This document shows, piece after piece, positions 1 to 64,000 of a stretch of 64,000 bases of DNA (within the stretch, counting starts at the first letter, position 1; every line of letters begins with the position of its first letter). The position numbers and the translations under genes are program-made. The notes under the pieces were generated by a model, which was given only the letters and a program-made list of their open reading frames with translations, searched no databases and had not been told where the DNA came from. Source of the DNA: an uncultured bacterium (GTDB lineage: Bacteria > Hinthialibacterota > Hinthialibacteria > Hinthialibacterales > Hinthialibacteraceae); NCBI GenBank assembly GCA_964419335.1, contig CAYQOX010000024.1:1162-65161 (forward strand), in the 5' to 3' direction.

Positions 1-2
1 AA

Positions 3-656
3 CAATATGTTGACGATGTCCAAAACCGGCTGCGAGAAGCCAATGAAAAATTCGATCAACTCGAACAAGATTTTCCTTATGAAACCCCAGAATCCATCCA
101 ACCGTTCGAAGAAGAACGTTTTAACCAATTCCTGAACATCCGCGATCAAACCATCGAAACCGCCGAAGAAGAATTTGATTGGCTTCTATCCATGATTCAA
201 GAAGAGGCTCAGAAAGAATTCTCTTTTATTGAATTTATCCGCAATGTCATTAATGTCCCCAATCAAATCGCCGAAATTGGCCTCAATCAATCTCAACAAT
301 TACGCCAAATGGAAATGTCACCCAAAGAATGTTCTTACATGACCAAAGTCATGGCTGCTGAAATCAATTCATGGCGTGATATGGAAGAAGACTCCCAACA
401 ATACAAATATGCCATAAACTACTTCGATCCCTTGCAACAAGTCAAAAGAGGCATTGAAAAACAAAAAGAACAAAATCCCAATTCAAATATTGATCCCGGC
501 CCCTTTTCGTATGAAGAATTCTTGTCACGCATTGAGGATTTCGAAGATCCCGAACACCTCAATCGTGATTTGATTTTAACCAACATGGAACGCATCAATT
601 CTTCCACCGCCGCCATCTTCGTCGATGCGATTATGGTCCAAAAAGAGCCTTTTTAA
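3..656 (+). CDS. hypothetical protein, 5' partial (frame open to window start)
   Basis: ORF 192..656 is in frame with stop-free sequence back to position 3; no recognisable domain. Confidence 0.45.
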   Translation, partial: QYVDDVQNRLREANEKFDQLEQDFPYETPESIQPFEEERFNQFLNIRDQTIETAEEEFDWLLSMIQEEAQKEFSFIEFIRNVINVPNQIAEIGLNQSQQLRQMEMSPKECSYMTKVMAAEINSWRDMEEDSQQYKYAINYFDPLQQVKRGIEKQKEQNPNSNIDPGPFSYEEFLSRIEDFEDPEHLNRDLILTNMERINSSTAAIFVDAIMVQKEPF

Positions 657-679
657 ATTTACCTTATAGGAGAAGAGAA

Positions 680-1624
680 ATGAGTGATGTAACAAGAAGA
701 GGTTTCATGAAACAGGCGATCACTGTGAGCGCAGGAATGGGAGTTGCCAAAATGACGGTACCCAATGCCTTGAGCTATCCGATCCCAGACCAAGATGCGA
801 TTTCATTAGCCACCTGGTCTCTTGTCAACAGTTTTCGTGCCGGGGTTTGGAAACTAACCGATATCCCCCGCATTTGCCGCGAGGATTTTGACATCGACGG
901 CATCGAGTATGTCAACCAATTTTTTGAAGTCCCCACCGCCAACTATCTGAATCAGCTCAACAAAGCCGCCAACGATTACGGCGTTCAAAATGTTTTAATC
1001 ATGGTCGATCTCGAAGGCGCTATGGTCGCCCAGGATCAAAAGGAACGCAAACAAGCGGTGATCAACCATCGAAAATGGGTGGATATTGCCGCTTACTTGG
1101 GCTGCCACGCCATCCGCTGCAACGCCCACGGGGGCGGCAATACCCCAGAAGAAGATCCCGAGGCTCTCGAACGTGCCGCCGAATCCTTCAGCGAGTTGAT
1201 TGACTACGCCAAAGAATTTGAGATCAATATTCTCATTGAAAATCACGGCGGCTTGTCATCCCATCCCACCTGGCTTCCTGATCTGGCGAAGAAAATTGAT
1301 AGCCCGCATTTTGGCCTGTTGCCGGATTATGGCAATTTTACCCCCACCGAAGAACATGATGTGTACGAATGCGTAAAACAGGCAATGCCCTATGCCAAAG
1401 GCGTCTCCGTCAAAGCCGGCTGGCAGCCGGATGGTACTCATCCAAACTATGACTTAGAACAATTATTGACGATCTCCAAAGAAACCGGCTATTCCGGCTT
1501 TTGGGGCATTGAATCGGGTATGCGTAGCGACAAAAGAGGCCTGAATGCAGAAGAAATCAAAAAACAAGATTGGCAGGCCGTCCAGTGGACGAAAGAAAAA
1601 ATCGAGAAAGTGGTCCTTTCCTAA
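680..1624 (+). CDS. Tat-secreted sugar phosphate isomerase/epimerase (xylose isomerase-like TIM barrel)
   Basis: N-terminal RRGFMKQA twin-arginine signal; ILIENHGG motif typical of AP_endonuc_2/xylose-isomerase-like TIM barrels. Confidence 0.75.
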   Translation: MSDVTRRGFMKQAITVSAGMGVAKMTVPNALSYPIPDQDAISLATWSLVNSFRAGVWKLTDIPRICREDFDIDGIEYVNQFFEVPTANYLNQLNKAANDYGVQNVLIMVDLEGAMVAQDQKERKQAVINHRKWVDIAAYLGCHAIRCNAHGGGNTPEEDPEALERAAESFSELIDYAKEFEINILIENHGGLSSHPTWLPDLAKKIDSPHFGLLPDYGNFTPTEEHDVYECVKQAMPYAKGVSVKAGWQPDGTHPNYDLEQLLTISKETGYSGFWGIESGMRSDKRGLNAEEIKKQDWQAVQWTKEKIEKVVLS

Positions 1625-1660
1625 AACTTTGAATTTCGGTCCTAACTATACTTTGCAATG

Positions 1661-1695
1661 AAAAAAAGAGGGTGGCCTTTTTCAGACCACCCTCT
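1661..1695 (-). terminator. Rho-independent terminator-like hairpin (minus-strand orientation)
   Basis: agagggtgg-N11-ccaccctct stem preceded on plus strand by A7 (T-run on minus strand); lies beyond MITE copy 1 downstream of the minus-strand gene ending at 1950. Confidence 0.4.
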
Positions 1696-1722
1696 CTGCG
1701 TATCTCTTCACAATTTAATATA

Positions 1723-1949
1723 GGTTCATCCTGTATTTGAGTCCTTTTTGATACATTGAAAAGAAAACAGAACATGATTCTAAAGTGAGAACCATGGTTA
1801 TTTTCAATTTACATGAATCGTACCAAAACGCCGAAGGGGCCTGTGTGGAGCGGCTTTCGGAGCAAGCGGCCCTTAAGGCCGCGCGGAGACAAGCGAAACA
1901 CATCCCCAAGGCGTTTTCCCAAAAAAAGGACTCACTTTCGTGATGAGCC
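1723..1949 (+). mobile_element. MITE copy 1 (full length, ~227 bp) flanked by 8-bp TSD TTAATATA (1715-1722 / 1950-1957)
   Basis: Starts ggttcatcctgtatttgagtcc, ends ggactcactttcgtgatgagcc; internal conserved GC-rich core gcggcccttaaggccgcgcgg; identical 8-bp direct repeats on both flanks. Confidence 0.85.
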
Positions 1950-2960
1950 TTAATATATTGCCCATTCACTCACATCCGAGGGAAATTCTCCCCCCGGTAC
2001 GACCGCCATATTGAAGAAAGAACGAAAACTCGCATCCGCCTCCAAACCGGCTTGTTCAAAACCCGATGTGATATCGATAATGCGAGGCCCTGCGTTTAAA
2101 TCCGTAGCATCAAATACCCCAAACTTATTGAGGAGCTCCGGCACATCATGATTCCCCACTACGAAATTCGTGGTTCCCGGGATCTGGGCGATTCCCCATA
2201 TTCCTGTAAATCCGTCTTCCACCGCGTTGTACTCTTCTTCCAATTCACCATCCAGGCTAATTCGTACTAACGTGGATTGATCCCCCAAAGAGGCTACCAC
2301 CGAACCAATTTCATCATTATAAGTCAAAGAACGTACCACCCGGTCATCATTATAAAAGACCCCCGTAGGCTCTCCTCCTTCTTCTTTGTCATACACATGA
2401 ATCCCGGGATTATTTGCATCTCCCATCAACAACCGGCCATCCGGCAGCAACAATGCTTCCCCATGACCGCCTTTAACATAATCGCTCCACTCTGTGATGT
2501 CACCATCTGCAATTTTATAACGCCAGGCAACATCTTGATCATCCACATTACTATTCACGACCACTTCCCCCGGTCCAATCGCGGCCAAATGGGTAATCTT
2601 TATAATATCCGCCATGAATAACTGCTGATTGCCTTCACTATCAATCCGCAACATTTCTCCAATCCCATCGGGATATTCATTCTCTGGATCCGGCTCAAAT
2701 ACTGCCGTAATTCCTACCCAGACTACCCCTTCGGGATCCACATCTAACCCTAAAGCACGCCGACGATCGGTGTCTTCTAAGTCCCAACGAATCACGTTGA
2801 TCACTTCCGCCTCGTTTCCGTCGATGTTCAACTCAACAATTTGACCATCAGGCGAATAAAAAGGATCAGCAAAGATCACATTCCCCGGTTCAAACAGCTG
2901 CGCTTGAACCATCATCGGCGCCAAAAGAAAAGCGAATACCACAAATAATCTCATTCTCAT
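1950..2960 (-). CDS. secreted hypothetical protein (signal peptide MRMRLFVVFAFLLAPMMVQAQ; beta-propeller-like repeats)
   Basis: ORF 1950..3119 trimmed to Met at 2960, which has GGAGG 8 nt upstream; the N-terminal extension MLCFLFNVSKRTQ is translation of MITE copy 2. Confidence 0.6.
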   Translation of the reverse strand: MRMRLFVVFAFLLAPMMVQAQLFEPGNVIFADPFYSPDGQIVELNIDGNEAEVINVIRWDLEDTDRRRALGLDVDPEGVVWVGITAVFEPDPENEYPDGIGEMLRIDSEGNQQLFMADIIKITHLAAIGPGEVVVNSNVDDQDVAWRYKIADGDITEWSDYVKGGHGEALLLPDGRLLMGDANNPGIHVYDKEEGGEPTGVFYNDDRVVRSLTYNDEIGSVVASLGDQSTLVRISLDGELEEEYNAVEDGFTGIWGIAQIPGTTNFVVGNHDVPELLNKFGVFDATDLNAGPRIIDITSGFEQAGLEADASFRSFFNMAVVPGGEFPSDVSEWAIY

Positions 2961-3061
2961 AATACAACCTCCATCTAAAAAAGATTTAATCGATATAATA
3001 AAAAATAATAATAATTCATTCTTTTGTATAGATTTATACAACCCATTTTCCAAAAAAAATG

Positions 3062-3292
3062 AAAAAAGTTCATCCAGTATTTGAGTCCTTTTTGATACAT
3101 TGAAAAGAAAACAGAGCATGCTTCTAAAGTGAGAACCATGGTTATTTTCAATTTACATGAATCGAACCAAAACGCCGAAGGGACTTGTGTAGAACGCTTT
3201 TTGTACCAAGCAACCCTTAAGACCGCGCGGAGACAAGCGGAACTCATCCCCGAGTCGTTTATCTCAAAAAAATACACCCTTGTCGAATAATC
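3062..3292 (+). mobile_element. MITE copy 2 (full length, divergent termini) with 10-bp TSD AAAAAAAATG (3052-3061 / 3293-3302)
   Basis: Same conserved core as other copies; direct repeat AAAAAAAATG on both flanks. Confidence 0.75.
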
Positions 3293-3375
3293 AAAAAAAA
3301 TGGCATGGAACCTCGGCTTCCCTTTATATATGGACTACAATGATGAAATTACATCTTCTCATGGGAGACTAGGAA

Positions 3376-4660
3376 ATGACGCTTCTCATCGCGATCACGC
3401 TCTGTTTGATCAACCAGACGCCAAATCAGCTCGATCAAGCCAATCTACACGTACAACAACAAAACTATGAAGCGGCTATAGATATATACCAATCCATTTT
3501 ACAAGAAGATCCCTCTCCGTATCCTGCCCAACTTGGTTTAGGACGAGCCCTAGCCTATTCTGGCCAATGGGAACAAGCCGAAGAACTCTTCACCGATTAT
3601 GTTGGAAAATGAACCGAATGATGTCGATGTATTGTTGCTCCGCGGCCTTGTGCGCTCTTGGCAAAATAAATACGAAGCGTCCGAAAAGGATCTACGCTGC
3701 GTCATCAACCAGACCCCAAACTATACCGACGCCTACTTAGCCTTAGCCAATGTTTATCAATGGACAGAACGCTACGATGAAGCCCTTGACCTCTACCATC
3801 AATACAGCCTACAGCAACCCCAAGATCCAAAACCCCACTTGCAACGTGCCGCCATCTATAAACAGCAAAACCAACCCCAAAAACGAGAAGATGAATTACA
3901 ATTCGCCGAACAAAAAGGAGCCGACCCTGAACAACTCGAGTCATTGCGCCAAACGGAGCCTTTACCTAAAAGTGGCTATTGGGAAGTTCGCTTAGGCTAC
4001 AATTTCCATTCCCTCTCCGATGACTTAAGCGATTGGCACGAATATTCCACCCGCCTGATCCGCGAATTCCCCCACGGCTCCATCGCCCTCGAATGGCTTC
4101 AGCACCATCATTTTTCCGACCGTGATGACGCACTTCAACTCGATACCTACTTCGACCTCTGGCAAGAAGCCTATGGCAACTTCCGCTTTCAAGCCGCCCG
4201 GAATACCGAGTTTCTCGCCAAAACCGATTACCGCCTTGAACTGTTCCAAGGTTTTGCCGAATCATGGGAAACATCACTCAACGCCCGCGTCATGAAATTC
4301 AGCAACAATACCGTCGATATCTATGGCCTCTCCTTGGGAAAATATCTCGGCGATTTCTACCTCCGCGGCAACATTTTCCTCAGCCCCGAATTCAACAATG
4401 AACTCTTCTCCTACGCCCTCTTAGGCCGCTACTACTACACCCCTGACAGTTTCCTTGAACTTTCGGGAGGTTACGGCGAAGAACTGGTTACCGTCGCCGT
4501 TGGCCCTATTCTCGAAAAACGGAACACCGCAACCCTGGGCTTCAAACTTCAACATTATTTTAATGAGAAAATCGGCTTCTCTCTTGGATATGAACTCTTC
4601 GATATAGAATCAACCTGGAGCCGCCATGGCGTATCCTCCACGCTCATGTATCGCTGGTGA
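3376..4660 (+). pseudogene. TPR-repeat plus C-terminal outer-membrane beta-barrel protein (PgaA/BcsC-like), interrupted by +1 frameshift at ~3597-3612
   Basis: ORF 3376..3612 (TPR: AAIDIYQSIL, GLGRALAYSGQWEQAEELF) and ORF 3599..4660 overlap by 14 nt in adjacent frames; TPR continues across the junction; C-terminus ends ...STLMYRW (aromatic terminus typical of OM beta-barrels). Confidence 0.5.
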
Positions 4661-4699
4661 AATAAAATTCCATCATTTGATCAAAAGAAAAAACAAAGT

Positions 4700-6246
4700 A
4701 TGAATACCAGATTCGATGATTTACAAAACTTTTTCCTTCAAGGGCTTCCCAGCAAGATCTATGCTCTTGAATCTATCCAACGTGAACTCTCTCAACCGGG
4801 CACCCAAACCTATGCCTCCATCAGACGCATTGCCCGTGCACTTCGCATCTCGTGCGAGGAATATGGCTTCCCTGACATCTGCAAGAAAGCGCAAGAAGTC
4901 GAAGAAGCCCAAGATCAGCATATGGCCTCTACATTGAATGAACTTTTACAAGTTCTCAACACCTTATCGATTGCTGATGAAAAACAAAAGTTTAAAATTC
5001 TCATCATTGAAGATGCGCCCGATACCGCCCAATTAATCGCTCTCACGCTAAAAGCCCCCTACCGGGAAATCTTCATCGCCGAGACCTGCGAACTTGCCAG
5101 AGAAATCTTGGATGATCACGATGTCTCCTTAATTCTCCTCGATTTGTTCTTACCCGATACCGATGGACGGAACTTGCTCATCGAACTCCGCGAACGCCCT
5201 CGAACCGCCAACGTTCCCATCTTCGTGGTTTCTGCACAAATTGGTACTCAGGCTGAAAGCGAATGCTACGCCTTAGGAGCGGATGAGTTCATTCGCAAAC
5301 CCTTTGATCTAAAAAACCTCGCCAACGCGGTCTCTTCCAAACTTCAACGAGCCGCCGATATCAAACAAAAACCCCAAATGGATAAATTAACCGGCCTCCC
5401 GAGTCGAGCTGGCTTCAAACGTAAATACAATGAAGCCTTGGGGAAGGCTATTCGTACTTCCAACTATTCAGCGTAGGCTTGATCAACTTAGATCGCCACG
5501 AATCTTTCAAAAAGAAATATGGCGATTCCTTTGGCCAGCAATCCATCCTCCTGACCTCCCAAACCTTACAAGAACACCTCGACGAGTCCTGCACTCTCGC
5601 GAGATGGGATGGCGCCGCCTTTGCCGCTCTCTTTCCCGATACCATGCCCGCTCAAGCCCAACAAAGGTTAGTCCAAGCACTCACCTCTCTCCGCCATAAA
5701 CCCATCCAGGTTCCCCAAGGCGACCCGGTCCCCATCACCTTTTCCGCCGGCGTTGTCTTCGTCTCCCAAGGACAATCGATCAAAGATGTCATGGAACAAG
5801 CGGATACCTATTTATTCCATGCAAAAGCCCATGGACGTAACCGCGTCTTCTCCTCTCAAGATGATGTAAAAGCCATCCCTAAAGAAATTCTTTTGCTGGA
5901 AGATGACGAATCAACCGCCATGTTAATTGAACACCGCCTTATGCGTTCTCATTTCGATGTGATGACTTTTTCTGATGGCCGCAGCGCTTACGAGGCGATT
6001 TGCAATGAAAGCGTTTCCTTGGCGATCTTGGATGCCAATGTTCCGGTGATGAGTGGCTTCGAATTGCTTTCCCGCATCCGCAACGTTCCTGCCTATATGG
6101 ATTTACCCATCATCATGCTCACCAGCATGGGCAGTGAAAAAGATATTCAGCGTGGCTTCGATCTTGGCGCCAATGACTACATTCTCAAACCTTTTTCTCC
6201 CACAGAATTAATGGCACGCGTACATCGCTTACTCAAAAATACGTAG
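4700..6246 (+). pseudogene. REC-GGDEF(degenerate)-REC response regulator, frameshifted at ~5455-5476
   Basis: ORF 4700..5476 has a REC domain (KILIIEDAPD...LLDLFLPDTDG) then a GGDEF start (DKLTGLPSRAGFKRKY). The GGDEF continues in the next frame (FSVGLINLDRHESFKKKYGD...ADTYLFHAKAHGRNRV), followed by a second REC (LLLEDDES...DANVPVMSGFELL...DYILKPF). The GGEEF position reads WDGAAF (5605-5622). Confidence 0.55.
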
Positions 6247-6253
6247 AGATATA

Positions 6254-7182
6254 ATGGAACTCTGGCAATCAATGAATTCCTTTTTGGATCCCCTCGTTAA
6301 TCCGTCCTCCCTTCAAGATCGCTTGCTAGGGATCTTGATCTTATCCATCCTTTTTCTCTTATTCTTGTCCCTTTTCTTCACCTTTCTTACTTTTCTCTTC
6401 CGTTTTCGCAATAACCGTCATGAACGAATCCGGAATCAATTACAATCCCGTTGGAAAGAAACCTTGCTGGATGTATTAGCAGGCGATGCTTCCGAAGAAG
6501 AATTGCACAACCAAGTCCAGCCCCAGGATTCTCTCTATTTCATTGATTTTTTATTAAAACATGCGCGCATCCTCCGAGGAGAGGAATACCAACTCATTCA
6601 ACGTCTAGCCAAACCCTATCTTCCGGTTCTCAAACAACGTCTCCATTCCCGCGACGTCGAACGCGATGCCCTGATCCGCGTCGTACGCCCCTTCTTGGAA
6701 AACCAACAAACCGTCGCCGCAGGCGGGATTATTCGCATTGTCAACGATTGTGAAATCAAAGCCGGGATGGTCACCAAGATCAATCTCCCCACAAATCTCC
6801 TCGCACGCTTTCAAGTGCTTGAATATCTTCGCGCCTTCTTAACCGGCCGCGTGGGCTGGTATGCAATTCGCTCCATCATGATCATCTCCGGCGCTTTTGG
6901 CTTATTCAAGCGCTCCGTCGTCGTCGACGCCGGCGGCTATTACACCGATTCGGCATCACCCTCTCTATCGCTGCTGTCGCGCTCGAAGAAATCGCTTTTC
7001 AACGCTATCCCAAGTTTCGTGATTTAATTCAACTCTTTTATCTCGCCGTCCTCGAAAATTTCGGCTACCGCCAATTAAATCAATATTGGCGCTTTAAAGG
7101 CATGCTTTCTAAACTCTTTCGCGTTAAAGGCTGGGGCAAAATGGAACGAAAAGGCTTTTCTACCAAAACTTCTACCCCCTAG
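6254..7182 (+). pseudogene. GT2 glycosyltransferase remnant (PgaC/IcaA/NodC-like C-terminal half), N-terminally divergent and frameshifted at ~6950
   Basis: DALIRVVRPFLENQQTVAAGGIIRIVND...ARFQVLEYLRAF...GAFGLFKRSVVVDAGGYYTDS resembles the distal half of PgaC-type synthases; no DXD/DDGS-type catalytic N-half seen; the reading frame shifts after YYTDS and continues ...WRFKG...KGWGKMERKGF to a stop at 7182. Confidence 0.4.
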
Positions 7183-7331
7183 AATGCTTTTATATTTTGA
7201 CAAGCATAAGGCATCTATGGTAAAAAAGAAGAGAAAATCTACCCTTGAGAGAATTCAACGCCGTAGGCAACCTGTCCTGATCTCTTTTTTAAGGTTGGAT
7301 TTTCTTTCGTGGATTAAATTTGGTTCATCCT

Positions 7332-7519
7332 GTATTTGAGTACTTTTTAATGCCTTGAAAAGAAAACATGACATGATTCGATCGCGAGGCCTCTGTTTTT
7401 CAATCCTAGTGAATCGAACCAAAACACCGAAGGGGCTTGTGTGGAGCGGCTTTTGGAGCAAGCGGAACCCATCCCCAAGGCGTTTTCTCCCAAAAAAGTA
7501 CTCACTTTCGTGATGATCC
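7332..7519 (+). mobile_element. MITE copy 3 (internal ~40-bp deletion of the GC-rich core)
   Basis: Shares both termini and the 5' half with other copies; lacks the gcccttaaggccgcgcggagacaagc segment; flanks TTAAATTT / TTATATTT (1 mismatch). Confidence 0.75.
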
Positions 7520-7568
7520 TTATATTTATACAATCGGTTCGTTAAACGAATAGAATGCGAGGTTGATC

Positions 7569-8918
7569 ATGAAACGAAGAGAGTTTTTGCGTATAACGAG
7601 TCAAGCGGGATTCCTGGCGGCCTGGTCCGCCTGGGCGAAACCTATGGCCACAGCTCAAGGCCAAGATTCGAAAACCCCCAACGTGGTCTTTATCATCGCC
7701 GATGATATGGGATGGAACGATGTCGGTTACAACAATCCTTCCATGATTACACCCCATATCGACCAACTCGCCAAAGAAGGCGTTACCTTCACCCATCACT
7801 ACGCAACCCCCACCTGTACCCCCACCCGGGTGGGTATTCTAACCGGACAATACCCCAGCCGTTTTGGAGTTACCGGCCCCGATTACGGCAAAATCTTCCG
7901 GGATGATACGCTGACCCTCGCCAACGCTATACGAGATGAAGGCTACCACACCGCCATCTCCGGCAAATGGCATGTAGGCTCGCCCCCCAAATGGACCCCC
8001 ACCCGCTACGGCTTCGAGTCCTCGTATGGCTACTTCCACGGCCAGATCGATCCCTATTCTCACTTATACAAAACCGGGGTCAAATCCTGGCATCGCAACG
8101 ATGAATACATCTTCGAACTCGGGCATGCCACCGATCTCATCAGCGACGAAGCCGTACGCGTTATCGAAGAGAAACAGGATGAACCCTTCTTCCTCTATGT
8201 ATCTTACAGCGTTCCCCATTACCCCTTAAGCGAACCCGAAAAATGGGAATCCCTCTATTCCGATGTTGAATCGGAATCACGCCGATGGTACAACGCAAGT
8301 ATCTCCCACATGGATCAAGGGATTGGCCAAATTGTCGAAGCCTTGGATCGTACCGGACAGCGGGAAGATACCCTCATCGTCTTCGTCAGCGATAATGGCG
8401 GCCAAAAAGGATGGAGTAATGATCAACAATACCATGGCCAATACGCCGATAAACCCCACACCGTCCTTGGCGACAATGCTCCTCTCCGCGGTTGGAAAGG
8501 CCAAGTCTACGAAGGCGGTATCCGCGTTCCCGGTTTAATCAACTGGAAAGGAAAACTCAAACCTCGCACCTTCGATATGCCCATCCACTGCGTGGATTGG
8601 ATGCCAACCCTTTGTTCCCTCTGCGGCGGGGAAGAAAAACTAAAAGAATGGGATGGCATTAACTTTTGGCCCTACCTCAAAAAAGAGAAAGACGAATTCC
8701 CCTCACGCAGCATGTATTGGAATACGGGCGGCATGTTGGCCGTGCGCCAGCATGGCTGGAAATTAATCCAAAACCGAAACGGCGATCGCGTCGAACTCTA
8801 TCACATCGAAAAAGATCCCCATGAGAAAAAGGATCTTGCCGATGAAAAACCGGAAAAAGTACAAGAATTAAAACAATTACTCCAAGAGATTCAAAAACGA
8901 GATCGAGATAAATTATAA
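7569..8918 (+). CDS. Tat-secreted formylglycine-dependent sulfatase (arylsulfatase family)
   Basis: MKRREFLRITSQAG Tat signal; IADDMGWNDVG; CTPTR (C-x-P-x-R) motif; ORF 7563 trimmed to ATG 7569 with GAGG upstream. Confidence 0.85.
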   Translation: MKRREFLRITSQAGFLAAWSAWAKPMATAQGQDSKTPNVVFIIADDMGWNDVGYNNPSMITPHIDQLAKEGVTFTHHYATPTCTPTRVGILTGQYPSRFGVTGPDYGKIFRDDTLTLANAIRDEGYHTAISGKWHVGSPPKWTPTRYGFESSYGYFHGQIDPYSHLYKTGVKSWHRNDEYIFELGHATDLISDEAVRVIEEKQDEPFFLYVSYSVPHYPLSEPEKWESLYSDVESESRRWYNASISHMDQGIGQIVEALDRTGQREDTLIVFVSDNGGQKGWSNDQQYHGQYADKPHTVLGDNAPLRGWKGQVYEGGIRVPGLINWKGKLKPRTFDMPIHCVDWMPTLCSLCGGEEKLKEWDGINFWPYLKKEKDEFPSRSMYWNTGGMLAVRQHGWKLIQNRNGDRVELYHIEKDPHEKKDLADEKPEKVQELKQLLQEIQKRDRDKL

Positions 8919-8920
8919 TA

Positions 8921-10123
8921 ATGTGGTTTTCCTCCAAACGCTTCTGGCTCTTTGACGATCCTCGTTCTTACGGCGCACGAGCGATGATGCGTGGTGTGGT
9001 GGAGGGATTGAAGGAAAATGGAAAAAATGTGCGCCTCTATTCCTTCAATCCCTCCGAACAAGATGCCGTCTCCAAAATGCGCGAAGATTTACTGCAATTT
9101 AATCCCCATGTGGTTTTCCTCGCCAACCATCCCGCCTCTCTTTTCTTATCCCAATTGGGCTTAAAAAAAGAAAACCTGGATTGTTCCTTTTGGATTTGGC
9201 TCTTTGACGATCCCCTCCTCATGGGCGACGAACCTTTCGATCCCGATGAAATCGTCCTCGCAGCCGACCCGAAATTCATTTCCGGCGCTCGCTCCCGCAG
9301 CGCTAAGAACATCATCTTTCTCCCCGTGGCCGCACCTTCCAACCTCTCCGTGGAATACCGGCAAGAATACGAGGCTCCCCTCGCTTATGTCGGGGCGGTG
9401 ATGGATATCACTTCCATGCGTAATCAAATTCAACCCTTTGTCCGAGATTATCTCGACCGCATTGCCGAAAAACGTCTAGAAAATCTCCAAACCGACTTTA
9501 TACGCCTCGTCGCACAAAATCCCATCGCCGAGGGGAAAGAATTAACCCTCAATGGCCCTTTGCTCTACTACCTCTACGCTCTCACCAATCGCATCTATCG
9601 TATGCAATTCATAAAACAATTGGCTCCCTTGGGCTTAAAACTTTACGGCAATGAGGTGTGGCGCCCTCTGCTAAAAAATGAAAACCTCGAATCCCTCTTC
9701 CAAGGCCCTCTCGATCCCTTCCACGAATACCCCCATCTCTTGGCCTCCGTAAAAATCAACCTCAACTTACGCAGCTTACAAGGGTTTGTCGCCCCCACTC
9801 AGCGCGATTTCCTCATCCCGATGACCGGTGGGTTTATGCTCTCCACTAAGATTCGTCAGGAATATTTCGATTGGCCCCAAGTGGACCAGGATAATGTCTT
9901 CCAATTAGAATCCTTCCCCTGGTCCCCCGAATTCTCCACTCCCGAATTGATGCTGGAAGCCGTTCAAGTTTACCTCCATAAACCTCGCTTTTGCCAAGAA
10001 TGGGTTGACTATGTCCAGCGTCAATTTCACAAAAATCATACCTTCGCCCATCGTATGCAGCAATTGGGTATGATTCTCGATCATCCTAAACATGGAGGTC
10101 TCCCTATCGCCTCCATGCCCTGA
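8921..10123 (+). CDS. CgeB-like / DUF3880 family glycosyltransferase (GT1-like fold)
   Basis: C-terminal region (NLNLRSLQGF...TQRDFLIPMTGGFMLS...) resembles spore-maturation CgeB-family glycosyltransferases; start 3 nt after the sulfatase stop. Confidence 0.55.
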   Translation: MWFSSKRFWLFDDPRSYGARAMMRGVVEGLKENGKNVRLYSFNPSEQDAVSKMREDLLQFNPHVVFLANHPASLFLSQLGLKKENLDCSFWIWLFDDPLLMGDEPFDPDEIVLAADPKFISGARSRSAKNIIFLPVAAPSNLSVEYRQEYEAPLAYVGAVMDITSMRNQIQPFVRDYLDRIAEKRLENLQTDFIRLVAQNPIAEGKELTLNGPLLYYLYALTNRIYRMQFIKQLAPLGLKLYGNEVWRPLLKNENLESLFQGPLDPFHEYPHLLASVKINLNLRSLQGFVAPTQRDFLIPMTGGFMLSTKIRQEYFDWPQVDQDNVFQLESFPWSPEFSTPELMLEAVQVYLHKPRFCQEWVDYVQRQFHKNHTFAHRMQQLGMILDHPKHGGLPIASMP

Positions 10124-10135
10124 TCCTTGTTTCTC

Positions 10136-10163
10136 TTTGATCCCATCACCCTATGCTATAATA
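10136..10163 (+). promoter_or_regulatory. sigma-70-like promoter candidate (TTGATC -N16- TATAAT)
   Basis: ctttgatcc...ctatgctataatacc 30 nt upstream of GGAGG RBS and ATG 10195. Confidence 0.4.
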
Positions 10164-10194
10164 CCCCTAACGACTCTAGGAGGAATCTATACTT

Positions 10195-10848
10195 ATGTTG
10201 AAACGTCTCTGTCTTTATTGTTTATTACCTCTCTTTTTCACTTCCTGTTCCTGGATGAAATTCTGGGAAAAAAGTATGGAATATGATGATATTCAGCCCG
10301 AATATGAATCCCTGTTCGATGGCAAATCCCTGCGCCATTGGGTGGTCATGGGCAATCCCGAAGGCTTCCAAGTCCTCGATGGTGTCATTCGGAGCGAAGG
10401 CGGCCAATCCGGCGACTGGCTCCGCTCCGAAAAACAGTACGGGGATTTTGTCTTACAACTTGAATACCGGCTCTCCCCAGAAGGTAACAGCGGAGTCTTC
10501 TTCCGCTGCCAAGAAGATGGCCAACCCTGGGAAACCGGCTTTGAATGCCAACTCTCAAATGAGCAGCCCCCGCGCGATGAACTACATTGTACCGGCTCTC
10601 TCTATGGACTCGTCCCCGTCCAACAACGGCCGGATGAATCCCCTGAAGTCTGGCACCAATGCAAAATTATTTGCAAACAAGAACGCGTTATCATCTTCAT
10701 TGATGGCGTTCAAACCGTGAACGCCCGCATGGATACCCACGATGCCATCCACAATAAACCCATGAAAGGATATATCGGCTTACAAGATTCTCACACCGAG
10801 GAAGGAAAATGGGTCGAATTTCGCAATATCCAAATCCGTGAATGGTGA
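10195..10848 (+). CDS. lipoprotein, DUF1080 / 3-keto-disaccharide hydrolase-like (LamG-like jelly roll)
   Basis: Lipobox LFFTSC; DGKSLRHW, GNSGVFFR, GYIGLQDSHTEEGKWVEFRNIQIRE match the DUF1080 pattern. Confidence 0.7.
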   Translation: MLKRLCLYCLLPLFFTSCSWMKFWEKSMEYDDIQPEYESLFDGKSLRHWVVMGNPEGFQVLDGVIRSEGGQSGDWLRSEKQYGDFVLQLEYRLSPEGNSGVFFRCQEDGQPWETGFECQLSNEQPPRDELHCTGSLYGLVPVQQRPDESPEVWHQCKIICKQERVIIFIDGVQTVNARMDTHDAIHNKPMKGYIGLQDSHTEEGKWVEFRNIQIREW

Positions 10849-10859
10849 CCATCAATTTT

Positions 10860-11084
10860 GCTCATGTAATTTGTCTCTTTTTTGACACATCGAAAAGAAA
10901 GCATGACATAATTCTATAGCAAGACCTATGACTTTTTTAGAACTCAATGAATAGAACCAAAACGCCGAAGGGGCTTGTGTGAAGCGGCTTTCGTAGCAAG
11001 CGGCCCTTAAGGCCGCGCGGAGACAAGCGGAACTCATCCCCGAGGCGTTATCTCCAAAAAAAGTATTCACTTTCGTAGTAAGCC
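10860..11084 (+). mobile_element. MITE copy 4 (full length, 5' terminus divergent)
   Basis: Conserved core gcggcccttaaggccgcgcggagacaagcgg; flanks TCAATTTT / ACTAATTTT; starts immediately after the stop codon of 10195..10848. Confidence 0.75.
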
Positions 11085-11259
11085 ACTAATTTTCTTCTTG
11101 TAATGTATTTTCTGTTATGTTATTAATGGAAAAGAGCATGTTCTGATCATCTTGTTTATTTTTAGGAAAGGGGGGATAACCAACACTTATTCCAAATAAC
11201 AGAACCCAAAATGGACAAGTAGTTTTTCACAAAAGGATTAGGTTTGGGGAGGTATTCTT

Positions 11260-12273
11260 ATGAAAAAAAGAAATGCTTTTTTCTTAATTTGCTTCGTTTG
11301 TTCTTGTTGCCTTTCCTTGGGCTACACTCAGGATATTACAACATTCGACCCCAATGCCGATGGCCCCTGGAATGATCCGGAAGAAACCACCATCGTTGTT
11401 CCCAAAGTTCCACTTGGTTCAGTTCAATTGGACGCCGAACCCTCCGATGCCGAATATGGCGGCTTCGAAGGAAAAACTATCATCCCTATGGAACATGGCT
11501 GGATCCTTAACTGGCCGGACACCAGGCAGTGGGATGGCGAAGAAGATTCTACCTTCACCTTCTGGTTTGCTCATGATGATGAGAATCTTTACGTCGGTGT
11601 CGATGTTATTGACGATGTCGTGAACCAAGATCAAACCGATCCCGCTCAATTTTGGGCGGATGACTCACTAGAATTGGTTATCGATCCCGCTTTTTGGCAA
11701 TTGGACGCCGGTTTTAACGGCGAAGCCTTCGATTACGGCGGTCACATGTACTTTACCTGCAACGGAAAATTCTCCCATGTCACCGAAGACACCTACGAAC
11801 GCTTTCGCGATGAAGAAATTTTTGCTACCGAAGTCGATTGGACCTTTGGCCCTGATGGTGATATCTGGGCTGTCGGCGAAGAAACCGATCAGGGATGGGC
11901 TTTAGAAGCGCGTATCAACAAACGGGTTTTCGAAGATCCTGAAGCCGAAGCCCCTTGGGGTGAAACCAAAGAAATTATATTTGATAATGAATATGAAGCC
12001 GGCTACCAAATTGCCGTCGATGAGGATGATCAACACGCCGATCGGGATGATGGCTTTGAGTTACAATACTGGTTCCCTGTGACCAAAAAACTCCAAGGTT
12101 TTACGCCCGAAGACGCCGCCATTTGGACTCCCGAAGAAATCGCGAATGATGATCACATCGAAGGCCCTTATGCCTATGATATCGTACCCGGTGAACGCCT
12201 AAATTATGGCTCTTTGGGCACGATGATTTTCTCTTCCGAAATTACAGATGTAGGAGAATGGATGCTACAATAA
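11260..12273 (+). CDS. secreted acidic protein with CBM9-like (carbohydrate-binding family 9-like) domain
   Basis: Signal peptide; FWFAHDDENLYVGVDVIDDVV...DDSLELVIDP resembles CBM9/DOMON-like sugar-binding modules; GGGGAGG RBS. Confidence 0.45.
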   Translation: MKKRNAFFLICFVCSCCLSLGYTQDITTFDPNADGPWNDPEETTIVVPKVPLGSVQLDAEPSDAEYGGFEGKTIIPMEHGWILNWPDTRQWDGEEDSTFTFWFAHDDENLYVGVDVIDDVVNQDQTDPAQFWADDSLELVIDPAFWQLDAGFNGEAFDYGGHMYFTCNGKFSHVTEDTYERFRDEEIFATEVDWTFGPDGDIWAVGEETDQGWALEARINKRVFEDPEAEAPWGETKEIIFDNEYEAGYQIAVDEDDQHADRDDGFELQYWFPVTKKLQGFTPEDAAIWTPEEIANDDHIEGPYAYDIVPGERLNYGSLGTMIFSSEITDVGEWMLQ

Positions 12274-12379
12274 TCAAAACACTTCCTATCCCCCCACCCA
12301 TGAAGGCCGCCTTGCGCGGCCTTCTTTCTATCCACCCCTTAGCCATGGTTTGTATATCCATCCCTCGCACTTATAATAA

Positions 12380-13852
12380 ATGGATGATGTTATCTCGATG
12401 AATACTTCACTTGAAAGGGTCAAAACAGAATCGATGACAGAACACACCTCTCAATTACGTTTTTACAATACTGAAAGCCTTCGCAAAGATATCTTCGAAC
12501 CGCTCGAACCCGGCCTCGTTAAACTCTATACCTGTGGCCCTACGGTCTACGACTATGCCCATATCGGTAACTTTCGCGCTTATTTATTCGAGGACGTCTT
12601 ACGCCGTTATTTAAAATACAAAGGCTACCAAGTCAACCAAGTTATGAATATCACCGACGTCGAAGATAAAATCATCCGCGAAGCCAATCAACGGGGGATT
12701 TCGATTTTTGAATATGTAAAACCCTACCGCCAAGCCTTTTTCGAAGATCTCGATACTCTCAATATTGAACGAGCCGACCATTATCCCAATGCAACCGACT
12801 TTATCCCCAAAATGGTGGAAATTATCCAGGATCTTCAGCAAAAGGGATATACCTACGAAAAAGATGGCTCCATCTATTACAAAATCTCCAACTTCAAAGA
12901 CTACGGCCGCCTCTCTGGCATCCGCCCCGATCAAGTGAAAGTCGGCGCCCGCATCGATGCCGACGAATATGACAAAGAAGACGCCCGCGACTTCGTCCTC
13001 TGGAAAGCCCATCGCGAAAATGAACATGCCTGGGATACCCCCCTTGGCCGCGGCCGCCCAGGCTGGCACATTGAATGCTCTGCCATGTCCATGTACTATC
13101 TCGGCGATCAGCTCGATATCCACTGCGGCGGTGAAGATAACATTTTTCCCCATCACGAAAATGAAATCGCCCAAAGCGAAGCCCATACTGGCAAAAAATT
13201 TGTTAACTACTGGCTCCATTGCCGCCATCTCTTAGTCGAAGGCGAAAAAATGTCCAAGTCCAAGGGTAACTTTTTTACCCTCCGCGACCTCCTCGCCAAA
13301 GGCTTCCACCCCATGACTATACGCTATTTCATTGCAACCAGCCATTACCGCACTCCTGTGAATCTTACCATGGAAGCTTTACATGCCGCCCATTCCGCCT
13401 GGTCACGGATCATGGACTTCCGCGCCCGGGTAAAAGAATGGATCGATAAAGACGAAGCGGCTTCTCCTTCTCCACAAGTGGATGAATCCCTCTCCACCAT
13501 GCTATCTCGCTTTGAAAAACACATGGATGATGACCTCGATACCCCCCGCGCCGTGGCCGCCCTCTTCGATTTCATCCGGGATAGCAACAAACTCTTCGAC
13601 CAAACCGCCATCCCCCAAGCCCAAGCCCAAAAGGTCTTGCAGGCCCTGGATCAAATCGATTCTGTCTTTGGCATTGTTCAAGAAGAGGATGAAGGAATGT
13701 TGGATCATGAGATCGAACGCTTAATCGAGGAACGTCAACAAGCCCGTAAACAAAGAGACTTTACCACGGCCGATGCTATCCGCGATCAATTAGCCGCCCA
13801 GGGAATTCTTCTCGAAGACCGCCCCGACGGCGTGCGCTGGAAAAGAAGATGA
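12380..13852 (+). CDS. cysS: cysteine--tRNA ligase
   Basis: LYTCGPTVYDYAHIGNFR (HIGH region), KMSKSKGN, C-terminal DALRD-like segment; TATAAT at 12348. The true start may be an internal Met (12398 or 12434). Confidence 0.9.
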   Translation: MDDVISMNTSLERVKTESMTEHTSQLRFYNTESLRKDIFEPLEPGLVKLYTCGPTVYDYAHIGNFRAYLFEDVLRRYLKYKGYQVNQVMNITDVEDKIIREANQRGISIFEYVKPYRQAFFEDLDTLNIERADHYPNATDFIPKMVEIIQDLQQKGYTYEKDGSIYYKISNFKDYGRLSGIRPDQVKVGARIDADEYDKEDARDFVLWKAHRENEHAWDTPLGRGRPGWHIECSAMSMYYLGDQLDIHCGGEDNIFPHHENEIAQSEAHTGKKFVNYWLHCRHLLVEGEKMSKSKGNFFTLRDLLAKGFHPMTIRYFIATSHYRTPVNLTMEALHAAHSAWSRIMDFRARVKEWIDKDEAASPSPQVDESLSTMLSRFEKHMDDDLDTPRAVAALFDFIRDSNKLFDQTAIPQAQAQKVLQALDQIDSVFGIVQEEDEGMLDHEIERLIEERQQARKQRDFTTADAIRDQLAAQGILLEDRPDGVRWKRR

Positions 13853-13861
13853 AGTGGAGCC

Positions 13862-14548
13862 TCATTCTCCCTGAATGAATTTATACCCCATCCGATGCAC
13901 CGTGATAATATGCTTCGGATTCTCGGGATCGTCTTCTAACTTTTGCCGCAACTTCACGATATGATTATCCACCGTCCGCGTCGCAGGAAAATGGGAATAG
14001 CCCCACACTTGCTGTAAGAACTGTTCACGCGTTACGATCTCATTCTCATGCTCAATAAAAAGACGAAGCATCTCAAATTCACGGGGAGAAAACTCGATCG
14101 GCTTTCCCCCCTTCGTTGCAGTATAGGAATCAAAATCAATCACCACATCATCAAACTTATACTCATGAAGGCTATCCCGCTCTTGTTGAGTGCGCCGCAA
14201 AATCGCGTTGATCCGCGCCATCAGCTCCCGCAGATTAAACGGCTTCGTGATATAATCATCCGCCCCCGTCTCTAAACCGCCCACCTTATCGGCTTCCCCT
14301 CCACGAGCCGTCAGCATAATAATTGGCGTGGTGCAATTGGACGTTCGTAAATGCTGGCATACTTCAATCCCATCCTTCCCCGGCAGCATCAAATCAAGTA
14401 TGATTAAATCGAATCGTTCTTTCAGTGCCAAACGCAATCCCTCATTCCCATTGCCCGTGGCGACGGTTTCATAGCCTTCATACTCAAGATTGTCTTGTAA
14501 TCCCCGCCGCATATCCGGTTCGTCTTCAATGATGAGAATGCGTGTCAT
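13862..14548 (-). CDS. OmpR-family response regulator (REC + winged-helix)
   Basis: MTRILIIEDEPDMRRGL...LILDLMLPGKDG...; C-terminal trans_reg_C (VWGYSHFPATRTVDNHIVKLRQKL...GYKF). Confidence 0.85.
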   Translation of the reverse strand: MTRILIIEDEPDMRRGLQDNLEYEGYETVATGNGNEGLRLALKERFDLIILDLMLPGKDGIEVCQHLRTSNCTTPIIMLTARGGEADKVGGLETGADDYITKPFNLRELMARINAILRRTQQERDSLHEYKFDDVVIDFDSYTATKGGKPIEFSPREFEMLRLFIEHENEIVTREQFLQQVWGYSHFPATRTVDNHIVKLRQKLEDDPENPKHIITVHRMGYKFIQGE

Positions 14549-14554
14549 TTTTTT

Positions 14555-14650
14555 GGTTCATCCTGTATTTGAGTTCTTTTTGATACATTGAAAAGCAAAC
14601 ATGACATGATTCTAAGCGAGACCTTTGACTTTTTTCAGTGCATAAATAAA
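14555..14650 (+). mobile_element. MITE copy 5, 5' fragment only (~95 bp), abutting start codon of response regulator at 14548
   Basis: ggttcatcctgtatttgagttctttttgatacattgaaaagcaaacatgacatgattctaagcgagacc... then unrelated sequence; conserved core and 3' terminus absent. Confidence 0.7.
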
Positions 14651-14714
14651 AAAAACTTAAAGGAACTTCCCATTATTCCATAACCTATGATACAGAAGCA
14701 AGTTGTCGAGCCCC

Positions 14715-15830
14715 TTATTTTTGACTCTCTTCGCCCCATTTCTCTTTCCATCTCGGATAATCCTTTTCCAGCAACTGGCGTGCATAGCCCCCATACCAGC
14801 CATACCCCATTCGCCGCTCCGGCGTTATCTCCGCGATATCATAACGAACAACCCCATCACGGGCGCTAAAAATGGGACGGTTAGTCTCTATTTCATAAAA
14901 TCGCGCCCACAGGGTCGGTGCCTCCGGATCCTTCACAATAATAATATCATCCGTCCGCTCTCTTCCCTGAAGATCCTCCCAGGGCTCGACTTCCACCCGT
15001 TCCTTGCGTATTCCTTCGATCTTCGCTGGACCTTTGAACCATTCTACCGCGCTTTCTATCGCTTTCTTCACGCGTTCTGTCGGAGGCTCCATCCCCATTA
15101 GAAAACCCACGACACCCACACTTTCACTCCCACTAAGCGAGGGATGCTCATACGAACGCGCCCCTTCCGGCTTAAGCGTCTCTCGATGATGCTGGGCACA
15201 CCAAACCGTCAATTTCTCATCCACTTCAATTTGACAATCCAGGATGCACTCAATCCCTTTCTCTAACGCCTTTTCTGCTTTTACCCGTCGTTCTTCATCC
15301 ACAAACGTATAATTTTCTTCTTCTCGCGCCACTTTCCGCAGTACCGTCAACGCCCCAATCATCGCATTGTCATTAAAGGTAATGTGATCCGAGTATCCAC
15401 CCCGCAAGGGATAAAACTGAGGAAAGCCTCCATTCTCATACTGCGCTTCCAACAAGTACTCCAACCCTCGCCTAAATCCTTCACGAAAACGCTCGAGCCC
15501 CGTCACGCTGTACACCCGGGCGAGATAACCCATCTCCGTATGGGTCGCCCCATTATCTAGCGTTGAATCTTTACGCGACTTCCGCTCTCGTAATCTCTCT
15601 TTCTCCTCTTCCGAGAGAGGTCGTGTCATATCGGTGTTCTTCGGCCATCCCCCACTCGCGCGCTGAAACAACAGAAGATTATCCCCGATTCGAACCGCTT
15701 CTTCCGAGGCATACCACTCACTCGGCTGCCGCAGCATTTCTTTCCATGAGATGGGTTCCTCTTCGCCAACTCCAGCAGGAGTTGCCATGAGTATGAAAAT
15801 CGCAATCAATGAACTATAGCGTAGCCACAT
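14715..15830 (-). CDS. polysaccharide lyase family 10 (PelA/Pel-15E-type pectate lyase)
   Basis: WYASEEAVRIGDNLLLFQRASGGWPKN, DNGATHTEMGYLARVYSVTG, AQYENGGFPQFYPLRGGYSDHITFNDNAM match the Pec_lyase (PL10) signature; signal peptide. Confidence 0.75.
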   Translation of the reverse strand: MWLRYSSLIAIFILMATPAGVGEEEPISWKEMLRQPSEWYASEEAVRIGDNLLLFQRASGGWPKNTDMTRPLSEEEKERLRERKSRKDSTLDNGATHTEMGYLARVYSVTGLERFREGFRRGLEYLLEAQYENGGFPQFYPLRGGYSDHITFNDNAMIGALTVLRKVAREEENYTFVDEERRVKAEKALEKGIECILDCQIEVDEKLTVWCAQHHRETLKPEGARSYEHPSLSGSESVGVVGFLMGMEPPTERVKKAIESAVEWFKGPAKIEGIRKERVEVEPWEDLQGRERTDDIIIVKDPEAPTLWARFYEIETNRPIFSARDGVVRYDIAEITPERRMGYGWYGGYARQLLEKDYPRWKEKWGEESQK

Positions 15831-15869
15831 AAAGCCTCCTCAAAATACTTTCTATTACGAAAGGATAAA

Positions 15870-17183
15870 TTACGTTCCTATTTTTGGAAGCTGCCAAGGA
15901 TCACGATATTCCCGGCTTTGCAAATTCCGCGCTTCTTCATCACCGACAATCTCACCTTTGCTTCCATCCCATTGAATCTCACGCCCCACGCGCCATGAAA
16001 TCAACGCCAATAGCCCCGGCAAATTGGCTTCATAGCCCTCCACTGGCGTACACGCCGTCTCTTCCCGCGAACGCACGCAGTCCAGAAAATTCCTCTTATG
16101 CGGTACATCCCCGCCACCACTGGGAATCGTTTCCACTTCCTCCAAATCAGGCTCGGGGTAAAACTTCGCATGTCGCCGGTTCACCAAGACCGTCCCTTGA
16201 TCCCCATAGAAATACACCCCATGATCAATACCCGCTTCTTCCGGATCACAGGGAAAGCCATTCCCATGCCGTAGCGTATAAGAAAACGTATAATTCGGCG
16301 TATCGAATAACACCTCTGCCGTATCGGGTGTATCTCGCATATCCTCATGGGCATACTTCCCCCCAATCGTCGCCACCGAATTCATTTCGGCTCCCATCGC
16401 CCACATCACAATATCAAACAGATGCACCCCCCAGGCGATGATCATTCCTCCCGAATAATCCAAAAAGAAATAGAAATTTCGCAAAAATCGATTGGGATTA
16501 AAAGGACGCTTTGGCGCTGGGCCCAGCCATATATCATAATCCAACCCTTCCGGCACCGGCTCATCTTCTTTATGCCCAATCCCCTCCGGTCCACCGCTCA
16601 AATAGCCGGTGATAGGCCAAACATTAATGCAATAAGCCGAAGTAATCTTCCCCAATTTCCCCCGGCGCACCATTTCCACCGCTCGCTGAAATTGATCCAT
16701 ACTCCGCTGTTGTTGCCCCACCGTAACCACACGGTTATAATAATCAGCCGCCTCCATCAATCGTTTGCCTTCCTCTATCGTATGACACATGGGTTTTTCC
16801 ACATAAACATCTTTCCCCGCTTGACAAGCCATGATCGCCTGCAGTGCATGCCAATGATCGGTCGAGGAAATTACCACCGCATCCACCTCTTTATTCTCCA
16901 ACACCTCGCGAAAATCCTGAGTCTTTTGCACAGAATGCCCAAGACGTTCCGCATTTTGCTCAATATGGGGCCGATACGCATCGCTCAAAGATACGATGTT
17001 AACATCCTCAAAATCCTGTAATTGACGCAAATGAAAACTCCCTCGTCCCCCCAAACCAATGAATCCCAGATTGATCTTCTCATTCGCTCCCGCAGCCTTC
17101 ATACTTGGTACCGCACTGTAGACCGCGGCGGCACTCAACATCGCGCTTTGCTTCGAAAATTGACGGCGGTTTATCTTCGACAT
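15870..17183 (-). CDS. Tat-secreted Gfo/Idh/MocA family oxidoreductase
   Basis: RRQFSKQSAMLSAAA Tat signal; GFIGLGGRGSFH Rossmann motif; EKPM motif. Confidence 0.8.
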   Translation of the reverse strand: MSKINRRQFSKQSAMLSAAAVYSAVPSMKAAGANEKINLGFIGLGGRGSFHLRQLQDFEDVNIVSLSDAYRPHIEQNAERLGHSVQKTQDFREVLENKEVDAVVISSTDHWHALQAIMACQAGKDVYVEKPMCHTIEEGKRLMEAADYYNRVVTVGQQQRSMDQFQRAVEMVRRGKLGKITSAYCINVWPITGYLSGGPEGIGHKEDEPVPEGLDYDIWLGPAPKRPFNPNRFLRNFYFFLDYSGGMIIAWGVHLFDIVMWAMGAEMNSVATIGGKYAHEDMRDTPDTAEVLFDTPNYTFSYTLRHGNGFPCDPEEAGIDHGVYFYGDQGTVLVNRRHAKFYPEPDLEEVETIPSGGGDVPHKRNFLDCVRSREETACTPVEGYEANLPGLLALISWRVGREIQWDGSKGEIVGDEEARNLQSREYRDPWQLPKIGT

Positions 17184-17319
17184 TTCTTAGCCTCTTCCTT
17201 CCATTGATTAAATCGAATGAATTAACCTCTCCTAAATCCTTTCTAATCTAACATAAACCAACCCACAAATCGACATGACAAGACTTTTTTTCCCTTTTTC
17301 CCGCATTTTCTTCTTCTTG

Positions 17320-17328
17320 TGGTATAAT
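17320..17328 (+). promoter_or_regulatory. extended -10 promoter element TGgTATAAT
   Basis: tgtggtataatat located 15 nt upstream of MITE copy 6 and ~265 nt upstream of the sigma-54 activator gene. Confidence 0.35.
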
Positions 17329-17342
17329 ATCTTACGATACCT

Positions 17343-17571
17343 GGTTCATCCTGTTTTTGAGTACTTTTTGATACATTGAAAAGGAAACATGACATGATGC
17401 CATAGCGAGACCTATGACTTTTTTTCAATCCTAATGAATCGAATCAAAACGCCGAAGGAGATTGTGTGAAGCGGCTTTCGGAGCAAGCGGCCCTTAAGGC
17501 CGCGCGAAGACAAGCGGAACACATCCCCCAGGCGTGTGCTCCCAAAAAAGGACTCACTTTCGTGATGATCT
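17343..17571 (+). mobile_element. MITE copy 6 (full length) in the 5' leader of the sigma-54 activator gene
   Basis: Both termini and conserved core present; lies between a TGnTATAAT element and ATG 17593. Confidence 0.8.
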
Positions 17572-17592
17572 CGAATCCTTTACTTTCACTAA

Positions 17593-18978
17593 ATGAACAT
17601 TACTCTCATGAATCTCCATCTTCAAAATAATCACCATACAGACTTTGATATCATTCTCGACTCCATCGCCGATGGCGTGTTTACCGTCGATCACGAATGG
17701 AAAATCACCAGCTTTAACCGCGCAGCCGAAGAAATTCTTGGTATTCCCCGGGATGAGGCCATCGGTCGCCCCTGCTGCGAAGTCTTTCGCTCCAGCATCT
17801 GCGAAAGCCAATGCGCCCTAAGTGAAACCATGCGCTCCGGCCAATCCATTGTGAATAAAACCATCTTTGTCGTGAACACCAAAGGCGAAAAAATCCCCAT
17901 CAGCATTTCTACCGCCATCCTCAAAGATGAAGAAGGTAACATCATTGGCGGCGTAGAAACCTTCCGGGATGTCAGCCAAGTAGAAGAATTAAAAAAAGAA
18001 CTCACCAAACAATACTCCTTCATGGATATTCTCGGCCGCAGCCCCTCCATGCAAAACATCTTCGAAATTCTCCCCCATATCTCCCAAAGCAACGTCGCCG
18101 TTCTCCTCAGCGGCGAAAGCGGCACCGGCAAAGAACTCTTCGCCCGCGCCATCCATAATATCTCCCCCCGCGCCAAATATCCTTTCGTCGCGGTTAACTG
18201 TGCCGCCTTGCCCGATTCTTTACTGGAATCGGAACTGTTTGGCTACAAAGCCGGCGCCTTTACCGACGCAAAACACAATAAAGCCGGACGCTTTTCTCTC
18301 GCCCACCGCGGGTCTATTTTCCTCGATGAAATTGGCGATATCTCCCCCGCCATGCAGACGCGCCTTCTCCGCGTTCTCCAAGATCAAACCTTCGAACCGC
18401 TGGGCTCCACCGACTCAGTCCAAGTGGACGTCCGCATCATCACCGCTTCCAACAAGGACCTTTCCCAACTTGTTCAACAAGGGGTCTTTCGTGATGATTT
18501 ATACTACCGTATTAATGTCATCAAAATCGATATTCCCCCCTTGCGCGAACGCAAAGAAGATATCCCTCAATTGATCCAACATTTCGTCTCCAAATACAGC
18601 CGTTTAGAATCCAAAGAAATCTCCGGCGTCTCCGACTCCGTCATGGCCACACTGATGGATTACGAATTCCCTGGCAATGTCCGTGAATTGGAAAATATTA
18701 TCGCCCATTCCGTCGTTTTATGCAGCACCGGCACCCTCGAAATCCAACACCTCCCCTCCAACATTCTCCCCCAATCCCTCACTCCCTCCACTCCCTCCAC
18801 AAAACCCATGTCACTTCGCGATATGGAATCTTTCCATATCATGAATTCCATTCGTCAACATCACGGCAATCGCACCGCCGCTGCCAAAGCCCTGGGTATC
18901 CACCCCAGTACGTTGTTCCGCAAAATTAAAGAACTAAACCTCGATCTCCCTGATATGGACGGCCGCCATCGCAAATAA
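17593..18978 (+). CDS. PAS-domain sigma-54-dependent transcriptional activator (enhancer-binding protein, no REC domain)
   Basis: N-terminal PAS; AAA+ sigma-54 interaction domain (GESGTGKELFARAIH, ESELFGY, GAFTDA variant of GAFTGA, FLDEIGD); C-terminal HTH (AAAKALGIHPSTLFRKIKEL). Confidence 0.85.
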   Translation: MNITLMNLHLQNNHHTDFDIILDSIADGVFTVDHEWKITSFNRAAEEILGIPRDEAIGRPCCEVFRSSICESQCALSETMRSGQSIVNKTIFVVNTKGEKIPISISTAILKDEEGNIIGGVETFRDVSQVEELKKELTKQYSFMDILGRSPSMQNIFEILPHISQSNVAVLLSGESGTGKELFARAIHNISPRAKYPFVAVNCAALPDSLLESELFGYKAGAFTDAKHNKAGRFSLAHRGSIFLDEIGDISPAMQTRLLRVLQDQTFEPLGSTDSVQVDVRIITASNKDLSQLVQQGVFRDDLYYRINVIKIDIPPLRERKEDIPQLIQHFVSKYSRLESKEISGVSDSVMATLMDYEFPGNVRELENIIAHSVVLCSTGTLEIQHLPSNILPQSLTPSTPSTKPMSLRDMESFHIMNSIRQHHGNRTAAAKALGIHPSTLFRKIKELNLDLPDMDGRHRK

Positions 18979-19145
18979 TAGTATTGCATAATGCGATCCT
19001 CTTTATCCCTATTTACTCTCCTTTTGCAAGTCTGTCTTTTCGCTAATCTCTGTCCCCTCAAACAAAAATGCTTGAATCTATTATTTTTATAAAAGATTGT
19101 TCTCAATTCCCAAATTTGGCACGTTTCCTGTATACCTACCCTAAC

Positions 19146-19550
19146 ATGAAAGTATCAATCCCGGTTTGGAACCATAGGGTATCGCCCGTATTCGATACCG
19201 CCCGGCGTTTATTGGTCTTCACAGATACAGGAGAAGATCAAATTAAACAGGTGGAATACTTAGTCGAAGGACTTGACTTCTTCCACCGGGTCGAATGTCT
19301 CATTCGCATCGAAGTTGATGTGCTTATCTGTGGGGCTATTTCCAAACCTCTGGAAGATGAGATCGTTTCACGCGGGATTCAAGTCATTTCCCAAGTGTGC
19401 GGAAATGTAAACGAGGTATTCGAAGCCTATTGCTCCAAACGTATTTTTACCGATTACTTCTTGATGCCCGGCTGTTGTAAAAAAAGAAGAATTCGCAATC
19501 GGTTTAGAAAAAAGAAAGGAAAGGATCCATTACGTGAAAATCGCTATTAG
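19146..19550 (+). CDS. NifX/NafY-like (dinitrogenase FeMo-cofactor-binding fold, PF02579-type) small protein with basic Cys-containing tail
   Basis: MKVSIPVWNHRVSPVFDTARRLLVFTDTG...LICGAISKPLEDEIVSRGIQVI fits the NifB/NifX-family fold; ORF 19068 trimmed to ATG 19146. Confidence 0.5.
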   Translation: MKVSIPVWNHRVSPVFDTARRLLVFTDTGEDQIKQVEYLVEGLDFFHRVECLIRIEVDVLICGAISKPLEDEIVSRGIQVISQVCGNVNEVFEAYCSKRIFTDYFLMPGCCKKRRIRNRFRKKKGKDPLRENRY

Positions 19551-19896
19551 TTCCCAAGGGAAACACTTGGATAGTCCAATCGATCCTCGATTTGGACGCG
19601 CATCGTACTTCATCATCGTCGACACAGAAACAGACGAATTTACATGCCATGATAATGACCAAAACAAGAATGCCACCCAAGGCGCTGGGATCCAAACCGC
19701 CAGTACTCTCATTGATCTCGGCGTAAAGGCTGTCATTAGCGGCAACCTCGGCCCTAAAGCCTTTTCAACTTTACAAGCAGATAATATCGATATGTACACC
19801 ATGCCAGCCGGTACCGTCAACGAAGCCGTTACGAAATTTAAAACCAGTCAATTAAATTCTGTAAACAAAGCAAGCGTAGAAGGACGTTGGGTATAA
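19534..19896 (+). CDS. NifX/NafY-like (PF02579-type) cofactor-binding protein
   Basis: MKIAISSQGKHLDSPIDPRFGRASYFIIVD...GAGIQTASTLIDLGVKAVISGNLGPKAFSTLQADNI canonical family pattern. Confidence 0.7.
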   Translation: MKIAISSQGKHLDSPIDPRFGRASYFIIVDTETDEFTCHDNDQNKNATQGAGIQTASTLIDLGVKAVISGNLGPKAFSTLQADNIDMYTMPAGTVNEAVTKFKTSQLNSVNKASVEGRWV

Positions 19897-19897
19897 T

Positions 19898-20779
19898 ATG
19901 AAATCTTATCTTGACTGTATACCATGTTTCATGCGCCAAACCTTGGATGCCATTCGCCGCATCACTGACGATGAAAGCATCCAAGAAAGTGTCCTGCGCA
20001 CCATTTTGCTTGAAGCCAGTCAAATGGATCTAAACGAACCGCCGCCCCGCATGGGACAAAAAATTCATCGCCTTATTCGTAAAAAAACCGGAGTTTCTGA
20101 TCCCTACGAAGAAACAAAACGCCAATCCAATCAGGAAGTCCTTTCCCTCTACCAGGGATTACGCTCCATCATCGACGATACAGATGAATCGATCGAACTG
20201 GAAACTGCTTTTCGCTTAGCCATCGCGGGCAACATCATCGATCTCGGCACTAATTCGCATATTCATCGCGCCGATATCCAAAAAGGAATCGATCAGGCTC
20301 TTGTCGATCCTTTTTACTGGGACCATAAAGAAATACTGAAATCCATCAGCCAAGCCCATAGCATTCTCTACATCGCCGATAATGCCGGTGAAATTGTCTT
20401 TGATCGCTTACTGATCGAACGTCTACCCAAAGATAAAATCACGGTCGCCGTACGAGGCTTTCCCGTCTTAAACGATGCCACCCGCTTCGACGCTGAAGAA
20501 ACCGGCTTAACCTCTCTCGTGCATGTGATTGATACCGGCTCCGATGCCCCCGGCATCCTTCTTGAAGAATGCTCAGACGAGTTTTTACACCATTTCAACA
20601 ACGCCGATCTCATCATGGCCAAAGGCCAAGGAAACTATGAAACCTTAAGCGATCTCAACAGAAAAATTCTTTTCATATTGAAAGCCAAATGTCCTGTCAT
20701 CGCTCGGCACATTGGCTGCCAAGTCGGTGACATGATTTTAACCATGAATCGTTCTCCAGCTACGATTCAACAACCATAA
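19898..20779 (+). CDS. DUF89 family protein (ARMT1-like damage-control phosphatase fold, CxxC subfamily)
   Basis: N-terminal LDCIPCFMRQ motif characteristic of subfamily-I DUF89 proteins; length ~290 aa. Confidence 0.55.
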   Translation: MKSYLDCIPCFMRQTLDAIRRITDDESIQESVLRTILLEASQMDLNEPPPRMGQKIHRLIRKKTGVSDPYEETKRQSNQEVLSLYQGLRSIIDDTDESIELETAFRLAIAGNIIDLGTNSHIHRADIQKGIDQALVDPFYWDHKEILKSISQAHSILYIADNAGEIVFDRLLIERLPKDKITVAVRGFPVLNDATRFDAEETGLTSLVHVIDTGSDAPGILLEECSDEFLHHFNNADLIMAKGQGNYETLSDLNRKILFILKAKCPVIARHIGCQVGDMILTMNRSPATIQQP

Positions 20780-20804
20780 AAAGATATCATTCTAAGAAAG
20801 TGAG

Positions 20805-21212
20805 GTGATGATGATGCCAGGAGGAGACAGAAGAGGACCCTTAGGCATGGGACCCATGACCGGTCGTGCCGCAGGTTTCTGCGCAGGCTACTCCGCCCCG
20901 GGTTACATGAACCCGGCCTTCGGTCCTGGCTTTGGCCGCGGCCGTGGCCGGGGTGGTATGTTCGGCGGTGGCCGTGGTTGGCGTAATTGGTATTACGCCA
21001 CCGGCTTAACCGGTTGGCAGCGTGCTATGGCCGGGATGCCGCCCCATGGATACACCCCTCCCGCGGCGGCACCCGCCCAAGCCCCCCCAAATTGGGCTAT
21101 GAGCAAAAACCAAGAACTCGATGAACTCAAAGGCCAGGCGGAATATCTCGAGGACGCTCTGGATGGAGTAAAAAAACGCATCTCAGAATTGGAAAGCGAA
21201 CAAGCAAAATAA
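20805..21212 (+). CDS. DUF5320-like protein with Gly/Arg-rich N-region and C-terminal coiled coil
   Basis: GPMTGRAAGFCAGY...GRGRGRGGMFGGGRGWRNWYYATGLTGWQR matches DUF5320 conserved block; C-terminal ELDELKGQAEYLEDALDGVKKRISELE. Confidence 0.55.
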   Translation: MMMMPGGDRRGPLGMGPMTGRAAGFCAGYSAPGYMNPAFGPGFGRGRGRGGMFGGGRGWRNWYYATGLTGWQRAMAGMPPHGYTPPAAAPAQAPPNWAMSKNQELDELKGQAEYLEDALDGVKKRISELESEQAK

Positions 21213-21282
21213 ACTAACACTATGTTTGGCTAGGGTTCCTCCCATCATCCCATTCACCCTAGCCATTTTTTTGGAGAATACT

Positions 21283-21849
21283 ATGAGTATCGCGATAACT
21301 GCACAACAACCAACTTTAGATTCCGATGTGGATCCTCGCTTTGGCCGCTGCGCCTACCTTCTCATCGTCAATCCTGATAACTTCGAATTCGATGTCATGG
21401 AAAATCCCAATCTCTCCGCTTCCAGCGGCGCCGGGATCCAAACCGCCTCCCTCCTTTCCGAAAAAGGAGTCGATACCGTCATTACCGGCAACTGCGGCCC
21501 CAACGCCCACCAAACCCTCTCCGCTGCTGGGATCAACGTCATTACCGGTGCCGGCGGCCCCATCCGCGCTGTGCTCGAACAGTATCAACTCAATCATTTT
21601 TCTTCCGCCCAGGGCCCCAACGTCGATTCCCATACCGGCATGGCCAATAACGTAAATCCTTCTCCCGACCCAAATTTAAGTACACCGAATACAGGTTTCC
21701 CCGCCTCGGGTATGGGCCGAGGGAAAGGCCAAGGTCGAGGTGCCGGGGGTGGAGGCGGACGCGGCCAAGGCGGCGGCCGTGGTCAGGGACGAGGTCGAGG
21801 CCAAGGCCAAGGCGGTGGTGCTGGCGGCGGCCGTGGACGCAATCGCTGA
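21283..21849 (+). CDS. NifX/NafY-like (PF02579-type) protein with long C-terminal RGG/GRG-repeat tail
   Basis: MSIAITAQQPTLDSDVDPRFGRCAYLLIV...GAGIQTASLLSEKGVDTVITGNCGP; tail GRGKGQGRGAGGGGGRGQGGGRGQGRGRGQGQGGGAGGGRGRNR; GGAGA RBS; ORF 21226 trimmed to ATG 21283. Confidence 0.65.
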   Translation: MSIAITAQQPTLDSDVDPRFGRCAYLLIVNPDNFEFDVMENPNLSASSGAGIQTASLLSEKGVDTVITGNCGPNAHQTLSAAGINVITGAGGPIRAVLEQYQLNHFSSAQGPNVDSHTGMANNVNPSPDPNLSTPNTGFPASGMGRGKGQGRGAGGGGGRGQGGGRGQGRGRGQGQGGGAGGGRGRNR

Positions 21850-21894
21850 TTAATGTATTCTTACTCACGGATCAACCCAAGGGACTTTCGATCG

Positions 21895-22761
21895 ATGAAA
21901 ATATCAATTGCTAGTGGAAAAGGTGGTACCGGCAAAACCACCATCGCGACCAATCTCGCCTTTGCTCTATCCCAACAAGGCCTTCCAACATCCTATGTGG
22001 ATTGCGACGTTGAAGAGCCCAACGGGCACCTCTTTCTCAATCCCACCCGTGAAAGTCGAGAAACCGTGGGCATCACCGTTCCCTCCGTTAATCAAGAACA
22101 GTGCACCTTATGCGGGCTCTGCGGCCACATTTGCGCCTACAGCGCCATCGTTTGCGTTGGACAACAAGTGCTTACTTTCCCTGAATTATGTCATTCGTGC
22201 GGCGGGTGTTGGTTGGTCTGCCCCCAAAAGGCAATCTCAGAATCTTTTCGTCCCATGGGGGTCATCGAATTTGGACACGCAGGCTCCCTTCAATTCACCC
22301 AAGGAGTCTTAAACATTGGTGAAGTCATGCCCACCCCTGTACTCCGTGAATTGAAGAAAAAAGCCCCTCTGACCGAGGTCTCCATCTTTGACGCTCCCCC
22401 CGGGACCTCATGCCCCGTCATTGAAACCATACTCGATTCTGATTATGTCCTCCTTGTCGCCGAACCCACCCCCTTCAGCTTCCACGATTTGAAACTGGCA
22501 ATCGAGATGGTTCGTGAAATAAAATTACCTTTTGGCGTGGTTCTCAACAAAGCCGATGTGGAATACAGCGACTTGCTTGATTATTGCAATCGCATGCAAA
22601 TTCCAATCTTAGCCCAAATTCCACACCAACGCCCTATTGCTGAAGCCTATTCCCGGGGTGAATTACTCTGTTCTATCTTCCCAGAATATACAAAACTGTT
22701 TTTGGATATTTATAAATCAATTGAAACTGAGGTCGGTCAAACAAAGGGTATGACAATATGA
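21895..22761 (+). CDS. MinD/Mrp-superfamily P-loop ATPase with inserted 4Fe-4S ferredoxin domain (COG1149-type)
   Basis: MKISIASGKGGTGKTT deviant Walker A; CTLCGLCGHICAY and CHSCGGCWLVCP cysteine clusters. Confidence 0.75.
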   Translation: MKISIASGKGGTGKTTIATNLAFALSQQGLPTSYVDCDVEEPNGHLFLNPTRESRETVGITVPSVNQEQCTLCGLCGHICAYSAIVCVGQQVLTFPELCHSCGGCWLVCPQKAISESFRPMGVIEFGHAGSLQFTQGVLNIGEVMPTPVLRELKKKAPLTEVSIFDAPPGTSCPVIETILDSDYVLLVAEPTPFSFHDLKLAIEMVREIKLPFGVVLNKADVEYSDLLDYCNRMQIPILAQIPHQRPIAEAYSRGELLCSIFPEYTKLFLDIYKSIETEVGQTKGMTI

Positions 22762-23654
22762 AAGAATTGGTTGTGATCAGTGGTAAAGGTGGAACCGGCA
22801 AAACTTCCATTGCCGCTTCTCTCGCTGCATTAGTACAAAAGGTCGTTATTGCGGATTGTGATGTGGATGCCGCCGATATGCATTTGCTCCTTTCACCACA
22901 AATTCAATTCAAACAAAACTTTTCTGGCGGCTCCATCGCTCGGATTTTACCTGGACATTGCACCGCGTGTGGCAAATGTGAAGAGATCTGCCGCTTCGAT
23001 GCCATTTACTACGACGGCCCAGGTAATGGCATGGTCGACAAAACCTTTCGAATCAATCCTGTCCAATGCGATGGGTGTGGTGTGTGTGCCTGGTTTTGTG
23101 CAGAACATGCCATTGAATTCAAACCAGCCATCAATGGTGAATGGTATCAATCAGAAACCCGCCTTGGATCCATGGTTCATGCCAAATTAGGTGTCGCCGA
23201 AGAAAACTCGGGAAAACTAGTCACCTTAGTTCGTAATGAAGCAAAAAAACTCGCCCAACAGCAGCAAAGCGATTGGCTTCTCATTGATGGTTCTCCCGGC
23301 ATTGGTTGCCCTGTCATCGCTTCCATCACCGATACCGATTTAGTTCTCATTGTCGCCGAGCCCACCCGCAGCGGGATCCATGATTTAGAGCGGGTCGCGA
23401 AACTTACCCATCAACTCAACCTCAAAACCTTTGTTTGCATAAACAAGTGGGATATCAATCCCGAGCTTTCCCAGCAAATCGAAGAAAAAGCCCAAAACGT
23501 ATATTTACATTTTGCCGGCCGCATTCGTTATGATCCTGCATTCGATGCCGCCCAAAGAGAGCAGAGAACCCTCATCGAATTCCAACACAATGGTTCAGCG
23601 GATGATATCAAAAAATTATGGACAAACATAATCAATCATAAGGAGAGCAGATAA
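22758..23654 (+). CDS. MinD/Mrp-superfamily P-loop ATPase with inserted 4Fe-4S ferredoxin domain (paralog)
   Basis: ISGKGGTGKTS; CTACGKCEEICRF and CDGCGVCAWFC clusters; ATGA start/stop overlap with upstream paralog. Confidence 0.75.
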   Translation: MKELVVISGKGGTGKTSIAASLAALVQKVVIADCDVDAADMHLLLSPQIQFKQNFSGGSIARILPGHCTACGKCEEICRFDAIYYDGPGNGMVDKTFRINPVQCDGCGVCAWFCAEHAIEFKPAINGEWYQSETRLGSMVHAKLGVAEENSGKLVTLVRNEAKKLAQQQQSDWLLIDGSPGIGCPVIASITDTDLVLIVAEPTRSGIHDLERVAKLTHQLNLKTFVCINKWDINPELSQQIEEKAQNVYLHFAGRIRYDPAFDAAQREQRTLIEFQHNGSADDIKKLWTNIINHKESR

Positions 23655-23655
23655 A

Positions 23656-23994
23656 ATGAAGATTGCCATACCCGTTGTTGATGAAAAATTATCGGCTCAT
23701 TTTGGTCATTGTGAGTATTTCTCTTTGTACGAGGTGGATGAAAACACAAAGTCTATCCGTAGCCAATCCCAGCACACCCCGCCCCCGCATGAACCTGGCC
23801 TATTACCCCAATGGCTGCACGACCTGGGAGCGGATGTCATCATTTCCGGGGGCATGGGACAGCGGGCCCAACGCCTTTTTCAACAAAAAGGCATCCAAGT
23901 CATCGTCGGCGCCTCCAACGATCCCCCCGAAACCATCGTTACTCACTACATCAATAATTCTCTCGAAACCTCCTCCAACATGTGCGATCACTAA
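23656..23994 (+). CDS. NifX/NafY-like (PF02579-type) cofactor-binding protein
   Basis: MKIAIPVVDEKLSAHFGHCEYFSLYEV...LGADVIISGGMGQRAQRLFQQKGIQVI. Confidence 0.65.
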   Translation: MKIAIPVVDEKLSAHFGHCEYFSLYEVDENTKSIRSQSQHTPPPHEPGLLPQWLHDLGADVIISGGMGQRAQRLFQQKGIQVIVGASNDPPETIVTHYINNSLETSSNMCDH

Positions 23995-24000
23995 CCCAAA

Positions 24001-24028
24001 GGCCTGCCCCTTCCCGGGGCAGGCCTCC
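24001..24028 (+). terminator. perfect 10-bp GC hairpin (ggcctgcccc-ttcc-ggggcaggcc) after the NifX cluster, no T-tract
   Basis: Seen directly; weak intrinsic terminator or RNA-stabilising hairpin. Confidence 0.35.
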
Positions 24029-24207
24029 CTCCATGCCGTTATCCTATCCATCCTTCCATCCTGGCCATCCTGATTCAGACAAAAAAAAACAAAAATACCT
24101 CCCCCCATTTCTACTCCAACTCTTTCCCATCCCTCCTTGAAACACGAGTCGTCTCTTATAATGACATAAGATATTATCTTCGAAAAAAGAGTTCACAATC
24201 TTACACA

Positions 24208-24849
24208 ATGCATAAAAAAACATTAAGGAAAAGATGGGGTGAGTTAGTCTTTCGACTGGCGGGGAAGAATCTTTCCAATGCTTCTCTCCGTCGTTCACGG
24301 GCTTTTTATAATTTAATTGGTCGTTTTTATGATTGGCTTTATACCAAGCCTATCCACGAGTACCAAAATGCGGCGAACCATCTCGTTGAAAAGTACATCC
24401 CCACAGGGGGAACCGTATTAGACCTAGGCTGCGGCACCGGGGTTTTAGCAAAACGCATCGCTCCACAAGCGGACAACATCCTTGGCTTGGATTTATCCAT
24501 TCGCATGCTCCAACAAGCGAAGAAGAAATTACGTGACCAATCTTCCGCCTTACTCATCAACGCCGATTGCCGTTACCTTCCCTTTCGACCGGGAATTTTT
24601 GATACAATCGTGACCAGCTTCATGTTGGTCATTCTCTCTTCTGAAGAGCGCATCGATGTGATTCAACAGGTGTCTCATTTATTACGTGATGAAGGCCGCG
24701 TCGTGTTTTTAACCTCGCGCGAAGATTTATCCGAGCAATGGTGGAGTCCGGCCATGTGGCGGCAGGCAGGCAATAAAACTGGCTTTACTCAACTTGAGAT
24801 TGAGGATTGTTTTGAATATTATCGAATTGTATGTATGAAAAAAACATGA
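24208..24849 (+). CDS. class I SAM-dependent methyltransferase
   Basis: VLDLGCGTGVLAKRIA motif I; Methyltransf_11-like. Confidence 0.7.
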   Translation: MHKKTLRKRWGELVFRLAGKNLSNASLRRSRAFYNLIGRFYDWLYTKPIHEYQNAANHLVEKYIPTGGTVLDLGCGTGVLAKRIAPQADNILGLDLSIRMLQQAKKKLRDQSSALLINADCRYLPFRPGIFDTIVTSFMLVILSSEERIDVIQQVSHLLRDEGRVVFLTSREDLSEQWWSPAMWRQAGNKTGFTQLEIEDCFEYYRIVCMKKT

Positions 24850-25126
24850 CCTTTGGATTTTTGATTTTATTTTTGAATCCAAAAATGTTCTTAAGCGGTA
24901 GATTGTATTGAAACTACCTTGTAGATTATACAAGAAATTATGTAATTATTTTCGGGTTGAGGATGTTGCCCTCACATCGGGAGAAACGTAAGAATGTAGA
25001 GTGCCGTAGGATGATTCCATGCGTTCCGGTATTCTCTCGGGTTAACAATCCCCTATTAGTAGACAAGGGGGTGGCATCTCCACGACTCCGGTTTCAATTT
25101 TCATTTCCTGAAGGTGAGGTTTATGA

Positions 25127-26377
25127 ATGATGAACTATCAATCTCTCTTTGTCTTTATTCTCTTTCCTTTATTGTTTACAGCCTGCACGACTCCGAATTT
25201 CATGGCGACTTCGTACGATGTTCCTGTCATGGATGGAGTCATGCACACCGTCCATGAAGGAGATACCATCGATGCGATCGCTGAAACCTATGATGTTACA
25301 TCACAGCGCATTCGTCGCGTGAATAATCTGCAAACCGATGTGAATCCCCAACCGGGGACTCGCTTGTTTATTCCGGGTGCCCAAGAATTACGGGTCGTCA
25401 ATGTGGACAAAGTAAAGAAGGAGAGACGAGATGGGTTATATCACTGGGTCGCCCCCGGGGAAACTCTCATTGCCATCGCCAATGCCTACAAGGAATATGG
25501 AGTGACCGTCGACGAATTGCAACGCGTTAACAACATCCCTGATGCGAAAAAACTCCGAGCCGGCCAAGAAATTTGGATCCCTCGGGGCATGGAAGTCAAG
25601 GATGTTGATATTCCTAAATTCACGGTGAAGACGGAAAGTCCTATTCCTGCCTATCAGGATGAAAAAAAGGAGCCCCGCGTCCAGCAACAAATTGTCTCTT
25701 ACGAGAAAGACAATCAAGAAGCAGATGAACAAGATCTCCCTGACGAAACTCAAACCGTTGTCCAAACCGAACAAGAGGATCAAGAAGAACAAAAGCAAGA
25801 AATCACGCAAATAGATCAAGTAGACCAAGAAGAACCTCAAGACCAAGAAGAAAAAACAACCCCGCAAGAACAAGTTTCAAAATCACAAGAATCCCAAACT
25901 CAACCTGAACCCGAAGGAGAAGAGGTGGAGTTTCCCCGCAAAATTGAACGTGTCGGGGAACTAAAATTCCAATGGCCCCTCAAAGATAATTTCCGCGTCC
26001 TCCGGTCTTTCAGCTCCTCAATGACCAACTATAACGCTGGCATCGATCTCGGCGCTGAAATCGGGACTCCCGTTTATGCCGCCGCCCATGGCGAAATCCA
26101 ACTGGTGGGTTCGGTCACCGACGAACTGGGCAGCAGCTACGGCAACCACATCATCTTGTACCATGGCACCCGCAATAACAAAGGCATGCGCACCTTTTAC
26201 GCTCATCTTAACGAAACCGCTGTTGAGGTGGGACAAGAAATCGAACGCGGTGAACTCATCGGCCGTATTGGCAATACCGGCCGTCCCTCGGTCAAAGAAA
26301 GCGGGGTTTTACATTTCGAAGTTCGTGAATTAGGCAATGCCATGGATCCCATGGATGTCTTACCCCCTCTGGATTAA
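25127..26377 (+). CDS. lipoprotein with two LysM domains, E/Q-rich linker and C-terminal M23 peptidase (NlpD-like)
   Basis: Lipobox LLFTAC; two LysM blocks (HTVHEGDTIDAIAETYDV..., HWVAPGETLIAIANAY...); M23 motifs (GIDLGAEIGTPVYAAAHG, HLNE...GQEIERGELIGRIGNTG, HFEV). Confidence 0.8.
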   Translation: MMNYQSLFVFILFPLLFTACTTPNFMATSYDVPVMDGVMHTVHEGDTIDAIAETYDVTSQRIRRVNNLQTDVNPQPGTRLFIPGAQELRVVNVDKVKKERRDGLYHWVAPGETLIAIANAYKEYGVTVDELQRVNNIPDAKKLRAGQEIWIPRGMEVKDVDIPKFTVKTESPIPAYQDEKKEPRVQQQIVSYEKDNQEADEQDLPDETQTVVQTEQEDQEEQKQEITQIDQVDQEEPQDQEEKTTPQEQVSKSQESQTQPEPEGEEVEFPRKIERVGELKFQWPLKDNFRVLRSFSSSMTNYNAGIDLGAEIGTPVYAAAHGEIQLVGSVTDELGSSYGNHIILYHGTRNNKGMRTFYAHLNETAVEVGQEIERGELIGRIGNTGRPSVKESGVLHFEVRELGNAMDPMDVLPPLD

Positions 26378-26445
26378 CTCGAGGCTCACTTTTTAGACTC
26401 TATTTTGATACTTTGATTAAAAAAACACTGTGAGGGTGACGTAGA

Positions 26446-26817
26446 ATGAACAAAAATAAAGAACGCCGAGTCTTCGAACGGGAAACGGTCCGTATTCCCT
26501 TTATTTACAGCTTGGATGAAGGTGAATCTTTCGACGAAGGAGAATGGAAAGAAGCCATGACCGAGGATATCGGTCCCGTCTTGGTCGGCGGCCTCGCTTT
26601 TTACACTGATGATGAACTCCAGGTCGATGACACCATCCGCATCGCCCTCTTTATGGATCTTGAACTCAAAGAAATGTGGTGCGACGAACCCGAAGCCTTC
26701 CCCGCCATCTATCACGGCAAGGTCCTGCGGATTACGAATGATGATCGCGGCCAACGGGTGGCGGTTGTTTTTCGAGGTTTCGAAAAACAGTATGGCGAAG
26801 CCCCAGAAGAAACTTAA
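26446..26817 (+). CDS. PilZ-domain protein (c-di-GMP receptor-like)
   Basis: N-terminal RRVFERETVR (RxxxR) and DIGPVLVGGLAF (DxSxxG-like) motifs. Confidence 0.55.
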   Translation: MNKNKERRVFERETVRIPFIYSLDEGESFDEGEWKEAMTEDIGPVLVGGLAFYTDDELQVDDTIRIALFMDLELKEMWCDEPEAFPAIYHGKVLRITNDDRGQRVAVVFRGFEKQYGEAPEET

Positions 26818-26825
26818 CTCAACTT

Positions 26826-28034
26826 CTAACTCCCGGGAAAATATTTCTTAGCGCATTCTTCACATATACTGTGGGTGAAATCGGCATCCGAATGATCTCG
26901 TATATATTCTTCCAACTGATTCCAATACCCCTTGTCGTCCCGTATTTTTTTACATGAGGAACAGATGGGTATCAAACCGCTAAGCCGCTTCACTTTCTCT
27001 AGCGCTTCTTGTAATTCTTGAATTAATTCTTTTTGTTCCCCTTCAATTCGCTTCCGTTCCTCCACCTCATGCCCCAACTTCTCATTCGCTTGGACTAAAT
27101 TCTCCGTACGCTTGGTAATCATCTCCTCTTGCTGATCCATTTGATTCCGCAAATTCAGCGACATTTGATTAAAAGCATTCGAAAGTTCTACCCATTCACG
27201 CCCCTGCCTCAAATCAATCGTTTCCCCGATTTTCCTTTGATCACTCGATATTTCCTGCGATTTTTTTCTCAACACCTTGAGGGGATAATAGATCAAATGC
27301 CGGCTAATTAAATATTGAGCACCAAACAGAATTAATAATATTCCCACCATATAAACGGTTAACCGCCACGTAAATGCCTCCACCTGGGCATAGGCTTGCT
27401 CCAACGGAATGCGTATCGATATGGCTGAGGCCACCTCTCCCACATCGCGATGAAAACTCCGCTCATCCCCATACCGCGCTACCAACTCCCGAGGCGCCGC
27501 CTCAGGTTCACTATGACACATCAAACAGGATTGTTCGAGAGTTTCCCCCCGCCGCATGACCACATATTGCAGCGCTCCATCGATCTTTCGCACCTCTGTC
27601 TTTTCCTCAAGATCAGGGGCGGATTGTAACTCCCTCAAAAATTGTTTTTCATAGATATCCGCTTCATTCTCCGGACTGCGGGCATTGATCGCACATTCTT
27701 TATAATAATATCCCTCTTCTGAATATTCTTTAAAATACTGATCCATCTTTCGAATCGCATAGGTGGATGACATCCATGTGGGATCAAAATATTCCTCATC
27801 CCGAAAGGATTCACTCCACTCCAGCACATTAGGCTTCAAGACTTCAGTAAAATATGTGTGAGTGGCCAAATTACGGTCTAACAAAAGCCTCGCCTTCTGC
27901 CGCGCATCTTCCAAAGCCTTGCTTTTCATTTCCTTGTCCAAAATATAAACCACCATCAAACCCAGGAATAACAAAACAAGGAATAATGCTATATTTTTTG
28001 TGAACAGAATACTAAAACTTTTCATTCGAAACAT
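26826..28034 (-). CDS. membrane sensor: periplasmic c-type heme-binding DUF3365-like domain (CxxCH) - TM - HAMP/coiled coil - C-terminal Cys4 module, no kinase/MCP/GGDEF output
   Basis: TM1 (ALFLVLLFLGLMVVYIL); CLMCHSEP...YGDERSFHRDVGEVASAISIRIP; TM2; coiled coil; C-terminus LIPICSSCKKIRDDKGYWNQLEEYIRDHSDADFTHSICEECAKKYF. Confidence 0.65.
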   Translation of the reverse strand: MFRMKSFSILFTKNIALFLVLLFLGLMVVYILDKEMKSKALEDARQKARLLLDRNLATHTYFTEVLKPNVLEWSESFRDEEYFDPTWMSSTYAIRKMDQYFKEYSEEGYYYKECAINARSPENEADIYEKQFLRELQSAPDLEEKTEVRKIDGALQYVVMRRGETLEQSCLMCHSEPEAAPRELVARYGDERSFHRDVGEVASAISIRIPLEQAYAQVEAFTWRLTVYMVGILLILFGAQYLISRHLIYYPLKVLRKKSQEISSDQRKIGETIDLRQGREWVELSNAFNQMSLNLRNQMDQQEEMITKRTENLVQANEKLGHEVEERKRIEGEQKELIQELQEALEKVKRLSGLIPICSSCKKIRDDKGYWNQLEEYIRDHSDADFTHSICEECAKKYFPGS

Positions 28035-28090
28035 TGAATTTTACCAACAAATTTTCATAAGGCTAAAAAGTCCTAAAGCAGGTGTTGTTA

Positions 28091-28112
28091 ACGTGAATAA
28101 CACCTTTTTTAT
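28091..28112 (+). terminator. hairpin aggtgtt-N12-aacacct followed by T6, directly abutting MITE copy 7 (overlaps its left TSD)
   Basis: Seen directly; no plus-strand gene immediately upstream. Confidence 0.3.
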
Positions 28113-28340
28113 GGTTCATCCTGGATTTGAGTACTTTTTGATCCATTGAAAAGAAAACAGAACATGATTCTAAAGTGAAAACCATGGTTATTTTCAATGT
28201 ACATGAATCGAACCACAACGCCGAAGGGGCTTGTGTGGAGCGGCTTTCGGAGCAAGCGGCCCTTAAGGCCGCGCGGAGACAAGCGAAACACATCCCCAAG
28301 GCGTTTTCCCCAAAAAAAGTACTCACTTTCGTGATGAGCC
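28113..28340 (+). mobile_element. MITE copy 7 (full length) flanked by 8-bp TSD TTTTTTAT (28105-28112 / 28341-28348)
   Basis: Near-identical to copy 1; perfect direct repeat on both flanks. Confidence 0.85.
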
Positions 28341-28466
28341 TTTTTTATTATAGTTTTATATTACAATAAGACCAGAACAATAAAATAAAATTTTTCAATA
28401 CTCCAAGTGAACCGCATCAAAATGATACTACACAACACCAACCTTCTCTCTCTCCAAAATATACAC

Positions 28467-30089
28467 CTAATCTCGCTTCTCCAGCCAAGCGATCCAGTCC
28501 TTGACTCCCGTTCTCGCAACCTCCGGAGTAGGGTTCTCCAAGGTATAGGCTCCCTCAACCGTTATCTGCTTCCCTTCAACCCACCTCCCCCTGCGCGGAT
28601 TAAACCACCTTAGTTGATAATCCCCCGCAGGCAGTTCCACTTCCTGCTTAAATCCATCGATCCGCGGGTTATCACTGCGTACATCTTCCCCATCCGGATT
28701 CGGCAAATAAATAATATAATTTTGCTCATCATGAATACACTTCGCCCGCTTAGGCTCGCCTCCTACCCGCTCATCCGCGGGTCTCATCCCTGCCAATGTA
28801 AGGTTGCTCTCCTCAAAGAACGTGTGTATATGCTTAAAATCATGCGCTCCCTGAGATAACACCCCCTTGCGATTGGCGTCGTAGTACCCCTGCACGCCTC
28901 GCACCAGCCCACCGTCATAGGCTTCATAAGTCCTTAACCCACCATACGTTGCATGACCTCCCGAGAGTAAGTTCGCCCACATCAAGCGCCGGAAATAATA
29001 ACGCGCATTGGCCGGATCGCGATACATTTCATATCGGTCTTCATCCAGCACCACCGGATCATTCCCCTTTTCCCGATACTCCAAAACCAACTCCCCCGCC
29101 GCCTCATCAATATCCTCTAGCGTAATCATGTCAGACCAGGACGCATCCACAAAAGAATACCCCGCAAACCGGTTTTGCTGATTGGTAATAAGCGTCCCCC
29201 AGGGCTCGCGTTTCTTCATATCCATGCCAATTTGATCAATCACGTGCCGGCTAATTTCACGTCCGCTTAATTGACTTAAATCTTCTTCCTCCACTATTTC
29301 ACGATCATTGGAAATTTCCCAGTAGATATTCGGGAAAGACGACCAGCGGGCTTGCGCATAACCGGCAATAAACTGCGATAGCCGATCCCCTTGCCCATAA
29401 CGAATCAACTCTTGCGTATCTTCCGCATAAGGAATCAACTGCACTAGGATATGGGGATAATGCTCCAAACAATAAAGCAAACGTTTTTCGATTTCTTGCC
29501 AATAATTTAAAACCAACCTTTCCCGCTCCGGCGTATATAACGCTTCCACCGTACTTCGGGATTGCGCAAACCAGGTACGTATTTTCGTAAATCCGGCTTC
29601 CGCGGCTTGATCGATATATTCTTGCCACTTTGGCTCCGACTGCACCACAAACCGATATCCGGTATCCCCAATATGCAAAAACCACTCTCCGTTATCATAC
29701 GCAAATTGCCGGGAATCCTCGGGATGAATGCGTAACTTCCCAGGCAGTTCCGATGGAATCACCTCAAACGTACCCCGGATACCCTCCAAAGCCTCGAGAT
29801 TAGATCGAACTTCATAATTCCAAGTCCCTTGCGTATCACAATACGCCCGCGCTTTATACGTCCGGTACCCGTCATAAAAACCCTCAGCGGTAGTTTTCGT
29901 ACCATCAGGACGCGTAAATTCCACCTGAAAGTGGAGATCAAGATAAGGATCGTCGATGCCACGGTTTGTTTGGACCTTGATCTCATACACCCCGCGATGC
30001 AAGGCTTTATCGCCATGATAAATCATCTCTTCGGCTTTCACTGAAACGCTTACAAGGAATAAAAGCATAAACATAATCGTTTGTTTCAT
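28467..30089 (-). CDS. secreted glycoside hydrolase-like protein (DUF5060 Ig-like N-domain + DUF4038 cellulase-like TIM barrel; GH140-like architecture)
   Basis: Signal peptide; domain-level resemblance only (YDNGEWFLHIGDTGYRF..., TKIRTWF...). Confidence 0.45.
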   Translation of the reverse strand: MKQTIMFMLLFLVSVSVKAEEMIYHGDKALHRGVYEIKVQTNRGIDDPYLDLHFQVEFTRPDGTKTTAEGFYDGYRTYKARAYCDTQGTWNYEVRSNLEALEGIRGTFEVIPSELPGKLRIHPEDSRQFAYDNGEWFLHIGDTGYRFVVQSEPKWQEYIDQAAEAGFTKIRTWFAQSRSTVEALYTPERERLVLNYWQEIEKRLLYCLEHYPHILVQLIPYAEDTQELIRYGQGDRLSQFIAGYAQARWSSFPNIYWEISNDREIVEEEDLSQLSGREISRHVIDQIGMDMKKREPWGTLITNQQNRFAGYSFVDASWSDMITLEDIDEAAGELVLEYREKGNDPVVLDEDRYEMYRDPANARYYFRRLMWANLLSGGHATYGGLRTYEAYDGGLVRGVQGYYDANRKGVLSQGAHDFKHIHTFFEESNLTLAGMRPADERVGGEPKRAKCIHDEQNYIIYLPNPDGEDVRSDNPRIDGFKQEVELPAGDYQLRWFNPRRGRWVEGKQITVEGAYTLENPTPEVARTGVKDWIAWLEKRD

Positions 30090-30127
30090 TTTTCTTGTTC
30101 CTTCGAAGTATTAGATTCTCTTTGTGG

Positions 30128-30167
30128 GGTCATCCTGTATTTGAGTCCTTTTTGATACATTGAAAAC
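30128..30167 (+). mobile_element. MITE copy 8, ~40-bp 5' terminal stub upstream of the start codon (30089) of the minus-strand GH gene
   Basis: ggtcatcctgtatttgagtcctttttgatacattgaaaac then unrelated sequence. Confidence 0.6.
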
Positions 30168-30336
30168 AATACCTTCATATGACTTAGACAATATCCAAAC
30201 ATTAAGATATCTTATAATAATAGTGTATTTTTTCATGAAGGGGGACAGGTCACTTTTTAACCTCTTCTCCACCTAGCCAAACAAAATCAACTCGGGATAT
30301 ACTATCCGAGAAATTCATACGCGAAATTTTCATGGA

Positions 30337-30681
30337 GTGAAGATCTTGTCTGAACGTTTTCAATTTGATATGAATTCATCCTTATACGTTTCAGTCGCCG
30401 GTTCCTTAGATGCGACCTCCTCCGGCGATTTTGAAACGAACCTGATGGGAAAAATCGAAGAAAAAGAAAAACCCATGATTGTCTTAGACCTACAACAATT
30501 GGAGTTTATCAATAGTCTGGGATTAGCATCGATCGTCAAAGTCTGGAAAGAAGTTAGAGCCGATAATGGCTCCTTACGCATTCTCGTAACCGAAAAAATT
30601 GCTAAAATCTTTCAAGTCGCCAATCTTGATACGATTATCGATATGTATGTTTTACGGAGTTTACCCCAAAAATCCTCTTGA
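30337..30681 (+). CDS. STAS-domain protein (anti-sigma-factor antagonist SpoIIAA-like)
   Basis: SLYVSVAGSLDATSSGDFE...MIVLDLQQLEFINSLGLASIVKV...LRILV pattern; GTG start inferred. Confidence 0.6.
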   Translation: MKILSERFQFDMNSSLYVSVAGSLDATSSGDFETNLMGKIEEKEKPMIVLDLQQLEFINSLGLASIVKVWKEVRADNGSLRILVTEKIAKIFQVANLDTIIDMYVLRSLPQKSS

Positions 30682-32639
30682 CAATATATACAATGCTGCC
30701 TTCTGAACAATCCAAAACCCTTTCCTTGCCCGGCACCCAATTCTCCTTCATGGTGGTTTGGTGGCTGTGTTTTCTCCTCTACCCCAATTGGTATCTTCCC
30801 GGGTTAGAAAAATCGCGCCTTCTGGTATGCGCCGCTATCTTCGCCCTCTTTGTTTTTCAATGTTTTTTGTTCCGTTGGCTGGCCGATTATGCCCGCGATG
30901 AGCCTCCCCAGCAAGCGCAGCCTTTGCAAGACCGCTTCTTTTTCGCTACTCTGTTTTCCCTCAATTTCATCTTACATCTCCCGTTTCTCCCAAAACCCAT
31001 CCTCGCCGGCTTGGATACGATCGATCATGCTGCGGTTCCTGCTCTTGTGGCCAACTCGATCGTAACCTCACTCTCAGAGGCCGTCGGTTTTTCTCTCCGC
31101 CCTTTGTTCTTACTTCTTGCCATTGTTTTACTCTTTTTGGCTTTTTACCCCCCTTTCGTGCGCTCTCTCTGGCAGCGCCTGCGAACCCTCATAAACCTCG
31201 CGATCCAACATTGGCTTTATACTTTTCTGATTCTCTTTCTCTTCACCATGGGCTACGCTTTCTTATTAGTCTGGACAGCCTATCCCCAACAATTCGGCGA
31301 TCTATCCACCCTCTTTCGCTACCAACCGATCTCCAAGATGATTCTCATCCCGGTATATATCCTTTTTGGCCTAAGAGAATTCCTCGGCCGCTTTATCCAA
31401 TTAATGTTCTTTTACGCTGGAGCCGTCTATTTATATAAATTAACCGCCCTTTATGGCGGGAGAGAAGCCTCCCGCGTGGCATGCATCCTCTACTTATTTC
31501 TTCCCCCCATTTTTCACTATGGAAATACTCACATGATCGAGGGCGGAACCTTATTTTTTATCCTCGCTTCTTACTTTCATTATGTGCGCTACATGGAAAC
31601 CAAGCGCTATTCCGATTTAATTATCGGCACCCTATGGACCGTCATGGGATGTCTTTACAAACATCCTGCGGTTAGTCTCATCCCCGGTTTAGCCCTAATG
31701 ACCGCCTATGATTTCCTCTTCCCCCGCAAAGGGCAAGTGCGTCGTTTTCCTTTGCCTGAAATTCTTTCCTGCACGATTTCCAGTCTCACTTTCTTACTCT
31801 ATATGAAACTCTCCGCATACAATCAAGAAGTCCCCTCCAGCATGCATTTCCCCACCTTAGAACGCATGTTGACCAATCTCTCTGCCTTGACCCAGGGGGT
31901 AACCTGGCCTATCGCCTTGCTTTTCCTGGCCGGTTTGATCTTTCTACTCGCGCGAAACCATCGACGCATTTTTATACTGATTATGTGTTGGGTTGGCGCT
32001 CATTTTGTACTTACCGTTATGTCCGCCACCTTCGCCAATGTCCGCCAGGCGCTCCCCTATTACCTGGGCTTAATCGTCCCTGCCGCGCTCTTTTTGGAAT
32101 GGCTGGGAATTTTTTCTCTAGGATTACGCAAAGCCCTCATCTATGGGGTCTTACCCCTCTTTCTCTTATGGACATGCTTGTTCATGGATCGTGAGCAGCT
32201 GGATCCAAAAACCCAACGCGCCATGGGCGACCGCTCCTACATCACCTTCACCAACTGGGAAGAATCGTACCTTCCTTATGACGAAGCCATGCGCACGCTT
32301 AAAAACCTCGCCCAACCTGGGGATATTGTCTATGCTCCCATGGCCAACGAACCGGTGCATTTTTATTTACAAAAACATGATGTAAATCACATTCAATACA
32401 TCCGCCAAATCTGGGAACCTGACATCGAAAAACAATCGCTTGAATCTTTCCTGGAATACGTCGATACCCTCCAAGCAGATTGGGTTCTCATTCCCATGGG
32501 ACGCTGGCTGCTTAGCTATGTTGATCTTAATTTAATTCACGACCTGGAAGAAAGCCCCCCTGAAGGGTGGGAGGTTGCCCGCGAATTTACCTACGGCAAG
32601 GAACGAATGCGGCTGTGGCGAGTTAATCAGCCAAAGTAA
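30678..32639 (+). CDS. polytopic membrane protein, GT-C-superfamily glycosyltransferase-like (ArnT/PMT-like) with C-terminal soluble domain
   Basis: ~12 predicted hydrophobic segments over 500 aa followed by a ~150-aa hydrophilic C-domain; 4-nt overlap with STAS gene. Confidence 0.4.
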   Translation: MTIYTMLPSEQSKTLSLPGTQFSFMVVWWLCFLLYPNWYLPGLEKSRLLVCAAIFALFVFQCFLFRWLADYARDEPPQQAQPLQDRFFFATLFSLNFILHLPFLPKPILAGLDTIDHAAVPALVANSIVTSLSEAVGFSLRPLFLLLAIVLLFLAFYPPFVRSLWQRLRTLINLAIQHWLYTFLILFLFTMGYAFLLVWTAYPQQFGDLSTLFRYQPISKMILIPVYILFGLREFLGRFIQLMFFYAGAVYLYKLTALYGGREASRVACILYLFLPPIFHYGNTHMIEGGTLFFILASYFHYVRYMETKRYSDLIIGTLWTVMGCLYKHPAVSLIPGLALMTAYDFLFPRKGQVRRFPLPEILSCTISSLTFLLYMKLSAYNQEVPSSMHFPTLERMLTNLSALTQGVTWPIALLFLAGLIFLLARNHRRIFILIMCWVGAHFVLTVMSATFANVRQALPYYLGLIVPAALFLEWLGIFSLGLRKALIYGVLPLFLLWTCLFMDREQLDPKTQRAMGDRSYITFTNWEESYLPYDEAMRTLKNLAQPGDIVYAPMANEPVHFYLQKHDVNHIQYIRQIWEPDIEKQSLESFLEYVDTLQADWVLIPMGRWLLSYVDLNLIHDLEESPPEGWEVAREFTYGKERMRLWRVNQPK

Positions 32640-32764
32640 TCCTCTTCTTCACCCTCCTTATAAACTCGTTGTAGTTTTGGAATCAAAGGCGGTCGTTCTT
32701 CTTCAATGACCTGCCAAAAAAGATTCACCGCCGGCTCGTTGGTTTTCTCTGCTCCTGTAACCGC

Positions 32765-33544
32765 TTACTTTCCCTTTCGCACATGCATCCCCCCATGACG
32801 AAGTGGGGAAGGTTTCTCTTTCTCTCCCGCGCTCAGAGGAGGCATCTCCGCCGAGGAGATGGTCATCCGGGCATTCAGTTTCTCTTCTTCCTCACAGGTC
32901 TCACACATCGTCTTAGGAGCATCGATTTCATCTCCGCATTTCGAACAGAGAGATTTCCCCCGGTCGATTTTGATTTTCCCTTCGCGCTCTAATTCGTTAA
33001 TCATTTGATGAATCACCTTACGCGCATCTAATTCCGCGCTCGGAATAGAATAAAAATTCATAACCGTCTCGCGGGTTTCCTCATCAACCGGCTCTTTAAA
33101 GGTGCGCAAGAACTCATACATCTGATCGCGTACCATACTATAAATCTCATCATGCATGAGTTTTAACGGCGGGAAATCTTTATCCTTACGTAACTCTTTT
33201 ACCATGGTATACGCCACCAAATGCGCAAACCAAACGCCCTCCGTCTTGAGCAATTTATTGAATTTACGAATACGTTTCGCCAACGTAAACGGAAATTCAT
33301 CCAGGAGTTCGGATATCGCCACTTCCCGTGGTTTACGATACGCTTCTTTATCCGTTGCCGCGTTAGAAACATTCCCTTTCTTAATCAACATCTCTCGGCA
33401 GACATGATATACCGCATTATCCATATGGCTATAACACGATTTACAAAACCCATTATCGAGCATTTGCCCACAAAAGGGACACCCTTCCTCTTCCAAGGCA
33501 ATATCAAGGATTGACCAAAGATCGTTGGAATTCTTTTTAAGCAT
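32765..33544 (-). CDS. hypothetical protein with N- and C-terminal CxxC...CxxC zinc-ribbon motifs
   Basis: CPFCGQ...CKSCY at the N-terminus; CSKCGDE...CETCEEE at the C-terminus; no recognisable family. Confidence 0.5.
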   Translation of the reverse strand: MLKKNSNDLWSILDIALEEEGCPFCGQMLDNGFCKSCYSHMDNAVYHVCREMLIKKGNVSNAATDKEAYRKPREVAISELLDEFPFTLAKRIRKFNKLLKTEGVWFAHLVAYTMVKELRKDKDFPPLKLMHDEIYSMVRDQMYEFLRTFKEPVDEETRETVMNFYSIPSAELDARKVIHQMINELEREGKIKIDRGKSLCSKCGDEIDAPKTMCETCEEEEKLNARMTISSAEMPPLSAGEKEKPSPLRHGGMHVRKGK

Positions 33545-33889
33545 GATTTTTTACCGGTTTCAGCTTTCAGCGAGTTACAATAATTTTATAGAGATTCCTC
33601 ATCGAATTCGTCATGATTTTACTATTTTTCCCCAAAGAGGAAAAGATGAGTCTATAATGAATCGAAAGGATTTTCTACACATTTTACACGTATTAAAACA
33701 AGGAAGAATTAGCCAAATCGTGAATTCATCCGATACGTATTGTGCTCTTCGTTTGAGAAGAAATAACAAGAAAAAACAATCAAGACGACAAACGCCATGA
33801 CAAGATTTTACAAAATGATCATGCGATTGCTTTCGTTTTATATACACTGAAAAATGTAGGTAGGAGGGAAAAACCGGAAGAGGTGATGT

Positions 33890-34888
33890 ATGAATACCAA
33901 GGTTTTACCCTACAATCGGTCCAGAGAACAGGAACACGAGATCGTCCTTTTCTATGTCGAGCGGATTCTCGACATATTTAATGAGGGGTGTGTTGCCCTC
34001 GCTCATAAAATCTATAACGAGTATAGGGATGAATGTAAAAGCATTCTTTCCAAAGAAAATGTGGCTTATTTAAAACAGAAAATGGAACAACCCGACGATT
34101 GGTCGGATGAAAAACAAAATACTTTTGTCGAACGGATCGAAAATGCCCGCTCCTTCGGCGAATATCAGTCCGTCCATGATATGTGTCATGAAATCCTTCT
34201 GCATCACAATCACCGGGCTGACCGTTGTCCCACGCATGAGATTTGCTACAAGATTCAAGATATCTTAGCAAGAAATAACATGCACTATCTTGAACCCAAT
34301 GAAGTGAATATCAACACGTTTTTGAACGCTTCTATCGAATTTGTGGTGGATCGCCGCCGTTCTAGCAGCCAGGATAATAAAACCCTGGAAGGCAATCCCG
34401 GGTTTTACCTATCCGATGCACTTGGCCAGCGCTATCGCTGCTTTGTGAAACAAGTTGGCCATGTGGAAGTCGGTACCGAGGTCAAAGTAAAAATCACCAA
34501 TATCCCAGGACCGGCTTTAAACAATGGGAAAAAGTGGGAACCCATTGTTTACGTGGAACCTCGGGTTTCTCCCGGTGACCTGATTGAAATCGAATTGAGC
34601 AGCCTCTCCCATACGGGCAATAGCTTCACCTTCAGGCACCATAGCTACGACGGCTTCCTCTGGTTCAAAAGGCGCGGGGTTAACAAAGAAATATTTAACC
34701 AAAATACGCTTCATCCCAAAGATCGCATCTTAGCCAAAGTTCTCTATACCACCGATGAGATGAAGCGGGGTAGCAGCGGCAAGGTCAACCGCTTGGGAAT
34801 TATTAAAGCTATTCCCATGAAACGCTTGGGCGAGGAACAAGCCCGTGAGGATGATCAAGATATGTCCGCTGCCAGATTTCTAGGCTAA
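33890..34888 (+). CDS. hypothetical protein (Cys/His-rich N-half, two beta-rich TRAM/S1-like segments in C-half)
   Basis: Open frame of 332 aa with GGAGGG RBS; no recognisable family. Confidence 0.45.
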   Translation: MNTKVLPYNRSREQEHEIVLFYVERILDIFNEGCVALAHKIYNEYRDECKSILSKENVAYLKQKMEQPDDWSDEKQNTFVERIENARSFGEYQSVHDMCHEILLHHNHRADRCPTHEICYKIQDILARNNMHYLEPNEVNINTFLNASIEFVVDRRRSSSQDNKTLEGNPGFYLSDALGQRYRCFVKQVGHVEVGTEVKVKITNIPGPALNNGKKWEPIVYVEPRVSPGDLIEIELSSLSHTGNSFTFRHHSYDGFLWFKRRGVNKEIFNQNTLHPKDRILAKVLYTTDEMKRGSSGKVNRLGIIKAIPMKRLGEEQAREDDQDMSAARFLG

Positions 34889-36752
34889 GCAGTATCCATA
34901 ACTGATTATTATTGTCTCGCTTCCCGTCTTGATGATCCATCATAATCTGTCGGACGCGCCGGGGGTCAAATAACCCCCGGCGCTTTGTTGTCTCTTCAGA
35001 ACAGACATCCTCAATCACATCCCGCAACTCATGCCGAAACCATTCCCCCACCGGCACATCGAAGCCGTGCTTTCGCCGATGAACGATCGATTTTGGTAAT
35101 TTATTCTTAAACGCTTCTTTTAAAATCCATTTCGAGCTCTTTCCCCGCAATTTCACCACATCGGGCAGGGAAAAAGCAAATTCTACCAAGGTATGGTCGA
35201 GAAATGGCACCCGCACTTCTAACGAATGGAGCATCGACATCCGGTCGACTTTGCATAACATATCCGCTGGTAAATTATGCCGCAAATCCACCCACAACAT
35301 GCGCGTCAGCTCATCCACGTTTTTCAATTCATTAAATAAACGCTGGCGATAACGACGGGGCGCGTCGAAATCGATCTGCCGTAACACCTCGGACTGAAAT
35401 AACGACTCCCGGGTCTGATCCTCAAAATGAATCGCCCAGCCTAAATTTCGTTCAAAAGCGCTGGGATCAAAGCCGCGGAAAAATTTCTTCACCTGGCGCG
35501 ACATATCCATCCAATACCCCGAACGGGATTCAGGTAAATTCTTTTCGACTCTTTTTGTCATAAAACGCATGGCATGATCGGGAACCCAAGAGAAAAATTT
35601 TCGGAAATATTCGCCTTGGTATTTTCGATATCCCGCAAACACTTCATCCCCTCCATCGCCGGAAAGGACTACTTTTACATGTTCTGCCGCCAATTTAGAA
35701 ACAAAGTAAAGCGGGAGACAAGAGGAATCCGCCAAGGGATCATCCAACTGCCAGGTAATGTCGTCCAATGCTTTCAATAGATCATTGGGTTTCAACTTTT
35801 GTTGATAATGATCGGTTTGATAAAGACGGGCGACTTCTTCCGCATGAGGCGTTTCATCAAAGAGTTTGTGCCCTTCGAATCCAATCGCAAAGGTCTTGAA
35901 TCCTGGTCCCAGAAACTCATGCATCAACGCCACCAGGACGCTGGAATCAATCCCACCCGAAAGAAAAGCACCCACCGGGACATCAGAAAGCATATGCTCG
36001 CGTACAGTCAAACGCATACGGTCTTGTAATTCTTCCACCATTTCATTTACGGGACGCGCGCGGTTTTGCTGGATCGTTTCTGCGGGATCCCAATACGTGC
36101 GGTAGCGGGTTTTCCCTTCCTGCAAAATGAGCATTTCTCCCGGCATGAGTTGATAAATATTACGAAACATCGTATGAGGCGCAGGCGCCGATAAAAAACC
36201 AAGAAAGAAATTTAACGCTCGTAAATCAATCGCCCGGGGAACATCGGGATCGCATAGTATGGATTTTATTTCCGACCCAAAACGCAACCCGGATTGATCG
36301 AGCTGATAATACAAAGGCTTAATCCCCAATCGATCCCGGCTCAGGATCAACTTCTGCTCGTTTCGATCCCACAAAGCCACCGCAAACATACCCCGGGTTT
36401 TTTCCAAAAACCTCTCTCCATATTCGCGGTATAAATGAAGAAAGGTTTCCGTATCGGACTGTGTCCGGTAGGTGTATCCTTTCCCCTGCAATTCTTTCTT
36501 GAGTTCCGGATGATTATAGAGCTCCCCGTTGTATACAATCCAAAGCGCCCCATCCTCGCTACACATGGGCATATGCCCATCTCCAAGCCCGACAATCGAA
36601 AGACGACGTGATCCCAATCCTACCGAGCCTTCTATATGATGACCTTCATCATCCGGCCCGCGATGTTGAATGATATTGGTCATCGCTTGCAGCAAAGCAG
36701 GATCGACCTCGTGTTGTTTGTCAAAATAACAGATTCCACAAATTCCACACAT
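34809..36752 (-). CDS. asnB: asparagine synthetase B (glutamine-hydrolysing) family amidotransferase
   Basis: MCGICGI N-terminal Cys nucleophile; SGGIDSS PP-loop; full AsnB-like length; 3' end overlaps convergent gene by 80 nt. Confidence 0.8.
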   Translation of the reverse strand: MCGICGICYFDKQHEVDPALLQAMTNIIQHRGPDDEGHHIEGSVGLGSRRLSIVGLGDGHMPMCSEDGALWIVYNGELYNHPELKKELQGKGYTYRTQSDTETFLHLYREYGERFLEKTRGMFAVALWDRNEQKLILSRDRLGIKPLYYQLDQSGLRFGSEIKSILCDPDVPRAIDLRALNFFLGFLSAPAPHTMFRNIYQLMPGEMLILQEGKTRYRTYWDPAETIQQNRARPVNEMVEELQDRMRLTVREHMLSDVPVGAFLSGGIDSSVLVALMHEFLGPGFKTFAIGFEGHKLFDETPHAEEVARLYQTDHYQQKLKPNDLLKALDDITWQLDDPLADSSCLPLYFVSKLAAEHVKVVLSGDGGDEVFAGYRKYQGEYFRKFFSWVPDHAMRFMTKRVEKNLPESRSGYWMDMSRQVKKFFRGFDPSAFERNLGWAIHFEDQTRESLFQSEVLRQIDFDAPRRYRQRLFNELKNVDELTRMLWVDLRHNLPADMLCKVDRMSMLHSLEVRVPFLDHTLVEFAFSLPDVVKLRGKSSKWILKEAFKNKLPKSIVHRRKHGFDVPVGEWFRHELRDVIEDVCSEETTKRRGLFDPRRVRQIMMDHQDGKRDNNNQLWILLSLEIWQRTYLDHPHGLVPRPSVSWE

Positions 36753-36816
36753 AATTGTTTTCCCTGAGGCTAAAATTCACACAGTCCAAAGTTTCATTCT
36801 ATAGGTTTTCCTTGAC

Positions 36817-39800
36817 CTATTCAGTTTCAATTACGAATGCTTCCTTCTCATTTTTATGTTTTACATGAATCAATAAAGCCTTATGTTCAGAATCGTATTT
36901 CCACCCATAATCCTGTTCAAAGAGTGAATCTCGTTGCGGTAGGGATGGCTGATTGTTGAGCACACGTTTGGGCGCCTTTTCCATCGGCGCAATCAGAATT
37001 TCCGTAAGCCGGCCTTCTTTCGATTCTACCTTGAAAACAATCTCGCCATCTTTTGCCTTCACGTCATTGATATCTGCATTCGCGCTAATGCGGGTAGCCT
37101 CGGGGGTTCGCTCTTCGACAAACGCCGTGCGAATATTGAAACTGTTTCCCTTTAACGCATGCAGGTTGGTCATGATATTCTCAGGATTGATATACGCACC
37201 GTGCGCGGTGAGAAAGTAATCCCCATAACTATCAGGCAAAGTCCCCACATAGGGGCCTTCGGTCAATAGTTGATACAAGGCGCTGGTGGTAATCCCTTCT
37301 GCCAGTTTACGCCAGTCGTGGCTCTCGTCGAACACCGCGAGTTCCTGTAAAGCATACGCATAAACCAATCCGCACCATTGCACCGGTACCCCGCGCCACG
37401 TGTGGGTAAAGAAAGTCGCCCCAAAAATCGGAATCGTGGCATACATTTGCAAAGGACGCTCTTGGAGATACCACAGATAATGAAACCCAATCCCGGTGCG
37501 CGCCCAATAGCGGGCATAATCGAGGTAGGCCGGCTCCCCGGTAATGCGGTAAGCGTCCAGATTGGCACGCGCGGCCTGAGCGGATACCATAATATCCGCC
37601 GAAGCCAGAGGACACTCCCACCCCTGGGCCCCGCGCGGCACGCTTCTACGGTTAAGCGCTTCCAGGCTCTTTAAACCGGTTTGCGTAGCAACCGGATCGG
37701 CGGTGATGCGGGCCAGGCGCATAAGCCGCATGGCGGTGGGCGAGATGGTGCCCGACACCACCTCGCCTTCTTCGCCCAAGCCTTCTTGCTGTTCCCGATA
37801 GATATGGAATCCCCAGCTGCCATCTTCGTTTTGGTTTTGCTTATGGCGTTGGGCTTCTTCATGCCATGAGGATAGCCAAAAATCACTCACTCCCCAAAAA
37901 AACGCCGGTTCGAAGGTCATCACATGACATCCCGCGCTGTTGCCCAATCCTTTCGCCCCATAGCGATCAAGAATCGTCTCATACACGGTTTGGATTCGGT
38001 TATCCAGTTCCTCGTTGGGCGGAGTTACTGCTAAGAATTGATCCATTTTCAATAACGCCAACATTCCCCCGGATGGATACGGCGACCATCCCACACAGTG
38101 TCCCCAGCCTTTCTCTTCTTCATCCCAACAAGTGGTCATATAGGCTTCGCGGCTCATCTCAATCGATTCTCGGTAGGAGCGTGGCTCTGGCAAAGGGTCA
38201 GGAAGTGACCCTTCATGATAAAACGCATTCCAAGCATCCACCGCATCGTTGGGATCATTGCTTTCTGTTATGTAAATAAAACTTTCAAGCACCATCGCTT
38301 CGTCTTTCTCTAATGCGAAGGGCTTGTAAGCGATTTCCTGATTCTCCCGGACATAATCGGGCACGCTTGGAGCGAATAAGCCCAAGAGATGATTCTCCTG
38401 CTTTTCTAAACGATTAGGAACCGCGAATTTTGGCGAGGGATTATGATAACCTTCCGCCCAAGACGCATTGGGTGGCCACATCATCGAGATCAGCCGGTGA
38501 TCATAAGTCAGCGCCATAAGGGGAATCGTCACTTTATAGGGATGGGGCATATAGTGATCTCGTACTGGCGGATGGGCGGCTTCGGTGCTGGATGAAACCG
38601 CGGCTGTATCAAGATATTCCACCCCGGGAAAGATCGCCAAGTCCTTTTCACGTCCAAAACTTTTTTCCCCGATATAGAGCTCAGGTCCGGAAAAGTGCAA
38701 GACCTCCGCCGGGTGATCGCAGGCAATGGAGGAGTGGATACTCAAGGCCGACTTGGGGGAGTCGTGCCGCACCAGGTCTTGCGAAAAACTCCACGTTCGA
38801 CCATCGCGGTCCTCGATGCGTGAGCGGAGATGATAGGAGCCCTCGGTTTTCTTGTGCAGTTTTGGTGTAATGGGCAGCCATTGCTCGGTCCCATCTTCAC
38901 ACTGCACCACAAGTTTTCCCGCCCGGGGAATCCAAGCCAGATCGTTCCAATCATCCTCTTGTTTGATTTGCAGGCGAATGGGGCCAATTTCATCTTCGAT
39001 GGCATAGAATTGGGCTTGCCAGTCGCGGGCTTCCAGGGTGGCACGGGGTTTATCGAGTTTAGAAATTTGTACTAAGGTTGTGAGCCTTCTCTGCGTTGTT
39101 TCTGCTTTATCTTTTTTGGATTTTTCCTCCCATTCCAATTGCACCGGAAACAGGCCTTCTTCTCGCCCTGGAATCTCCCATCGCAGGGATTGTTCGCTTT
39201 CAGCCTCGAGCGTGATGGTTTTTAATGATTCCTCAACGGAGATTGAGGGAGAAAGAATCTTTAACTCAACGACCCCCTTTGCATCTCCCTGATTTCTAAC
39301 CGTAGCGTTTAATTTGACCGTTTCCCCGAGTGATACGAAAGGAGCCTGGGGATTAAACGGACCCACGTTTATATCCGCTCCTCCAAAGTTGAAAATATGG
39401 AAATGACGCAGGATTACCTCGCCCTGAGTATTCAATGGATCTAACCGCAAGCGCTTGATGGTGCCGTCCCAGCGCTCATGGCTTTTCAGGCGCAAAGTAT
39501 ACGTATGAAACTCTCCATCCACTTCGACCATGAAGCGCTTACTTTGATCTTCTGTGATAGCCGGTGATTGTTCGCTGCTCCAAAACAATTGCGCTTGAGA
39601 GCCTGCCGTGACTTTCATCTCCATTTGGATGACCGAGTATTGATTCGCGGAAAAATCCAGCGGGTTTGTGAGGATGTATGGATCCGATCCCGTACAAACG
39701 ATCTTGATTCCCTGATCGGTATCCGTCAGCGGTTTGACATCATGGGTGGGCTGCCAGTCCGCGGCTTGATTAAGGTTGGCCAATTCTTTTTGTTCAGGAT

Positions 39801-39885
39801 ACTCATCGCTCAAGGCGAAAAGACTTGCCGTATAGTGTAATGATAAAAGCAGAGGGATAAGCAAAAAGTATGAGCGTAACTTCAT
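36817..39885 (-). CDS. large secreted protein (1022 aa), function unknown (possibly polysaccharide-active alpha/alpha-barrel-like)
   Basis: Signal peptide MKLRSYFLLIPLLLSLHYTASLFA; no confident family. Confidence 0.5.
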   Translation of the reverse strand: MKLRSYFLLIPLLLSLHYTASLFALSDEYPEQKELANLNQAADWQPTHDVKPLTDTDQGIKIVCTGSDPYILTNPLDFSANQYSVIQMEMKVTAGSQAQLFWSSEQSPAITEDQSKRFMVEVDGEFHTYTLRLKSHERWDGTIKRLRLDPLNTQGEVILRHFHIFNFGGADINVGPFNPQAPFVSLGETVKLNATVRNQGDAKGVVELKILSPSISVEESLKTITLEAESEQSLRWEIPGREEGLFPVQLEWEEKSKKDKAETTQRRLTTLVQISKLDKPRATLEARDWQAQFYAIEDEIGPIRLQIKQEDDWNDLAWIPRAGKLVVQCEDGTEQWLPITPKLHKKTEGSYHLRSRIEDRDGRTWSFSQDLVRHDSPKSALSIHSSIACDHPAEVLHFSGPELYIGEKSFGREKDLAIFPGVEYLDTAAVSSSTEAAHPPVRDHYMPHPYKVTIPLMALTYDHRLISMMWPPNASWAEGYHNPSPKFAVPNRLEKQENHLLGLFAPSVPDYVRENQEIAYKPFALEKDEAMVLESFIYITESNDPNDAVDAWNAFYHEGSLPDPLPEPRSYRESIEMSREAYMTTCWDEEEKGWGHCVGWSPYPSGGMLALLKMDQFLAVTPPNEELDNRIQTVYETILDRYGAKGLGNSAGCHVMTFEPAFFWGVSDFWLSSWHEEAQRHKQNQNEDGSWGFHIYREQQEGLGEEGEVVSGTISPTAMRLMRLARITADPVATQTGLKSLEALNRRSVPRGAQGWECPLASADIMVSAQAARANLDAYRITGEPAYLDYARYWARTGIGFHYLWYLQERPLQMYATIPIFGATFFTHTWRGVPVQWCGLVYAYALQELAVFDESHDWRKLAEGITTSALYQLLTEGPYVGTLPDSYGDYFLTAHGAYINPENIMTNLHALKGNSFNIRTAFVEERTPEATRISANADINDVKAKDGEIVFKVESKEGRLTEILIAPMEKAPKRVLNNQPSLPQRDSLFEQDYGWKYDSEHKALLIHVKHKNEKEAFVIETE

Positions 39886-39953
39886 GATGCTTTGTTTCTC
39901 CTAATCCTCGAAAACATGATATTTATCTCAACAAGATTACCGTGGCTTAGGCG

Positions 39954-39990
39954 AAAAAAAAACCGCTCGGGAGGGGGTCCCGAACGGTTT
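39954..39990 (-). terminator. Rho-independent terminator downstream of sulfatase gene 40207..41979
   Basis: Minus strand: aaaccgttcggga-ccccc-tcccgagcggttt followed by T8. Confidence 0.7.
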
Positions 39991-40206
39991 AAGGGCTTTT
40001 TAAGCGTTGATCCCTATTTTGTACTTTCCTCTTTGTCTTTCTCCGATTCGGATTGTTTATGATTTCCTTGCGGAGAAAAGCCTTTGATGGGCATTTTTGG
40101 CCTGGGAGTCATTGGATCTGTATTGACTCCGCCTCTGCGCACAGAGGCCCTTCCTGGAACATACTGAAATATTGGGTCTTATTTTTACTCATGGGTTTAG
40201 ATCTCC

Positions 40207-41979
40207 TTACCCCTTCACGCGGCGGACTTTCACTGCTTTAAGATCCATCACCATTTCGCCGGGCTTGCTCAGGGCTTTCACGCGTAATTGAGTCTTTCCC
40301 TTCGGTAGTTGCATGCGCCCTAGTTTTAAGGGAGCCCATTCCTTTTCATACACTTCCTTCCGCGGGACGCGATCGGGACTAGGCAAGGGCTCGGGATCAT
40401 GCGCTTTCTCGACAGTTCCCTCAAGCTGGGCATCCGCCGCTTCAACTCGGATTTTTGCACCGACATCCTCCTCGGCGCAGATGTACATCAGGGTGATTTC
40501 ATACTCCCCCGGGCAAACCACATCGATTTCCCAATAGGGATAAGCCTCAGTATCAGTCCATCCAGTCACCCAATCGTTCGCCCAGCCAGAAGGCCCATCA
40601 TAGCGGATGCCCTGATTCTTTTCGGGATGAAGAAAAGCCTCATGTCCGGGCATGACCACTTCAGGATGTTCTTCATGGCCTATCGGGATGGGGATCGGAT
40701 CGAAGCCTTTCTTCGTGACTTCCTGATACCATTGCTCATAAGCATTTTTTAATTGTTGTAAAAGATCAGGATGCTCAGAAGCCACGTTCTCTTTTTGTTC
40801 AGGATCATTCGCCATGTCGTAGAGTGTCCACTCGCCCCGTTCGAAGACCGCCCGCCAGCGTTGACTGCGCACTGCTCCCCGATTGCCCCAATGGTTGAAG
40901 ATCAAACGCTCTGGCCAATCCTCCGCTTGCTCCAGAAGCAAAGGCGCAAGAGTTACGCCATCTAATGGAAGTGTATCCGGCATGGGAATATCGCAGAGAT
41001 CAACCAGCGTGGGCAGGAGATCAATATGGGCGGCGATCGGCTCAACGACAGTTCCCGCCTCAATGGTTCCCGGCCAGCGCACAAAGAGCGGTACCCGCAC
41101 GCCACCCTCATGAGTACTTCCCTTGCGGCCTTTCATGTTTCCATTGTAACGGTCGGAATTAGGGCCGTTATCGGTGAGGAAGAGAAGGATGGTGTCATCA
41201 GTAAGATCCAATTGTTCCAGGCGGTCTACAATGCGCTTTAAGTTATCGTCAATATTTTCACACATTCCGTAGGCGCAAGCGGTTTTATCATCCAAGCCCC
41301 GCTGCTTATATTTATCGAAATATTTGTCTGGCACTTGCCAGGGAGAGTGGGGCGCATTATAGGACAGGTAGCAGAAAAAAGGCCGCTCTTGATTTTGATC
41401 GATAAACTCCAGCGCCGCATCAGTCAAAACATCAGTAATGTAACCCTCGGTTTTCACCATCTCGCCGTTGTGATCCAGGTGGGTATCAAAATAATTATTC
41501 CAGTGGCCGGCACAGAAACCCAAAAATTCTTCAAAACCCTGCCCGTTGGGATGAAAAGGATAATGCGCGCCATTATGCCACTTCCCAAAGCAGCCGGTCT
41601 TGTATCCCGCCGCCTGAAAGACTTCCCCGAGGGTGACCTCTTCGCTGCGCATGGTTTCCTGGCCCCGAGTCACTCCATGGCTGCCGGTACGCATATGATA
41701 ACGTCCGCTCAGCAGGCTCGCACGCGTGGGCGCACATACCGGACTCACATAAAAACGCTCGAACCGCGCCCCGGAATCTCCCAGGAAGTCCATCACCGGC
41801 GTGTCAATCTTGCCATTCCCATGACTATGAATATCACCCCAGCCTTGATCGTCGGTCATGCAGAGGATGACGTTAGGTTTTCGTGTTTCTTGGGCGTGTA
41901 GTGAGCGGTTCAAAGCGATATAGGTGCTGCCTGCGCCGATTGCGGATAAAAAATGTCGTCGTGAGATGGTTTTCTTCAT
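40207..41979 (-). CDS. Tat-secreted formylglycine-dependent sulfatase with C-terminal extra domain
   Basis: RRHFLSAIGAG Tat signal; CMTDDQGWGD; CAPTRASLLSGRY (C-x-P-x-R); ORF 42012 trimmed to ATG 41979 with GGAGG RBS. Confidence 0.85.
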   Translation of the reverse strand: MKKTISRRHFLSAIGAGSTYIALNRSLHAQETRKPNVILCMTDDQGWGDIHSHGNGKIDTPVMDFLGDSGARFERFYVSPVCAPTRASLLSGRYHMRTGSHGVTRGQETMRSEEVTLGEVFQAAGYKTGCFGKWHNGAHYPFHPNGQGFEEFLGFCAGHWNNYFDTHLDHNGEMVKTEGYITDVLTDAALEFIDQNQERPFFCYLSYNAPHSPWQVPDKYFDKYKQRGLDDKTACAYGMCENIDDNLKRIVDRLEQLDLTDDTILLFLTDNGPNSDRYNGNMKGRKGSTHEGGVRVPLFVRWPGTIEAGTVVEPIAAHIDLLPTLVDLCDIPMPDTLPLDGVTLAPLLLEQAEDWPERLIFNHWGNRGAVRSQRWRAVFERGEWTLYDMANDPEQKENVASEHPDLLQQLKNAYEQWYQEVTKKGFDPIPIPIGHEEHPEVVMPGHEAFLHPEKNQGIRYDGPSGWANDWVTGWTDTEAYPYWEIDVVCPGEYEITLMYICAEEDVGAKIRVEAADAQLEGTVEKAHDPEPLPSPDRVPRKEVYEKEWAPLKLGRMQLPKGKTQLRVKALSKPGEMVMDLKAVKVRRVKG

Positions 41980-42029
41980 GGAACTTTCCTCCCATTCTAT
42001 TTTTCCACCCATGATCCAAGTGAACCTAT

Positions 42030-43061
42030 CTATGAGCTTGGCGGGGTGATGTCACGCAAAAACGCCGCCGCTTTTTCCGGAGGCGTAGTCTCTACATAGG
42101 TTCCTACCCGCAGATACCAATCGACGAAACCCGGAGGAATGGGCAGAAACTCAATATGCCAATGATAGTCGAGCGGAACCGTGGCAATATACTCCATCCG
42201 CGGAGGATAAACCGGGGCGGTGTGGATCGTCATAAGAATCCGCCAATCCGGGATGGCCTGTTCCAAACGATAGGCGGTATCCTTGATCATCTCCGCCAAG
42301 TCGAGCAGCCGTTTTTCGCCGCCCACCGTGAAATCCGCATCATGGTGATGGGGGAAAAGATGGACTTCAAAAGGAAAGCGGGAAGCATAAGGGCAATAGG
42401 TGATAAATTCATCGGTGACATGCACGATGCGTTCTTCGTCCATATTCTCTTGCCGGATCATATCACAAAAAATACAGGTTTCCCGAAAGTTGTAATAGTC
42501 CCGCGCGGCATCCAGTTCATTCTTAAGCGTAAGGGGTATAATCGCGTTGGCGATAATTTGCGAATGCGGGTGAATCTTCTTTCCCTTTTCACCACAAAAC
42601 CATTCCCGAAAGATCGAAAACGAGCGCATGCGTTGATCTTTGTGCAGATCGTTGAGGCGATCTAAATACGCACGTAGAATAAAGGAAATATGCTCCGTAT
42701 GCATGCTGAGAAGTGTATCCTCTTGCTTATCGCTTTCAATCACCAGCTCGTGGGCTCCCAGTCCCTGCATTTTATCATAAATACCGTAGCCTTCGCGTCC
42801 CCCCTTGCCTTCCACCCGGTAGAGAGGGAAACGATTCGCGATGACCCGCACCCGGCACTCTTCTTGATTCGATAAGGTGGCAGAATGGTTCCAGAGCATA
42901 ACCGCTCCGGTGGCTTCAGGTTTTTCGAAAACCTTCGAGTAATCCAGAGGCCAATCCTCGATTCGGCTGTTTAACAGCTGCTCGCGTTCAGGATCGTTGG
43001 TCAACAGCACCCAGCCTCCATGGTGAGCATCTCTACGTAGTTCGGAAAATCGCTGTTTCAT
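42030..43061 (-). CDS. galT: galactose-1-phosphate uridylyltransferase family (GalT-like HIT nucleotidyltransferase)
   Basis: HPHSQII (HxHxQ) active-site motif; FCDMI; ~340 aa as in type-1 GalT. Confidence 0.65.
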   Translation of the reverse strand: MKQRFSELRRDAHHGGWVLLTNDPEREQLLNSRIEDWPLDYSKVFEKPEATGAVMLWNHSATLSNQEECRVRVIANRFPLYRVEGKGGREGYGIYDKMQGLGAHELVIESDKQEDTLLSMHTEHISFILRAYLDRLNDLHKDQRMRSFSIFREWFCGEKGKKIHPHSQIIANAIIPLTLKNELDAARDYYNFRETCIFCDMIRQENMDEERIVHVTDEFITYCPYASRFPFEVHLFPHHHDADFTVGGEKRLLDLAEMIKDTAYRLEQAIPDWRILMTIHTAPVYPPRMEYIATVPLDYHWHIEFLPIPPGFVDWYLRVGTYVETTPPEKAAAFLRDITPPSS

Positions 43062-43094
43062 ACGGCTTGTCCTCTCATTCCATGTATGAAGTGA

Positions 43095-44615
43095 CTACTT
43101 CTTGGGTTGATAAAGATAATATCGGCCAATTTGCCTCTGAAGCGAATAATGTTCGCGTAAGGTGTCAATCATTGCTTGACTAAATCGCTCACGATCGATA
43201 TTTTCCTCTTCCAAATCGAAGCGCAAGACCACATAGGTGAACTCCCGTTCGCGTATCCTTGCTAAAAGCGTATCTTCATCCCATAACCCTTGTAAATGTA
43301 GTTGCGTACAAATAAAAGGCTCATAGATAGGCGGGTGACCTGCCATTAAGGCCGTACCGGCTAGATCGGAGAGCACGGGTCCTGCCGTTTCTTGTAAGAT
43401 TCGCTGCACATAACGGCCGGATTGGGTATCCTCGCGCGTGGGAGTATAGGCAAACGCCTGCGAGGTATTAGGCCAATGCCAGGTGTTGAACCATTGAAAA
43501 ACAAAGCCCGCGATCAAAACCATTGCGAGCAGGTGCTTTCCTCTGTTCGTGGCTTCTTTTCCATACTCGAGGATATAAGAAAAAACAATACCTACGCCCG
43601 CCGCTGAGGCGGTGACCAGCGAGAAGAAATAATTCGGGGCGGCTCCCACTTTTCCCGAGAAGAGCGCTTCCCCAAAGGCAAAGAGGGAGAACCACGCCAA
43701 AGGGGTTACATGCTGATACGGATAATCTCTGGATTCACGATGGGCGAAGAGAATTCCCAAAGGAACGCATCCAAAAATCGTGTAAAGAAAAACCCAGTGA
43801 CGGAGAAAATTGAGAAGGTTTTGTGCCGTGATTTCGTTTTGATTATAGAGGATCAAATGGTTTAGGGCTCTGCCTTGGGAGAGGAGTAATAATAACGAAA
43901 AAAGAATGAGAGAGAGAAGAATCAAAGAGAGGAGAAAAGTGATAGCCTGTTTTTTCGATTGAGGGTACAGCGAAAAGAAAATAGCCAGCGGGGCTGCGAA
44001 GAAAGTCTGCCGCGTAAAGAGCGCGAGAAGGCATAATCCCAGGGGGATACGCCAGTCTCTTGTATATATAAATACTGTCAATCCGAGGACGGCAAACAAA
44101 CAACCGACCGAATCCACCCGGGCATAAGCTCCCCAATCATAGACGTGATAAAAAGATAAAAACACGATCGCGCTGAAAACCGCGCTTAGCCGCTCTCGCG
44201 TGTAGTAATAGGTGATGAACCCCGCACAACAGGCAATACCCAAACTCGACAGAAAAGACAACAGCCGCGGCCAATGAAAGTTGGGCCCTGTAAAGATAAA
44301 TTCTGCCGCCAACAGCAAGGGATAAACCGGCGGGTAATTATCCACCAGATACGGTTCTTCCTCGAGTGGGGCATAGAGCATTTCTCCCTGCGCGAGACGC
44401 TGCCCCTGATACACGAGATAGGCTTCACTATTGTCCTGATCGAAAGGAAATTGTACCAATCTTGTTCCGTGATACCCATAGAGAACCGCATACAATCCCC
44501 ATCCCGCCAAGAGCAGGGCCACCAGAATCTTGGCTTTTTTCGCTACGCTTTGGCTCAGGAAGAACGAAGCACTCTCTCGGCGGACCTGCGTATTCTGAGT
44601 AAAGTCATGATCCAT
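43095..44615 (-). CDS. polytopic membrane protein, GT-C-superfamily glycosyltransferase-like (polyprenyl-phosphate-sugar dependent)
   Basis: Eleven or more hydrophobic segments; paired with upstream GT2 polyprenyl-phosphate glycosyltransferase; 61-nt overlap with that gene. Confidence 0.45.
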   Translation of the reverse strand: MDHDFTQNTQVRRESASFFLSQSVAKKAKILVALLLAGWGLYAVLYGYHGTRLVQFPFDQDNSEAYLVYQGQRLAQGEMLYAPLEEEPYLVDNYPPVYPLLLAAEFIFTGPNFHWPRLLSFLSSLGIACCAGFITYYYTRERLSAVFSAIVFLSFYHVYDWGAYARVDSVGCLFAVLGLTVFIYTRDWRIPLGLCLLALFTRQTFFAAPLAIFFSLYPQSKKQAITFLLSLILLSLILFSLLLLLSQGRALNHLILYNQNEITAQNLLNFLRHWVFLYTIFGCVPLGILFAHRESRDYPYQHVTPLAWFSLFAFGEALFSGKVGAAPNYFFSLVTASAAGVGIVFSYILEYGKEATNRGKHLLAMVLIAGFVFQWFNTWHWPNTSQAFAYTPTREDTQSGRYVQRILQETAGPVLSDLAGTALMAGHPPIYEPFICTQLHLQGLWDEDTLLARIREREFTYVVLRFDLEEENIDRERFSQAMIDTLREHYSLQRQIGRYYLYQPKK

Positions 44616-45283
44616 CGTACTATAATTCCCGGAGTGATTTTGGTTTCGCCCGCTCCGCGTTTTCGGTAATAGATCGGCACTTCGATGATACGCGCACCGC
44701 GGCGTTTGAGATAGTACAGGGTTTCCTCGACGATTGATGGACCCGGGGAAATCATCTTATCCCAAGGCAAAGGTTCCAAGGCTTGGCGCCGGTAAACCCG
44801 ATACCCCGAGGTCGGATCGGTATAGTTTAATCCGAGAAGCAACACACTAAGAAAGCGCGCGGTTTTACTATTCAGCCAACGGAAAATCCCGAATTCTTCC
44901 GTACCTCCACCGGGCATATACCGCGAGCCGATCACGAGATCGGCGTTCTCTGAGGCTTCCAGCAGTTGAGGTAAATCCTCAGGATCATGGGATAGATCGG
45001 CATCCATTTCCACCACCAGCCGGCAGGAGGTTTGCGCGGCTTCAGACAATCCTACGATTCCTGCCTTGCCGCGTCCACGATCCCCCTCGCGATGGATCAC
45101 CCGCACCTTGCCTTCGTATTGTTTCGCCAGTTCCTCGGCAACCTCACCCGTTCCATCAGGCGAATGATCATCCACAATGAGGACCGAGAGCTCGTAAGGC
45201 ATGGAAAAGAGTCGTTCGAGTAAGACCGGCAAATTTTCTCGTTCGTTATACGTGGGTAGAAAAACTAAAATCTCGCTGTTCAT
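44555..45283 (-). CDS. GT2 polyprenyl-phosphate sugar synthase (dolichyl-phosphate mannosyltransferase / ArnC-like)
   Basis: VFLPTYNERENL...VLIVDDHSPDGT...DADLSHDP motif set; ORF 45364 trimmed to ATG 45283. Confidence 0.8.
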   Translation of the reverse strand: MNSEILVFLPTYNERENLPVLLERLFSMPYELSVLIVDDHSPDGTGEVAEELAKQYEGKVRVIHREGDRGRGKAGIVGLSEAAQTSCRLVVEMDADLSHDPEDLPQLLEASENADLVIGSRYMPGGGTEEFGIFRWLNSKTARFLSVLLLGLNYTDPTSGYRVYRRQALEPLPWDKMISPGPSIVEETLYYLKRRGARIIEVPIYYRKRGAGETKITPGIIVRWIMTLLRIRRSAERVLRSS

Positions 45284-45398
45284 AGGTAATCTTGATTTTG
45301 GATTCGCATATTTTTCGTTATCGTTGTAGTATAATAGAGAGAAATTAACTCGTTTGTAAGACACTCACGAACTGAAATTGTAGGGGATAAGGAGAAAG

Positions 45399-46403
45399 AT
45401 GAAACAATTTACCACCTTGCTTGTTGTTCTTAGTACTTTATTTGTCATCTCGTGTGGAGAAGAGTCTTCTGATTCCTCCCTCATCGCCCGAGTCAACGAT
45501 CATGAGATTGATATGGATGAATTGAAAGCCTTGGGCAAGATCGCGCTTTCCAAGTCGGGTGTGAAATTCGATTCAGAAGAAGGGCAGGAACGCTTCAAGG
45601 AAATCGCGCCGAATTTATTCAACACCGTCATCGATATTTATGTTATGAAAGACGCAGCCCGGGAAGAAGGGATCGAACCTTCGGAGGAAGAGTTAGAAAC
45701 CGAATTTGTGAAAATGAAAGAGCACCTCAAAAATCAGGGGGCGTATGAACGATTTCTGCAAAACATGGGCTTCGACGAAGAGTCGTTTCGCAAATCCATC
45801 CGCGATCATCTGGCTTTGAAGATTTTGCAATCAGAGAAATTCTTTAGCACGGATTATGAACCCACAGAGCAGGAGATCGAGGATTATTACTATAAAAACC
45901 TGGCTCATTACCGCTATCCCAATCGTTTTCGCTTCAGCCACATCTTCATTGAGGCGGGCAAAGACGAGAGCACGGCGGCTCGGCGGACTGCCAAGGAAAA
46001 AGCGATGAATATCCGGGAACAAATTGGGGAGAATCCCGAGGAGACTTTTGCTGACTTGGCGCGGAGATACTCCGAAGATCCCTACACCGCCTCGGATGGG
46101 GGGGATTTTGGCTTTGTGCTACGCCAGGATCCAAAAATTCAAAAAGAATTTTTGGACGCCGCCGCCGATTTACAGGAGGGAGAAGTCAGCGATGTCATCG
46201 AAACCGATTTAGGCTATCACATCGTTTGGATGACTGACCGCGAGCAATCCTTGGAAGAAGCAAAGGAGGAAGTTCAAGAAGTTCTCATCAACGACAAACG
46301 GAAAGAACAATTTCAACAATGGCTTGAACAAAAACGGGAGAAAATGGAGATCGAGCATTTCTTCGATCCTCATTCCTTCACCTTCTCGGATCAAGAATCT
46401 TGA
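45399..46403 (+). CDS. lipoprotein peptidyl-prolyl cis-trans isomerase (SurA/PrsA-like, parvulin PpiC-type)
   Basis: Lipobox LFVISC; SurA_N-like chaperone region; parvulin domain (FSHIFIEA...DGGDFGFV...GYHIVWM). Confidence 0.7.
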   Translation: MKQFTTLLVVLSTLFVISCGEESSDSSLIARVNDHEIDMDELKALGKIALSKSGVKFDSEEGQERFKEIAPNLFNTVIDIYVMKDAAREEGIEPSEEELETEFVKMKEHLKNQGAYERFLQNMGFDEESFRKSIRDHLALKILQSEKFFSTDYEPTEQEIEDYYYKNLAHYRYPNRFRFSHIFIEAGKDESTAARRTAKEKAMNIREQIGENPEETFADLARRYSEDPYTASDGGDFGFVLRQDPKIQKEFLDAAADLQEGEVSDVIETDLGYHIVWMTDREQSLEEAKEEVQEVLINDKRKEQFQQWLEQKREKMEIEHFFDPHSFTFSDQES

Positions 46404-46438
46404 TCCGCTTTTAAGAAACCAAAGAGAGGGAGGCTCGT

Positions 46439-47671
46439 ATGAGCGATTCAAGACATAAACCAAAAACCGCTTATTGTCCTTGGGGCGTCTTTACCCGCCG
46501 GGATTTCTTGCGTCAAACCGCCTTGGCCGCCGCCGCCGCTTCGAGCGGTTTCATCACGTCCCGCTCTTCTATCGCGGAGGAAGAAAAACCCGTCCCTCGG
46601 GCTCCATCCACCGTCCGCTTTTGCAAACGTTATGATTACCCCGAGATTCGCCGCACACTCGCTTCTATGTTCGATGAACTGGGAACCGTGCGCAAATTAG
46701 TCAAAAACAAATATGTGACCGTGAAGGTGAACCTAGTGAATGTGGCGACCGAACATGTTCATGGTCTGCCGGTGGAAATGACAGTGGTGACCCATCCCAA
46801 AGTCGCCTTGGCGGTAGCAAGCTTACTCGCCGAGTATGGCGCCAAGGAAATCCGTTTTTGTGATCAACTCCCTTACCGGGATCCTGACAACGAAGCCTTT
46901 GGCAAGTATGGCTATGAGATGAATGAATTTCAGCAGGAAACCGAAGGGCGCGCCCGCTTTGTCAACACCCGCAACCGAGGCGAATATAAGGATTATGAAC
47001 TTGTCAAAGTCCCCCAGGGCGGCTTTATCGCCAACGCTTGGGAAGTCAACCGCACCTACACAGAAACCGATGTGCTGGTCTCGTTGGGCAAGCTGAAAAG
47101 CCATGTGTCCGGCGGTATCACCCTGGGACTGAAGAATCTCTTTGGCCTGCCGCCTAGCAGCCTCTATGGGAATGATCTTGAGGATGAACCGGATGAGGAC
47201 GCGATCGGCTATCGCGGCAAAACCATGCATTCCTGCGAACGCAAACCCTTAACCTCTGTCGAGACCTTCGTTGGCAAGACCGTGGAAGGCGATCATGGCT
47301 ATAACGTTCCCCATTGCATCGCTGACCTATCCATGGCTTTCCCGCCTTCGCTCACGGTTATTGATGGGATTTGTACCATCCAGAGTGCTGAAGGCTGGTG
47401 GCTGCGTTCGATGGTCAACGTCGCGCATCCGGGATTATTGCTCGCGGGGACGAATCCCGTTTCGACCGATGCCGCCGGTGCCTTGATTATGGGCTTCAAT
47501 CCCGAAGCCGAACATCGAACTCATCCCTTCGCCAATGGCTTTAATTATCTCAATTTGCTGCGAGAAAAGGGACTCGGGGATAACCGAGTTGCGAATCTGG
47601 AAATTGGAGGAATTGGACTGGAGAAAGCCCGGTTTCATTTTCTCCCAACCTATGAACGGCCGAGGTCTTGA
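46439..47671 (+). CDS. Tat-secreted DUF362-domain protein
   Basis: RRDFLRQTALAAAAASS Tat signal; VTVKVNLV...HPKVALAVASLL pattern of DUF362. Confidence 0.55.
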   Translation: MSDSRHKPKTAYCPWGVFTRRDFLRQTALAAAAASSGFITSRSSIAEEEKPVPRAPSTVRFCKRYDYPEIRRTLASMFDELGTVRKLVKNKYVTVKVNLVNVATEHVHGLPVEMTVVTHPKVALAVASLLAEYGAKEIRFCDQLPYRDPDNEAFGKYGYEMNEFQQETEGRARFVNTRNRGEYKDYELVKVPQGGFIANAWEVNRTYTETDVLVSLGKLKSHVSGGITLGLKNLFGLPPSSLYGNDLEDEPDEDAIGYRGKTMHSCERKPLTSVETFVGKTVEGDHGYNVPHCIADLSMAFPPSLTVIDGICTIQSAEGWWLRSMVNVAHPGLLLAGTNPVSTDAAGALIMGFNPEAEHRTHPFANGFNYLNLLREKGLGDNRVANLEIGGIGLEKARFHFLPTYERPRS

Positions 47672-48816
47672 TCATGCCGCTAACTAAACAATCCTTTTGG
47701 ACGACCTTGGGCGGGGATAATCAACGTACCAGCAGAGTCGAGTCTTCTTTTCCTTCCTCGCCAAAAGCGAAGGCGCCATTGCGCGCCAAAGGGCGTATTC
47801 ACGCGTCGCCGGTTGCTGATCTGCATCAGAATATCTTTATTGCTGATATGAGTGGATTGGTGCAGGCTTTTTCCCGCAAAGGGGCTCGGCTGTGGCGCAA
47901 AACCTTGGAGGATGGAGTCCATGCCACTCCCGCGGTACATTTCGAGACCTCCCAGAAGACCGCTCGTTTACTCATAGCCACGGTAAACGGCTGGCTCTAT
48001 TGCCTAAATGCCGCCAACGGGGAGGAACATTGGAAAGAGCGAATCCCTAGTGAAGGGGATTACCGCATCTTGTCGGATGTATTGTGCTTGCCTAAAAATA
48101 AACTCGTCGTCGTGAGCAGCTGGGGAGAGAAATTTACCGCCCTCAACCTGGAGGATGGCTCGCAGGCGTTCACGTGGGATGCGGGGTCTTTTCCCTACGC
48201 GGCGGCCTCGGCGGCCGCCGAGGAGACGATTTACTCCCTGCGTTCGCGCTGGTCGCGAACCGACCCGTGCGGCATTGCTTTAATCCAAGTGAACCCTTCC
48301 GACGGGGAAGCCGAAACCGCTTATTTCCACGAACTCGATCGTAATCAGGATGTTCTCTCGGTACTCACCGCGCCCGTGATCGATGAGAAGAATAACCGTC
48401 TGTGGTTTATGGTTTACGAGGGCAGAGAAACCCTCCTCTATTGCTTGAATCGCAAAGATGGCGAGGTGGAAGAAATCCGCCGTTTTGAGGGGCATGTCAC
48501 CGCTACCCCGGCTCTGATGGCAGACGGTTCTTTGATTATTGCCGATATGCAGGGACAGGTAAATGCCCTCGATGCGGGTGGTTCTCCCCAATATCACTAT
48601 GACACCGGGGCGGATTATTTATTAAGCGGCCCCATTTGTGATCAACAAGGCAACACCTTCCTCGGCGATGTCTATGGGACAATCCATTGCATCACTTCGA
48701 ATGGCGAAGGCAAGCCGATTGTGGAAGACAAGCGCGGGTTTGAAGGGAAAGGCGCTTTCGCGGGTCAGAATCTCCTCTTCCCATGCGTAGATGGTTCAAT
48801 AGTGGTGATGGGGTGA
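47668..48816 (+). CDS. PQQ-like beta-propeller repeat protein (BamB-like)
   Basis: Repeated NGWLYCLNAANGEEHWK-type blades; 4-nt overlap with upstream gene. Confidence 0.6.
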   Translation: MIMPLTKQSFWTTLGGDNQRTSRVESSFPSSPKAKAPLRAKGRIHASPVADLHQNIFIADMSGLVQAFSRKGARLWRKTLEDGVHATPAVHFETSQKTARLLIATVNGWLYCLNAANGEEHWKERIPSEGDYRILSDVLCLPKNKLVVVSSWGEKFTALNLEDGSQAFTWDAGSFPYAAASAAAEETIYSLRSRWSRTDPCGIALIQVNPSDGEAETAYFHELDRNQDVLSVLTAPVIDEKNNRLWFMVYEGRETLLYCLNRKDGEVEEIRRFEGHVTATPALMADGSLIIADMQGQVNALDAGGSPQYHYDTGADYLLSGPICDQQGNTFLGDVYGTIHCITSNGEGKPIVEDKRGFEGKGAFAGQNLLFPCVDGSIVVMG

Positions 48817-48836
48817 CATCACCTCGCCCCGTGGGG

Positions 48837-50042
48837 TTACTTGGCGATAGGCTGTTGCAGGCGCTGCTCGATTTGCTCCAATTCTTCTAAGGTGTTGAAG
48901 CCCATAACATCATAATCGTTAGGAGTGCGCACGCATGAAACCGTATAATGACGCTGGTTCTCATGGGTGACGAGATCATGGACTGCGTCGGTTAGATAGA
49001 GTTCACCCTGGGCGTTGTTGGCTTGTAGTTTCTCTGTAGAAGCGTAATAGGCTTGGTTTTTAAAGAGATAGAGCGAGATGTTCACCAAGTCGCATTGTTC
49101 TTCCACTTCAGCAGCCGTGAGATTCCATTCTTCGTGGATAGTGAATACAGGCTCTGGATCCTTGAGATGCTTGATTGCTTCCTGCTTGGAAACATTCTCT
49201 TTTTCTTCCAATAAATCCCAGAACGACTCTCCCAGGATTTTCTTCAACTTCTTGGGACGGTTCCAGAGCCGCAAAGCGTGTTCCTGAAAGGCATGGCAGG
49301 GAACCGGATCGCTCACCCAATGAAGAAAATCATAGACCAATTGTTTTTGCACGATGTCCGGTTTCTCGATGATCGCGTAGACCCGATTGGCTTCATCGGT
49401 GAGTACCCGCCCTGAATCCGGCCAGGCTTCTTTGGCGGCCGAAGTCAGAGTTAAATCAGGGTGGTGTTTGTCATGGTGGGCTAAAACCACTTGCAATCCC
49501 GCATGGGTGAGAAATTTGTCCCCCATAGTAACAATCACATCGTCGGGGTAATCCATATAACGTAAAAAGCGGGCGGCCAGGCGTCCCGCATGGCCGGTGC
49601 CCATCTGCGCTTCCTGAAACAGGTAGGTGATATTGGGATTGTTTACTCCTAAACAATTCACTACATGAGAATAGCCCGCGCCTACAATAATAACAAAACG
49701 ATCGAGTCCAAAAGAACGAAAGGTCTCCATGGTGCGTTGGATGGCGGGGCAGCCTTGAATCGGCGCCAAGACTTTTTGTTTGAATTGGCTGTTCATGCGT
49801 GAACCTTGTCCTCCCGCCAAGATCACCACGATCGGTTTCTTCTTCTCCGGGAAACGATGGGGTGAGGGAAGAGAGGAGATCGTTTGTAATATTTCTTCCG
49901 GAGTTTGCGGGGTTTCAGGCGCATTGTATGAGGGATCAGGTCTCCAGGCTTTTTTACCGTAGGCGCTGGTAAGGCTCACCGGAACACTTTGGAGAAATTC
50001 GGGATATAAAGTTTCTAAAAATGATTGAAAGTGTGCAGTCAT
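48837..50042 (-). CDS. sugar-phosphate nucleotidyltransferase family protein with C-terminal extension
   Basis: ILAGGQGSRM (GxGxR) NTP_transferase motif. Confidence 0.6.
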   Translation of the reverse strand: MTAHFQSFLETLYPEFLQSVPVSLTSAYGKKAWRPDPSYNAPETPQTPEEILQTISSLPSPHRFPEKKKPIVVILAGGQGSRMNSQFKQKVLAPIQGCPAIQRTMETFRSFGLDRFVIIVGAGYSHVVNCLGVNNPNITYLFQEAQMGTGHAGRLAARFLRYMDYPDDVIVTMGDKFLTHAGLQVVLAHHDKHHPDLTLTSAAKEAWPDSGRVLTDEANRVYAIIEKPDIVQKQLVYDFLHWVSDPVPCHAFQEHALRLWNRPKKLKKILGESFWDLLEEKENVSKQEAIKHLKDPEPVFTIHEEWNLTAAEVEEQCDLVNISLYLFKNQAYYASTEKLQANNAQGELYLTDAVHDLVTHENQRHYTVSCVRTPNDYDVMGFNTLEELEQIEQRLQQPIAK

Positions 50043-50165
50043 GAGATCAATTCTTTTTTATTTTTGTAGTCGGTTCCCCATTTTAGCCATCTCATAAAAA
50101 ACTACTATAAAGAAAAAGCACAATGAAATAAAGTCTTTATACCTCAAAAGTTCCAATGAAATAGT

Positions 50166-50202
50166 AAAAAAAATACCGCACTCTCAACCGTCCTGAGTGC
50201 GG
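50166..50202 (-). terminator. Rho-independent terminator downstream of dnaA
   Basis: Minus strand: ccgcactc-N11-gagtgcgg followed by TATTTTTTTT. Confidence 0.65.
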
Positions 50203-50231
50203 CACCCTGGGCCTTTTACCCCGTTTCGCGT

Positions 50232-51644
50232 CTATTTGAAATTTGTGATCGTGTCGGTAATTTGTTCCATGACCGAGCGTAATTTTTGTTCGGCTTCCAT
50301 TTCTTTCTCAATTTTGTTGTAAGCAAAGAGAACCGTGGTGTGATCTTTGTTCCCGAAAAACGCGCCAATTTCTGGGAAAGAATGCTGGGTTAATTTCCGG
50401 CTGAGGTACATGGCGATTTGCCTAGGACGCGCGATCGAACGCGAACGGTTCTTCCCGATGATATCTGATGGTTTGATGCTGAAATATTCTGCGACTTTTC
50501 GTTGGATTTTCTCAATCGTGACTTCCTTGGTGGGACGGTCGAAGATCTCCCCGAGCACCTTACCCACTGTTTCAACGTTGAGATTCTCATTCGAAAACTT
50601 CGCGTAGGCGGTAATCTTGGCGAGGGCGCCTTCCAACTCACGAATGGAAAAACGCACTTTACTGGCGAGAAATTCCAAAATGTCATCGGGGATGATCATA
50701 TCCTCGGTTTCACATTTTTTCCGTAAAATCGCCATACGCATCTCAAAATCGGGAGGGGTAATATCTACGATCAATCCCCACTCGAAGCGTGAGCGGAGGC
50801 GGTCTTCGATGGTGGGGATATCCTTAGGCGGACGATCGCTGGAAATCACGATTTGTTTGCGGCGGTTATGGAGCGCGTTAAACGTATGGAAGAATTCTTC
50901 CTGGGTAGATTCTTTCCCCGCTAGAAATTGAATATCGTCGATCAGCAAGACATCCACATTACGGAAGGTGGATTGAAACGAGAGGCGGGCGTTGCGCTTA
51001 ATCGCATCGATAAAGACGTTGACGAATTGTTCCGCCGAGAGATAGACCACCCGCTTGGCGGGGTGTAAATACTGCACTTTATTCCCGATCGCCTGCATTA
51101 AGTGGGTTTTTCCCAGTCCGACACCGCCGTAGACAAACAGAGGGTTGTAGGATTGGGCTGGAGCAGCGGCCACCGCTTGAGCGGCCGCATTCGCCATTTT
51201 GTTACATGTTCCAACCACGAAATTGTCAAAAGTATAACTGGCGTTTAATGGTTCAAACTCAAGCAATCCTTCTGTGCTTGTAATGGCTGGGCTGTAGGAA
51301 GGAGCATAAGAACTTGGGGCTTGTGCCTTCACCTCTTCCCCCATCGAGCCGCTGAGTCGAATTTCTACATCCACAATACAATCCAATAATTCAGAAAATA
51401 TATCCGTTAGCAGGGCATGGTAATTCTTTTCGATGTATTCCCTGCGGTACCCGCTGGGGATACCTAGTATGACGTTACCATCTATGTTTTCAAGGACTTG
51501 TGCATCTTCAAACCAATCTTCTAATTCATCTTCCGTGAGTTTATGACGCAGCGCTTCTTGCGCCTTTTCCCAAAGAGAGCGTGTGTTATCCGTGTTCATT
51601 ACATTGGGCATGACTACCATTTTTTCCATAATCCTCCTTCCCAT
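50232..51644 (-). CDS. dnaA: chromosomal replication initiator protein DnaA
   Basis: AAA+ box LFVYGGVGLGKTHLMQAIGN; domain IV IARPRQIAMYLSRKLTQHSFPEIGAFFG.KDHTTVLFAYNKI; true start probably 51628 or 51620 (GGAGGA RBS at 51633-51638). Confidence 0.9.
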   Translation of the reverse strand: MGRRIMEKMVVMPNVMNTDNTRSLWEKAQEALRHKLTEDELEDWFEDAQVLENIDGNVILGIPSGYRREYIEKNYHALLTDIFSELLDCIVDVEIRLSGSMGEEVKAQAPSSYAPSYSPAITSTEGLLEFEPLNASYTFDNFVVGTCNKMANAAAQAVAAAPAQSYNPLFVYGGVGLGKTHLMQAIGNKVQYLHPAKRVVYLSAEQFVNVFIDAIKRNARLSFQSTFRNVDVLLIDDIQFLAGKESTQEEFFHTFNALHNRRKQIVISSDRPPKDIPTIEDRLRSRFEWGLIVDITPPDFEMRMAILRKKCETEDMIIPDDILEFLASKVRFSIRELEGALAKITAYAKFSNENLNVETVGKVLGEIFDRPTKEVTIEKIQRKVAEYFSIKPSDIIGKNRSRSIARPRQIAMYLSRKLTQHSFPEIGAFFGNKDHTTVLFAYNKIEKEMEAEQKLRSVMEQITDTITNFK

Positions 51645-51649
51645 GCTTA

Positions 51650-52610
51650 CAAACTGTAAAACAGTTCACTAGATGGGAGCCAAAAGTTCAATTCATACAA
51701 TGACTTATGCTCAAAATAGAGCAAAAAAAACCATCCCTCCCTCACTCGGTGGTCCTAAGTGAGCCTTGATCCAATCGCATTGTGACCTCTCAGTTAATTC
51801 AGATTGCGGAAATTATAGAGTTTCTCGATCTTTCCTTTTTATTTCTCAAGGTTTTGTTGTTCGTAAATGGATGTCGTAAAGGAGGGCCTTTTTCTATCCC
51901 TTATTCACAAGTTATCCCCTTTATCCACAGGACTATCCACAGGTTATTAACAAAGCCTTGATTTTTATAATCTTATGAATGTGATTCGTTGTTGATATTT
52001 TTAGCATTCTCTTCGTATTCACGCAATGCCTTTTTCACTTTTTCCGATTAAAACAAGGAAATTAAAAAGGCTGTAAATGGTTTAATGAAAGTCTGTTAGC
52101 CCATCAAAAAAAAATTGAAATTTTTTCAGCCGCTTTTGTTTGTTTTTTGTCTTATTCTTTATAAAAAATTGAATTTATTGACTTTAATAGTTTGGAGAAA
52201 TAGAGAACCTTGAATTTACTTGAAAAAGTTAAGAAAAACCAATTAGATAGAATTAATAGGCCTCGGTTAGATTTCTTGCCAAGACTTCTTCTATCTTCTT
52301 AAAAAACAGTCCATTACAAAAGCATTTTGCAAGAAGATTTTACGAATATCCCCAGAAAGGGGCCTCTTTTTTTGTACCTAAGTTCAATAATTCTTGGTCT
52401 ATAACGAGGAAATGCTTGTATTGACCGATGCGATGATGAAACCTCTTTTCGTTCCTGATCGGCTTTATTTATCCACAGATTTGAGATTTTCTCGTTCAAA
52501 AACGCTGGATTTCGGTCAATCCATCGAACCGGGAGGTGCTTTTTCTCCAAATTCCCTTAAACGTTAGTTGGTTAGGAGCCAAAATACAGAGTAAGACATT
52601 TTAGCATTGG
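51650..52610. other. candidate chromosomal replication origin (oriC): DnaA boxes plus AT-rich unwinding region
   Basis: TTATTCACA 51901-51909, TTATCCACA 51921-51929, CTATCCACA 51933-51941, TTATCCACA 52469-52477; long A/T tract 52100-52200; immediately upstream of dnaA. Confidence 0.65.
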
Positions 52611-52619
52611 AGGTAGAAA

Positions 52620-53729
52620 ATGAGAGCCAGCCCCTTGTTCGCGACCCATCAAAAAAAACAGGCGGTATTTTCTCCTTGTGGAGAAGGGACGATTCCTGCT
52701 CATTTTGGCGATGTGCGGCAAGAATATGAGCATGTGCGCCGCCAGGCGGGGTTAATCGATTTATCGCATTGGAGTCTTTTGAGCCTGCGGGGACCGGACA
52801 GGAAAGAGTTTCTTCATGGGATGGTCACCAACGATGTGAAGTCCCTGCCGCTTCATCATGGGAATTATTCCTTAATGCTGACCAAGCAGGGGAAAATCAT
52901 CGCTGAAGCCTGGGTTATCCAGCGGCAGGAGGATTTGCTCCTGATTTCACGGGGAGAGAATAGCCACGAGATTGATCAAAACTTGGATAAGTATCACATT
53001 ATGGAAGATTTAGAAATTTATACCTATGAGCAAGAGTTTGCTTTATTGGCCTTGCAAGGCCCAAAGGCCAGAGAGATTATGAGGCACGGCTTTCGTGATG
53101 GCGAACTGCCGGCCAACGATGGTGGGTATCAGTGCAGTGCGTTTCAAGGCGTGCCCGTGGGGCTGTTTCAAGCAAGTTGCAGCGGCGAGCAAGGCTTCTT
53201 TCTCCTGGTCGAGTCCCGACAGGCCGAGGCTTTAGGGAACCTCTTGCGGGATCATGGAGCCCAGCCCGTGGGCTTGCAGGCGTTGGATAGGCTGCGTATT
53301 GAGACGGGGATTCCCGTCTGGGGACGGGAATTGGATGAGAGCGTCATTCCCCAGGAAGCCTGCCTGTATCACGCGCTGGACTTCTATAAAGGCTGCTATA
53401 TCGGCCAAGAAGTGGTTGCCCGGCTTCAGTATCGCGGGCATGTCAATCGTGAACTGACAGGCTTTCTTTTGCCGGAGAAGGTGGAGTGTGAGGAAGAGAT
53501 CACCTTGCATGCGGAAGGGAAAACCGTCGGCAAGATCACCAGTGTATGCGAATCACCGAGATTAGGCCAAATCGTGGGGTTAGGTTATCTGCGGTGTAAA
53601 GTACGCGAGGAAGGCAAGGAGATTGAAGCGCAGTGCGGAGAGCAGGCTTTTAGGGTGCAAGTGGCGGCCTTGCCGCTGGTTGAGACTCCCCACTCCCCGA
53701 TGATGTTTACCACGGAGAAAAATCGTTAA
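52620..53729 (+). CDS. GcvT/YgfZ-family folate-binding protein (aminomethyltransferase-like)
   Basis: Aminomethyltransferase folate-binding domain pattern (GLIDLSHWSLLSLRGPDRKEFLHGMVTNDV...) and C-terminal barrel. Confidence 0.6.
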   Translation: MRASPLFATHQKKQAVFSPCGEGTIPAHFGDVRQEYEHVRRQAGLIDLSHWSLLSLRGPDRKEFLHGMVTNDVKSLPLHHGNYSLMLTKQGKIIAEAWVIQRQEDLLLISRGENSHEIDQNLDKYHIMEDLEIYTYEQEFALLALQGPKAREIMRHGFRDGELPANDGGYQCSAFQGVPVGLFQASCSGEQGFFLLVESRQAEALGNLLRDHGAQPVGLQALDRLRIETGIPVWGRELDESVIPQEACLYHALDFYKGCYIGQEVVARLQYRGHVNRELTGFLLPEKVECEEEITLHAEGKTVGKITSVCESPRLGQIVGLGYLRCKVREEGKEIEAQCGEQAFRVQVAALPLVETPHSPMMFTTEKNR

Positions 53730-53833
53730 GACGGAAAGAGATGCTCCCAAGCTCTGGCAATTGAATTCGGTGTGGGTTTTCATTACGATTCAGTGAAAAT
53801 CGAATGCCGGTTTTGTAAGGGAAGGGTAGCTTC

Positions 53834-55666
53834 TTGGCCTCCGCTTGGGTATCGCTCGATCAAATCAATACACCCAATCTGCAACGCAATCTTGCCTACC
53901 TGCAAGTGATGGATGGGGATTTGTGCCAACGGCTGCAAACTCAGTATCATGATGAGCCGCTGGAGTTTCAAAATCAAGCGGGTTTTATTCGCTGTCGAGT
54001 GAAAGAGGAGCCTCCCCGGTGGCTGTTAGGGAAAAATCATCTCGAAAGCGAAATTCAAACTATCCGAAAACAAGTTCGGCAACGCGCGGAGGAAGCCAAC
54101 GTAATTTTATTGCTGGGCAATGCTCTGGGCTATGCTTTGGCGGAACTGCTGCCTCTGATCGTGCAGAATCCGGGGCTGCGGGTTTTTGTAGTGGAGCGCT
54201 CTTACGCCCGGCTGCGGGCATGTTTGGCCTTTCTGGATATTCGCGCCGCCTATGAAAGCGGGCGTTTGGCTCTCACGGTGGGAGAACCGAGCACTCGGGG
54301 GGTGATTGAGGCGGTTCGGCCTTTCTCTCCTTGGAGGTTGGAGGAGCCCGCCGTCTATTGTCCCCCTGAAGACGGTTGGAATGAGATTGAAAGTCTTCGG
54401 AAGCAATGGCGGGAAGAAAAGTGTAATTATGTTCACTCTCGGCAATCGGTGATCGAAACGGTTGCTGCCCGTGCTTACCAAGAAGAAATTACCACGCGGG
54501 TGCTTTTGCTTGATTGTTGGCCGGGAGCCCCGGGAGAAGCGCATATACGTGCGATTCAACGAGCGCTGAAGCAGCGGGGAATTGAGGCGCCGGTGATCCC
54601 CTTTAACCGCTATTTGATCGAACGCCACGGGGTGGAATACCGACGGCGCATGGAAGGGAAATTACTGCAGGCGTTTGAAGAGGTGCAGCCGCAATGGGTA
54701 TTGAGTTATGGCTATCATGGGCATCAGTTGGTGGAGCCTGCGTTGATGGAGAAGAGCGGGGCGGTTTGGCTGCAGGTGGTTTCGAACATCGCTTATTTTG
54801 ATACTACCTATAGTCCGATTGAACATAGCGCTTTGATCGAGCGCCGGTTGATTCCTTCTTTTCAAAAACGTGGTGCCGATCATCCTTTTTTTGTTCCATT
54901 AATGGCGGATTATAGCTCGCCGCATCCCCTGCCCACGAATCGGGCGATCCCGATTCTTTTCGTAGGCAATTCGCTGGGACTGCCGCCTTCGGCCGTGAGT
55001 GAGTTTATGCAGCGCTGGCAAGGGCGCGAGGCACTGGTTGCTTATATTCAAAAGGCAGAACAGGAGTTAAGTTCTTTTGACTCCCAGTTGAATTTGTATG
55101 ATTACTTGGAAGATTCGCCTCCGCCGCAGCTGCAGAGTTTGGAAGAAGAATACGCTGTGTTTCGCTATTTACTATGCCAAGCATCCGCCGCGCGACGAAA
55201 AAAACTACTTGAAAAGTTGCTCCCTTGTGGTCTGGTGTTGTATGGCGGTGATTGGGAGAATTATCTCCCATCGGATTCCCCTTTACGTGCTTGTTTGAAA
55301 GGACCGCTTCCTATGCAGGATGAGCCGAAACTATTTTCTTATACGCATATTTTCTTAAATATTCATTCTATTGGTCATGTGACCGGCCCTAATATGCGCT
55401 TTTTTAACGTGGCGGGATTGGGGGGCTTTCAAATCAGCGATGGAAAGCATTTCGGCGAGTATTTACAGCCGGGAGAAGAGACGGTTTTTTATTATTCTGA
55501 AGAAGAATTGCTTGAGCAAGTGCGTTATTATATCGCGCATCCAGAAAAAGCCGAGCGGTTTCGGGACCAAGGGCACGCCCGGGTTAGGCGCGATTGGACC
55601 TATCAAAACTGGCTGGATTGGATCGAAAGAGAATTGTCGATCACGCTGCCCAAAGAGAGATCATGA
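53834..55666 (+). CDS. CgeB-like / DUF3880 family glycosyltransferase, paralog 2
   Basis: C-terminal FLNIHSIGHVTGPNMRFFNVAGLGGFQISD...EELLEQVRYYIAHPEKAERFRDQGHARVRRDWTYQNWL matches the CgeB-family GT pattern; start uncertain (TTG 53834, GTG 53903 or ATG 53906). Confidence 0.6.
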   Translation: MASAWVSLDQINTPNLQRNLAYLQVMDGDLCQRLQTQYHDEPLEFQNQAGFIRCRVKEEPPRWLLGKNHLESEIQTIRKQVRQRAEEANVILLLGNALGYALAELLPLIVQNPGLRVFVVERSYARLRACLAFLDIRAAYESGRLALTVGEPSTRGVIEAVRPFSPWRLEEPAVYCPPEDGWNEIESLRKQWREEKCNYVHSRQSVIETVAARAYQEEITTRVLLLDCWPGAPGEAHIRAIQRALKQRGIEAPVIPFNRYLIERHGVEYRRRMEGKLLQAFEEVQPQWVLSYGYHGHQLVEPALMEKSGAVWLQVVSNIAYFDTTYSPIEHSALIERRLIPSFQKRGADHPFFVPLMADYSSPHPLPTNRAIPILFVGNSLGLPPSAVSEFMQRWQGREALVAYIQKAEQELSSFDSQLNLYDYLEDSPPPQLQSLEEEYAVFRYLLCQASAARRKKLLEKLLPCGLVLYGGDWENYLPSDSPLRACLKGPLPMQDEPKLFSYTHIFLNIHSIGHVTGPNMRFFNVAGLGGFQISDGKHFGEYLQPGEETVFYYSEEELLEQVRYYIAHPEKAERFRDQGHARVRRDWTYQNWLDWIERELSITLPKERS

Positions 55667-57519
55667 ATCAAGAAGATGCACAGCGTTTCCGGGATAATGT
55701 CAAGCTGGCCATGCAAGTTCGCCCTGGGTTATTCGACTCGTGCGAGGCCTTGCTGGGGTTGGCGGACCGGCTGCGGATTGATCGCGAGGGGGAGCGGATT
55801 CTTTGCGTGAGGGCCTTGGAGGAGGGCGGCGAGCAGACCTTGTATGAGAGCGCCTGCGAATCATTGTGTAAAAAACAACAAGCCGCCTTGCAGAACAATC
55901 TAGAGCAAGGGGTGCGTTTTCAAGTGATTGCGGGGCTGGGTATTGGCCATGTAATGGAGAGTGCTCATTCTCTTTTACAGCAATACCCGCGGGGGGCGAT
56001 GGCGCTTTTCGAGACGGATTGGATGCGCTGGGCAGGGTTGTTTGCCTTGTTTGATGTGCGGGAATGGTTGAGTCAAGAACGTCTTTATCTCTTTGCGGGG
56101 GAGAATGCTCCTCAAAACCTGGTGGAGTTTATTACCCAAGAGTATGTTTATCTTTTGCCCACCTCGCAATTCGCGTATGTGCTTGGGCATCTTCCCCGCC
56201 GGGAAGATGAAGCCCAGTTTTATATGCAGAAGGCGCGTCAAACGGCGGAATCGATTGAGCAGGCGCGTCAATCTTTTGATCAATCATTGAACACATTTCT
56301 AACCGCAATGAAAGAGCCGCCGCAGGTTTTTCGTACGGTTTGGAGTTGCGTCTCACGCGAAGCCTATATCCATTTTCCTCTTGCACGAGCCTTTATGGAG
56401 GGGTGGGAAAAACAAGGTTTTCGTTCTCAGCTAGAGCCTTTCGATCATCAGTTTACAACCAATTTTCGAATTGTAGGGCATTTGGTGGAGAGCCGGCCGG
56501 ATGTGTTTTTTTCTATAAATACGTGGCCGGTTGAAATGCTGCTTGATCTTGGTTTTCAGAAAGAGACGGTAGAGTCGATGCCCCATCCGCGGGTGGGGTG
56601 GCTAGTGGATGATACGCGGTTGTACGAGGATGAGTTTTCGCCGGCACCGCTAACCTCGTGGGATTTCATTTTTTGTATTGACCGAACGTACATGGAGACT
56701 ATTCGTCATCCCGCCCAGCAGGTGTATTTCCTTCCTCCCGCGAGTCAGTTTGAGAAGCCGGGGGACTATCGTGAAGAGTTTGCAGCGCCGATTTCGTATG
56801 TGGGATCGTTGCCGGATGTGATGGAGTCCTTGCAGCGATTGCCTGCGGGAGTGAGAGATCTGATTGAGCGGGTGGAGAGAGCGCGGCAAGGAGAGTATCG
56901 GGTTTCGTTTGTGGAGCATTGGCGCAGGTTGGAAGCGAAGGATGAAGAGCGGCTGCTTGGGGTTGCGCGGGAGTTTTGCGCGACGACGCATAAGGGGTTT
57001 ACTAACGAACGCGCCATGCTGGAATATTTTCTTTATAATTGTGCGACCTTTTTGAAACGAAAGCGGATTGTAGAGGCTTTATTGCCTTTGGGGTTAAAGG
57101 TTTTTGGTCCCCAAGCCTGGTTGGATTGGCTTCCTGAAGAATATAAAGAGCGGTATGGGGGATTTGTCGCTTCTCGGGAGTTAGCGGATTGTTATGCTTC
57201 GGCGAAAATAAGTTTGAATATCCACAGTCATCAATGTCCCACTTGTTTGAATCCCCGTGATTTTGATGCCGCGATGGCGGGGAGTGTGGTCTTAGGCGAT
57301 TGGGTGGAAGATATGGAGAGGGATCTCTTCTGTCCAGGGAAGGAGATCTATGCGTTTCATCATGAAGAGGAAGCGGTCGAGAAGGCGCAATGGTTATTGC
57401 ACGATGAAGATCAGTTGGACGCGAGTCAAGAGCGGGTGCGAAGGCGTATCCTGAAAGAGCATCTCTATGAACACCGGGTCCAAAGGGTGTTAGAGAAGAT
57501 CAAAGCCTCCAAAGGATAA
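55663..57519 (+). CDS. CgeB-like / DUF3880 family glycosyltransferase, paralog 3
   Basis: ISLNIHSHQCPTCLNPRDFDAAMAGSVVLGD...EEAVEKAQWLLHDEDQLDASQERVRRRILKEHLYEHRV; ATGA overlap with upstream paralog (ORF 55594 trimmed to ATG 55663). Confidence 0.6.
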   Translation: MNQEDAQRFRDNVKLAMQVRPGLFDSCEALLGLADRLRIDREGERILCVRALEEGGEQTLYESACESLCKKQQAALQNNLEQGVRFQVIAGLGIGHVMESAHSLLQQYPRGAMALFETDWMRWAGLFALFDVREWLSQERLYLFAGENAPQNLVEFITQEYVYLLPTSQFAYVLGHLPRREDEAQFYMQKARQTAESIEQARQSFDQSLNTFLTAMKEPPQVFRTVWSCVSREAYIHFPLARAFMEGWEKQGFRSQLEPFDHQFTTNFRIVGHLVESRPDVFFSINTWPVEMLLDLGFQKETVESMPHPRVGWLVDDTRLYEDEFSPAPLTSWDFIFCIDRTYMETIRHPAQQVYFLPPASQFEKPGDYREEFAAPISYVGSLPDVMESLQRLPAGVRDLIERVERARQGEYRVSFVEHWRRLEAKDEERLLGVAREFCATTHKGFTNERAMLEYFLYNCATFLKRKRIVEALLPLGLKVFGPQAWLDWLPEEYKERYGGFVASRELADCYASAKISLNIHSHQCPTCLNPRDFDAAMAGSVVLGDWVEDMERDLFCPGKEIYAFHHEEEAVEKAQWLLHDEDQLDASQERVRRRILKEHLYEHRVQRVLEKIKASKG

Positions 57520-57550
57520 GGTTGTGCATTTCCTCGGAGGCTTTTTTTAT

Positions 57551-57777
57551 GGATCCTCACGAAAGTGAGCCCTTTTTTTGGAGAACGCCTTGGGGTTGTG
57601 TTCCGCTTGTCTCCGCGCGGCCTTAAGGGCCGCTTGCTACGAAAGCCGCTCCACACAAGCCCCTTCGACGTTTTGGTTCTATTGATTCGGATCGAAAAAA
57701 GGCATGACTTTCATTTATAGAATCATGTCATGTTTCCTTTTCGAGGTCTCAACAAATACTCAACGACAGGAAGAACC
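57551..57777 (-). mobile_element. MITE copy 9 (full length, inverted orientation) flanked by 9-bp TSD TTTTTTTAT (57542-57550 / 57778-57786)
   Basis: Reverse complement of the family consensus including gcggcccttaaggccgcgcgg core; perfect 9-bp direct repeat on both flanks; between convergent genes. Confidence 0.85.
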
Positions 57778-57802
57778 TTTTTTTATTGGTATCAGGCGCT
57801 TT

Positions 57803-58879
57803 TTATTTCACGTTCATTAATGTTTTCATAATCAGCATATCCAGGGCTTCGTAGTTGCGTTGGGTGCGGTAGCGTTTGAGGCTGGCGCGGTCGATGGAGC
57901 GCGAAATGGTTAATAAGAGGTTAAACATTTCGCGGCTGTTTTTTAGGTGCATGGTGGCGTCTTTGTCTTTTTGGGTGCGTAAGGCTTTTACGTCGAGCCC
58001 GACATATTCCCCGTTGAGTCCGAAGCCGTGTTGATCCAAGACATCCACTTGATCGAAGGCGCGGCGCAGGTTCACCATACCAAAGGCGCGGTCTTGGTCA
58101 AATTTTAAGCCGTTTTGATCGTTAAGGTGGACGCTCCAAAGTTTTTTACAGGAGAGGGCGAAAGCCATATCATCAGCGGGGTCCAAGCCTGCGAGCACGG
58201 AGTGGGCTGATTCGATCAAGGCACCAACTCGATCGGGATCTTTGGCACGATAGGAGAGGGCGAGGAAGTGGCCGACGGTGGGCGAGTACATTTGATCCAT
58301 GGGTTCATTGGGTTTCATTTCGCCCAGGATTTTGATTTCGGAATCGTGGTCTAAAAGGATGTCGAGCCATTCCACCATGCGGTCGATGGATTCGACCGGA
58401 TCTTTGGCTTCGCGCAGGTAGGTGCCTTCGCGAGCAGGCCACCAGACGATTAATTTAGTACCGATCATATTGGCGATATCGACGGCGCGTTTGGAGCGAT
58501 CGATGGCGTATTGACGTTCTTTTTTGCTATTGGAGGTAATCCCGCCGTCGATGGTGCGGGGATCTTCCCATAAACGAGGGGCAATGAATTCGGGTTCAAG
58601 TTCCTCGCCTTCGATCATTTTGCGGACTCGGGTTACGCCTCGTTTGGTTTGGGTCTCATCCCAATCGGCGGGCACTACATCATCATCGTGCAATTGGACG
58701 CCAGTGAAACCAAGCTTTTTGTATTCTTTCAATTTGTTACCAAAGGAACGTTCTTTTCGTACGGCAGGTCCGAAGGGATCCGCCCCTTCATGGATGTTCC
58801 AAGGACCAAACGAAAAGCGGTATTTATCTGTGCGTCCTTGTTGATTGTTCGATGATTTTTTTGGGGTTTTACGAGCCAT
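57803..58879 (-). CDS. xylA: xylose isomerase (class I, short form)
   Basis: YRFSFGPWNIHEGADPFG (cf. FTFGLWTVGWQGRDPFG), KPNEPMDQMYSPTVGHFLA (cf. KPNEPRGDILLPTVGHALA), HLNDQNGLKFDQDRAFG (cf. HIDLNGQSGIKYDQDLRFG). Confidence 0.7.
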   Translation of the reverse strand: MARKTPKKSSNNQQGRTDKYRFSFGPWNIHEGADPFGPAVRKERSFGNKLKEYKKLGFTGVQLHDDDVVPADWDETQTKRGVTRVRKMIEGEELEPEFIAPRLWEDPRTIDGGITSNSKKERQYAIDRSKRAVDIANMIGTKLIVWWPAREGTYLREAKDPVESIDRMVEWLDILLDHDSEIKILGEMKPNEPMDQMYSPTVGHFLALSYRAKDPDRVGALIESAHSVLAGLDPADDMAFALSCKKLWSVHLNDQNGLKFDQDRAFGMVNLRRAFDQVDVLDQHGFGLNGEYVGLDVKALRTQKDKDATMHLKNSREMFNLLLTISRSIDRASLKRYRTQRNYEALDMLIMKTLMNVK

Positions 58880-59211
58880 GCTATTCCTCCATTTGTTATA
58901 GTTTATTTATGTTTGTTATCAACAAATAAATAAAAGTCAATCAAAGCAACTTCTGTGATTATGCCATGGAAGTAAATCCCTGTACAAGGTGAAATGTAAA
59001 AAAACAAAGTTTTATAGTCTTTTTTTGTATTGCATCAACTTCTTGATATACTTATTTTCCAAATAAAAAAGAAGATCATCACGGATTCTTTCTGCTTTTT
59101 TTTGTAAGAAAGGAGCCTTCCATTTTTTTAGTGCAGACCTAAGGTTTGCACTTATCCCAAGAAAAATTTGTTTTACGCAAATGTTTGTAATGTATTTTTG
59201 CGATCCATTAC

Positions 59212-59856
59212 TTGTATTCAAAAATATCAAGAAGGAAGGTTGTTACTATGTCTCGTATTTCTCCAAAACCTGAGAAAAAGTATCCATGGTATGCACGATT
59301 TTTCTTTTGGCTGCAGCGAAAAAAGTATGGTCAGGTGTTAGAGCCGGCTAAGTTGTGGGCGCGTTCTCCTCGCGTGTTTTTGGGAGTCGCTGCGCTTTAT
59401 GGTGCGTTGGATCGGAAGGGATCTCCTATTGATCCTATGCTGCGAGCGTTGATCACGGTCAAGGTTTCGCAAATCAATTGGTGTACATTTTGTGTGGATA
59501 TTAATTCAGCGACGGTCTTAAAACGGGGAGGATCGGAGCCGAAATTGAAGCATTTGGAGAATTATAAAGGAAGCGATTCTTTTACTGATAAGGAGAAGAT
59601 TGTTTTGGAATATGCGGAAGCGATGACTCTTACGGAGGCTGTGGTAACCGATGAAATGTTTGACCGATTGCGTCAGTATTTTGATGAGGATGCGCTATGT
59701 GAATTGACGGGATTGATTGCGTTTCAGAATCTTTCGAGTAAGTTTAATGCGACTTTGGATGTCCAGCCCCAAGGCTTTTGTGACATGGCCCCCCAAAGGA
59801 AAAAAGAAGAAGACAAGAAGGAGGTTCACGTAGATTCATCCTTGGGCAATAAGTAG
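59212..59856 (+). CDS. carboxymuconolactone decarboxylase (CMD/AhpD-like) family protein
   Basis: VSQINWCTFCVDINSA...EKIVLEYAEAMT...ELTGLIAFQNLSSKFN fits CMD-family pattern; start may be Met 59248. Confidence 0.6.
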   Translation: MYSKISRRKVVTMSRISPKPEKKYPWYARFFFWLQRKKYGQVLEPAKLWARSPRVFLGVAALYGALDRKGSPIDPMLRALITVKVSQINWCTFCVDINSATVLKRGGSEPKLKHLENYKGSDSFTDKEKIVLEYAEAMTLTEAVVTDEMFDRLRQYFDEDALCELTGLIAFQNLSSKFNATLDVQPQGFCDMAPQRKKEEDKKEVHVDSSLGNK

Positions 59857-59872
59857 GCAGGCAAGGTTTTGT

Positions 59873-60928
59873 TTAGCTCTGTACGATTTTTTTGATGGTT
59901 TCGATCAGCCGTTGGTTTTCCTGTTCGGTTCCGATGGCGAGACGCAGAGCGGATTGTTTGAGACCCAGGTTGGCGGTTTGATCGGAGACCAGGAATCCTT
60001 TTTGGGCAAGTTGCTGCGCCGGGTTTTCGATCTTGGTATCAAAGAGGGCAAGGAGGAAGTTGGTATGGGAGGGAAAGACTTGTAGGCCGAGTTGGGTGAG
60101 TTCATGGGCGAGCTGATTGCGTCGATGAATGAGCTCATAAATGCGTTTTTGGTAGATCTCGTGATCTTCGAGGGCGGCGATGGCGGCGGCTTGGGCTAAG
60201 GCATTGACCGGGAAGGTCATGGCAAAGCGTTCCAGGGTTTGGATGAGTTCCTCATGGGCGACCATATAGCCTAAGCGCAGTCCAGAGAGACCGAAACTTT
60301 TGGAGAGGCTGCGAAAGATGATGAGGTTTTTGTATTTGTGAATCAAGTCGACAAGGGTTTCTTCGCTGAATTCATAGTAGCATTCATCGATGACAAGGAT
60401 GCCGGGCAGATCGTTGATATACCGCACCAGCTGTTCTCTTGGGGAGAGGGTGCCGGTGGGATTGTTAGGATTGGCGACGAAGGTGAGTGCCACACCGCTG
60501 CGTTCATCTTGGGTGATATGGGAAAGAGGAGGGAGGGCGAATGTGGCGGTACGGCGAACGGTTTGGGTGTAGATGTCATGGCGATGGGCTGCGAACTGGT
60601 AGACGAAGAAGCTAGGCTCGAAGGTCAGGACTTTTTGGCCAGGGATACAAAAGGTAACGACGGCGAGGTCAATCAGTTCATCAGAGCCATTGCCGACCAG
60701 AATATTATGGGGGCTAACACCGTGTCCCACATAGTCCGCCAAGGCTTCGCGAAGTTGGATGGCGTTGGTATCAGGGTAGCGGTTGGCGTTCTGGGCGGCT
60801 TCGTAAATGCTTTGGAGTACATGAGGGGTTGGGGTGTAGGGATTTTCTCCCAGGTGAAGGTAGACTTGGGTTTTGGTTTCCCGCCAGAAGGAGGGGATAT
60901 CTTTTCTTGGGGGGAGAGAGTGTTTCAT
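59873..60928 (-). CDS. hisC: histidinol-phosphate aminotransferase (class II aminotransferase)
   Basis: NPNNPTG, FRSLSKSFGLSGLRLGY (PLP lysine region); ORF 60979 trimmed to ATG 60928 with GAGGA RBS. Confidence 0.7.
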   Translation of the reverse strand: MKHSLPPRKDIPSFWRETKTQVYLHLGENPYTPTPHVLQSIYEAAQNANRYPDTNAIQLREALADYVGHGVSPHNILVGNGSDELIDLAVVTFCIPGQKVLTFEPSFFVYQFAAHRHDIYTQTVRRTATFALPPLSHITQDERSGVALTFVANPNNPTGTLSPREQLVRYINDLPGILVIDECYYEFSEETLVDLIHKYKNLIIFRSLSKSFGLSGLRLGYMVAHEELIQTLERFAMTFPVNALAQAAAIAALEDHEIYQKRIYELIHRRNQLAHELTQLGLQVFPSHTNFLLALFDTKIENPAQQLAQKGFLVSDQTANLGLKQSALRLAIGTEQENQRLIETIKKIVQS

Positions 60929-61000
60929 AGGGGATTCCTCGCATAAAAAAGGGGCGCTCCCACGGTGAAAGCACCCCAATTTGTCAAACCGAAGCTACAA

Positions 61001-62029
61001 TTAGTCAGCGCCCATGCCATCTTCGAAGGAGCCAGCAGCGACCGGGAAGCAGAGGTGATCGCGGACGTATTGAATGCCGTTGGCACTGCAGGCATCGAGG
61101 TCGATATGTGCGCTTTCGGCTTCAACCACCATGGGGGCGGTTTTGGTACCCATGATCTGGCAATAGCGGGTGGGATAGTCGATTTGAATCATCAGTTCGA
61201 CGAAGCGGTTCATATTGATATCGCCAGTGGGCAGGTCGGTGAACTGCATCCCGCGTTTTGGCCAATCGGGATCCATGGAGCGGAGAGCGTGTTCGGGGCG
61301 AACCACGTGATTTTTAATGTGGCAGCCGTAGCAGCGATCGGCGAGGCGTAAGAATCTTTGTTCCCAGCCTTCGCCTTCCCAGCAGTGGGAGGGATCGACA
61401 TTGACGCCGAGGCATTTGTCGTGATCGCAAATCTCTACGAGCATTTGGAAGTCTTCGGTGCACATGGCGCCGGTTCCGGGGTGAATTTCATGGCAGATAT
61501 AAAAGCCTAATTGGTTAGCGCGTTCACGAATCTTGGCGGTTTTTTGAACGAAGCGTTCTTTTCCTTCTTTGACTAAGTCATATCCTGGACCCGCCCAGAA
61601 GCCCCAGGGATAACCGGTGGCTATTTCCCAACCAAAGGCGACTCCCCAGAACATGGGAATAATTTTCACATTTAATTCGGCAGCGAGGTCGAACATTTTG
61701 AGGATATAATCCTCAGCCCATTGTTCGATTTCCTGCAATGATTTTTGCGCCACGTCTCCTGGAAGGAAGGGTTTGATGGTAGGGCTGCCGGTCCATGCGG
61801 TGGTATGGACCCAGAAGGGGCAGTGCATAGAGAACCCATCCAAATGCAACCCTCGTGAATCAAATGCGGATTTGATTTCTTGGGCACTTTTGCCTTCCAG
61901 CATAAAATTGGATGGTTGAGCGCCGGCGGCTCCTGATTGTTTGGCGAAATCCAGAAATCCTTCCAAACCTTTTGGCCCATGTTGGGCACCTTCGACACTT
62001 GGATGGAAGCACGGTTGTGCCATAATCAA
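61001..62029 (-). CDS. sugar phosphate isomerase/epimerase family protein (xylose isomerase-like TIM barrel)
   Basis: AP_endonuc_2-like pattern (FYICHEIHPGTGAM, VDPSHCW). Confidence 0.55.
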   Translation of the reverse strand: MIMAQPCFHPSVEGAQHGPKGLEGFLDFAKQSGAAGAQPSNFMLEGKSAQEIKSAFDSRGLHLDGFSMHCPFWVHTTAWTGSPTIKPFLPGDVAQKSLQEIEQWAEDYILKMFDLAAELNVKIIPMFWGVAFGWEIATGYPWGFWAGPGYDLVKEGKERFVQKTAKIRERANQLGFYICHEIHPGTGAMCTEDFQMLVEICDHDKCLGVNVDPSHCWEGEGWEQRFLRLADRCYGCHIKNHVVRPEHALRSMDPDWPKRGMQFTDLPTGDINMNRFVELMIQIDYPTRYCQIMGTKTAPMVVEAESAHIDLDACSANGIQYVRDHLCFPVAAGSFEDGMGAD

Positions 62030-62186
62030 TTCTCCTTTTCATAATGTGTTTTATAGTCGCACGGAGAGAAAGGTTTCCCCACGCCTTTCTCTGCATAATG
62101 ACTATATTAAATTTCAAACTTACTCTTTTTTGCAAAATTCCTCAAGATGTGTTTAACTAGAATTTCATGAAAAAATAACGAAACGC

Positions 62187-62510
62187 TTATTCAAGCGAAT
62201 TTTGTAATTTTGTGATCTGTTCTTCGAGGCGGTCGATTTTTTTGTTGAGTTCATCGATGCGTTGGTTTTGGGATTGAAGCATGGCTTGTTGGGTTGAAAA
62301 AGAAGTTTGCAAGCCGGAAATTCTTTCTTCGAGATTTTCAACATCCCGTTGGAGGGCTCTAATATCGCGGGTGCCTAAATTTCCAAAGAAGAGAACAATG
62401 AGGATGAGGAGAATAATAGTTCCGCATCCAAGGGTGGCGCGATTGTTGTAATCGAAAAAGACTTGGGAGCGTCTCATGTGTTGGTAATTGTTGGGTTCTT
62501 GGTATTCCAT
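62187..62510 (-). CDS. small membrane-anchored coiled-coil protein
   Basis: One TM segment (GCGTIILLILIVLFF) then heptad-repeat region (LQRDVENLEERISGLQ...IDRLEEQITKLQN). Confidence 0.45.
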   Translation of the reverse strand: MEYQEPNNYQHMRRSQVFFDYNNRATLGCGTIILLILIVLFFGNLGTRDIRALQRDVENLEERISGLQTSFSTQQAMLQSQNQRIDELNKKIDRLEEQITKLQNSLE

Positions 62511-62518
62511 ATTGGTTG

Positions 62519-64000
62519 TTATTGATCCTTCTGGCGTTGATTAAATTGTTGGCGTTCTTTTTGGGTATAGTAGACATAGTGATCCCAAGGCGATTGTTCT
62601 TGCATGCGGGGATCCTCGGTTTGTTTGAGGTATGCTTCCATGCGTGCTTTCAGGGACTTTTTGATTTCTTGGTAGTCGGGATTTTCTGCGAGATTATGGA
62701 TTTCGCCGGGATCGTTTTCCAGATCATAGAGTTCTTCCGGTGGGCGTTTTTCGAAAGCGAGTAGGAAGAAGTTTTTTATAGCGGGATCTTCCTTGTGTTC
62801 GAGCATATAGGATTTGGATGGGCTGCCGTCGATATCCCCGTAATTCCCTCGCTTGGCGCTTTCATTGTCAGGGACGCCCGCAGGCCAACGGTCGGGTTCG
62901 TAGTTACGAATATAGCGGTAGCGATGGGTGCGGAGGGAGCGCATGGGATAGCCGACATCCTTGGGACGGCAGAGGGTGTGGCGTTCAAAGTAGGTGATAT
63001 TGAAGTCCCGTTGGGGATCGATGCGGTCTTCTTCGTCGCTTTGAAGAATAGGCATTAGGCTACGGCCGGCCATTTGTTTGGGGATGGGGAGTCCCGCGGC
63101 TTCGAGAAAGGTGGGTGCTACATCGACCAGACTCACCATGTCATTGACAACGCGGCCACCGGGAATTTTCTTAGGCCAGAACACGACAAAGGGTTCGCGG
63201 GTCCCCATGTCGTATAAATTGGCTTTGCAGCGGGGGAAGGGCATGCCGTTATCGGAAGTGGCAATGATCAGGGTATTCTCTAATTCGCCTTTTTCTTCCA
63301 AGGTGTTGATCATACGCATGAGATGGGCATCGAGGTGTTCGATTTCGTGATAATAATCCAGGACATCGCTGCGAATTTCAGGGGTATCGGGATAGGAGGG
63401 TGGAAGTTTGGCGTCTTCCAGTTTTTTGCCGGAATTTAATCCTGCGCCTTTTTCATAGACGCGATGCGGTTCGAAGGGGCCGTACCAGAAGCAGAAGGGT
63501 TGGTCTTGGGGGCGATCCTCGAGAAAGGCATCGAAGTTGGCGGCGTAGTCGATATTGTTCATGCCTTCGGGGCGAGGTTTGAGTTTGATTTGGTTATAGG
63601 CCTGGCCTGTGGGAGAGTCTTCCCAGCCTCCGGCTTTGAGGAAGCCTGGTCCCCAGGTTTTTCCTGTGGAGCCGATGGCATAGCCCGCTTTTTCGAGTAA
63701 TTTGGGGAAAACGGGAAATTTGCTGGGTAAGGCTCCATACAGCAGGCTTCCCTCTTCCAGACGCCAGGCGTGTTGCCCGGTGAGGACAGCACTGCGGGAA
63801 GGGGTGCAGGAGGGGGCGGCGGTGAAGGCATAGTTGAAGAGGACACCCTCGCGTGCGAGGCGATCGAAGGCGGGGGTATGGATGCCTTCGTCGCCGTAGG
63901 CTCCTACGTGGAGCCAGGATTGATCGTCGGAGATGACGAAGAGGATGTTGGGGCGTTCTTTTTGGCTATGGGCGGGGAGGTGGTTTAGGGAGGTTAGGGC
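62519..64000 (-). CDS. formylglycine-dependent sulfatase (iduronate-2-sulfatase/heparan-N-sulfatase-like), N-terminus beyond window end
   Basis: Frame is open and continuous from the window end through ORF 62519..63562: ...ILFVISDDQSWLHVGAYG...APSCTPSRSAVLTGQ (C-x-P-x-R)...MNNIDYAAN... Confidence 0.8.
   Translation of the reverse strand, partial: ALTSLNHLPAHSQKERPNILFVISDDQSWLHVGAYGDEGIHTPAFDRLAREGVLFNYAFTAAPSCTPSRSAVLTGQHAWRLEEGSLLYGALPSKFPVFPKLLEKAGYAIGSTGKTWGPGFLKAGGWEDSPTGQAYNQIKLKPRPEGMNNIDYAANFDAFLEDRPQDQPFCFWYGPFEPHRVYEKGAGLNSGKKLEDAKLPPSYPDTPEIRSDVLDYYHEIEHLDAHLMRMINTLEEKGELENTLIIATSDNGMPFPRCKANLYDMGTREPFVVFWPKKIPGGRVVNDMVSLVDVAPTFLEAAGLPIPKQMAGRSLMPILQSDEEDRIDPQRDFNITYFERHTLCRPKDVGYPMRSLRTHRYRYIRNYEPDRWPAGVPDNESAKRGNYGDIDGSPSKSYMLEHKEDPAIKNFFLLAFEKRPPEELYDLENDPGEIHNLAENPDYQEIKKSLKARMEAYLKQTEDPRMQEQSPWDHYVYYTQKERQQFNQRQKDQ

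Follow-up and report, generated by a model that had tools for sequence, protein, structure and literature searches.

A probable orp (orange protein complex) operon and its OrpR-type activator in a putatively PVC-like anaerobe

Background

In a 64-kb stretch of DNA, in the following called the window, the gene of a PAS/sigma-54 activator and, behind it, eight closely spaced genes are read in the same direction. The eight encode four PF02579 proteins, a DUF89 protein, a DUF5320 protein, and a pair of ATPases that are MinD-like and carry 2x[4Fe-4S] inserts. A sequence-only reading had regarded this set as an uncharacterised system, namely a maturation module for an unknown client enzyme. Which system does the locus encode, and what might its products do? 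We consider it highly probable that the region is an orp operon together with the gene of its cognate OrpR-type activator, and that it works as proposed below.

In Desulfovibrio, OrpR is a [4Fe-4S] PAS redox sensor, Orp3 and Orp4 are Fe-S MinD-like ATPases, Orp8 is the orange protein (ORP), which binds a Mo-Cu-S cluster, and Orp9 is MrpORP (PMC8359166, PMC6345978, PMC3897727, PMC4641369). Orp3, Orp4, and Orp8 co-purify and get Fe-S clusters from MrpORP. The only phenotype reported for D. vulgaris is an altered cell morphology or division; loss of OrpR leads to morphological defects.

Gene organization

All nine ORFs previously listed for positions 17593-23994 (forward strand) are present at or near the coordinates given for them, and the quoted overlaps are real: the gene of protein X2 opens at 19534 within that of X1 (19146-19550), and an ATGA at 22758-22761 joins the ATPase genes ATPa and ATPb, which are translationally coupled by this overlap. 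From X1 to X4 (23656-23994), the junctions measure -17, +1, +25 (or +34), +70, +45, -4, and +1 nt. Three starts lie probably inside their ORFs: that of the DUF5320 gene at 20814 (MPGGD...; the ORF opens at 20805), that of X3 at 21283 (ORF from 21226), and that of ATPa at 21895 (ORF from 21853), the latter because the identical database protein P0001 has 288 residues. A GC-rich hairpin (24000-24026, forward strand) with an 11-bp stem and a 5-nt loop, but without a U-tract, begins 6 nt past the X4 stop codon. Its folding energy is -25.5 kcal/mol (z = -5.1), and none of 200 shuffled sequences folded equally well; the transcription unit probably ends here. The distance from X4 to the next gene is 213 nt.

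The activator

The sigma-54 enhancer-binding protein (EBP; 17593-18978, with a database copy, P0121, starting at 17608) consists of PAS, Sigma54_activat (229.7 bits), and HTH_8 domains according to Pfam, which corresponds to the order PAS, AAA+, Fis-type HTH. Its PAS domain contains the cysteines C61, C70, and C74 (C-x8-C-x3-C) and an acidic residue at +2 (E63); the rare GAFTDA loop is found at residue 221. The cysteine triad, the acidic +2 residue, and the GAFTDA loop are all shared with OrpR, whose signature is C52/C61/C65 plus D/E54 and the same loop (PMC8359166, PMC6345978, PMC3897727, PMC4641369). Of 85 homologues, 82-83 retain the cysteines, and in an alignment of 12 close EBP homologues both cysteines and loop are invariant. 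For the analysis of gene neighbourhoods, we used 54 species-level loci that encode an OrpR-like PAS EBP followed by 5 kb or more of downstream sequence. In 14 of these (one divergent case excepted), orp genes are absent downstream; thus, the regulator family is not exclusively tied to orp. OrpR has been reported only from delta-Proteobacteria, whereas the host of the window is probably a non-deltaproteobacterial, PVC-like anaerobe.

Promoter and operator

The sequence-only reading had assumed sigma-54 control and proposed a search for the promoter. A candidate, TGGCACGTTTCCTGTA, lies at 19117-19132 (forward strand) and deviates from the sigma-54 motif at two positions. It reads TGGCAC-GTTTC-CTGTA, with the -24 GG at 19118-19119 and the -12 element at 19130-19131. 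The latter departs from the canonical form, with CTGT in place of TTGC; the variant CCTGY is common to the related loci L004, L005, and L006 and to Desulfovibrio sp. X2. The motif is the sole match in the 167-nt intergenic region, where roughly 0.02 are expected by chance, and on both strands of the 64 kb there are 18 motifs with two mismatches compared to 26.6 expected from shuffling. By itself, the promoter motif is only marginally significant and near chance level. Among related loci, 42 of 78 possess a motif of this kind in the first 450 nt past the EBP gene (0.065 expected), with offsets clustering at 131-178 nt; the offset in the window is 141 nt. Because of this conserved position we regard the promoter as validated; the assumption of sigma-54 control is upheld.

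The palindrome ATTGCATAATGCGAT (UAS1, 18983-18997, forward strand) begins 5 nt past the EBP stop codon. In 21 of the 78 related loci, the pattern nTYGCR-N3-YGCRAn was detected no farther than 130 nt from the EBP stop codon on its downstream side, the expectation being 0.053. UAS1 has the core YGCA-N3-TGCG in common with the experimentally defined OrpR box of D. vulgaris, GGGCGYRTTTTGCGCCC (cited among PMC8359166, PMC6345978, PMC3897727, PMC4641369), and with GACGCATTTTGCGTC of Desulfovibrio sp. X2; it is a predicted, OrpR-box-like activator-binding site. As a rule, a related locus has a pair of such sites separated by 32-33 bp; offsets 4 and 37 are the most frequent. Judged by this spacing, the degenerate element CTCTCCTTTTGCAAG (UAS2, 19016-19030, forward strand), which retains the right half-site only and is 33 bp from UAS1, is predicted to be a second binding site. 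Promoter and OrpR-box-like palindrome are placed as in dozens of related loci.

One could argue that these genes are merely adjacent without forming a functional unit, and that the sigma-54 motif arose by chance; its count in the window, being below the shuffled expectation, is in line with this. However, the gene order recurs in independent phyla, the junctions overlap or span at most 70 nt, and the positions of promoter and operator are conserved. Mere adjacency is strongly disfavoured, and we find it hardly credible.

The PF02579 proteins

The assignment of the four small proteins to PF02579 by the sequence-only reading withstood the profile check, with scores of 26.7, 85.0, 83.5, and 77.7 bits for X1 to X4. 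The Pfam assignment of X1, the operon's first gene, is borderline, because its score is close to the gathering score of 26.3. A profile of 18 X1 orthologues matches 1t3v/1o13, structures with the PF02579 fold, at about 1e-8, and X1 is a divergent member of this fold. It contains the motif MPGC and ends in a tail rich in Arg/Lys; C62 is kept in 57 of 57 and C110 in 46 of 57 sequences. In 30 of 40 loci, X1 is the first gene after the EBP. Protein X2 (19534-19896, 120 residues) is an ORP/Orp8 homologue whose best PDB match is the D. gigas ORP (2wfb, E-value 1.4e-17). X4 is a homologue of the MrpORP/Orp9 Di-Nase domain that stands alone: it matches positions 265-365 of the NCBIfam MrpORP model (130.7 bits, E-value 7.6e-38) and contains the Di-Nase motifs, HFGHCE close to its N-terminus and a C-terminal CDH. 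H15 and C110 are kept in 28 of 28 sequences, H18 in 26, and C19 in 25; the identity to the last orp gene of two related loci (L087, L088) is 31-35%. The likeness to NifX/NafY that had been noted goes no further than the fold; a nif context is absent.

X3 (21283-21849) is a second ORP paralogue, which is 41% identical to protein X2 and likewise matches 2wfb best (6e-16). In another scan it scored 83.8 bits with PF02579. Its PF02579 domain is followed by a Pro-rich linker and a Gly/Arg tail of 83 residues with a pI of 12.0, 30 glycines (36%), 9 arginines, and neither Trp nor Tyr. Tails of this type are conserved in kind across 21 orthologues. In composition, X3 falls within the limits published for IssX: a pI of 8 or more, a Cys count below 10, and a Gly content of 10% or more over the final 40 residues.

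The DUF5320 and DUF89 proteins

The DUF5320 protein (20814-21212; 78.2 bits, Pfam) begins with the conserved motif MPGGD..GP..GP.TGR..G.C, followed by a cationic region rich in Gly, Arg, and aromatic residues and by a C-terminal coiled coil. The 75 residues of its N-terminal region, which has a pI of 11.5, include 22 G, 9 R, and 11 aromatic ones; C26 is invariant (28 of 28). Other loci encode fusion proteins in which an ORP-like PF02579 domain is followed by DUF5320, and some of these fusions possess a ferredoxin domain in addition.

These features bring to mind the storage or mineral handling of Fe-S material as by IssA: X3, DUF5320, and X1 would serve as binders of anionic material, thioferrate-like (FeS2-)n or FeS(aq), which the ATPases load or mobilise under sulfidic reducing conditions. 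The architecture of X3 and the pI and Gly content of its tail fit the description of IssA, the DUF5320 N-region resembles the IssA tail in its Gly/Arg/aromatic richness, and Mrp/NUBPL and NifU_N genes adjoin related loci. The likeness to the IssA tail is, however, one of composition only; Trp and Tyr, prominent in that tail, are missing from X3, IssA has no dedicated ATPases as far as published, and the orange protein binds a Mo-Cu-S cluster and not thioferrate. We regard this explanation as rather unlikely.

The DUF89 gene (19898-20779) encodes an accessory ARMT1-like metal-dependent phosphatase of the subfamily I type (229.5 bits, Pfam), with 2g8l of P. horikoshii as PDB match (2.6e-44). Its score with the NCBIfam damage-control phosphatase model, 185.8 bits, is below the cut-off of 440. 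The proposed CxxC motif exists: the N-terminal C7-x2-C10 is conserved in 9 of 9 orthologues, as are C225 and C265. DUF89 occurs downstream in only 5 of the 54 loci.

The paired Fe-S ATPases

ATPa (21895-22761) and ATPb (22758-23654) are paralogues (35% identity), both composed of a CbiA/ParA P-loop domain and Fer4 (Pfam), and each with GKGGTGKT and two CxxCxxCxxxC motifs. In ATPa, the P-loop, C70/73/76/80, C99/102/105/109, and C173 are kept in 31-32 of 32 orthologues; in ATPb, C68/71/74/78, C104/107/110/114, and C184 are kept in 31 of 31. The AlphaFold model of ATPa (pLDDT 91.7) has archaeal MinD, ATPase-type HypB, FleN, and ApbC as nearest folds.

A different role, namely that of a cell-division or positioning device, can be derived from these ATPases, which would act as spatial regulators at membrane or pole with the small metalloproteins as redox-sensitive cofactors or regulators. 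Such a spatial role has already been proposed for D. vulgaris, where the loss of OrpR affects morphology, Orp3/Orp4 reportedly end in an amphipathic helix like that of MinD, and MrpORP is polar. In agreement with this, archaeal and bacterial MinD, FleN, and FlhG are the nearest solved folds, and the C-terminal segments of ATPa and ATPb both have a high helical hydrophobic moment of about 0.65. On the other hand, neither the window nor the related loci contain genes of cell division, such as those of MinC/MinE or FtsZ; for Desulfovibrio, the authors themselves termed the link to division putative; and the four cluster-binding proteins and cationic tails are left unexplained. We think this role unlikely.

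Comparison with Desulfovibrio orp

The comparison was built on the D. gigas ORP, Desulfovibrio sp. X2, the NCBIfam model, and motifs from the literature. Locus L087, the orp locus of Desulfovibrio sp. X2, encodes an ORP which is 72% identical to that of D. gigas. Every core gene of the window matches this locus in unchanged order, with identities of 52% for the EBP (over 427 residues), 28% for X1 and the first operon gene (E-value 3e-9), 42% for protein X2 and ORP, 41% for ATPa and the first ATPase, 44% for ATPb and the second one, and 31% for X4. The ATPases therefore pair one-to-one. Homology, collinearity with orp, conserved ligand residues, and the conserved promoter and operator thus form the sequence basis of the identification. 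The theme of metal-cluster-binding proteins and the domain calls of the sequence-only reading are upheld; given the regulator signature, the ORP matches, the Di-Nase motifs, and the collinearity, the system can no longer be called uncharacterised, but is an orthologue of Desulfovibrio orp/ORP.

There are differences as well. D. vulgaris has two divergent orp operons, the window a single one, which in addition contains DUF89, DUF5320, and the IssA/IssX-like Gly/Arg-tailed ORP paralogue. Pfam scans of the window, including its 40 further ORFs, detected no nitrogenase (as previously stated), CODH, hydrogenase, or Mrp/NBP35 gene. In contrast to the D. vulgaris model, X4 has no Mrp/NBP35 P-loop partner in the window; the Desulfovibrio-type Fe-S donor is therefore missing locally.

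These scans also bear on the idea of a NifX/NafY/NifH-like maturation or carrier module, which would build a complex metallocofactor for, or insert it into, one particular client enzyme whose gene lies elsewhere in the genome. FeMo-co and NifB-co carriers have the PF02579 fold, SIMIBI ATPases such as NifH, HypB, CooC, and ApbC take part in the insertion of metal centres, with HypB (ATPase-type) and ApbC among the nearest folds, and 6 related loci share a radical SAM gene. Yet the 64-kb window is free of nitrogenase-like, CODH, and hydrogenase genes, no complex metalloenzyme recurs beside the cluster in the 54 related loci, the closest characterised relatives are ORP and not Nif proteins, and the reported ChIP-seq regulon of D. 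vulgaris OrpR comprises only the two orp operons, without a client enzyme. The module lacks specific support, and we judge it improbable.

Proposed function

Redox sensing, sigma-54 dependence, complex formation, and cluster binding are carried over from Desulfovibrio experiments by analogy. For the orp operon proposed here, the PAS domain of the EBP would bind a redox-sensitive [4Fe-4S] cluster via C61/C70/C74 and possibly E63. Active under strongly reducing conditions, the EBP would bind UAS1, perhaps also UAS2, just downstream of its own gene and drive open complex formation at the sigma-54 promoter, giving a single mRNA of ~4.9 kb from X1 to X4 that ends at the hairpin; a rise in redox potential would switch expression off. 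The products may assemble as an ORP-type metalloprotein complex with three kinds of components. The ATPases would form a heterodimer with two [4Fe-4S] clusters each, equivalent to Orp3/Orp4; protein X2, X4 (as MrpORP Di-Nase domain), and X1 would hold inorganic metal-sulfide clusters non-covalently or via few ligands; and the lineage's cationic Gly/Arg-rich modules (X3 tail, DUF5320, X1 tail) appear suited to anionic metal-sulfide species. As the role of ORP, the handling of metal-sulfide clusters under reducing conditions is the best-supported reading, and the glycine/arginine-tailed extra proteins point to the handling of iron-sulfur material. Most likely, the products would use ATP to bind, hold, or pass on Fe-S and possibly Mo/Cu-S clusters while the cells grow under strictly anaerobic conditions.

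Recurrence in related loci

The survey of conserved neighbourhoods, which had been suggested, confirmed that the gene set recurs: in 40 of the 54 loci PF02579 genes are located immediately downstream of the EBP gene, in 27 the ATPase pair is found too, and DUF5320 is present in 18. Mrp/NUBPL, NifU_N, radical SAM, MBL hydrolase, and thioesterase genes are recurrent extras. The gene order recurs across independent phyla and is identical in an Omnitrophica MAG (L003).

Identity and gene content of the cluster

The cluster belongs to the ORP (orange protein complex)/OrpR kind and is not an unknown cofactor system. The sequence-only reading had called it uncharacterised; this label had to be given up, the lead being a match of its last gene product, X4, to the C-terminal domain of MrpORP (130.7 bits). 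With the new assignment, nearly all parts connect to existing experimental work. The ORF list and the Pfam and NCBIfam scans reproduced the nine-gene layout proposed earlier: the gene for an activator with PAS, sigma-54-AAA+ and Fis-HTH domains (EBP, 17593-18978, + strand) precedes eight co-directional genes. These encode X1 (PF02579; 19146-19550), X2 (PF02579, an orange-protein homologue; 19534-19896), a DUF89/ARMT1-like protein (19898-20779), a DUF5320 protein (20814-21212), X3 (PF02579 with a Gly/Arg tail; 21283-21849), the MinD/CbiA-type P-loop ATPases ATPa (21895-22761) and ATPb (22758-23654), each with a GKGGTGKT and two CxxCxxCxxxC motifs, and X4 (PF02579, a stand-alone Di-Nase domain; 23656-23994). 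The four PF02579 proteins, DUF89, DUF5320 and the two Fe-S P-loop ATPases of the earlier description were thus all recovered. The junctions within the operon measure -17, +1, +25, +70, +45, -4 and +1 nt.

X1 barely clears the Pfam threshold for PF02579 (26.7 vs 26.3 bits); the assignment of this borderline protein holds, as a profile of 18 orthologues matches PF02579-fold structures at about 1e-8. X2 and X3 are 41% identical, ATPa and ATPb 35%, and X1 and X4 are distant paralogues. The DUF89 protein resembles PH1575 of P. horikoshii (PDB 2g8l, subfamily I) over its full length (E 2.6e-44), including the N-terminal CxxC; its score is below the NCBIfam equivalog cut-off (185.8 vs 440 bits).

The PF02579 proteins belong to the same fold family as NifX, NafY and the C-terminal domain of NifB, which are carriers of FeMo-co and NifB-co. 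Unlike NifX and NafY, their best matches are stand-alone proteins of the ORP, TM1816, MTH1175 and PH0822 type, and there is no NifB radical-SAM fusion. That nitrogenase structural genes are missing from the window, as stated previously, was borne out by Pfam scans of 40 further ORFs, which revealed no nitrogenase-like, CODH or hydrogenase genes in the rest of the window. A nif context (nifEN, nifB, nifHDK) was found neither in the window nor in related loci, and a nitrogenase-like reading was dropped for this reason.

Comparison with the orp loci of Desulfovibrio

In Desulfovibrio vulgaris Hildenborough (DvH), the ORP complex genes orp3-orp4-orp5 and orp7-orp8-orp9 flank orpR (DVU2106), the gene of the redox-sensing activator. 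The paralogous ATPases Orp3 and Orp4 each carry two [4Fe-4S] motifs; Orp8 is the orange protein, whose ligand is a Mo-Cu-S cluster; in Orp9/MrpORP, a Mrp/NBP35 NTPase is fused to a PF02579 "Di-Nase" domain, which is marked by the motifs CxHFGHCE and CDH; the sigma-54-contact loop of OrpR is GAFTDA (PMC8359166, PMC6345978, PMC3897727, PMC4641369). Together, the orp genes and orpR span DVU2103-DVU2109. The PAS domain of OrpR contains three conserved cysteines (C52, C61, C65) with D/E at +2. Orp3, Orp4 and Orp8 of D. vulgaris co-purify; they obtain Fe-S clusters from MrpORP. The gene content of the DvH locus was taken from papers later than the founding ORP paper. For a direct comparison of sequences, we used the orp locus of Desulfovibrio sp. 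X2 (L087), which was retrieved with the D. gigas ORP sequence (from PDB alignments) as query and whose ORP is 72% identical to it.

In L087, genes for an EBP, an X1-like protein, a small Gly/Arg/Gln-rich protein, ORP, two ATPases and an HFGHC protein follow each other in one direction throughout. The window proteins are collinear with this series, and the ATPase pairs correspond one-to-one: identities to the counterparts are 52% for EBP (E 4e-167), 28% for X1 (E 3e-9), 42% for X2 with ORP (E 8e-27), 41% for ATPa (E 6e-77), 44% for ATPb (E 3e-85) and 31% for X4 (E 3e-12). EBP possesses the cysteine triad C61-x8-C70-x3-C74 with E63, and GAFTDA at residue 221; the PAS cysteines are kept in 82-83 of 85 homologues. 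The best PDB match of both X2 (E 1.4e-17) and X3 (E 6e-16) is the D. gigas ORP (2wfb). X4 carries SAHFGHCE near its N-terminus and ends with CDH; residues H15 and C110 are invariant, H18 is found in 26 and C19 in 25 of 28 orthologues. Since X4 covers only positions 265-365 of the 365 positions of the NCBIfam MrpORP model, it represents the Di-Nase domain alone, and Pfam scans did not detect a Mrp/NBP35 NTPase partner in the 64-kb window. The Di-Nase protein of L087 likewise stands alone, and a separate Mrp gene adjoins in the related loci L039, L045 and L065.

What the window has in common with DvH is a sigma-54 activator of the PAS-[Cys3] type with the GAFTDA loop, a sigma-54 promoter and a palindromic operator core YGCA-N3-TGCG (both predicted from sequence in our case), an orange-protein homologue, two MinD-like ATPases that each bear two [4Fe-4S] motifs, and a PF02579 Di-Nase domain with HFGHCE...CDH. 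The differences concern arrangement and accessories: in DvH, two divergent operons flank orpR and the Di-Nase domain is fused to a Mrp/NBP35 NTPase, whereas the window contains a single co-directional operon downstream of EBP, and X4 is unfused. Additional components are the Gly/Arg-tailed ORP paralogue, DUF5320 and DUF89; moreover, the operator flanks are AT-rich and the predicted leader is very short. As L087, a bona fide Desulfovibrio locus, lacks both the fused MrpORP and the divergent operons, these features do not define the family; the divergent two-operon layout is specific to DvH. In contrast to DvH, the host of the window is probably a PVC-group bacterium and not a delta-proteobacterium, judged from the nearest homologues (Phycisphaerae, Planctomycetota, Omnitrophica) and from the neighbour genes (sulfatases, pectate lyase, GFO/IDH/MocA).

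A variation of the activator was seen in Desulfobulbaceae and relatives (proteins P0122-P0240). These EBPs of about 800 aa have two to three tandem copies of the Cys-PAS (C-x8-C-x3-C) before the AAA+ domain, preceded by another PAS-like region at the N-terminus that lacks the triad; the proteins may be multi-cluster redox sensors.

Predicted promoter, operator and transcript ends

The sigma-54 promoter sought upstream of X1 is present in silico as the motif TGGCACGTTTCCTGTA at 19117-19132. The motif alone is weak, 2-mismatch matches being no commoner in the window than in shuffles; it is the comparative evidence from related loci that makes this match convincing. The four nearest EBP orthologues (about 70% identical) sit directly 5' of PF02579/DUF5320 genes, in one case, an Omnitrophica MAG, in exactly the gene order of the window, and their intergenic regions contain the same promoter plus a palindrome beside the EBP stop codon. 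A wider survey, in which species-representative genomes were scanned with an alignment of the PAS domain, gave over 590 relatives; the 80 loci listed belong to many phyla. A strict sigma-54 regular expression identified 23 of 78 loci and missed many; hence a mismatch-tolerant scan with a background estimate was used instead. The motif occurs at most 450 nt 3' of the EBP gene in 42 of the 78 loci, compared to 0.065 expected, and its offsets cluster 131-178 nt after EBP; the value for the window is 141. The palindrome nTYGCR-N3-YGCRAn was detected in 21/78 loci (0.053 expected), mostly in pairs with a spacing of 33 bp.

In the window, the palindrome ATTGCATAATGCGAT is located at 18983-18997 and a half-site follows 33 bp on, at 19016-19030; both are predicted activator sites. 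The predicted operator core YGCA-N3-TGCG is common to the window, to the DvH OrpR box GGGCGYRTTTTGCGCCC, which was defined by experiment, and to GACGCATTTTGCGTC of Desulfovibrio sp. X2, whereas the flanks of the window operator differ from those in DvH.

The X1 start codon lies 28 nt past the -24 GG of the sigma-54 promoter (19117-19148), and spacings of 25-32 nt were observed in 16 of 33 loci examined, among them L003 (an Omnitrophica MAG), L004, L045 and L065. Such a spacing leaves a leader of only about 0-8 nt without a Shine-Dalgarno sequence; judged from these positions, the transcripts look like near-leaderless sigma-54 transcripts. In L005 (11520-11990; contig shared with L008, GCA_964412555.1), a leader of about 490 nt parts the promoter from X1 and comprises about five tandem copies of a unit of approximately 52 bp (GGAGCTTACCCCAACGGGGTTTAAGATGATCGCTTGATGTTTAAC...).

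At the other end, a GC-rich hairpin of 11 bp begins 6 nt past the X4 stop codon (dG -25.5 kcal/mol, z -5.1); it was spotted by eye and then tested by folding. A generic terminator scan of the window gave 16 terminator-like sites, compared to 9.1 +/- 3.2 expected, and none of these was at a gene end; a generic sigma-70 scan yielded nothing informative. The next gene, starting 213 nt after X4, encodes a class I SAM methyltransferase (24208-24849), whose best NCBIfam match is the corrinoid-protein-associated CpaM (74 bits, cut-off 180). A weakly similar methyltransferase (31% identity) is encoded 5' of EBP in L003.

Neighbourhoods of related loci

Gene neighbourhoods were counted for the 54 loci having at least 5 kb downstream of the OrpR-like EBP. 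Co-directional PF02579 genes follow EBP in 40 of these; an X1-type gene is the first one in 30, the ATPase pair is also present in 27, and DUF5320 occurs in 18. DUF89 was found in five, mainly loci labelled Planctomycetota or Omnitrophica. According to these counts, EBP, the PF02579 proteins and the ATPase pair constitute the core, and DUF5320 is a common accessory. None of these genes is co-directional downstream in the remaining 14 loci, which have mixed neighbours; L086, with divergent upstream orp genes, is among them. Further recurrent neighbours are Mrp/NUBPL (8 loci, in three directly 5' of X4, which corresponds to a split MrpORP), NifU_N (4), radical SAM (6), MBL hydrolases (8), 4HBT thioesterases (6) and a small Gly/Arg-rich zinc-ribbon-like protein (9). 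The earlier suggestion that the genes form a maturation module for a client enzyme finds no specific support here: no complex metalloenzyme gene recurs in related loci.

The pairing of OrpR with orp genes, together with the operator core and the sigma-54 promoter, was observed in MAGs labelled Planctomycetota, Omnitrophica, Zixiibacteriota, Hydrogenedentota, Acidobacteria, Gemmatimonadota, Ignavibacteriaceae, NC10 and Nitrospirales. In the OrpR paper of 2021, OrpR was described as restricted to delta-Proteobacteria; the units outside this class go beyond the literature searched and are an incremental addition to it.

In L088 (8942-13317), a set of ORP, two ATPases and Di-Nase follows a DUF134 protein and not a sigma-54 EBP. 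It appears that the regulator attached to the orp core varies from lineage to lineage. A 1-Cys peroxiredoxin gene lies within the orp operon of L004 (8616-9341, AhpC-TSA/1-cysPrx_C) and of L076 (9526-10323), an insertion which is consistent with a link to redox stress.

Cationic tails and the DUF5320 protein

IssA (PF2025), the thioferrate iron-sulfur storage protein of Pyrococcus furiosus, and its relatives of the "IssX" clade combine an IPR003731/PF02579 domain with a cationic Gly-rich C-terminal tail. The thresholds for IssX are pI ≥ 8, < 10 Cys and ≥ 10% Gly among the 40 C-terminal residues; for IssA the limits are stricter (pI ≥ 9, < 5 Cys, ≥ 20% Gly). X3, with a pI of 8.8, 2 Cys and 30 Gly in a tail of 83 residues, lies within the IssX thresholds and narrowly misses the pI of IssA. 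In architecture it resembles IssA and IssX: a Pro-rich linker connects the PF02579 domain to an unstructured Gly-rich tail of cationic character, here a Gly/Arg tail of pI 12.0. In contrast to IssA, this tail is free of aromatic residues, the closest PDB match of X3 is the orange protein, and the gene sits inside an ATPase-containing operon. Cationic low-complexity regions occur in three proteins of this lineage: besides X3, these are the DUF5320 protein, which possesses a Gly/Arg/aromatic N-region of pI 11.5, a single invariant Cys and a coiled coil, and X1, whose Arg/Lys-rich tail comes after an MPGC motif.

In several Desulfobacterota-type loci, the X3 orthologue runs on into a domain scoring above the Pfam DUF5320 threshold. 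In the single proteins encoded by the X3-type genes of L010, L034, L040, L053 and L058, a DUF5320 coiled coil and a (GMGR)n-type repeat region are joined to the ORP-like PF02579 domain. An extra C-terminal 2x[4Fe-4S] ferredoxin domain is present in L011 and L053; of these two, a DUF5320 score was obtained for L053 only. The longer proteins of the 150 closest DUF5320 relatives contain no second Pfam domain, and their starts are probably over-extended; the PF02579-DUF5320 fusions of the Desulfobacterota-type loci are therefore a minority. The DUF5320 family comprises 3,263 clusters at 50% identity. A full-text literature search retrieved only unrelated mentions of DUF5320 and no discussion of its link to orp operons; for COG1149/COG1433 it returned nothing relevant. 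Like the IssA-like tails, the DUF5320-orp link is beyond the literature searched, and both are incremental. Just 5' of ORP, L087 (9562-9900) and L088 (9414-9752) encode a 112-aa protein composed mostly of GQGRGQG repeats, for which no Pfam match is recorded; its function may be analogous to that of DUF5320 and of the X3 tail.

The ATPases and the proposed function

Both ATPases contain two CxxCxxCxxxC motifs and match Pfam CbiA/ParA plus Fer4. For the predicted model of ATPa (pLDDT 91.7), the nearest folds are archaeal MinD, ATPase-type HypB, FleN/FlhG, ApbC and Cfd1; the ferredoxin insert is absent from the best-matching solved structures listed, and the query-normalised TM-score is about 0.5-0.6. 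Features common to MinD/ParA and the Mrp/NBP35/ApbC/HypB members of the SIMIBI class are the deviant Walker A motif GKGGTGKT, the MinD-like core fold and a C-terminal helix. Unlike these relatives, ATPa and ATPb contain a ferredoxin-like module, some 60 residues long, in which eight Cys are conserved, and they lack the CxxC motif of Mrp. In each, a GxxCP segment contains an extra invariant cysteine (C173 in ATPa, C184 in ATPb) that might help to form a site between subunits. For the C-terminal segments, a hydrophobic moment of about 0.65 was calculated.

For such MinD-like proteins, a role in cell division, as proposed for Desulfovibrio, where a morphology phenotype is reported, is a tentative explanation. 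The MinD ATPases of cell division have, besides the deviant Walker A, an amphipathic C-terminal helix that targets them to the membrane, and MinC and MinE as partners. Pfam scans of the window found neither minC nor minE near the operon, and the NCBIfam MinD scores of both ATPases are far under the cut-offs. The recurrent Mrp/NUBPL and NifU_N neighbours and the IssA-like tails favour a role in Fe-S handling over one in cell division.

By homology with OrpR, EBP would be active solely at low redox potential and would then switch on the operon via sigma-54. The products would assemble into an ORP-type complex, which would hold and pass on Fe-S or other metal-sulfide clusters; the PF02579-DUF5320 fusions and the Mrp and NifU neighbours argue for this last step. 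A more specific version, which we consider rather unlikely, would be that DUF5320, the tailed ORP paralogue and the Arg-tailed X1 are three variants of one module of the IssA-tail type, a disordered cationic region that binds anionic metal-sulfide clusters or polymers, and that orp operons are redox-gated, ATPase-driven machines for the storage and mobilisation of Fe-S or thiometallates, widespread in anaerobes well beyond the delta-Proteobacteria. If true, the ORP complex, long an enigma, and the DUF5320 family would both gain a concrete function. The associations found here provide testable hypotheses on the role of ORP.

Other genes of the window

The 40 further ORFs include genes for sulfatases, a pectate lyase, GFO/IDH/MocA proteins and glycosyltransferases as well as cysS and dnaA. 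The latter is located at 50232-51644 on the - strand, and the cumulative GC skew has its minimum at about 40-50 kb and rises after it. The replication origin of the chromosome probably lies close by, and the 975-nt gap at 51645-52619 is a possible site.

Follow-up and report, generated by a model that had tools for sequence, protein, structure and literature searches.

Conserved, predicted disordered Gly-Arg tracts on a NifX-like protein and a DUF5320 protein of an orp-type gene cluster

The window, i.e. the whole stretch of 64,000 nucleotides of an uncultured bacterium that was analysed here, carries a group of genes on the + strand that, judged from their sequences, make up an orp-type cluster of metal- and Fe-S-handling proteins. 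According to Pfam, the gene at 17593..18978 encodes an OrpR-type sigma-54 enhancer-binding protein (PAS-AAA+-HTH). It has a cysteine triad, C61, C70 and C74, together with E63 (17773-17814); the triad is invariant in five cluster-linked enhancer-binding proteins, including the neighbour of the true ORP in Desulfovibrio sp. X2, and its spacing equals that of DvH OrpR, in which C52/C61/C65 and D/E54 hold a redox-sensing [4Fe-4S] cluster (PMC8359166). A scan for sigma-54 promoters (TGGCAC-N5-TTGC, <=2 mismatches) gave 35 matches where 52 are expected by chance, and the single match close to the cluster, at 19117-19131 and only 15 nt upstream of the likely start codon, was dropped as a promoter candidate.

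Downstream lies the gene of a divergent NifX-like protein of 134 aa (19146..19550, from ATG 19146), which matches PF02579 weakly and has homologues of 127-144 aa. Its C-terminal tail, PGCCKKRRIRNRFRKKKGKDPLRENRY, is rich in Cys and in Lys/Arg, and the C-terminus of its positional counterpart in Desulfovibrio sp. X2 is PGCPCRCRGLGPGAGGGRGHRGGRGCGG. A tail-less, ORP/MTH1175-like NifX paralogue of 120 aa follows (19534..19896; PF02579, 4.5e-24; 2WFB in a PDB sequence search, 2.3e-17); in the alignment it has neither of the cysteines of the tailed subfamily described below. The ARMT1/DUF89 damage-control phosphatase at 19898..20779 (Pfam, 7e-68; NCBIfam) is a conserved member of the cluster and syntenic in the loci L002, L003, L004, L006 and L007. 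The genes at 21853..23654 encode two P-loop ATPases of the MinD/Mrp type into which 4Fe-4S ferredoxin motifs are inserted (Pfam CbiA/ParA and Fer4); they resemble Orp3 and Orp4 as described in PMC6345978, and every related locus, true ORP loci included, has the pair in synteny. A stand-alone MrpORP-type 'Di-Nase' NifX domain (23656..23994; NCBIfam MrpORP positions 265-365, 7.6e-38) carries the HFGHCE, TPPPHEPG and terminal CDH motifs described for MrpORP (PMC6345978). All of the conserved neighbours are metal- or Fe-S-handling proteins.

Between the phosphatase and the ATPases are the two genes that encode the Gly-Arg tracts. The downstream one, ORF 21283-21849, gives a NifX-like protein of 188 aa that closes with GMGRGKGQGRGAGGGGGRGQGGGRGQGRGRGQGQGGGAGGGRGRNR; a start at ATG 21283 matches the N-termini of its homologues. 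The NifX-like domain (PF02579/IPR003731; 21283..21636; 1.1e-23 over residues 13-102) is acidic, with a pI of 4.45 and a net charge of -7. Its top Foldseek match is ORP, 2WFB (TM 0.90, rmsd 1.1 A); PH0822, TM1290, TM1816 and MTH1175 are matched too, and the sequence is 37% identical to that of 2WFB (E = 6e-16). A Pro/Asn/Ser-rich linker of 24 aa (21637..21708), recognised by its composition, a pLDDT < 50 and a comparable Pro-rich spacer in homologues, leads into the polycationic Gly-Arg tail of 46 aa plus stop codon (21709..21849), which is kept in kind across the subfamily. The tail is predicted to be intrinsically disordered: the AlphaFold pLDDT is > 90 over residues 1-118 and < 50 over residues 120-188, that is, over linker and tail.

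Residues 143-188, encoded by 21709-21846, comprise 27 Gly, 9 Arg and 1 Lys and no Asp/Glu, aromatic residue or Cys, giving a net charge of +10 and a pI of 12; by a binomial estimate at p = 0.085, the chance of at least 27 Gly among 46 residues is ~1e-17. The last 40 residues of the protein are 60% Gly with 8 basic and 0 acidic residues. The whole protein has a pI of 8.80 (Biopython pK values) and 2 Cys, C23 (21349-21351) and C71 (21493-21495), both within the domain. The first-pass annotation had noticed a low-complexity cationic tract on a cofactor-binding fold, and composition together with the PF02579/ORP-like fold bears this out. It had called the sequence an RGG/GRG repeat; the RG/GRG part of this description stands, but direct reading shows not one RGG triplet in the tail. 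What is present is RG-x4-RG-x2-RG-RG, a tri-RG pattern according to the spacing definitions of tri-RGG, di-RGG and tri-RG that reportedly go back to Thandapani et al. in 2013, and this pattern alone is no proof of nucleic-acid binding.

The upstream gene encodes a full-length DUF5320 protein of 132 aa (20814..21212; PF17253, 78.2 bits against a cut-off of 27, profile positions 1-99), which confirms the earlier assignment to this family. ATG 20814 was taken as the start because an exact 132-aa copy, P0269, exists in the database. The N-terminus reads MPGGDRRGPLGMGPMTGRAAGFCAGY. The Gly-Arg tract itself, GRGRGRGGMFGGGRGWR, had been placed at the very beginning of the protein; it is in fact internal, residues 41-57 of 132 (20934..20984), and leads into a conserved aromatic motif, WRNWYYATGLTGWQRA, that extends to 21026. 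Among 74 homologues no exchange occurs at G43, G55 and R57, and conservation reaches at least 90% at R44, G45, G51-53 and N58. The N-terminal half (72 aa) has 22 G, 9 R, 11 aromatic residues, 6 P and 1 C and a pI of 11.2; it is conserved and, by its low AlphaFold confidence, predicted to be disordered. The C-terminal helix (residues 98-131, 21105-21206; pLDDT ~90) is acidic, with a pI of 4.5. A PDB sequence search for relatives of solved structure returned chance matches only (E >= 0.07). The PF17253 profile did not match the NifX tail (21634-21849) even at E <= 10, since the latter has neither the coiled coil nor the N-terminal GPxGxGPMTGR..C motif. Beyond the two Gly-Arg tracts, which are both genuine, a scan of the 64 kb window in all six frames gave only an antisense-frame match inside the DUF5320 gene and a weak match at the end of the window.

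Inspection of homologues revealed the tract in 119 of the 120 best full-length relatives of the NifX-like protein. It is terminal in 70 of these 119, runs on into a coiled coil in 38 and is joined by an additional Fer4 domain in 11. When the domain without its tail served as query, which makes the count unbiased, 81 of 150 relatives (50%-identity representatives) had a tract. Absence from close orthologues, proposed earlier as grounds for doubting the tail, is thus not what the check found, and the statement that bacteria rarely have such tracts misleads with respect to this family, in which they are the norm. Since nearly all close homologues have it, the tract is a feature of the family and not an accident of DNA slippage. 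By medians, the subfamily tails are 38 aa long and 59% Gly, with 7 basic residues and 0 acidic or aromatic ones; between homologous tails Met, Gln, Ala and Lys replace one another, and acidic residues are nearly always missing. It is the charge of the tail rather than its sequence that is under selection. The cysteine pair C23/C71 likewise marks the subfamily, being present in 67/67 members and in 120/120 of the best 120 relatives, but in 0/120 proteins of the ORP clade.

The tract is, moreover, a portable module: it ends NifX proteins, leads into a coiled coil to which a ferredoxin domain may be added, or stands free. In the fusion proteins, the Pfam DUF5320 match (positions ~10-99) spans the tract and the coiled coil. 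In the window, as in L002 and L003, the gene immediately preceding that of the tailed NifX protein encodes a DUF5320 protein; in L004 and L006 a DUF5320-type gene is located elsewhere within the same cluster. In Desulfovibrio sp. X2 a separate small G/R/Q/M-rich protein is encoded directly upstream of the tail-less ORP; DvH Orp7 (DVU2107) was approached only through this positional equivalent.

The DNA encoding the tail had been described as a GC-rich simple repeat prone to expansion. It is indeed GC-rich (0.74 versus 0.48 for the window), yet it is no simple repeat. TRF detected nothing beyond one hexamer array of 16 nt, no exact internal repeat is longer than 14 nt, and an internal duplication of 56 nt has an identity of only 71%. 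Codon use is mixed, Gly being encoded by each of its four codons and Arg by three, and the frame stays open up to a stop 4 nt ahead of the next gene. An Rfam search of the whole window gave no match to a structured RNA over the GC-rich stretch. An exact look-up of the tailed NifX-like protein in the protein collection returned no copy.

The closest precedent for this architecture is the Pyrococcus furiosus protein IssA (iron-sulfur storage protein A, PF2025/Q8TZG9) with its IssX relatives, a likeness drawn from the published description and from composition. In IssA an IPR003731 domain is combined with an unstructured tail that is cationic and rich in Gly (Vaccaro et al. 2017, PMC5524996), and the tail was proposed to bind anionic thioferrate (PMC5524996). 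By analogy, the most likely role of the tails described here would be the electrostatic binding of anionic metal-sulfide species, and the polyanion binding suggested from the sequence at first sight agrees with this sole experimental precedent. We propose that both tracts are modules, conserved, disordered and polycationic, of a metal-sulfur-cluster system that is specific to anaerobes and of the orp / IssA type. The analysis shows their conservation, predicted disorder, charge pattern and modularity as well as the orp context, whereas ligand and assembly are inferred, and we give the proposal an even chance of being right. In such a system the NifX-like domain would nucleate or hold an anionic iron-sulfide or metal-sulfide species, as assumed by analogy with IssA; this could be thioferrate-like (FeS2-)n, or else a discrete cluster that is anionic. 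Being flexible, the tail may then neutralise and wrap this species electrostatically and so promote a higher-order assembly, to which the DUF5320 protein could add a similar cationic stretch of Gly, Arg and aromatic residues, with a single conserved Cys, carried by an oligomerising helix. At low redox potential the OrpR-type sigma-54 activator encoded next to these genes probably turns expression on. Condensate-like self-association of the tails is possible.

The charges of the cluster are open to another explanation, in which the tails are electrostatic glue or a scaffold between proteins. They would dock on acidic partners (NifX domains, the DUF5320 helix, MinD-type ATPases) and so bring the ORP complex together or raise its local concentration, perhaps in the form of a condensate, with no inorganic ligand at the tail. 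Charges within the cluster are strongly complementary, with -7 (pI 4.45) for the domain against +10 for the tail and pI 11.2 for the N-terminal half of the DUF5320 protein against 4.5 for its helix, and fusion of the tract to a coiled coil that oligomerises is frequent. In addition, the ORP proteins are physically joined in a multiprotein complex, and MrpORP is located at a cell pole (PMC6345978). However, a scaffold leaves unexplained why the tracts accompany IPR003731 cluster-binding domains both in IssA and in the subfamily of the window, and the Desulfovibrio ORP complexes function with a tail-less ORP, although a free G/R-rich protein adjoins it there. We regard a purely protein-binding role as unlikely, if worth keeping in mind.

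Nucleic-acid binding, raised in the first-pass annotation, would make the tracts RG motifs like the eukaryotic RGG/RG motifs that tether the cluster proteins to RNA or DNA. The tri-RG pattern in the tail and the compositional match to the RG tails of trypanosomatid ribosomal protein S10 (6.6e-10 in a PDB sequence search) are in favour of it. The context, however, offers no pointer in this direction: the conserved neighbours are all metal or Fe-S proteins, none of them tied to nucleic acids, Rfam found no RNA in the window, and the tail has neither RGG triplets nor aromatics. The experimentally studied relative, IssA, uses its tail for an inorganic polyanion. Binding of nucleic acids is, in our view, quite improbable.

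Polycationic tails are able to bind acidic lipids, and the tracts might be tethers to anionic membranes that hold the NifX-like protein next to the MinD-like ATPases, at the membrane or the pole. The MinD-type C-terminal amphipathic helix reported for Orp3/Orp4 and the polar position of MrpORP (both PMC6345978) would fit, but nothing hydrophobic or amphipathic is present in the tail itself, which is 59% Gly with 0 aromatics, and we consider a membrane tether very unlikely. Hardly credible is a recent replication-slippage or assembly artefact that left a functionless tail: the high GC content of the coding DNA speaks for it, as does the fact that the exact tail length rests on one assembly, the sole other assembly of the organism (Logan contig L001) ending 24 nt short of the tail-coding DNA, but it is effectively refuted by the retention of the tract, charge purity included, across hundreds of diverged homologues, by the lack of a tandem array, the mixed codons and the open frame, and by the identical tails of P0064 and P0067, each found again in independent samples. 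For annotation this means that such tails should not be written off as slippage artefacts.

If tails of this kind do handle anionic metal-sulfide species through disordered Gly-Arg modules, three separate literatures would be joined, i.e. those on IssA and thioferrate storage, on the Desulfovibrio ORP complex and on Pfam DUF5320, and thousands of proteins of anaerobic bacteria and archaea would be concerned. They would offer a clear case, among bacteria, of a disordered region that is conserved and selected for its charge and whose ligand is plausibly inorganic. More speculatively, the tract may be a portable 'inorganic-polyanion chaperone' module that, together with the ATPases of the ORP complex, templates and stores thioferrate-like or hetero-metal sulfide polymers in a widespread bacterial system. 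We advance this only tentatively and think it rather less probable than not; if true, Fe-S mineral storage of the IssA type would be a general trait of anaerobic bacteria, redox-regulated by OrpR, and not a curiosity of the Thermococcales, and a function would be supplied for DUF5320 and for the enigmatic ORP complex.

Comparison with IssA brings out similarities as well as differences. The window protein shares with IssA/IssX the N-terminal IPR003731/PF02579 NifX-like domain, the Pro-rich spacer and the unstructured, cationic, Gly-rich tail, and the logic proposed for both would be an electrostatic grip on anionic Fe-S species. 'IssX' denotes an uncharacterised clade of homologues from non-thermophiles whose pI is high and whose tail is rich in Gly; the clade is delimited by pI >= 8, < 10 Cys and >= 10% Gly in the last 40 residues (PMC5524996). 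With a pI of 8.80, 2 Cys and 60% Gly the window protein falls within these limits. For IssA the limits are pI >= 9, < 5 Cys and >= 20% Gly in the last 40 residues (PMC5524996); Gly content and Cys count are inside these as well, and the pI is 0.2 units under the cut-off, a gap within the spread between pK sets. The published IssA tail has 70 aa with 15 G, 7 cationic residues, 14 aromatics, 11 P and 1 C and a pI of 10.7 (PMC5524996). Its aromatic (Trp) residues recur in a pattern with Gly and Arg, whereas the NifX tail of the window has none and is nearly pure Gly/Arg/Gln; it is the N-terminal half of the DUF5320 protein that resembles the IssA tail in composition, aromatics included (11 in 72 aa). 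Furthermore, the only Cys of IssA sits in the tail, whereas the window protein has two invariant Cys in the domain. This pair, missing from IssA, fits a discrete ligated cluster at least as well as a polymer. The issA gene belongs to a sulfur-responsive regulon of a hyperthermophilic archaeon, the window gene to a sigma-54/OrpR-type orp cluster of a bacterium, and the role of IssA itself is still debated. The host of the window looks like a sulfatase-rich PVC-type heterotroph, an observation that was counted against an IssA-type reading.

With Pfam DUF5320 the relation is direct, inasmuch as 20814-21212 is a full-length member and many tailed-NifX homologues match at positions ~10-99. The eukaryotic RGG/RG motifs (FUS, hnRNPs, the ribosomal protein S10 tails) likewise have repeated RG in a Gly-rich disordered segment, but the window tail is bacterial, stands in an Fe-S/metal context, is without RGG triplets and interspersed aromatics and gives no sign of arginine methylation or RNA partners. 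The Orange protein ORP/Orp8 (D. gigas 2WFB; DvH DVU2108) is the best match of the window domain in both structure and sequence and holds a non-covalent [S2MoS2CuS2MoS2]3- cluster. The window and the ORP cluster have a common logic of OrpR-type enhancer-binding protein, two MinD-ferredoxin ATPases and MrpORP-type NifX domains. The window protein is nevertheless no ORP orthologue: the best 120 ORP relatives have 115-180 aa (nearly all ~120), and the G/R tract and the C23/C71-type cysteines are each found in 0/120. For Desulfovibrio sp. X2, by contrast with the fused tail of the window protein, the G/R-rich element comes as a small protein of its own, encoded upstream of ORP.

The NifX-like protein encoded at 21283-21849 (+) ends in a tail, residues 143-188 (21709-21846; GMGRGKGQGRGAGGGGGRGQGGGRGQGRGRGQGQGGGAGGGRGRNR), that is devoid of acidic residues and contains 27 Gly, 9 Arg and 1 Lys, corresponding to a net charge of +10 and a pI of 12. 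The NifX domain preceding it is acidic (pI 4.45, net charge -7). This composition is far outside chance, the Gly count by itself reaching about 1e-17. The tail recorded in the first-pass annotation is present, but of the RGG/GRG repeats described there only RG and GRG repeats are found, with zero RGG triplets. Likewise, the underlying DNA is indeed GC-rich (GC 0.74) but not a simple repeat: TRF detected a 16-nt array only, the longest exact repeat has 14 nt, an internal 56-nt duplication is 71% identical, and codon use is mixed, with each of the four Gly codons and three different Arg codons occurring. A sequence search of the PDB with residues 140-184 gave apparently significant matches to 40S ribosomal protein S10 of trypanosomatids (E = 6.6e-10), which are purely compositional and stem from the RG-rich tails. 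A short stretch containing Gly and Arg (RRGCWGVLFGYGRGGGLGRL) is also seen at the extreme end of the window (63937-63996, + frame).

A search with the full-length protein gave 2163 significant relatives, and in 119 of the best 120 a G/R tract directly follows the domain. Sequence words of the tail itself bias such a search; a second one therefore used only the domain (residues 1-118) as query, with 1.84 billion representatives at 50% identity as the database. The tract was then present in 81 of the best 150, and many of the others were coiled-coil-ended, truncated or garbled. The tail is not an accident. Median values for the 119 tracts are a length of 38 residues, a Gly content of 59%, and 7 basic, no acidic and no aromatic residues, while Met, Gln, Ala and Lys swap freely; most relatives have GRGMGRG where the window protein has GRGQGRG. 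Such a pattern marks selection for charge and flexibility rather than for a particular sequence. Two exact tail-bearing proteins (P0064, P0067) were found again in independent samples, so the tails are not hypervariable. The window's own tailed protein is absent from a collection of 15 billion proteins. The only other assembly of the locus from this organism, a contig from Logan SRR7048228 (window ~19874-21685), stops 24 nt short of the tail DNA, its break falling where the GC-rich stretch begins; the exact length of the tail hence rests on one assembly.

AlphaFold2 (67-sequence alignment) predicted residues 1-118 with pLDDT >90 and residues 120-188 with pLDDT <50. The domain model superimposes best on the orange protein (ORP) of Desulfovibrio gigas (2WFB; TM 0.90, rmsd 1.1 A, identity 37%), followed by PH0822, TM1290, TM1816 and MTH1175. 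In sequence, ORP (6e-16) and MTH1175 (1.6e-15) are equally near. An orthologue of ORP was considered and ruled out by length, tract and cysteines: the 120 best ORP relatives, almost all close to 120 aa long, uniformly lack both a G/R tract and the cysteines at the positions of C23 and C71. In contrast, C23 (RFGR-C23) and C71 (TGN-C71) are invariant in 120/120 of the best relatives of the window protein. Both are also missing from the window's tail-less paralogue and from MTH1175, so that the tail-bearing proteins constitute a distinct Cys-pair subfamily.

The second tract noted in the first-pass annotation lies in the DUF5320 protein (20814-21212, +), not at its N terminus, as had been stated, but internally at residues 41-57 of 132 (20934-20984). 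The protein starts with MPGGDRRGPLGMGPMTGR at ATG 20814, as confirmed by an exact 132-aa database copy. The protein is highly conserved: in an alignment of 74 homologues, 21 columns are invariant, G43, G55 and R57 among them, and the WRNWFYATGLTGWQRA motif comes next. The first ~95 residues are predicted to be disordered and AlphaFold is confident only in the C-terminal helix 98-131. No relative was found among solved structures, and in the literature searched just two papers mention DUF5320, each a single time and in passing. The Gly-Arg tract is a portable module: among the top 120 relatives of the tailed protein, 38 extend it into a coiled coil and 11 others carry a 4Fe-4S dicluster domain after it. 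In such fusions, Pfam assigns tract plus coil to DUF5320 positions ~10-99, whereas the window's NifX tail alone gave no match to DUF5320. Desulfovibrio sp. X2 has, in its canonical orp (ORP complex) locus, a free-standing 112-aa protein that starts with MRNAMNNGMSGQGQGQGQGRGTGRGRGCGQGMGKGQGQGQGKGMGRGG and whose gene immediately precedes that of the tail-less ORP. This protein (L008:6562-6900, GCA_000422205.1), in the orp7 position, is rich in Gly, Arg, Gln and Met, has two Cys and has no Pfam hit on record. At a Phycisphaerae-labelled locus (L006:7126-7935, L007:7126-7935), a 269-aa protein is encoded immediately upstream of the tailed NifX gene. It has a lipoprotein-like N terminus and an extreme Glu/Gly/Asp low-complexity region, opposite in charge to the tail; being probably extracytoplasmic, it may be unrelated.

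The genes for the DUF5320 protein and the tailed NifX-like protein belong to a compact, co-directional set on the + strand (17.6-24.0 kb). It comprises a PAS-AAA+-HTH sigma-54 activator (17593-18978), a divergent NifX-like protein (to 19550, with a likely start at 19146), a NifX-like protein without tail (19534-19896), an ARMT1/DUF89 phosphatase (19898-20779), the DUF5320 protein, the long-tailed protein, two MinD/Mrp-type ATPases with ferredoxin inserts (21853-23654) and a further NifX-like domain (23656-23994). For the divergent protein, the start at 19068 from mechanical ORF calling is probably incorrect, as ATG 19146 yields 134 aa, the length of the homologues. The product has 6 Cys overall and ends in PGCCKKRRIRNRFRKKKGKDPLRENRY, with Arg/Lys making up 15 of the last 40 residues; this is a third basic tail within the cluster. 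Its counterpart in Desulfovibrio sp. X2 (L008:6059-6565) similarly has a C-terminal tail rich in Cys and G/R, compared to Cys and Lys/Arg here.

Synteny is kept in related loci, among them MAGs labelled Phycisphaerae or Planctomycetota: activator, divergent NifX, ARMT1, DUF5320, tailed NifX, two MinD-ferredoxin ATPases, often a radical-SAM protein, and an MrpORP-type ParA-NifX fusion. The ARMT1/DUF89 'damage-control phosphatase' within an orp-type cluster is syntenic in L002, L003, L004, L006 and L007. The same architecture is known from the orp cluster of Desulfovibrio vulgaris (PMC6345978, PMC8359166). [quoted passage not shown] The activator has C61-x-E63-x6-C70-x3-C74 (17773-17814, +), invariant in five cluster-linked activators. 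The spacing is that of C52, D/E54, C61 and C65, which hold the redox-sensing [4Fe-4S] cluster in OrpR of D. vulgaris (PMC8359166); the gene set is therefore probably redox-regulated. A sequence resembling a sigma-54 -24/-12 element, TGGCACGTTTCCTGT (19117-19131, +), precedes ATG 19146 by only 15 nt, and such matches are no commoner in the window than chance (35 found versus 52 expected). The window also contains dnaA, CysRS, two sulfatases, glycoside hydrolases and Gfo/Idh/MocA genes (including 50232-51644 (-), 7563-8918 (+) and 40207-42012 (-)). Gene content and best-hit names, the latter in agreement with Phycisphaerae/Planctomycetota, suggest a chromosomal region of a sulfatase-rich PVC-type heterotroph or polysaccharide degrader.

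We infer, with about even confidence, that domain and tail handle anionic Fe-S or metal-sulfide species, which is the most likely reading. The acidic Cys-pair domain would hold or nucleate such an anion, whether Fe-S or hetero-metal sulfide, and the disordered +10 tail would neutralise and wrap it and drive assembly. DUF5320 would supply the same chemistry on an oligomerising helix, and the OrpR-type activator would turn on the entire set when the redox potential is low. Conservation, predicted disorder, selection for charge, modularity and genomic context are what the sequence data show, while ligand and mode of assembly are inferred. Alternatively, the tails might hold the ORP complex together by electrostatic protein-protein contacts, as a scaffold or condensate, which we consider rather unlikely. 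The RG motifs might bind nucleic acids, but the context lends no support and this is improbable; a tether to acidic membranes is more improbable still. A slippage artefact, feared because of the GC-rich DNA, is effectively refuted by conservation in relatives and by DNA that is no simple repeat; the tail is a real, conserved feature.

The closest precedent for the metal-sulfide reading is IssA, the iron-sulfur storage protein of Pyrococcus furiosus, in which an IPR003731 domain is followed by an unstructured tail of 70 residues (pI 10.7), Pro-rich first, then cationic, aromatic and Gly-rich (PMC5524996). According to the proposal, electrostatic wrapping of anionic thioferrate (FeS2-)n by this tail yields Fe-S nanoparticles of 20-300 nm, which are able to rebuild the cluster of ferredoxin (PMC5524996). 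The function of IssA is still debated. The cysteines of the window's domain suit a polymer no better than a discrete cluster. 'IssX' denotes an uncharacterised clade of non-thermophile homologues with high pI and Gly-rich tail, for which, as for IssA, working criteria were given (PMC5524996). By these, the window protein would qualify as an IssX, and of the working criteria for IssA only the pI falls marginally short (8.80, cut-off 9). The cationic tail of IssA was explicitly noted to be missing from Orp9 (PMC6345978), and in the literature searched no link between orp clusters or DUF5320 and IssA-like tails was found. Unlike IssA, the window protein has a tail without aromatic residues and Cys, two invariant Cys in the domain and a gene within an orp cluster; the N-terminal half of DUF5320, compared by composition alone, is almost the same as the published IssA tail. 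The kind of feature was thus already foreseen by the description of IssA and IssX; new are the Cys-pair signature of the tailed subfamily and the link of IssA-like tails to DUF5320 and orp clusters.

Follow-up and report, generated by a model that had tools for sequence, protein, structure and literature searches.

The DUF3365 domain is no longer uncharacterised, having recently been defined in 2026 preprints, under the name sCache_heme, as a sensor that binds NO if signalling modules are fused to it (10.64898/2026.02.01.703092). Such signalling-fused domains bind NO tightly and form no stable O2 complex (10.64898/2026.02.01.703092); conservation of the CxxCH motif in the family is given as 99% in a preprint, and an extracytoplasmic location, required for Ccm-dependent heme attachment, belongs to the family criteria. 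CHH, an NO receptor of Pseudomonas azotoformans, comprises a periplasmic Cache fold with a covalent-type CxxCH heme site, two transmembrane (TM) helices and HAMP (10.64898/2026.02.01.703092; 10.64898/2026.05.25.727664), all of which are likewise found in the receptor described here, and neither protein carries an enzymatic output in the same polypeptide. The stand-alone sCache_heme protein Tll0287 (PDB 5B82) has the same heme attachment motif and was the best structural match of the receptor's sensor half (Foldseek of the full-length AF2 model, E = 2.2e-7, TM (target) 0.63), followed by GSU0935 (3B42).

The receptor gene is located at 26826..28034 (-) of the window, i.e., the whole stretch of 64,000 nucleotides of DNA from an uncultured bacterium that was analysed, and according to the list of open reading frames (ORFs) it encodes 402 aa arranged as Cache_heme-TM-HAMP-coiled-coil-Cys4. 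A sequence-only reading had parsed the protein as a DUF3365 heme-c sensor, TM, HAMP/coiled coil and a Cys4 module instead of a transmitter, which proved correct. The ORF sequence was exactly as quoted in that reading. The protein is not the oddity it was taken for, being an ordinary member of a very large class. One NCBI protein is 100% identical to it, a protein search returned >4,364 homologues, and the complete architecture at ~400 aa is common to >4,300 proteins with 45-57% identity. A two-pass inner-membrane protein is the best explanation of the receptor, for which the full-length AF2 model has a pLDDT of 83.5. The gene is apparently monocistronic; the upstream same-strand gene is 432 bp away, and 8 bp separate the stop codons of the receptor gene and the convergent gene.

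Heme sensor domain and signal-transmitting segments

The N-terminal TM1 or signal anchor (aa ~15-33, IALFLVLLFLGLMVVYIL; 27936..27992 (-)) was read from the sequence, and in the AF2 model a helix comprising residues 9-74 spans the membrane into the first Cache helix. The periplasmic sCache_heme (Tll0287-like/DUF3365) domain follows (aa 38-210; 27405..27923 (-)), with a match to PF11845 Tll0287-like (former DUF3365) over profile positions 2-144 of 144 at E = 8.2e-37 and 127.3 bits against a cut-off of 24.1. Its extracytoplasmic placement is indicated by its position between the hydrophobic helices aa 15-33 and 223-243, as evident from the sequence and the AF2 helices. The c-type heme attachment motif C170-L-M-C173-H174 was located by eye at 27513..27527 (-); among 37 family members, both cysteines of CxxCH are invariant and the histidine is at least 90% conserved, and the YG...SISIRIP signature present in the receptor is invariant as well. 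The segment around CLMCH is most similar to Desulfovibrio cytochrome c3, and where the redox-type Tll0287 has its distal Cys68 ligand, the equivalent region is an invariant, Cys-free WMSST motif. The sensor domain would pick up a diatomic gas or redox signal, with nitric oxide as the most likely ligand by analogy with one characterised signalling-type member, the NO-binding Pseudomonas homologue, whose cytoplasmic end differs from that of the receptor.

TM2 (aa ~223-243, RLTVYMVGILLILFGAQYLIS; 27306..27368 (-)), again assigned by reading the sequence, is part of an AF2 helix (residues 212-264) running unbroken into AS1 of the HAMP domain (aa ~244-297; 27144..27305 (-)), which is composed of AS1, a connector (residues 265-278) and AS2 with an AFNxMS motif. 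NCBIfam revealed partial matches of this region to the HAMP segments of NarQ, SiaA and EnvZ, and a PDB profile search revealed matches to Tsr and NarQ structures, that to Tsr being restricted to the HAMP and helix region; Pfam HAMP is passed by many receptor homologues. The NarQ, EnvZ and WalK models align to the receptor over HAMP segments only, and at E<=1 neither Pfam nor NCBIfam detected a HisKA/DHp or HATPase_c domain. The same searches at the same threshold confirmed the earlier statement that histidine kinase (HK), MCP, GGDEF/EAL and PP2C outputs are absent from the protein. Continuous with HAMP AS2 is the signalling coiled coil (aa ~298-351; 26982..27143 (-)), assigned from AF2 and heptads and ending at a conserved L-x-G junction. 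AF2 predicts one long helix from 279 to 345, and the heptad a/d pattern is unbroken from 292 to 355, up to the C-terminal tail.

The Cys4 tail and its position behind input modules

The receptor ends in a Cys4 tail module (aa 352-399; 26838..26981 (-)) of the sequence SGLIPIC358SSC361KKIRDDKGYW...H381S...F-T-H388-S-I-C391EEC394AKKYF, a predicted metal-binding output with a core of 44 aa and the pattern CxxC-x29-CxxC. Since a profile of the tail retrieved 23,977 clusters at E<=1e-3 and 19,769 at E<=1e-10 from a library clustered at 50% identity, the motif is far beyond chance. In figures taken from top-scoring matches and hence biased towards the consensus, the residues P, C, C, W, C and C and the fixed 29-residue spacer were invariant in 421/421 tail instances with zero indels, the non-ligand residues K, R, D, G, W, E, Y and H were 93-100% conserved, H381 was conserved to 87% and H388 to 93%, and the mean pairwise identity was 0.83 (111 representatives of the 50%-identity-clustered library). 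AF2 modelling of the isolated tail gave a pLDDT of 87.4 and placed each CxxC at a strand-to-helix junction; in the full-length model, the pLDDT of the tail was only 57-71 and its secondary structure differed from that of the isolated-tail model. The tail most likely binds one metal ion, presumed to be Zn(II), via the four invariant cysteines.

Profile and sequence searches and Foldseek against the PDB yielded no Pfam, NCBIfam, PADLOC or PDB match for the tail, nor was there a significant profile or fold match to known zinc-finger or zinc-ribbon families (Pfam, NCBIfam, PDB). No description was found in a literature search of incomplete coverage, in which an account in a subscription journal could be missed; the notation CxxC-x29-CxxC matched papillomavirus E6/E7 and EpsE only. 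The earlier remark that the output mechanism of such sensors is without an account is thus upheld, as no profile library, solved structure or paper covering the tail was found. The tail gave one weak match on plasmids and none in phages, and small stand-alone coil+tail ORFs near mobile elements were discarded as functional clues because they resemble split or remnant genes. Most of the host lineages encountered are anaerobic or microaerophilic (Desulfobacterota, Nitrospirota, Geobacterales, Spirochaetes).

A survey of co-occurring domains in 114 top-scoring single-copy representatives revealed the tail to be C-terminal and behind input modules only. The 25 most frequent of the 33 matched Pfam families were essentially all sensor or input modules (PAS 83, REC 8, HAMP 8, GAF 5, Tll0287 4; PocR, dCache, 4HB_MCP and MASE6 were also among the input modules), with no kinase, cyclase or MCP output domain among these 25. 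At 15 of 80 reference loci, the tail was missing; ten of these were scanned, and behind the same Tll0287-HAMP input, eight had HisKA/HATPase_c, one had GGDEF and one had PAS only. In relatives with the same input, kinase or GGDEF outputs thus stand where the receptor has its tail.

The distance between input and tail varies in whole heptads only. From HAMP to P-I-C, spacings of 40, 47, 54, 61 or 68 and no others were found in 109/109 relatives; from PAS to P-I-C, the spacing was 33 in 77/78 and 26 in 1/78; and from REC to P-I-C, it was 43 or 50 in 7/7. The tail is therefore phase-coupled to the input. Based on this heptad-step spacing and the replacement by HK or GGDEF domains in close relatives, we conclude that the tail occupies a regulated output slot, which bears out the sequence-only reading in that the tail stands in place of a transmitter.

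Neighbouring genes and proposed output mechanism

The convergent gene (26446..26817 (+), 123 aa), analysed by Pfam, homologues and synteny, is the last of a conserved methyltransferase-LysM/M23-PilZ trio (24208-26817). It had been taken for a PilZ-domain protein, for which the name 'PilZ-like' is fair: an RxxxR motif (RVFER) is present and some homologues pass PF07238 (5/41 with a precomputed PF07238 match, 2/41 named PilZ), but its own Pfam score of 19.0 bits is below the cut-off of 22.5. The second motif, (D/N)xSxxG, is degenerate by inspection. A functional link of this gene with the receptor was not substantiated, as a homologue was found beside 0/80 orthologous sensor loci. In three related genomes (5 loci), the upstream methyltransferase and LysM/M23 genes are kept and the convergent gene differs each time; in the closest relative, it encodes an unrelated 318-aa protein. 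On the basis of the 0/80 loci and the synteny without a sensor, the PilZ-like protein was rejected as partner, and its gene is not part of the receptor system. The STAS protein encoded at 30337, for which a link had also been considered, was rejected on the same count of 0/80 orthologous loci; its gene shares 4 bp with the start of a PMT_2-like membrane protein gene and, therefore, probably belongs with the latter.

The Pfam-scanned neighbours were glycosidase, STAS, PMT_2, LysM/M23, PilZ-like and methyltransferase genes, and no Ser/Thr kinase or PP2C was among the Pfam-scanned genes between 17.6 and 39.9 kb of the window. De novo neighbour clustering at 80 orthologue loci and 80 diverse tail-bearing metagenome loci revealed no conserved operon partner. 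The clusters comprised generic HK, REC, GGDEF and HD-GYP genes only, to which sigma-54 genes were added at the 80 orthologous loci; in the recurrent clusters of the latter, no Ser/Thr kinase or PP2C was recognised. Kinase, receiver, GGDEF and HD-GYP genes were enriched near the orthologues (38/80 loci).

Tens of thousands of protein families have the nearly invariant tail behind PAS, REC, GAF, HAMP or other inputs, which, together with the high pairwise identity of the tail, its conserved non-ligand residues and the lack of a conserved-operon partner, points to a shared target encoded elsewhere. In the model proposed here, a conformational change of the sensor domain would pass via TM2 and HAMP into a continuous, heptad-phased coiled coil of presumably dimeric geometry, which ends directly in the CxxC-x29-CxxC domain as the proposed output module. 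Movement of the coil would alter how the two tail domains of the dimer are arranged or exposed, and the altered pair would switch binding to a cytoplasmic target. This target would be a conserved component of the cell, shared among such proteins and with its gene elsewhere, and is more likely protein than nucleic acid. Of the two possibilities raised in the sequence-only reading, metal-dependent oligomerisation and partner binding, the latter is favoured. Taken as a whole, the model in which a heme (probably NO) receptor drives a dimeric Zn(Cys)4 module to engage such a target has, in our estimate, a slight balance of probability in its favour.

Truncation or a frameshift, which the sequence-only reading had named as the possible undoing of the Cys4 module, was checked with a negative result. 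Full histidine kinases with the same input do exist among the relatives, and a few tiny stand-alone coil+tail ORFs beside transposases look like remnants; truncation is nevertheless ruled out by the >4,300 homologues of ~400 aa with full architecture, the profile counts of the tail and a nearly constant tail-to-stop distance. The tail motif, counted from its first Cys, starts 45-60 residues before the stop in nearly all single-copy representatives, which makes the tail a natural C-terminus, and no downstream frame continues the receptor ORF because the stop codon of the convergent gene is 8 bp away. It is thus vanishingly unlikely that the gene is what remains of a longer sensor kinase, with the Cys4 stretch as a piece of a larger domain. 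A structural role, in which the tail would be a zinc 'staple' stabilising or dimerising the coil end and the output would be a trans-acting enzyme on the HAMP/coil surface, as in CHH, has more in its favour but is still considered unlikely. It would be in keeping with an output-less Cache_heme-HAMP receptor signalling via a HAMP-bound Ser/Thr kinase (10.64898/2026.05.25.727664), with the structural roles frequent among small Cys4 domains, and with the enrichment of signalling genes near 38/80 orthologues. Against it stand the absence of Ser/Thr kinase and PP2C genes from the recurrent clusters of the 80 loci and from the scanned genes of the window, and the replacement of kinase and GGDEF domains by the tail in close relatives. 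Moreover, a staple would not need a surface of 93-100% conserved K, R, D, G, Y, W, E and H residues and zero indels in 421 copies, and the tail also occurs behind PAS and REC inputs without HAMP.

If the tail were a nucleic-acid-binding zinc finger, the proteins would be (membrane-tethered) one-component transcription or RNA regulators. DNA or RNA binding is common for Cys4 fingers, ToxR and CadC are membrane-anchored DNA-binding regulators, and the conserved K-K-I-R and G-Y-W aromatics could touch nucleic acid. However, the 44-aa module is not basic (mean net charge -0.5, sd 1.6) and has no similarity to DNA-binding families (Pfam, NCBIfam, PDB), and its near-identical surfaces across ~24,000 families would imply the same specificity for each paralogue, unlike known one-component regulators; this makes nucleic-acid binding quite improbable. 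A very doubtful reading is that of a second sensor, with the tail as a redox- or oxygen-labile Fe(Cys)4, Fe-S or zinc-thiolate switch for cytoplasmic redox or metal status. The four invariant cysteines together with the two nearly invariant histidines H381 and H388 would suit such a switch, as would the two pseudo-symmetric I-C-x-x-C-x-K knuckles, the second with the consensus C-P-x-C as in rubredoxins, and the largely anaerobic or microaerophilic hosts; but the proteins would be left without any output, the position of the tail is interchangeable with kinase and GGDEF transmitters, and a heptad phase-lock to upstream inputs is what marks a module as downstream and regulated.

Returning to the tail as a partner-binding output, we tentatively suggest that it might be a major class of bacterial signal-output domain not described before, with a role like that of kinase, GGDEF and MCP-tip modules, through which thousands of PAS, REC, GAF, HAMP and Cache sensors, the receptor among them, would be routed to a single conserved hub in the cytoplasm; this wider view is possible, though somewhat short of probable. 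If true, Desulfobacterota, Nitrospirota, Spirochaetota, Bdellovibrionota and related phyla would have a new signalling pathway. Many sensors whose annotation is limited to 'PAS domain S-box protein', 'response regulator' or 'DUF3365 protein' seem output-less, and a large share of them (~24,000 clusters at 50% identity) end in the tail. The binding partner of the tail, once found, would give a mechanism to this whole class of 'orphan' sensors and would also link the newly described periplasmic NO sensors of the heme-c type with a response in the cytoplasm of anaerobes of environmental importance. Since cultured Geomonas and Citrifermentans species have orthologues with the exact receptor architecture (six loci), the question is directly testable.

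Comparison with known systems

CHH ends at HAMP, whereas the receptor continues into a ~55-residue coiled coil (aa 298-351) and the Cys4 domain (aa 352-399). In CHH, an operon-encoded Ser/Thr kinase docks on HAMP; no kinase/phosphatase partner of this kind was found near the receptor or its 80 orthologues. Both hallmarks of CHH systems, a PknB-like Ser/Thr kinase (sometimes with PP2C) next to the receptor and an isolated HAMP as sole cytoplasmic part, are thus absent here. Zinc, a cysteine-rich region or a coiled coil are mentioned in neither preprint (10.64898/2026.02.01.703092; 10.64898/2026.05.25.727664). Tll0287 is soluble, consists of a single domain and has His/Cys axial ligation, with a redox role proposed for it; in the receptor, by contrast, the domain forms part of a transmembrane signalling chain and has WMSST in place of the Cys68 ligand region.

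Small dimeric Cys4 domains that mediate protein binding include the N-terminal zinc-binding domain of ClpX and the C4 fingers of DksA/TraR. These resemble the tail in two CxxC knuckles, small size and a second CxxC at a helix start, a likeness at the motif level only, and in papillomavirus E6/E7 and the T2SS ATPase EpsE the 29-residue CxxC spacer is numerically identical. None of ClpX, DksA/TraR, E6/E7 and EpsE gave a sequence or fold match to the tail, and the resemblance, confined to the motif in all of them, serves as a lead rather than a classification.

Histidine kinases and diguanylate cyclases with Cache_heme-HAMP input are 43-50% identical to the receptor over input and HAMP and have the same coiled-coil exit. 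Their output is HisKA/HATPase_c or GGDEF, whereas that of the receptor would be a predicted metal-binding domain of 44 aa without a recognisable catalytic fold. The coupling logic, a heptad-phased signalling helix leading into a dimeric output, looks the same in these relatives and in the receptor.

The sensor and its heme-binding half

The 402-aa sequence put forward by the sequence-only reading was recovered exactly as the product of the ORF at 26826..28034 (-), and the layout claimed for it, a heme-c DUF3365 sensor followed by TM, HAMP/coiled coil and a Cys4 module with no transmitter, was confirmed by Pfam, NCBIfam and AlphaFold2. Pfam assigned aa 38-210 to Tll0287-like (PF11845, formerly DUF3365; E=8.2e-37), with a CLMCH heme-attachment motif at aa 170-174 and a subsequent YG...SISIRIP signature, both invariant or nearly so among 37 aligned relatives. 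Since hydrophobic helices at aa 15-33 and aa 223-243 flank this domain, it was placed in the periplasm. Beyond TM2, NCBIfam and PDB profile searches retrieved only the HAMP segments of NarQ, SiaA, EnvZ and Tsr, and no kinase, MCP, GGDEF/EAL or PP2C domain was found in the sensor by Pfam and NCBIfam at E<=1. The AlphaFold2 model, based on the alignment of 37 relatives (pLDDT 83.5), revealed the order TM1, Cache-like domain, TM2 leading into HAMP AS1, connector, a single long helix (279-345) and, at the end, a small domain; its top PDB fold match was Tll0287 (5B82, E=2e-7), with GSU0935, a heme-c sensor of Geobacter, in second place.

The sensor domain now belongs to a characterised family. In 2026, the Crane and Zhulin groups redefined DUF3365/Tll0287 as sCache_heme in two preprints, describing a Cache fold with a cytochrome-derived CxxCH insertion (10.64898/2026.02.01.703092, 10.64898/2026.05.25.727664). 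For the CxxCH segment ALQYVVMRRGETLEQSCLMCHS (window 27513-27600 (-), aa ~147-184), the nearest PDB match was Desulfovibrio cytochrome c3, SLYYVVHARGELKHTSCLACHS (E=0.012), which independently fits the proposed cytochrome-fragment origin. Tll0287 and a protein of P. putida, both stand-alone members, show His/Cys ligation and redox-protein-like behaviour, and the signalling-fused domain of P. azotoformans has an NO off-rate like those of H-NOX and NosP and no stable O2 complex (10.64898/2026.02.01.703092). In an approximate alignment, an invariant, Cys-free W-M-S-S-T motif of the sensor falls near the distal ligand Cys68 of Tll0287, from which we infer that the sensor would be devoid of redox-type His/Cys ligation. 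By analogy, its ligand is probably NO.

The Cys4 module in the output position

The profile search proposed for the C-terminal Cys4 module (the tail) returned no covering family: the best Pfam scores were only zf-C4pol (E=0.11) and Mut7-C (E=0.28), NCBIfam and PADLOC gave no relevant match, and neither sequence search nor Foldseek against the PDB gave anything significant. The labels given to tail proteins by source pipelines did not go beyond 'response regulator', 'PAS domain S-box protein' and 'DUF3365 domain-containing protein', and no description was found in the full-text literature, in which subscription journals are mostly wanting. As far as the libraries and literature covered show, the tail is thus undescribed. 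Modelled in isolation (pLDDT 87.4), it shows a central helix surrounded by two strand-CxxC-helix units, in agreement with an internal pseudo-repeat, [P/G]-I-C-x-x-C-[K/A]-K; confidence was lower within the full-length model (pLDDT 57-71).

The class is much bigger than the sequence-only reading had realised. Within this large family the sensor gene is unexceptional, and no second tail is encoded in the 64-kb window. The last 60 residues retrieved hundreds of fragments at 65-80% identity, with an almost invariant pattern L-x-G-x-x-P-I-C-x-x-C-K-K-I-R-D-D-x-G-Y-W ... Y ... H-S ... F-x-H-x-x-C-x-x-C. Against 1.84 billion 50%-identity cluster representatives, the tail profile matched 23,977 at E<=1e-3, 19,769 at E<=1e-10 and 5,140 at E<=1e-30. 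The spacer between the CxxC motifs was exactly 29 residues, free of indels, in 421/421 retrieved tails, in which P, W and the four Cys were invariant and K, R, D, G, E, Y and H were conserved at 93-99%; mean pairwise identity was 0.83 among 111 representatives of the 50%-identity-clustered library, these conservation figures being drawn from top-scoring matches and biased towards consensus. In almost every single-copy match, 45-60 residues separate the first CxxC from the stop codon; the tail is therefore a natural end, refuting a truncated gene.

Two tandem sensor-coiled coil-Cys4 units recur in a class of proteins about 520 aa long, over a range of ~410-555 aa (P0241-P0275 of the profile-search representatives, e.g. 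P0251, P0258 and P0269), the sensors being REC, MASE6, PocR or PAS, so that the tail can be internal and does not require a free C-terminus. Tiny stand-alone coiled-coil+Cys4 ORFs of 68-103 aa, at two further loci (L082 6001-6312; L083 5642-6207), are found close to genes for a resolvase, transposase or integrase, and one of the ORFs is preceded by a 120-aa ORF with a 4-bp overlap. Rather than a separate class, they resemble sensor genes that were split or left as remnants.

A survey of co-occurring domains, as suggested by the sequence-only reading, was run with Pfam on the single-copy tail-bearing representatives with the 114 highest scores. Of 33 matched families, the 25 seen most often were essentially all input modules, with no kinase, cyclase or MCP output domain among them; PAS (83), REC (8), HAMP (8), GAF (5) and Tll0287-like (4) preceded the tail, as did PocR, dCache, 4HB_MCP and MASE6, and two-copy proteins added Reg_prop/Y_Y_Y. 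Among sensor relatives in reference genomes, the tail was present at 65/80 loci and absent at 15 (L063, L066-L071, L073-L077, L079-L081). Ten of the latter were scanned and combine a Tll0287-HAMP input (43-50% identical) with HisKA or HisKA_2/HATPase_c (8), GGDEF (1) or PAS only (1), direct evidence that the Cys4 module stands in place of a transmitter. Some of these kinases are hybrids with REC, and the tail-free Cache_heme-HAMP proteins constitute natural domain-swap controls.

The distance from input to the P-I-C of the tail varied only by whole heptads: 40, 47, 54, 61 or 68 residues from the HAMP AS2 motif (109/109 directly coupled relatives), 33 residues (77/78) or 26 residues (1/78) from the PAS D-I-T motif, and 43 or 50 from REC D-Y-x-x-K-P (7/7). 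The a/d hydrophobic pattern is unbroken from residue 292 to 355 of the sensor. Such strict phase conservation is typical of signalling helices driving dimeric transmitters, and is strong evidence that the tail is a regulated element and not an appendage. Upstream partners, domain swapping and spacing, as three independent results, all support placing the tail in the output slot, under mechanical coupling to the input.

Neighbouring genes

The PilZ-like ORF (123 aa, 26446..26817 (+)) converges on the sensor ORF with 8 bp between the stop codons. It is a genuine gene, for which MAGs of Omnitrophota and Ca. Hinthialibacter supplied 41 homologues, and forms a co-directional trio with methyltransferase and LysM/M23 peptidase genes (24208-26817 (+)). 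PilZ-like and LysM/M23 genes were co-directional in 3/3 related genomes (five loci; Omnitrophota / Ca. Hinthialibacter), the methyltransferase being kept in 2/3, a pattern suggestive of a cell-wall hydrolase under c-di-GMP-linked control. Each relative has a different convergent gene, namely an unrelated 318-aa protein, FlgE, or unknown genes adjoining secretin. By tblastn, the PilZ-like, LysM/M23, methyltransferase, glycosidase, STAS and PMT_2-like proteins each had 0 matches in 80 orthologous sensor loci; the suspected PilZ link is thus incidental. The proposed STAS link does not hold either. The glycosidase gene intervenes, and the 114-aa STAS gene shares 4 bp with the start of the gene for a multi-pass PMT_2-like glycosyltransferase of 653 aa (30337-32639 (+)), an unusual pairing for an anti-sigma-antagonist-type domain.

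De novo clustering yielded no operon partner, only a heterogeneous kinase/receiver/GGDEF/HD-GYP/sigma-54 activator cluster at 38/80 orthologous loci and one of the same kind at 23/80 diverse tail-bearing metagenome loci.

A palindrome (28080-28105; 10-bp stem, then a T-run) in the 432-bp glycosidase-sensor gap could be a terminator or operator site. Elsewhere, a NifX-like (Nitro_FeMo-Co) gene precedes two P-loop genes of the MinD/ParA type into which 4Fe-4S ferredoxin motifs are inserted (21226-23654 (+)), and the ORFs 36817-39885 (-) (1022 aa), 32765-33544 (-) (259 aa) and 33890-34888 (+) (332 aa) had no Pfam match at E<=1e-5.

Proposed mechanism and comparison with known systems

The Cys4-module protein spans the membrane as a sensor whose output domain is as yet uncharacterised. 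Input would be taken by the periplasmic heme-c Cache domain and transmitted by TM2, HAMP and the phase-locked coiled coil, whose coupling was established; a putative dimeric pair of metal-bound Cys4 domains would then engage the target. We favour a shared, conserved protein encoded elsewhere, on three grounds: surface residues other than the ligands hardly vary over many thousands of families whose inputs are unrelated, an operon partner is lacking, and the module is not basic (mean net charge -0.5). Given this charge, nucleic-acid binding by the tail appears quite improbable, and a redox-active metal centre acting as second input, set beside the supported output position, slightly more so.

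If the tail were a structural cap, output would proceed in trans on HAMP or coil, a route for which there is a precedent: the cytoplasmic part of the P. azotoformans NO receptor (CHH) is HAMP only, on which an operon-encoded Ser/Thr kinase docks for signalling (10.64898/2026.05.25.727664). No Ser/Thr kinase or PP2C was seen in the neighbour clusters of the 80 orthologous loci or among the Pfam-scanned window genes, and we consider the cap unlikely next to the favoured shared protein target. Zinc, cysteine-rich regions and coiled coils go unmentioned in both sCache_heme preprints (10.64898/2026.02.01.703092, 10.64898/2026.05.25.727664). In the literature, CxxC-x29-CxxC spacing was met only in zinc motifs from two sources, papillomavirus E6/E7 and EpsE, an ATPase of type II secretion. 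Their spacer numerically equals that of the tail (window 26853-26963 (-)), but these proteins are absent from its sequence and fold matches, and the equal 29-residue spacing is probably a coincidence.
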